Notes under the pieces: model-generated | What the model saw: only the letters and a program-made list of their open reading frames with translations | Told to the model about the DNA's origin: nothing | Database searches by the model: none | DNA from: a virus | Lineage: Duplodnaviria > Heunggongvirae > Uroviricota > Caudoviricetes | Virus record (IMG/VR): IMGVR_UViG_2585427784_000001 | Reading direction: 5' to 3' (one strand) | DNA length: 16,129 bases | In this document: positions 1-16,129 of the stretch, one piece after another | Numbering within the stretch: position 1 is the first letter of the stretch | Layout of the letters: each line of letters begins with the position of its first letter | Translations under genes and position numbers: made by a program

Positions 1-281
1 AGAGCCGTTTTCACCGTGCCATCCGATTTGATATCACCAAACGGATTCTTGCGGCTTAACAGCAGCGCACGAAGCGCGGTAAGCAACTGGTCGTGCCGCG
101 CCTTCTCCAGGCTGGCACCGGATGCCTCCACCACGCTGCAGAGTTCTTCCTGCAACATATCAAAGTAGTCATCATCCAGATCGGTGGCAGGTGTGCCGGT
201 CTGGGGGTTACCACGAGTAAAACCGTTCTTACCCGCGCCGAACTTATCCTTCTGCGCGGTTTTAGTGTCTATGCGATGCAT
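1..281 (-). CDS. Phage tail fibre protein, N-terminal conserved domain (partial; continues beyond window start)
   Basis: Minus-strand frame opens with ATG at 281..279, preceded by GGAG about 8 nt upstream and a stop two codons upstream. My translation is [74 protein letters not shown]..., which resembles the N-terminal domain of Mu S-type tail fibres as I recall it. The frame runs off the window edge. Confidence 0.5.
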
Positions 282-333
282 GGATTACTCCGGATATTTA
301 AAAATTACGTAGGTATGCGACGGGCAGAGTTTG

Positions 334-879
334 TTAAGCACACACTCGACAACGGTGTCGCCCCATACCGTCACTGGCAAGCTTGTGACGCCCGTACTTA
401 CTGGTAATGACGGATTTCAGTTTGCGCAGTACATACGCGCTGGTATGCAGAGTCTCACTGTCTAGGTAGCTGTTATCCGCAACCCCGTAAGCGTTTTTCC
501 TGTACGTGGTGACATCACGCTGAATGCGCAGTACCCCGCTTTCGACATACGCCGTTGCCACGCCATGAGACAGCAGGGTCTGTTGTTCGGTCATCGTGAA
601 CCGTTTCCCCTTCGGCGCAGGCAGCATACCCACCAGCTCACCGGTCTGCGTGGGACGTGCCGGATCGTTGCGAATAAACACCGCTGCGCGGGCGGTACGG
701 CTTGCCGCCAGTTCGTCGGCAGGCGTCTGGGGCTCTTTTTCGTACCCCGCCAGGGTAATGTGCTGCTGGTTAAACTGGTCACCTGCGGTCACCAGTTCTG
801 ACAGCGTGCCGATCTTTGCCGTATACACATGACCATACAGCTGACGCGCATAGCTCCAGCGACCGCTGGTATCGTTCAT
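334..879 (-). CDS. Phage structural (tail/baseplate-like) protein, probably a truncated remnant
   Basis: 181-aa ORF in the track, immediately upstream of and co-oriented with the tail-fibre gene. It is bounded by an in-frame stop only a few codons upstream of its first Met, and 880..1205 has no intact partner gene, so it is probably a fragment. The family assignment is a weak impression. Confidence 0.35.
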
Positions 880-1205
880 CTCGGTCAGGGTCAGGCACTG
901 ACCGCCCTTTAACAGGTTTCACAAACATGAAGATTCTCAGGAAGGAAGGGTTATTTCGGTGTGATGTTCGATATCGCCGTCAGGCCCGTTAACCGCGGGA
1001 AAATTTCCGAAGAAGACACCACCGAAACGCCGATGTATGTCAATCGCGGTGGTCGCCTGACTATTCTGCAGGAAGACCAGGGACAATTACTGACTCTTGC
1101 CGGTGAACCTGACGGAAAACTCCGCGCAGCAGGTCATTAATATCGTTCTTAATTAACTGATTATTTATCTCATCACTGAATATCTTTATATAGTGAGGAC
1201 TTATT

Positions 1206-2030
1206 ATGTCTCAGAACTTAGACGCAACCGCAATTAATCAAATCCATGCCCTTATTTCTGCTCAGGGTGTTAATGAAATTATCAGTAAGATTGGTGCCGA
1301 TGCTGTGGCATTGCCTGAGAATTTCCGCATTCATGATCTGGAAAAATTTAATTTAAATCGCTTCCGTTTCCGTGGTGCGCTTTCCACTGCCAGCATCGAT
1401 GACTTTACCCGTTATTCTAAAGATCTTGCAGATGAAGGCACCCGCTGCTTTATCGATGCTGATAATATGCGTGCCGTCAGTGTGCTTAACCTGGGTACTA
1501 TTGATGAACCAGGTCACGCAGATAACACCGCCACTCTCAAACTGAAAAAGACAGCACCGTTCTCTGCTCTGTTGTCTGTTAATGGCGAGCGTAACTCCCA
1601 GAAATCACTGGCAGAATGGATTGAAGACTGGGCCGACTACCTTGTGGGCTTTGATGCTAATGGTGACACCATTCAGGCAACAAAAGCGGCTGCGGCGGTC
1701 CGTAAAATCACGATTGAAGCAAACCAGACCGCTGATTTTGAAGATAATGACTTCAGCGGCAAACGCTCCCTGATGGAGTCTGTCGAAGCGAAGACCAAAG
1801 ACATTATGCCAGTGGCATTTGAATTTAAATGCATTCCGTTTGAAGGTCTGAAAGAACGTCCGTTTAAATTACGCCTCAGCATTATCACTGGCGATCGTCC
1901 GGTACTGGTTCTGCGCATTATTCAGCTGGAGGCGGTGCAGGAAGAAATGGCTAACGAATTTCGTGATCTGCTTGTTGAGAAATTCAAGGACAGCAAAGTA
2001 GAAACCTTTATTGGTACTTTCACCGCCTGA
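1206..2030 (+). CDS. yfdQ: YfdQ-like prophage protein (DUF2303-type), 274 aa
   Basis: Intact 274-aa ORF with GAGGA 7 nt upstream of the ATG. Length and N-terminus match my recollection of KplE1/CPS-53 YfdQ. It is followed by the HD-domain gene in the same order as yfdQ-yfdR. Confidence 0.8.
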
Positions 2031-2040
2031 TTTCATTACT

Positions 2041-2066
2041 GCAAATGCCCCTGCGGGGGCATTTAT
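2041..2066 (+). terminator. Weak hairpin (GCCCC-TGCG-GGGGC) followed by ATTT, downstream of the yfdQ-like gene
   Basis: Inverted repeat read directly in the sequence. The T-run is short, so it may be an attenuator or a stability element rather than a full terminator. Confidence 0.3.
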
Positions 2067-2157
2067 GGAAACGTAATTTACTCAATAATCGCCGGATGGT
2101 GAGGGATTCTTTTTACCAGAATTCAGCGCGGTGCAGCGCATATAAGTGGAGAACAAA

Positions 2158-2694
2158 ATGTCATTTATTAAAACTTTTTCCGGGAAGCATTTTTATTATG
2201 ACAGGATAAATAAAGACGACATCGATATTAACGATATCGCGGTTTCCCTTTCAAATATCTGTCGCTTTGCCGGTCATCTTTCGCACTTCTACAGCGTCGC
2301 CCAACATGCGGTTCTTTGCAGCCAGCTGGTGCCGCAGGAATTTGCTTTTGAAGCGTTAATGCATGATGCAACAGAAGCGTATTGCCAGGACATCCCCGCA
2401 CCACTGAAACGACTTCTTCCTGACTATAAACGGATGGAAGAAAAAATAGACGCCGTAATCCGTGAGAAATACGGGTTACCTCCTGTTATGAGCACGCCAG
2501 TGAAATATGCCGATCTCATCATGCTGGCAACCGAACGCCGCGATCTCGGGCTTGATGATGGCTCTTTCTGGCCTGTGCTGGAAGGTATCCCGGCAACAGA
2601 GATGTTCAACGTGATTCCACTGGCTCCAGGCCATGCCTACGGGATGTTTATGGAACGCTTTAACGAATTATCGGAGTTACGCAAATGCGCATGA
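2158..2694 (+). CDS. yfdR: HD-domain phosphohydrolase, YfdR-like 5'-deoxynucleotidase
   Basis: ORF track gives 2146..2694. The ATG at 2158 has GGAG 6 nt upstream and yields 178 aa. His...HD motif present (SVAQHAV ... ALMHDATEAY). Its stop overlaps the next start (ATGCGCATGA). Confidence 0.85.
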   Translation: MSFIKTFSGKHFYYDRINKDDIDINDIAVSLSNICRFAGHLSHFYSVAQHAVLCSQLVPQEFAFEALMHDATEAYCQDIPAPLKRLLPDYKRMEEKIDAVIREKYGLPPVMSTPVKYADLIMLATERRDLGLDDGSFWPVLEGIPATEMFNVIPLAPGHAYGMFMERFNELSELRKCA

Positions 2695-3047
2695 ATGTTT
2701 TCGAAATGGAAGGGTTTCTTCGCGGGAAATGTGTACCGCGAGATCTGAAAGTGAACGAAACAAATGCTGAGTACCTGGTACGTAAATTCGACGCGCTTGA
2801 AGCTAAATGTGCGGCACTGGAAAGCAAAATAATACCAGTGTCAGCTGAACTGCCACCAGCAAATGAAAGTGTTCTGTTATTTGATGCTAACGGAGAAGGC
2901 TGGCTGATTGGCTGGCGTTCTCTCTGGTACACCTGGGGACAAAAAGAAACCGGAGAATGGCAGTGGACATTTCAGGTCGGGGACCTTGAAAACGTCAATA
3001 TCACTCACTGGGCAGTAATGCCGAAAGCACCAGAGACTAAGAAATGA
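2685..3047 (+). CDS. yfdS: YfdS-like prophage protein, 120 aa
   Basis: 120-aa ORF translationally coupled to the upstream gene (10-nt overlap) and to the downstream one (ATGA overlap at 3044..3047). Length matches my recollection of YfdS. Confidence 0.7.
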   Translation: MRMNVFEMEGFLRGKCVPRDLKVNETNAEYLVRKFDALEAKCAALESKIIPVSAELPPANESVLLFDANGEGWLIGWRSLWYTWGQKETGEWQWTFQVGDLENVNITHWAVMPKAPETKK

Positions 3048-3259
3048 GCGTGATAAAAACTCATACAGGAATTGTTATCACCCGAGACGGTGAAAAGCGG
3101 ATGAAATTACATTCCACTGAAACGTCCTGGGTTGCCGGACGTTGTGAATCCTACGACAAAAAGACTGGTTACCGTTGGGGGGCACCTAACATGCGTCGCC
3201 GTCTGCTACTGGACAGCATCAGGCCAATAAAACAGGTAGCAACCAGGGAACAAAATTAA
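3044..3259 (+). CDS. Small prophage early-region protein (71 aa), hypothetical
   Basis: ATGA start/stop overlap with the preceding gene and same-strand operon context. No recognisable motif. Confidence 0.55.
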   Translation: MSVIKTHTGIVITRDGEKRMKLHSTETSWVAGRCESYDKKTGYRWGAPNMRRRLLLDSIRPIKQVATREQN

Positions 3260-3318
3260 TTATCAGGACTGGAATTTGATATTACTGCCCGTGTGCAGCG
3301 GGCTAAGTGGAGAAACAT

Positions 3319-3525
3319 ATGCTGAACCTCGATTGTGTTCCAATCTCAACTTATTGCAAAGAAACTGGCGAAACTCCTGAAGCAATAAACAAACGTGTAC
3401 AGCGCGGTGTTTGGCGTGAAGGTGTTCAGGTTTTAAAGGTTGAAGGCGTTAAGGAGAGGTGGATTGATCTTAGTGAGGTTGCAAAATGGGCCAGACAAAA
3501 CTGCTCAAACTACCGCGCGGCGTAA
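3319..3525 (+). CDS. Excisionase-like (Xis/AlpA-type winged-helix) DNA-binding protein
   Basis: Track ORF 3307..3525 begins at a GTG. The ATG at 3319 has GGAG 6 nt upstream. Small basic protein whose 3' end overlaps the integrase start by 40 nt, as in lambdoid xis-int pairs. The sequence (ETGETPEAINKRVQRG ... KVEGVKERWIDLSEVAKWA) fits the excisionase pattern. Confidence 0.55.
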   Translation: MLNLDCVPISTYCKETGETPEAINKRVQRGVWREGVQVLKVEGVKERWIDLSEVAKWARQNCSNYRAA

Positions 3526-4658
3526 CAATCAGGAAACACCGCCAGGGCGAAACGATCAATATAACTTTCACCTACAAAGGAGTTAAATGTCGTGAGCCTC
3601 TTTCCAATCTGGAAGTAATACCAAAGAACATAAAATACGCCGAGCGCACACTCGGCGAAATTCATAATAAGATCGAAAGGGGAACATTCATTTATGCGGA
3701 ATATTTTCCCCGTTCTGCTCGTTTGAAAATTTTTGGTAATGCTGCTGCAGGCAAAACGGTAAAAATGTACCTGGACGAATACCTTGAAATCTGCGAAACG
3801 AGAAAACTTTCACCCTCTACGATTGGTGGTTATAAAAAATGCCGTAGTGCGTTAGCCTCACTCCACATTTGCCCTGCAAGTGAATTAACACCAGCAATCC
3901 TGAAAGCGTGGATTCAAAGCCAGAAAACGACCTTAAAAACAATTCGCAACCAGTTATCTTTCCTGCGGTCAGCACTTGATGAAGCCGTAACCGATGGGGT
4001 ACTTCAAATTAACCCCGTATCGTTGGTAACTGCTTCGCGCTACCAAAGTGATAAGTCAGAAGCAGAAAGCAGCTACGTGGTTGATCCGCTATCACCAGCA
4101 GAAGTTGATGCATTACTAGCAGCAGCCGGAAACAAACAATGGGAAAATCTGTTCCGGTTCGCTATACATACAGGCCTGCGTAGTTCTGAATTATGTGCCC
4201 TTCGATGGCGTGATATCGACTTTGTTGGAAAAACTGCCCATGTCCAGAGCGCAAGTGTTGTCGGTGTTATCAAAGGGACAAAGACAAAAGCAGGTACTCG
4301 GAAAGTTGAACTGACAGAAGAGGCAATGTTGGCGCTGATAAATCAGAAGCCATTTACATTCATGAAGGATGCTACTGTCTTTGAAGATCCAAAGACCAAT
4401 AAGCCTTGGGCAAGTGCTGATGCAATTAGGAAAAAAGCATGGGTGCCAACATTGCGAAAAGCAAGTATTCGTTACAGAAACCCATATCAAACCAGGCATA
4501 CATTCGCCCCCAGCCATATCAGCCGAGGAGCAAACCTGTTTTGGCTTGCAGCTCAAATGGGGCATAAAGGGCCGGAGATGCTTTTCAGGCACTATGGTTC
4601 GTATCTTAAAGAGTATGATAACTTTACATCGATAAATCATTTGCATAATCATAATTAA
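3486..4658 (+). CDS. Tyrosine site-specific recombinase (phage integrase) with N-terminal arm-binding region
   Basis: 390-aa ORF. Catalytic-domain signatures are visible: box I Arg (HTGLRSSEL), box II (RHTFAPSHISRG ... LAAQMGHKGPEMLFRHYGSYL) with the presumptive Tyr nucleophile. No frameshifts seen. Confidence 0.9.
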   Translation: MGQTKLLKLPRGVTIRKHRQGETINITFTYKGVKCREPLSNLEVIPKNIKYAERTLGEIHNKIERGTFIYAEYFPRSARLKIFGNAAAGKTVKMYLDEYLEICETRKLSPSTIGGYKKCRSALASLHICPASELTPAILKAWIQSQKTTLKTIRNQLSFLRSALDEAVTDGVLQINPVSLVTASRYQSDKSEAESSYVVDPLSPAEVDALLAAAGNKQWENLFRFAIHTGLRSSELCALRWRDIDFVGKTAHVQSASVVGVIKGTKTKAGTRKVELTEEAMLALINQKPFTFMKDATVFEDPKTNKPWASADAIRKKAWVPTLRKASIRYRNPYQTRHTFAPSHISRGANLFWLAAQMGHKGPEMLFRHYGSYLKEYDNFTSINHLHNHN

Positions 4659-4666
4659 TATTTAAT

Positions 4667-4694
4667 AATCCCCGCATTTTTAAAATCGGGGATT
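4667..4694 (+). promoter_or_regulatory. 8-bp stem hairpin (AATCCCCG / CGGGGATT, 12-nt loop) between integrase stop and the next start; its 3' arm contains the GGGGA Shine-Dalgarno
   Basis: Perfect inverted repeat read directly. Not followed by a real T-run, so it looks more like a translational or stability element than an intrinsic terminator. Confidence 0.3.
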
Positions 4695-4699
4695 TAAAG

Positions 4700-5479
4700 T
4701 TGATTACAATTACATTCGACAAACTAATCACCTACATATCTTCAGTTGGTACTTTCATTTCAGCAATTGCTGCATTATATGCAATATGGTTAACGATATT
4801 TCAAAGAAGGCTCTCTTATAAACCCAATTTAGTGATAGACACTTTAAATATCAAGATGAATGTTAACGATTTCAACGGTTTTCATGTTGATATCTTACAA
4901 GCCCCTACGCTTCCACAAACAAAATTTTCAAACATAGGATTGGGGGCGGCAATTTCACTTAGATATCATTGGGATTTTAATTATAAAAAAAACATAAATC
5001 TATACTTAGAGTTGTTTTCGAAAAAATTCAAAAAAGAAGATAAATCTTTTACAACCGACTCCCAGTATGGAATGTTCAAAATAATAAAAGAAAGAAAAGT
5101 ATATATGTACAATACTTTATCGACACCTTACGATATTGATTTTTCGTTACCATATAGTATAGATAAGAAGTCAAAAAACATTTTTGTACCAACCGCGGCA
5201 ATTGATATTCTATTGAATATAGCATATCTTTCACATAGACTTAAATTAGTCGGTTCTTCATCATTCACTGGTCCAAAATTAATTATTGAATATCAAGATA
5301 TAGAGGGTAAAACTAAAAAAGTCACTTGGCAAACAAAATTGGAACGTAGAGTGGCACGTTTCAGTGGTGATAATATGGAGGCAGATTTTGCACTACGGTT
5401 TACACCTGTACCAGAGAAATGGACTACAAAAGGTCTAGAGAAGATACGCAAAAGCGCCGCAAACGCCATGTTCAGATAA
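4700..5479 (+). CDS. Hypothetical membrane-anchored protein (259 aa), AT-rich orphan cargo gene
   Basis: ORF with TTG start and GGGGA 7 nt upstream. One predicted N-terminal TM helix (TYISSVGTFISAIAALYAIWLTIF) followed by a Lys/Asn/Ile-rich soluble part. Visibly far more AT-rich than the flanking integrase and autotransporter. No motif I recognise. Confidence 0.65.
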   Translation: MITITFDKLITYISSVGTFISAIAALYAIWLTIFQRRLSYKPNLVIDTLNIKMNVNDFNGFHVDILQAPTLPQTKFSNIGLGAAISLRYHWDFNYKKNINLYLELFSKKFKKEDKSFTTDSQYGMFKIIKERKVYMYNTLSTPYDIDFSLPYSIDKKSKNIFVPTAAIDILLNIAYLSHRLKLVGSSSFTGPKLIIEYQDIEGKTKKVTWQTKLERRVARFSGDNMEADFALRFTPVPEKWTTKGLEKIRKSAANAMFR

Positions 5480-5506
5480 ATATATAATTAAAACAACAGG
5501 TTAATA

Positions 5507-5537
5507 TTTTTCAGACACGGGTTCAACTCCCGCCAGC
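5507..5537 (+). other. attR-like core: imperfect partial duplicate of the tmRNA (ssrA) 3' end
   Basis: tttcagacacgggttcaactcccgccagc matches my recollection of the ssrA 3' end (TTTCGGACGCGGGTTCAACTCCCGCCAGC) with 2 mismatches. It then diverges into a perfect 14-nt palindrome ccaatcatgattgg (5537..5550). It lies 28 nt after the cargo-gene stop. Confidence 0.6.
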
Positions 5538-5666
5538 CAATCATGATTGGACGGTGTAAGGACAACACCAACAAAAACAGGAAGTTAGAAGTCTCAGCAA
5601 AACACCGACCAGACGGTGAGGAGACATAAAAGGATACGCAAAGGAGCCGCGGCTCCTGGTAACATG

Positions 5667-5694
5667 AAAGCCCACAGATGTGGGCTTTTTCGTT
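5667..5694 (+). terminator. Rho-independent terminator (GCCCACA...TGTGGGC + TTTTT)
   Basis: GC-rich hairpin followed by a T5 run on the plus strand. It abuts the stop codon of the convergent autotransporter gene at 5700, so it may work in both directions, though the minus-strand side lacks a U-run. Confidence 0.6.
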
Positions 5695-5699
5695 GATGG

Positions 5700-8600
5700 T
5701 CAGAACGACCAGTTCATACCAGCTACCGCGTTCCACGGGGATTCCACACCGGCACTATGGCTATACCCCACCCCAAGATGCCCGCTTAACGTACTGCTGA
5801 ATGAGGCTTTAATACCTGCCTGGTATATTCCACGTCTGCCCGACAAATAATTGACGAAATTACCGTCACTATTCACTTTCACCCGGTTATCATCGACAAA
5901 TTCTTTGCGCACAGCCGCCTTCAGCCACGGCTCAACTTCCATACCGTTCCCCAGACGCATGTTGTAACTCAGCGTTGCGCCCAGTTCACGATATATACTG
6001 CGGGTATCGACTGATTTCGATTTCATGCCATTGGATAAATGATATTCGGGGTTATCAGCGGTGAACCCCGTTAACGATGCATACGGCGTCAGGTTCCAGT
6101 TACCATCGGTAAATCGCATCCCGGTTTCAATGTGACCGCCCAGCCCGTTGCTGTGGTAACTGCCATTGGCGGCTCCACCGCTGCTCATTTTACCTGCTAC
6201 GTTACTTTTAAAACGGTTCAGCTTCACGACACCGTCCAGATAGAAACCACTTTCATGTTCCCAACTGGCATAGCCGCCCAGAGAATAACTGCCCACACTG
6301 CCATGTCCTCCGCGATCAAAACCGATATGTGAATGGGAATAGCCCATAAAAGCGCCTAGCGTGGTAATTCCTTCAGGAATATCATTACGGCTGTCGATCC
6401 CCACTGTCATTCCGGTCAGCGTCTGCTCAAACCCGGCACCCGCATCGGTGGTGACATTATTACGGGTGTTATACCTCGCCCCCCAGACATTATTGTTGTG
6501 TGGACTCGCTTTCATTATGTTCAACCGCTCGCGAATACTGTTTAGCTCAGCATCAAATACCAACGGTAATGTTGCTGCCATATTGAGTACGGCTGCCGTA
6601 GAAGGCGTAATGCGTTTCTCCGGAACGGGTGTCGGCGTTGGATCGGGAGTAGGGTCTGGTTTTGGATTTGGGTCTGGCTTTGGATCGGGTTTTGGGTCTG
6701 GCTTTGGATTTGGGATGGGGTCCGGGTTGGGTTTGACATCATTGGTCAGGTTCCAGTTGCTGTTGCCGTCACTTTTCAGGACATACTCATAGGTCCCAAG
6801 ATCAACGAAACCGCCGGTATTGCCCAGCGTAAACGAAGCATCCCCTCCCCCTGTTTTCACCAGCGTCATCGCGTCGTCAGACTGTGGGCTGACGCCGGTA
6901 TCCTGAACAAAGATTTTAAAATTACCAGTGGCGTTGTTGTTGACGACCAGTTGATCGCCCCGGGAGCCTGCAACGTTGGTATGCAGGTAGAAATTACCGC
7001 TACCGGAAAGTTCATTGGTTGTCAGCGTATTGTAGATACCGTTAGTTGTGGCAGGCGCTGCTGTTTGTGCTGACAAATAAACATCACCGTCGTTGAGTAG
7101 CAAACTGTTTACTCTATATTCGCAGTTGCTGGTACCTGCACAGGAATTATTGCTGTTAAGCCAGACACTGCCCCGGCTGGCAGCCGTCAGGTCGGCAAGC
7201 GTGGTATCGACGCCATTTCCCAGAGTCAATGTCGCGCTATCGGTAATCCGGACCGCCCCTTCGAGTTTAACTGGCGTAACATTATCCCGTGGCGTCATTA
7301 ACGACAGGCTTCCTGTCGCGCCACTGACCGATGCATCCGCCAGCGTACCTGCGTAGACGATTGCCGTACCGCCAGCGACCTGGAGATCTTCTGCCCGGGC
7401 CAGAGCCTGAAACTCATCTTTTGACCGCCCAAGGGTATATTGCCCGCCAGAGTTAACCTTTGTGGCGGAGTCCTGACCCAGGTTTTGCATTGCCCCACCC
7501 TTGCCAACCGTGGAGTCGCGAGCTTCGGTACCTGCTAATACCAATAAATTACCGCCATTTTCCAGCAACATATTGGTCGCTAAATTGCCGGAAATGGAAA
7601 AAGTACCGTACTGGTGAGTACCGCTGATTTCAATACCGTTAGCCGTGCTCGTCTGGAGAGCGGCACCGCTGTTCTGGACGATATCTGTCGCTTTGCCATT
7701 ATCGTTGACTGTCAGCGTACCGCCTTCATTGATCTTTGTTTTTATTGCCTCTCCGTTAGCTGAAACTGTTTGTATTCCGCCGTCGTTAATTGTTGTCTCA
7801 TTCGCCACACCCTCGACAATTTGTTCACCGCCGGTGAGCGTCGTGCCTGTCGCAGTGGCTTTTGTTTTGACGATCTCCCGTCCGCCCATATTGACCTGTG
7901 TTTTGTCAGAAGAGGTGTCTGACTCCACGGTTAACACGCCGCCATTTGCCAGCAGGATATTGTTCGCCGCACCCTGCTCGATGCTGAACGCGACGCCATC
8001 CGCGCGTGTTCCTGTGACCCGCGTCGCCCTGGTGGTTGCAACCAAAGCGCCCTGGCTACTCTGCTGTATCCCCGTTGCGCTGCCTTTCTCCCGCACATCG
8101 AGTGTGCCGCCGTCATTAAGCACCGAGTTTTCAGCCAGACCGCCCTCATTAACTACCTGTGAACCCCCATTAATAATGGAACCTTCCGCTGTCCCGTTTG
8201 CCATAATTTGTTGTAGGCCAGAGACGATATCGGTATTGATTGCCTTACCATAATTCTGAACGGTTTGCGTGCCACCATTGATGTGTGTTTTCTCTGTTGA
8301 CCCACCATCAACAATTTGTTCACCACTTTCGATATTTGCTTCAGTGGCTAAACCATATACCGTTTGCTTGCCACCTTTGATATTTGCTTTATCAGAAGTG
8401 GCACTGGCATATATTGTTTGGGTGCCAGCACTATTGAGTACAGTGCCAACATCTTTTCCATAAACATCCATTTTGCCGTTGGCATTAATAATCGTGTCAA
8501 CTGCGCGGGAACCAGTGACGACTGTTAATGAGCCAGCGTTTTCCAGCACTACATTTTTAGCTTCTGAATTCCTGATGTAGAAAGCATCACCATAACTGTT

Positions 8601-16129: not shown

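Follow-up and report, generated by a model that had tools for sequence, protein, structure and literature searches.

The locus raises the question of whether an excisionase-integrase module that stands near a tmRNA-like segment marks the end of an element inserted in ssrA, where such an element would stop and whether it could still leave. The ssrA gene is a classic integration hotspot. In the window (the whole 16,129-nucleotide stretch of DNA that was analysed), the model that we hold to be very probable as a whole is that positions 1-5537 are the right part of a defective ssrA prophage, that attR lies at 5509-5699 and that excision would pass on a chromosomal lesion.

The xis gene (3319-3525, plus strand, ATG start) encodes a 68-aa excisionase that matches the PHROG excisionase family phrog_2917 over its full length (7.7e-44); no Pfam or NCBIfam model matches it. 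The Xis protein is 100% identical in relatives (88-100% across those with an LLS-type integrase) and is annotated xis in phage phiNP. The gene overlaps int (3486-4658, plus strand) by 40 nt. The int product is a 390-aa tyrosine integrase of the LLS/phiNP family, with an arm-binding domain (Arm-DNA-bind_2, PF12167, 1.4e-21), a SAM-like domain (PF13102, 1.5e-4) and a Phage_integrase domain (PF00589, 3.6e-14). These matches agree with the first-pass annotation, which described an excisionase-like ORF overlapping a 390-aa tyrosine integrase. It also called the catalytic boxes intact. The catalytic residues R232, K266, R337, H360 and Y370, placed by alignment to Tn1549 Int, are indeed in place; two substitutions, G327S (nt 4464) and T342P (nt 4509), are nonetheless private to this Int.

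The tmRNA-like segment starts 851 bp downstream of int. Over 29 nt (5509-5537, plus strand) it matches the 3' end of E. coli tmRNA, with 2 mismatches, and it is the sole such match in the window, close to the 30-nt match with two mismatches described in the first-pass annotation. None of 200 shuffles gave a match. A search of the whole window against Rfam returns only a 15-nt tmRNA piece below threshold (12.9 bits, E = 0.12), and no tmRNA gene is present in the window. The same search returned a spurious antisense match on a tRNA and a weak STnc100 match. The Rfam score would suit a chance match in a region that is no attachment site, but the shuffle control and the alignment with native loci refute that reading: the segment shares homology with the att sites found in relatives and in phage LLS, and the 160 nt that come next are native ssrA flank. 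The probability that the 29-mer is accidental is negligible.

Alignment with native ssrA loci shows how the segment continues. The perfect 14-nt palindrome CCAATCATGATTGG (5537-5550, no strand) was correctly recognised in the first-pass annotation, but the statement that the tmRNA match diverges into it was a misreading. The palindrome itself is part of the native locus, where it overlaps with the CCA end; the match is interrupted by a 5-nt gap (TCCAC) and native flank follows. Positions 5538-5699 (plus strand) are the native ssrA 3' flank (B'), which holds an arm-like repeat and a terminator hairpin and is identical over the aligned flank to the K-12 attR and to the empty-site strain 08-00022. 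The native flank 3' of the palindrome is about 150 nt long and equals K-12's CP4-57 attR flank. The similarity to the ssrA locus spans about 190 nt (5509-5699), not 30, because the native flank resumes base for base past the 5-nt gap. The terminator hairpin (5667-5690, plus strand) is common to ssrA and the convergent ypjA and is supported by folding (z = -3.4 versus shuffles). The terminator scan does not list this plus-strand terminator, probably because the A/T extension of its stem consumes the T run. The first chromosomal gene past the element is the autotransporter adhesin gene ypjA (5700-10409, minus strand), identified from the ORF list and from annotation in relatives and K-12.

In empty-site genomes, ypjA directly adjoins ssrA. 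The empty-site constructs (ssrA plus ypjA) are covered at 80% or more in 709 genomes with ST131-type (phylogroup B2) flanks and in 1,385 genomes with K-12-type flanks. Comparison with genomes lacking the island, which had been suggested as a check, supplies the flank to the right of 5537 and reveals the missing TCCAC. By sequence, an element inserted in ssrA ends here in an attR-type junction; the matching attL is known from relatives. The proposal of an attR at ssrA is upheld on two counts: the right flank is the same native sequence as that downstream of ssrA in empty-site genomes and at the K-12 CP4-57 attR (psaA), and in ST131-type strain THO-003 and in strain T43, complete prophages run from ssrA to a near-identical xis-int module.

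The same two lysogens bracket the crossover. The T43 prophage is 99.89% identical to the window up to 5537 and then continues into CP4-57-type sequence. Because this nearly identical phage has TCCACCAAAATT... after CGCCAGC, the DNA to the right of 5537 is target-derived. The ST131 lysogen has the phage-type ATCATG at attL and the native B2 AATAATG at attR, as judged against the empty B2 site. The P arms of the window's Int family (those shared by the window, ST131 and T43, and those of ECONIH4, LLS, the L013-type contigs and L039) part from ssrA just to the left of the T stem. Comparison of lysogens and empty sites places strand exchange within CGGGTTCAACTCCCGCCAGC (5518-5537, plus strand), which corresponds to the tmRNA T-arm and has its T loop at 5522-5528. 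The remaining part of the tmRNA-like segment (5509-5517, plus strand) is phage P arm and contains both mismatches. The boundary between chromosome and prophage can be set within these 20 bp, and inside them we infer exchange at the 7-nt T loop, which stands between the inverted halves of the T stem, with TTCAACT as the predicted overlap.

Were strands exchanged in the palindrome or farther to the right, the whole tmRNA-like piece with its gap would belong to the phage P arm, and ssrA would come out of excision unharmed. Perfect palindromes such as this one of 14 bp make natural recombinase cores, and in L013-type metagenome contigs, which have the same Int family, the gap and an ATCATG palindrome precede a B2-type flank as if they were phage-borne. 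This placement is rejected on the T43 and ST131 comparisons and is very improbable: T43 has different sequence directly after CGCCAGC, and the ST131 palindrome variant tracks the chromosome at attR and the phage at attL.

Relative to native ...CGCCAGCTCCACCAATCATGATTGG... of empty sites, TCCAC of the tmRNA acceptor and CCA end is absent between 5537 and 5538 (no strand). The distal repeat has CGCCAGC followed directly by CA, and window positions 5531-5539 are CGCCAGCCA. Because the crossover falls within 5518-5537, the gap belongs to the chromosomal side, and excision would be expected to pass the lesion into ssrA. A phage-borne gap is rejected for the window's phage because the attR copy in T43 has TCCACCA. 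The attR lesion belongs to an already catalogued class: CGCCAGC, a five-base gap and CA are listed for other ssrA islands (Table 1 of PMC10107115). The same five bases are reported missing in Salmonella LT2 and in the E. coli strains RS218 and EDL933 (Williams 2003, tabulated in PMC10107115). The elements concerned are S. Typhimurium LT2 Stm27X, E. coli RS218 Eco48X and O157:H7 EDL933 Oi108, which are reported with P4-type, CTX-phi-type or unclassified integrases (PMC10107115) and are likened to the window by the tabulated lesion. Such 3'-end mutations are reported to abolish trans-translation in E. coli tmRNA (PMC10107115). Excision would probably disable the host tmRNA, because the attR copy of the ssrA end lacks the five bases.

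The same junction, CGCCAGC joined directly to CAATCATG, turns up in metagenomes, on 34 contigs whose left arms are of at least eight unrelated kinds and whose right flanks are of several. The left arms are P4-like, other-island and LLS-type-integrase-family arms. An exact-pattern scan for the gap junction in GTDB species-representative genomes gave no match. The lesion thus adjoins several unrelated elements and flank types, a distribution that simple decay explains poorly. In T43, the same phage lies upstream of a P4-like island, and P4-like arms with the 5-nt lesion beside the same flank exist (metagenome contigs L020, L034 and L038). The lesion is most likely the legacy of a P4-like island that formerly stood downstream in tandem and has since been excised. 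In ECONIH4, the lesion is found at both the internal junction and attR, and the tandem-island model needs an extra assumption there.

Random decay of a useless duplicate in this lineage after integration, with no inheritance from an island, is an unlikely origin of the gap. No selection acts on the 3' end displaced to attR, and K-12 has a different lesion (one T lost) at the same place, as decay would allow. The exact junction recurs beside unrelated arms and flanks in the metagenome contigs, however, and the same lesion is reported in Salmonella and in two further E. coli strains (PMC10107115); the T43 tandem and the P4-like arms with the lesion also argue against decay. A further, speculative reading, which we think improbable, is that the recurrent 5-nt and 1-nt distal-repeat lesions are a transferable "lock" and not random decay, one that passed from a P4-like island to the lambdoid remnant while its int was being disabled. 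If so, the resident element would supply the sole good tmRNA 3' end and its loss would cost the host trans-translation, and transfer of the lock by excision within a tandem array would let a prophage remnant be domesticated for good, step by step.

To the left of xis, the element is a heavily deleted prophage remnant. In the leftmost visible piece (1-367, minus strand), ymfQ ends and a tail-fibre gene starts. This piece is 100% identical to ymfQ/gp53-like tail-fibre regions of many E. coli prophages, collinear with positions 43184-42818 of the GPEC1035 prophage (L009) and 97.3% identical to the T43 ssrA prophage. An internal fragment of a contractile-tail sheath gene follows (366-887, minus strand; 99.8% identical by BLAST to L009 34332-33811). 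The ORF at 334-879 matches Phage_sheath_1 (5e-24) and positions 245-417 of 493 of phrog_165. The next fragment (888-995, minus strand) comes from a DUF2635 gene and a tail-terminator gene and matches L009 32976-32870 in two pieces (99.1%). Compared with an intact relative, 8,485 bp are deleted at the left edge of the sheath fragment, and the DUF2635/terminator fragment is bounded by an 834-bp deletion on its left and a 19,424-bp deletion on its right. The last of these truncates yfdP, of which the 3' part remains (996-1140, plus strand). Homology to relatives begins inside this gene, with window position 984 equal to position 17001 of the relative L003, where yfdP is at 16796-17158. The early-left operon (1206-3259, plus strand) has the gene order of relatives and, by Pfam and PHROG matches, consists of yfdQ (DUF2303, 1206-2030), a yfdR-like 5'-deoxynucleotidase gene (2158-2694), a DUF551 gene (2685-3047) and a small phage protein gene (3044-3259), all on the plus strand. 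The three deletions total about 28.7 kb and remove tail, head, lysis, replication and immunity genes. The complete head, tail, lysis, replication and immunity modules of an intact, inducible prophage are absent from the remnant, in which ymfQ/fibre, sheath and terminator genes remain as fragments only and yfdP is truncated.

The suggestion in the first-pass annotation that the element may still be excisable is doubtful in light of these deletions, the two Int changes and the lesion, which is inactivating according to PMC10107115. That the module is fully functional, and the element a mobile island still able to excise and integrate again, is unlikely. This reading would agree with a full-length xis and int, with the complete set of catalytic residues, with the unchanged Xis and with an intact core and candidate P-arm motif. 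The early promoter and immunity region, however, are deleted, excision would hand ssrA the 5-nt lesion and attL lies beyond the window. Moreover, G327S and T342P are the only two substitutions in 4.5 kb relative to the 99.9% identical intact T43 relative, and both are non-synonymous. Both sites are invariant in four relatives. T342P lies five residues past the catalytic Arg, by R337-H338, in the helix of the Arg-His box. The two changes could impair the integrase, and Int, which keeps every catalytic residue, may still be active.

The proposed course of events, based on sequence comparison, begins with a lambdoid phage of the family order early-left genes (yfdP, yfdQ, yfdR), xis, int, one variable cargo gene and attP. 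Its Int would work in the manner of lambda's tyrosine recombinase, with an arm-binding domain at the N terminus. The phage site, which would mimic the last 30 nt or so of ssrA and about 150 nt of its 3' flank, would recombine with the ssrA T-arm. After integration, the phage P' arm would give ssrA a functional 3' end and a terminator at attL, outside the window. The displaced chromosomal ssrA end would come to lie at attR, with everything to the right of the crossover chromosomal. Towards the left, ssrA is predicted within roughly 8 kb of the window, as in T43, and the attL is predicted to have ssrA ending ...CGGGTTCAACTCCCGCCAGCTCCACCAATCATGATTGG, followed by the phage-type flank GTTAGCAG.... 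The lesion would have been left by a P4-like island that once stood downstream in tandem, as in T43, and was later excised. The three deletions would have followed and made particles, lysis, replication and repression impossible, and Int would have acquired its two amino-acid changes, which may impair it. Excision by Int and Xis would give ssrA the lesion, with loss of the acceptor end, a G-U pair, CCA and trans-translation. The attB product is predicted to be ...CGCCAGCCAATCATG with a crossover to the left of 5538 and ...CGCCAGCTCCACCAATCATG with a crossover to the right. Curing of the remnant is predicted to give a tmRNA-defective strain that depends on ArfA/RF2 ribosome rescue. The locus would then exemplify a prophage dismantled by deletions while its host stays dependent on the phage-supplied ssrA end.

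The element is a member of a common, already described kind. Of 5,426 complete E. coli genomes, 396 (about 7%) have the xis-int module, and in relatives it stands at the end opposite to ssrA in prophages of 42-45 kb; THO-003 (ST131-type, phylogroup B2 flanks) and T43 have complete prophages from ssrA to the module. The free phage LLS (PQ299149), for which ssrA integration has been deduced (PMC12315714), has the arrangement xis-int-cargo-attP with an ssrA mimic in attP. With a classic hotspot, an integrase family of this frequency and a catalogued lesion, the locus has little weight as a discovery. LLS and the T43, THO-003 and ECONIH4 prophages of E. coli have the same order as the window (yfdP-yfdQ-yfdR...xis-int-cargo-attP or attR), whereas Citrobacter phage phiNP has only the xis-int module in common. 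Int is 99.5% identical to that of T43 (2 of 390 residues differ), 99.2% to that of ST131 and about 97% to that of ECONIH4 (96%; 97.7% over 384 aa). Identity to the free phages is 91.5% (phiNP) and 85.8% (LLS). The LLS-type relatives have the same tmRNA T-arm mimic followed by a homologue of the flank. Unlike these relatives, the window's element lacks about 28.7 kb of the phage and has the two private Int substitutions. The window's attR flank has the 5-nt gap and the ST131 attR does not, and its tail module is contractile, of the T43 type, whereas the tail modules of LLS, ST131 and ECONIH4 are lambda-like.

The CP4-57 element of K-12, with attR pseudogene psaA, occupies the same slot between ssrA and ypjA, and its flank right of the repeat is identical to the window's. 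Its attR also holds a defective copy of the tmRNA end, and its excision inactivates tmRNA (PMC10107115). Its lesion is the loss of one T, versus five bases in the window; its cargo is different, and its ssrA identity starts at CCGCCAGC, whereas that of the window starts at the T stem. The CP4-57 integrase IntA is P4-type and 17% identical to LLS Int (PMC12315714). A tblastn search of the window's Int and Xis against the K-12 CP4-57 locus, intA included, gave no match, which agrees with the first-pass observation that the content differs from CP4-57. The window's element has neither the P4-type IntA nor the AlpA regulator of CP4-57/P4-like islands, and its domain set also differs from theirs.

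Lambda Int and Xis have the same layout, with a heterobivalent integrase (arm-binding, core-binding and catalytic parts) and a small xis just upstream that overlaps int. The window's Int has a weak sequence match to lambda Int structures. Unlike in lambda, the target here is an RNA gene that needs its 3' end rebuilt by the phage, and attP lies downstream of int past a cargo gene, not beside int. The first catalytic His is also replaced, by Tyr (Y334), throughout the LLS/phiNP-type Int family (all five members, free phages included).

The cargo gene (4700-5479, plus strand; phrog_7259) lies in the variable int-attP slot and was overlooked in the first-pass annotation, where its ORF fills the "850 bp" between int and the repeat. 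It has 32% GC and encodes 259 aa with an N-terminal membrane helix. The protein has no Pfam, PADLOC or NCBIfam match, and its AlphaFold model (pLDDT 81.7) has no significant fold match. The homologues form 21 clusters, and those with a named source are all from Enterobacteriaceae. As a secondary reading, this membrane-anchored protein could possibly serve in phage defence or exclusion, as the product of a gene not yet described. Within its 3' end, the cargo ORF contains a candidate pair of arm-type Int binding sites of the P arm (GATACGCAAAAGCGCCGCAAAC; 5443-5464, plus strand). The motif is directly repeated at 5633-5654 in the native flank, and six P arms that are unrelated in other respects have related tandem motifs, picked by eye, some 40-90 bp upstream of the core.

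The element is a decayed member of a common, already known ssrA-targeting prophage family, and the lesion at its attR is a catalogued one. At 5509-5537, a 29-mer matches the 3' end of E. coli tmRNA with two mismatches. The window holds no second match of this kind, and none arose in 200 shuffles. A search for a tmRNA gene across the window found none. The first-pass annotation correctly recognised a prophage boundary at ssrA with a xis-int module, as borne out by the 29-mer, the native flank and the relatives that start at ssrA. Its statement that the tmRNA-like segment diverges into a palindrome (CCAATCATGATTGG, 5537-5550) is a misreading of a 5-nt gap followed by the native flank with its native palindrome. 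Two artificial empty sites were built by joining ssrA straight to the flank found right of the repeat. At least 80% of the construct is covered in 709 genomes whose flanks are of the ST131 type (phylogroup B2) and in 1,385 whose flanks are of the K-12 type. In real empty sites, ssrA ends in ...CGGGTTCAACTCCCGCCAGCTCCACCA and is directly followed by ATCATGATTGGACGG..., a stretch of about 150 nt with a terminator at its end. As ATCATGATTGGACGG stands right after ssrA in these sites, the palindrome is native and overlaps the CCA end. Only two things set the window apart from the native empty site: the phage DNA left of 5518 and the absence of TCCAC between 5537 and 5538. The likeness to the ssrA locus therefore spans about 190 nt rather than 30.

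The native ssrA 3' trailer (5538-5699) folds into several hairpins (z = -3.4 versus shuffles). K-12 has a 14-nt pseudogene, psaA, annotated where CP4-57 ends on the right, and from there to ypjA its sequence is the same as window positions 5541-5699 over the aligned flank. Phage P' arms share about 85-90% identity with the native ssrA flank, and the two appear to be of common ancestry. Towards the far end of the GPEC1035 prophage, which lies at prfC and has another integrase, there is an 88% copy of the ssrA 3' flank (47342-47519 of locus L009). This copy looks like a relic P' arm of an ssrA-targeting ancestor.

The crossover is bracketed by two independent comparisons, one with the T43 prophage and one with the ST131 lysogen. 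The T43 prophage is 99.89% identical to window positions 984-5537, and the match ends exactly after CGCCAGC. Beyond it, T43 reads TCCACCAAAATTCTCC..., the CP4-57-type sequence that comes after ssrA in K-12, and everything right of 5537 therefore comes from the target, not from the phage. The ST131 lysogen has phage-type ATCATG beyond the CCA end at attL, and it keeps AATAATG, the form of the empty B2 sites, at attR. On the left side, the P arms of this Int family (those of the window, ST131 and T43, of ECONIH4, of LLS and of two kinds of metagenome contig) lose their likeness to ssrA just before the T stem. Judged from sequence, these two comparisons and the left-side divergence of the P arms place the crossover inside CGGGTTCAACTCCCGCCAGC (5518-5537). 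The exact point would be the 7-nt T loop, which the two inverted halves of the T stem enclose; this placement rests on the sublocation habit known for tRNA-targeting integrases. GATACGCAAAAGCGCCGCAAAC (5443-5464, within the end of the cargo ORF) recurs as GATACGCAAAGGAGCCGCGGCT at 5633-5654, and these repeats are candidate Int arm sites. In six unrelated P arms, related tandem motifs were picked by eye, without a statistical score, some 40-90 bp upstream of the core.

Because it falls right of the crossover bracket, the 5-nt gap is placed on the chromosomal side. On excision, the body of ssrA would acquire the gap and so lose the acceptor stem's 3' half, together with the G-U pair and the CCA context. 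The form CGCCAGC-----CA is listed for islands of S. Typhimurium LT2, E. coli RS218 and E. coli O157:H7 EDL933 in Table 1 of Onodera et al. 2022 (PMC10107115), where the island data are cited to Williams 2003. The catalogued lesions are reported to abolish trans-translation when placed in E. coli tmRNA, and CP4-57 excision, in which one T is lost, switches ribosome rescue to ArfA/RF2 (PMC10107115). The same logic has been demonstrated in Shewanella, for CP4So (PMC5148205).

A metagenome scan for CGCCAGCCAATCATGATTGGACGG gives 34 contigs, among which there are at least 8 unrelated left arms and several types of right flank. The left arms beside the gap junction (contigs L013-L046) belong to P4-like elements, to other islands and to the window's Int family. 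Given this diversity of arms and flanks, the lesion is widespread and not restricted to the window's phage. We infer that a parsimonious history has three steps and involves a P4-like island. The phage would have entered ssrA upstream of the island, in a T43-like arrangement; the attR of the island itself would already have had the gap; and excision of the island would have handed the gap to the phage attR. P4-like arms with the gap adjoining the same flank are present among the metagenome contigs. In the ECONIH4 tandem array at ssrA, the internal junction and the terminal attR both read CGCCAGC followed directly by CAATCATG (L010 23560-23580; L003 22150-22180). A single simple event does not account for this repeated identical lesion.

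The xis gene (3319-3525, plus strand) is an ATG ORF of 68 aa that overlaps the int ORF (3486-4658, plus strand; 390 aa) by 40 nt. Its product is a full-length match to phrog_2917, an excisionase family of PHROG (7.7e-44), and has no match among the Pfam and NCBIfam models. Int contains a PF12167 arm-DNA-binding domain (1.4e-21), a SAM-like core-binding domain and a Phage_integrase catalytic domain. Alignment with Tn1549 Int and with the family members shows residues R232, K266, R337, H360 and Y370 to be present. Tyr334 replaces the first catalytic His in every family member aligned, free phages included. Int identity to the window is 99.5% in T43 (2 of 390 residues differ), 99.2% in ST131, about 97% in ECONIH4 (96% in one alignment, 97.7% over 384 aa in another), 91.5% in phiNP and 85.8% in LLS. 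Over 1007-5537, the window and T43 differ at two bases in total (4464 and 4509). Both differences are non-synonymous changes in int (G327S and T342P), at positions that are invariant in the other four family proteins aligned, and they suggest that selection on the integrase is relaxed or acts against it. T342P lies five residues past the catalytic Arg, and impairment of Int activity by it is plausible, if unproven.

The earlier suggestion that the element may still be excisable is too optimistic. The 850 bp downstream of int, left blank in that reading, are filled by a cargo ORF that was overlooked (4700-5479; 259 aa, 32% GC). The same 259-aa protein fills the int-attP slot in the window, ST131 and T43, and a distant homologue, gene 31, fills it in LLS. 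The slot holds DarT with a NADAR antitoxin in ECONIH4 (L003 20705-22021) and an AAA ATPase in phiNP (L005 4855-6642), and a CHAT-domain protein lies beside int in the GPEC1035 prophage (L009 8327-10459). The slot has the look of a place where defence-type genes are exchanged. The 259-aa family is small (21 clusters), comes from Enterobacteriaceae wherever a source names the organism, and has no Pfam domain. One homologue occupies the same slot in Enterobacter hormaechei, and in Cedecea neteri another has AbiTii and SymE genes as neighbours. Because of these Cedecea neighbours, the protein may have a defence or exclusion role. Its structure model (pLDDT 81.7) has an N-terminal membrane helix and alpha/beta modules and gave no significant fold match in structural comparison.

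The xis-int module is present in 396 of 5,426 complete E. coli genomes. It closes a lambdoid prophage of about 45 kb that begins right after ssrA in ST131 THO-003, and a prophage of about 42 kb with a contractile tail that begins at ssrA in T43. In ECONIH4, the prophage lies in a tandem array behind another island. Citrobacter phage phiNP carries the same module. The free temperate phage LLS, like the window, has the order xis, int and cargo, then a tmRNA 3'-end mimic and an ssrA-flank homologue. Its integration into ssrA was deduced by its authors from comparison with a prophage, and the same paper gives CP4-57 IntA as only 17% identical (PMC12315714).

At its left end, the element retains a ymfQ/tail-fibre fragment (1-367), an internal piece of the tail-sheath gene (366-887) and a DUF2635/tail-terminator fragment (888-995), all collinear with two intact relatives, the prophage of GPEC1035 and the ssrA prophage of T43. 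Early-region homology begins within yfdP, at about 984-1006. The fragments are set apart by three deletions of 8,485, 834 and 19,424 bp. The baseplate, tape measure, tube, head, terminase, lysis, antiterminator, replication and immunity genes are missing. A weak Rfam match to STnc100 in the yfdQ-yfdR spacer (2022-2201; 20.6 bits, E = 0.77, below threshold) is probably due to chance.

Over its right two thirds, the window is collinear with the part of E. coli K-12 that lies downstream of CP4-57. The ypjA gene occupies 5700-10409 on the minus strand, and beyond it the pinH and ypjCB remnants, ileY and the ygaQ pseudogene follow in K-12-like order. The sole tRNA of the window is ileY, a tRNA-Ile(CAU) at 13316-13391 on the minus strand, labelled tRNA-Met by ARAGORN. 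An antisense Rfam match to Plastid-ycf2 on the same bases is spurious. An IS1 copy (15363-16129) interrupts the ygaQ-like alpha-amylase pseudogene and, as it reaches the window end, may mark an assembly break.

Follow-up and report, generated by a model that had tools for sequence, protein, structure and literature searches.

The open reading frame at 4700..5479 of the analysed DNA (the window, a stretch of 16,129 nucleotides from a caudoviricete virus) is a real gene, carried as cargo in a hotspot between the integrase gene of an ssrA-integrating lambdoid phage lineage and its attachment site, and its product is, by profile match, a direct member of PHROG 7259, a PHROG without annotation. The protein may act as a stand-alone, lysogen-expressed anti-phage protein of the inner membrane, Abi-like or exclusion-like in kind, a reading to which we assign a probability of roughly 0.5. 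The features of the region are listed below by position in the window and strand.

3307..3525, plus strand: excisionase gene, 72 aa (phrog_2917 excisionase, E 1.6e-45)
3486..4658, plus strand: tyrosine integrase gene, 390 aa (Arm-DNA-bind_2 and Phage_integrase domains)
4641..4669, plus strand: putative promoter-like element TTGCAT-17 nt-AATAAT (consensus scan, scan site 4640-4669)
4667..4694, plus strand: stem-loop AATCCCCG...CGGGGATT (RNA fold z = -3.9)
4700..5479, plus strand: cargo gene, 259 aa, TTG start, about 30% GC
4721-4801, plus strand: predicted transmembrane (TM) helix, residues about 8-34
4802-4825, plus strand: conserved juxtamembrane segment QRRLSYKP
4826-5416, plus strand: beta-sandwich domain with two inserted helices (predicted structure)
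5417-5473, plus strand: C-terminal helix (predicted structure)
5443..5465, plus strand: tandem motif GATACGCAAAAG-CGCCGCAAA within the cargo gene, at its 3' end, putative integrase arm-type sites (P arm)
5508..5537, plus strand: att core derived from the ssrA 3' end, with the exact common core at 5519-5537 (alignment with the attP/tmRNA pseudogene of phage LLS and with other loci)
5538..5693, plus strand: relic of the phage P' arm (homology to the sequence that lies right of attP in phage LLS)
5700..10409, minus strand: ypjA/ehaD autotransporter adhesin gene (AIDA, Pertactin and Autotransporter domains; annotated as ypjA in matching genomes)

The 259-aa frame with a TTG start that was given in a preliminary description of this DNA was confirmed by the ORF listing and by translation, and it is annotated by PGAP as a hypothetical protein in E. 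coli genomes. One copy of the gene in IMG/VR is broken into two ORFs, and a shorter product of 215 aa is called in some annotations. The TTG start is supported by a GGGGA Shine-Dalgarno sequence 7 nt upstream, by homologues that start with ATG or GTG and retain the same N-terminal TM helix, and by the position of this helix as the best-conserved part of the protein. The GC content is 0.30 over positions 4600-5400, whereas it is 0.43-0.46 in the integrase gene and about 0.50 in the autotransporter gene, in agreement with the earlier remark that the gene is more AT-rich than both. At the composition of the ORF, the probability that 259 codons stay free of stops by chance is about 8e-10, and the longest ORF in 2000 shuffles had 146 codons vs 272 observed. 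Across all 50 complete E. coli genomes that have the gene, its DNA identity is 99.6% or higher, and the exact 259-aa protein was found on 307 contigs. A rival reading, in which the frame is no functional gene but a random or decaying one within AT-rich filler, could draw on the unusual start codon, on the split IMG/VR copy and on the 215-aa product; against it stand the chance probability, the near-identity among carriers, a predicted structure with a pLDDT of 95 and the 704 cluster representatives, homologues that share its length, and by this conservation the reading is effectively refuted.

The match of the window protein to PHROG 7259 had an E-value of 6.2e-86 (289 bits) and aligned residues 7-259 with profile positions 6-270 of 277. 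An exhaustive profile search yielded at least 704 cluster representatives, all of about 240-280 aa, from Proteobacteria and at least one Firmicute (Cytobacillus), so that the family reaches far beyond phages and the initial label of an orphan gene does not hold. In the phage collection searched, the only match was the plaque-forming phage LLS, the slot protein of which (gp31) is an allele of the family with 26% identity to the window protein. A tblastn search against plasmids gave no match, and a scan of genome contigs with the family alignment confirmed no locus; the 100-sequence family alignment was too divergent for pattern scans. Regarding annotated models, Pfam gave no match for the window protein and chance-level matches only among 100 family members, and NCBIfam left the window protein and four of the five other scanned members without a match, the fifth (P0196) showing one chance-level match (E 0.0045, 16.6 bits vs a 330-bit cut-off). 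A search of PDB sequences returned nothing significant (best E 0.63). In PADLOC-DB v2.0.0, which includes models for lactococcal Abi, PD-T4/T7/lambda, PDC and HEC systems, the window protein was unmatched at E-values up to 1, LLS gp31 was unmatched as well, and the 100 family members gave a single chance-level match (0.0048, to PDC-S09); this lack of matches weighs against the anti-phage reading. The profile search that the preliminary description had proposed thus found no homology to housekeeping or structural phage proteins. Searches of the literature for phrog_7259 or the WP accessions found nothing relevant.

The integrase, initially described as intact, is indeed full-length with both domains and shows 86% amino acid identity over its full length to Int of phage LLS. 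It is the integrase of an ssrA-integrating lambdoid phage and bounds the cargo slot on the left. The prophage is truncated on its left side within the window, at 983/984; of the two contexts suggested earlier, a temperate phage or a satellite, the former holds in the form of this truncated lambdoid prophage and the latter does not. On the right of the slot, the core GGGTTCAACTCCCGCCAGC, with similarity to the ssrA 3' end beginning at about 5508, can be aligned both to the attP/tmRNA pseudogene annotated in phage LLS and to the end of a real tmRNA gene, and is without the 6 nt TCCACC present in other copies. The DNA behind the core contains an 18-nt copy of an arm-site-like sequence (5633-5650) as well as a terminator hairpin at 5667-5688 with a T run on its 3' side; it is homologous to DNA behind the live ssrA gene in Enterobacter (L016) and not to the ssrA trailer of strain 3985 or of Klebsiella. 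On the basis of the alignment, a native ssrA trailer was rejected as the identity of this flank in favour of the P'-arm relic. The earlier interpretation of the site as an ssrA-derived core within an attR scar stands for the core, with two corrections: the absence of TCCACC, and the presence of the relic, in place of native host flank, behind the core. The autotransporter gene is chromosomal flank and lies outside the element. A motif of the type seen at 5443..5465 recurs in all slot variants irrespective of their cargo, always at the fixed distance of -76 to -56 from the core; with the 18-nt copy in the relic and the arm-binding domain of Int, this makes the tandem motif a probable pair of integrase arm-type sites overlapping the 3' end of the cargo gene.

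The integrase occurs in 396 of 5426 complete E. coli genomes (about 7%), and the sampled carriers of the cargo gene include O25b:H4-ST131 as well as other human, animal and wastewater isolates. Among sister prophages, taken as those whose integrase gene shows 90% DNA identity or more, the slot between the integrase stop codon and the ssrA core held no fewer than eight different contents. The most frequently occurring occupant was a HATPase/STAS-like trio (126 genomes); others were a pair of an AAA ATPase and a PD-Lambda-5_B methylase (E 6e-124; 85 genomes), a pair of AbiLi (E 4e-101) and AbiLii (E 5e-29; 15 genomes), a divergent allele of the family of the window protein (8 genomes) and further unknown cassettes. 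(Note that the ATPase beside PD-Lambda-5_B, of the AAA_15/21 type, matched generic defence ATPase models only.) PD-lambda-5 has been experimentally validated as anti-phage (10.1101/2022.05.12.491691). About two thirds of the counted occupants have no assigned function. Homology between slot variants ends at nt 1112-1158 of the 1173 nt of the integrase gene, mostly at 1133/1134, about 39 nt before the stop codon, and the ssrA core lies 3' of the cargo in all variants. The slot is a true cargo hotspot. The alternation of cargo genes that had been anticipated was thereby borne out, and a conserved core context of the gene away from mobile elements was not found. The literature searched yielded no description of such an intra-phage slot between int and attP. 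Since the hotspot also holds cassettes of unknown function, occupancy of the slot alone is no proof of defence; the original suggestion of a phage-borne accessory or defence gene is upheld as regards hotspot cargo, with AbiL and PD-lambda-5-like alternates, whereas an anti-phage function is suggested by context and architecture.

Upstream of the gene, the AATAAT hexamer of the promoter-like element is invariant in all seven aligned alleles (the window, L009, L002, L030, L020, L016 and L013) and is absent after the integrase gene in cassettes of other kinds. The 3' arm of the adjoining stem-loop holds the Shine-Dalgarno sequence (4688-4692), and RNAalifold with the seven alleles gave 11 stem-loop pairs, six of them with compensatory changes. 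This sequestering hairpin is specific to cassettes of the family of the window protein; two cassettes of other kinds (L027 and L029) have terminator-like hairpins of their own. An identification of the hairpin as the integrase terminator was rejected, as there is no U tract and the hairpin is missing after int in the cassettes of other kinds. Judged from these sequence features, the AATAAT element may serve as the gene's own promoter, with a transcription start site within the conserved hairpin; the resulting transcripts would be without the 5' arm and would have a free ribosome-binding site, whereas transcripts reading through from int would carry the whole hairpin and have the site sequestered. 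As the gene lies on the strand of the pL operon, production during lytic growth is also possible, a point against the lysogen-centred reading.

The single N-terminal TM helix followed by a soluble domain, noted at the outset, is also what the predictions gave. An AF2 model from the 100-sequence alignment reached the pLDDT of 95 mentioned above. The TM and juxtamembrane segments are the most conserved (0.88 vs 0.53), and one face of the helix carries the invariant small residues S14, T18, S21, A25 and A28. In 99 of the 100 family members the C-terminal flank of the helix is the more positive one, which by the positive-inside rule suggests a very short periplasmic N-terminus and a cytoplasmic domain of about 215 aa. 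The beta-sandwich domain is basic (pI about 9.8). All fold searches were run with a first model of pLDDT 80: Foldseek found nothing in the PDB at an E-value of 1e-3 or better, and BFVD gave two weak matches, which are probably family members. A type IV pilin-like protein was rejected as a candidate, as no prepilin motif is present.

Distant relatives occur in solitary and mobile contexts. In Enterobacter the gene is kept in a 2.2-kb mini-island at ssrA without an integrase; the 272-aa ORF upstream in this island was rejected as a paralogue, since hhalign gave a probability of 7.6% and aligned the TM segment only. A relative in Cedecea adjoins AbiTii at ssrA. The Limnobacter homologue P0182 forms an integron cassette of one gene, flanked by canonical attC sites, namely GGCTAAC...GTTAGGT at 6910-6977 and GCCTAAC...GTTAGAA at 7728-7803 of L040, a single ORF being bounded by R'' (RYYYAAC) and R' (GTTRRRY) cores; this definition was applied to P0182 and not to the copy in the window. 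The array of L040 has more attC-like repeats, and the bottom strand folds. Both integron cassettes and the tmRNA locus have been described as reservoirs for defence genes (10.1101/2024.07.02.601686; PMC10121019). Other relatives lie near YoeB/YefM, HicA, an Mrr-like nuclease, TIR, an OLD-like nuclease or a KAP NTPase; no defence genes were present in at least two contexts (L034 and L037), some distant homologues lying among ordinary metabolic genes, and with about ten contexts and no background statistics these associations are anecdotal.

According to the preferred reading, the product of this slot cargo in the ssrA-integrating lambdoid lineage would act in the lysogen as a single-gene determinant: the cytoplasmic domain would serve as the sensor for a cue that the infecting phage provides, and the TM helices would pack into an oligomer, whereupon the membrane would be compromised, or genome entry or replication at the membrane would be blocked. 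Topology, oligomerisation, promoter use and anti-phage activity of any kind are inferences. An anti-phage role of any kind is slightly favoured; an Abi-like membrane mechanism is a tentative possibility, and an entry-exclusion mechanism is fairly unlikely. The most elaborate version, in which the proteins would form a new and widespread single-gene Abi family with a novel cytoplasmic beta-sandwich sensor, a membrane-breaching TM oligomer held by a small-residue zipper, a mobile unit (int-attP slot and integron cassette) and hairpin-gated translation that distinguishes the gene's own transcripts from int read-through, is doubtful as a whole.

Superinfection exclusion, with the protein constitutively blocking incoming genomes at the inner membrane without host death, perhaps through binding of its TM helix to a DNA-translocation component, would suit the lysogeny-side location, and the strong conservation of the helix would be expected for an interaction within the membrane. 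It is also in line with classic Sie proteins such as Sie2009, which are short, membrane-bound, hydrophobic at the N-terminus and encoded beside int in lysogeny modules (PMC7693887). The charge bias, however, places the large folded domain in the cytoplasm, on the side opposite to that where contacts with the tail tip or tape measure are expected, and the members outside prophages, including the integron cassette, fit a generic defence gene better, so that this explanation appears improbable. A factor of lysogenic conversion or fitness unrelated to phages, acting on membrane physiology, stress tolerance or colonisation like the bor and lom morons of lambda, is a little less probable still. Int-att slots of prophages also house non-defence conversion genes, e.g. 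the O-antigen modification genes of P22- and Sf-type phages; no defence-type domain was detected in the Pfam and PADLOC searches, and the homologues amid metabolic genes point the same way. This is opposed by the identifiable cassettes of the same slot, which are defence systems, by toxin-antitoxin or Abi neighbours in several unrelated contexts, and by the 26-28% identity among slot alleles of the family vs the 86% of the adjacent Int in phage LLS, a pattern typical of conflict genes. A phage life-cycle accessory, co-expressed with int from the early-left operon and serving lysogenisation, excision control or host takeover, would explain the location immediately 3' of xis-int on the same strand, the presence in a plaque-forming phage and the overlap of the gene's 3' end with the putative P-arm sites. 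It is nevertheless very unlikely: the gene is dispensable, as unrelated cargo takes its place in about 85% of the prophages that have this integrase, it is intact where the phage has been lost, it is also found as an integron cassette, and the hairpin over the Shine-Dalgarno sequence speaks against simple co-translation with int.

Among named systems, AbiP and AbiC are proven membrane-anchored abortive-infection proteins of lactococci (PMC13064643) and offer a precedent for the architecture of the window protein, in which a TM anchor is predicted. No sequence relationship was detected, the PADLOC Abi models having hit neither this protein nor any of the 100 members. AbiP binds nucleic acids, whereas the soluble domain here is a predicted beta-sandwich, and the genes of AbiP and AbiC lie on plasmids or chromosomes of Gram-positive hosts and not in an int-attP slot. 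PdpSau, a prophage-encoded Abi protein of S. aureus with 278 aa, needs no partner and, once infection occurs, depolarises the membrane (PMC10127798); it is likewise a prophage accessory gene product with an N-terminal TM helix and a positive cytoplasmic C-terminal domain, but it is modelled with an OB-fold-like region (PMC10127798) instead of a beta-sandwich, and its gene adjoins the lysis module instead of int. Homology to PdpSau was rejected, as hhalign of the phage 80alpha protein against the 100-sequence profile gave a probability of 1.2%, over 23 TM residues only. The genes of Sie2009-type proteins of lactococcal P335 phages lie in the lysogeny module next to that of the integrase, and the proteins protect the lysogen (PMC7693887), but they block DNA injection, presumably at the outer face, whereas the domain of the window protein is predicted to be cytoplasmic. 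The hotspots of P2-like phages and P4-like satellites (PMC9122126; 10.1101/2022.05.12.491691) and hotspot no. 9 of E. coli at tmRNA (PMC10121019) likewise have a fixed site, flanked by conserved phage genes, at which unrelated anti-phage systems alternate; the present slot differs from these in belonging to an ssrA-integrating lambdoid lineage with yfdP/Q/R-type early genes and in its position between the int stop codon and the P arm of attP.

Should the gene show no phage phenotype, it would be another conserved prophage moron without an assigned role. If it is protective, it would be a compact, 0.8-kb single-gene addition to the defence catalogue, with a soluble domain unmatched in searches and a wide spread, and it would mark the slot between int and attP, whose commonest occupant, the HATPase/STAS-like trio, has no assigned function, as a productive site for discovery. 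With carriers that include O25b:H4-ST131 and isolates from humans, animals and wastewater, the gene could affect phage susceptibility and the host range of phages used in therapy.

The interval between the stop codon of the integrase gene (int, 3486..4658) and the ssrA-derived att core, here called the slot, is a clean hotspot, apparently undescribed in the papers searched, many of whose occupants have no assigned function. The integrase (at least 90% DNA identity, at least 80% coverage) occurs in 396 of 5426 complete E. coli genomes, and the gene under study (ORF 4700..5479) in 50 of the 5426, always with at least 99.6% identity. Slot variants lose homology to one another near the end of int, at query nt 1112-1158 of its 1173 nt, mostly ~39 nt before the stop. 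Seven further variants were examined. Six have an exact copy of the ssrA core immediately after the cargo, and in L033 the core was detected once two mismatches were allowed.

Cargo of the seven further slot variants (genome counts are cassette-sequence matches wherever located, not slot-confirmed copies)
JJ1886: AAA_15/21 ATPase and a methylase matching PD-Lambda-5_B (E 6e-124); 85 complete genomes
CEC12044: AbiLi and AbiLii (E 4e-101 and 5e-29); 15 complete genomes
PMV-1 (L031 4165-6035): HATPase_c_2-like and STAS-like proteins and a 199-aa hypothetical protein; no PADLOC match; 126 genomes
G749: two hypothetical proteins
WAT: two hypothetical proteins
2015C-3163: ParA-like protein and two others
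3985: 265-aa divergent member of the gene's own family (hmmsearch 5e-35); 8 complete genomes

PD-lambda-5 is an experimentally validated system (10.1101/2022.05.12.491691). The AbiL pair, the PD-Lambda-5_B pair and the other cassettes show different cargo alternating at the int-att site, the comparison that the preliminary description had suggested. Escherichia phage LLS, a plaque-forming phage with a related Int, carries a third allele of the gene in its slot (gp31, 26% identity, in the order int, gp31, attP), and a fourth is present in a Klebsiella prophage. Counted per cargo as cassette matches wherever located, the family has a ~15% share of the slots (58/396), with deeply divergent alleles, and identified defence systems occupy about a quarter (100/396). 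The PMV-1 trio and the G749, WAT and 2015C-3163 cassettes are candidate defence systems. The commonest occupant is the PMV-1 trio, which is unannotated; the three cassettes of G749, WAT and 2015C-3163 are those of loci L029, L032 and L033.

Features of the window around and beyond the gene
5' of the gene: early genes of the yfdQ, yfdR, DUF551 and phrog_1226 types, then excisionase
Upstream of the gene: tyrosine integrase, 390 aa, arm-binding domain present
4667-4694: stem-loop between the int stop and the start codon of the gene (fold z = -3.9)
4700..5479, plus strand: the gene, 259 aa
5667-5688: terminator hairpin of a P'-arm-like relic
13316-13391, minus strand: tRNA with CAT anticodon (Met according to ARAGORN), probably ileY as judged from its position
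Past the tRNA: alpha-amylase-like fragments and an IS1 transposase (15378-15881)

The integrase, described earlier as intact, is 86% identical over its full length to Int of LLS, a lambdoid phage that forms plaques and integrates into ssrA (PMC12315714). The ssrA 3' end (GGGTTCAACTCCCGCCAGC at 5519-5537) aligns to the annotated attP/tmRNA pseudogene of LLS and to the ends of real tmRNA genes; the att core in the window lacks TCCACC, which all other copies have. The 155 bp to its right (5538-5693) are homologous to LLS DNA right of attP (the P' arm, with terminator) and yielded no match to the ssrA trailer of strain 3985 or Klebsiella. Because this flank resembles the P' arm and not the ssrA trailer, the junction 5519-5693 looks like attP (P-O-P') and not like a simple attR, and might be the relic of a tandem or earlier lysogen; of the ssrA-derived attR scar proposed before, the ssrA core is retained and the simple attR is not. 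Prophage homology begins only at 984, within yfdP, and the junction at 983/984 was found in none of the complete E. coli genomes, so that the element in the window is a truncated, or rearranged, prophage. Positions 1-983 contain a myovirus tail-sheath gene fragment (ORF 334-879, minus strand; Phage_sheath_1, E 5e-24). Strain T43 has the identical gene inside a full prophage. Past the att site lies normal chromosome with ypjA, ypjB/ypjC-type genes, the tRNA and IS1. The chromosomal stretch 10600-14300 is AT-rich (GC 0.28-0.37) and includes DUF5508 and DUF5507 (ypjB/ypjC-type) genes.

The 3' end of the gene contains an 18-nt repeat (GATACGCAAAAGCGCCGC at 5443-5460, within the K-I-R-K-S-A-A codons), and the P'-like relic has a second copy, at 5633-5650. 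Every slot variant, with any cargo (L001, L002, L009, L012, L013, L016, L020, L027-L033, L039 and the window), has a tandem motif of the form NNCCGCAAAAG-NNCCGCARA at a constant offset of -76 to -56 relative to the core. Tandem motifs of the CCGCAAAAG type are located at 5443-5465 and 5633-5655. Given the fixed offset whatever the cargo, and an integrase with an arm-binding domain, the motifs are probably integrase arm-type sites of the P arm, which in the gene's family are probably dual-coded with the C-terminal K-I-R-K-S residues. This overlap would explain why KIRKS hardly varies among enterobacterial alleles and shows no conservation across the wider family. The cargo interval proper stops near 5440, and the gene runs into the att arm.

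The ORF listing and translation reproduced the 259-aa, TTG-initiated ORF. At its base composition, 259 stop-free codons have a chance of ~8e-10, and the longest ORF in 4660-5540 has 272 codons versus 146 in 2000 shuffles. Its greater AT-richness, also reported before, is confirmed by a GC content of 0.30 versus 0.43-0.46 in the integrase and ~0.50 in the autotransporter. PGAP annotates the identical TTG-start ORF in complete E. coli genomes as a hypothetical protein; some older GenBank records give a shorter 215-aa product with an internal start and without the TM helix. The TTG start is supported by a Shine-Dalgarno sequence (GGGGA) 7 nt 5' of it and by the N-terminal helix, which is the same in homologues starting with ATG or GTG and is the best conserved part. 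In an IMG/VR provirus (L010 5956-6776; cluster member P0211) the gene is broken into two ORFs by an apparent frameshift.

The Shine-Dalgarno sequence lies within the 3' arm of the stem-loop 4667-4694. Across seven alleles (the window, L002, L009, L013, L016, L020 and L030; proteins down to 26% identity) the stem sequence varies and the pairing is kept; RNAalifold gave 11 pairs, 6 with compensatory changes. An invariant AATAAT abuts the 5' arm (region 4641-4694), preceded in the window by TTGCAT 17 nt upstream and in the other alleles by TTGCAT, TTGAAA or TTGAAG at similar spacing. Cassettes of other kinds lack this module after int; two of them, L027 and L029, carry their own terminator-like hairpins. 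A transcript starting ~7 nt past AATAAT would miss the 5' arm and leave the ribosome-binding site free; an int read-through transcript would carry the whole closed hairpin. AATAAT and hairpin may form a device by which the gene's own transcript is translated separately from read-through out of int.

The gene was previously called an orphan, which no longer holds: its product matches PHROG 7259 (function not annotated) with E 6e-86. A word-indexed search yielded 21 clusters, in which each source organism that is named belongs to the Enterobacteriaceae (E. coli, Enterobacter, Cedecea, Klebsiella, Citrobacter). When 1.84 billion representatives were searched exhaustively with a profile, the result was 704 proteins at E <=1e-3 (213 at <=1e-10). 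Nearly all of the 150 matches listed (of 704) have 216-288 aa and align end to end. Distant members are named from Chromobacterium, Rhodopseudomonas, Paraburkholderia, Methylomonas, Limnobacter and Cytobacillus, and every source name is 'hypothetical protein'. When the window protein and up to 100 family members were compared with Pfam, NCBIfam, PADLOC v2 and PDB sequences, matches stayed at chance level, in line with the soluble domain without placeable motif noted earlier. By sequence comparison the gene belongs to PHROG 7259 and to no other of the named families compared.

AlphaFold2 gave pLDDT 80 with a 20-sequence alignment and pLDDT 95 (pTM 0.86) with a 100-sequence alignment, with the same secondary structure in both: a long N-terminal helix (6-39), a beta-sandwich into which two helices (95-110 and 165-180) are inserted, and a C-terminal helix (240-258), which agrees with the single TM helix and soluble domain recognized before. 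Fold searches against solved structures used the first model (pLDDT 80); Foldseek found no PDB match at E <=1e-3, and BFVD gave two weak matches. The model is confident, and the predicted fold is without a clear solved relative. In 99 of 100 members the residues following the TM helix carry more positive charge than those of the short N-terminal flank (mean K/R 3.7 vs ~1.3), which by the positive-inside rule places the basic soluble domain (pI 9.8) presumably in the cytoplasm. The TM helix and juxtamembrane QRRxSYKP are most conserved (mean top-residue frequency 0.88 vs 0.53 in the domain). Invariant S14, S15, G17, T18, S21, A22, A24, A25 and A28 form one helix face of small side chains, an arrangement typical of tight helix-helix packing. 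Further near-invariant motifs in the wide family are NIGLGxA, W91, LP151 and D200.

Family members also occur outside the slot. In Enterobacter hormaechei (L016, L018 6260-8841) a 2.2-kb mini-island consists of ssrA, a membrane-like 272-aa ORF, the gene and a second core; an integrase is absent from it, and other mobile elements are inserted upstream in some strains. In Cedecea neteri (L015 6137-8804) AbiTii lies between ssrA and the family member, and a SymE toxin is close by. The Limnobacter homologue (L040 6910-7803) makes up an integron cassette by itself, bounded by attC sites whose cores are canonical (RYYYAAC and GTTRRRY), in an array that also has DUF4238 and an OLD-like nuclease (ATPase-TOPRIM gene). 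L036 has a comparable array of co-directional genes separated by long repeats; these genes include an Mrr-like nuclease and a TIR protein. Distant members other than that of Limnobacter adjoin YoeB/YefM and an FRG protein, a KAP-NTPase-like gene, HicA, or an Mrr-like nuclease and TIR; the neighbours of two are not telling, and a conserved partner gene was found in none of the contexts examined. Both integron cassettes and the tmRNA locus are known to harbour defence systems (10.1101/2024.07.02.601686; PMC10121019). Taken as individual contexts, these neighbourhoods are suggestive of defence.

The slot comparison strengthens the earlier proposal of a phage-borne accessory or defence gene, defence itself still being a candidate role; the probability of an anti-phage role of any kind is put at about 0.55. 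The preferred reading, held tentatively, is an Abi-like mechanism in which the cytoplasmic domain would act as sensor and the TM helix would oligomerise. The closest known proteins in architecture and setting are the lactococcal AbiP/AbiC group, PdpSau and Sie2009-type exclusion proteins. In the lactococcal group, one TM helix is present in AbiP and two in AbiC, each with an unassignable extra-membrane domain, and AbiP needs its TM as well as its nucleic-acid-binding domain for the Abi phenotype (PMC13064643). Entry exclusion is a less probable, rather unlikely role, for which the likeness lies in the int-adjacent setting, Sie2009-type exclusion proteins being encoded beside int (PMC7693887). 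The rest of the probability is shared by a non-phage conversion function and an accessory role in the phage life cycle. PdpSau is encoded by an S. aureus prophage; it has 278 aa, its TM helix is N-terminal and its cytoplasmic domain basic, and when cells are infected it depolarises the membrane (PMC10127798). Homology to it was rejected (hhalign probability 1%, the TM segment alone aligning). By analogy the gene may act in the manner of membrane-anchored single-gene Abi or Sie proteins.

Prophage hotspots hold many such candidates. This one is distinguished by a large anonymous family, a confident model without a clear solved relative, independent mobility as an integron cassette, and residence in an apparently undescribed hotspot with many other occupants lacking assigned function.
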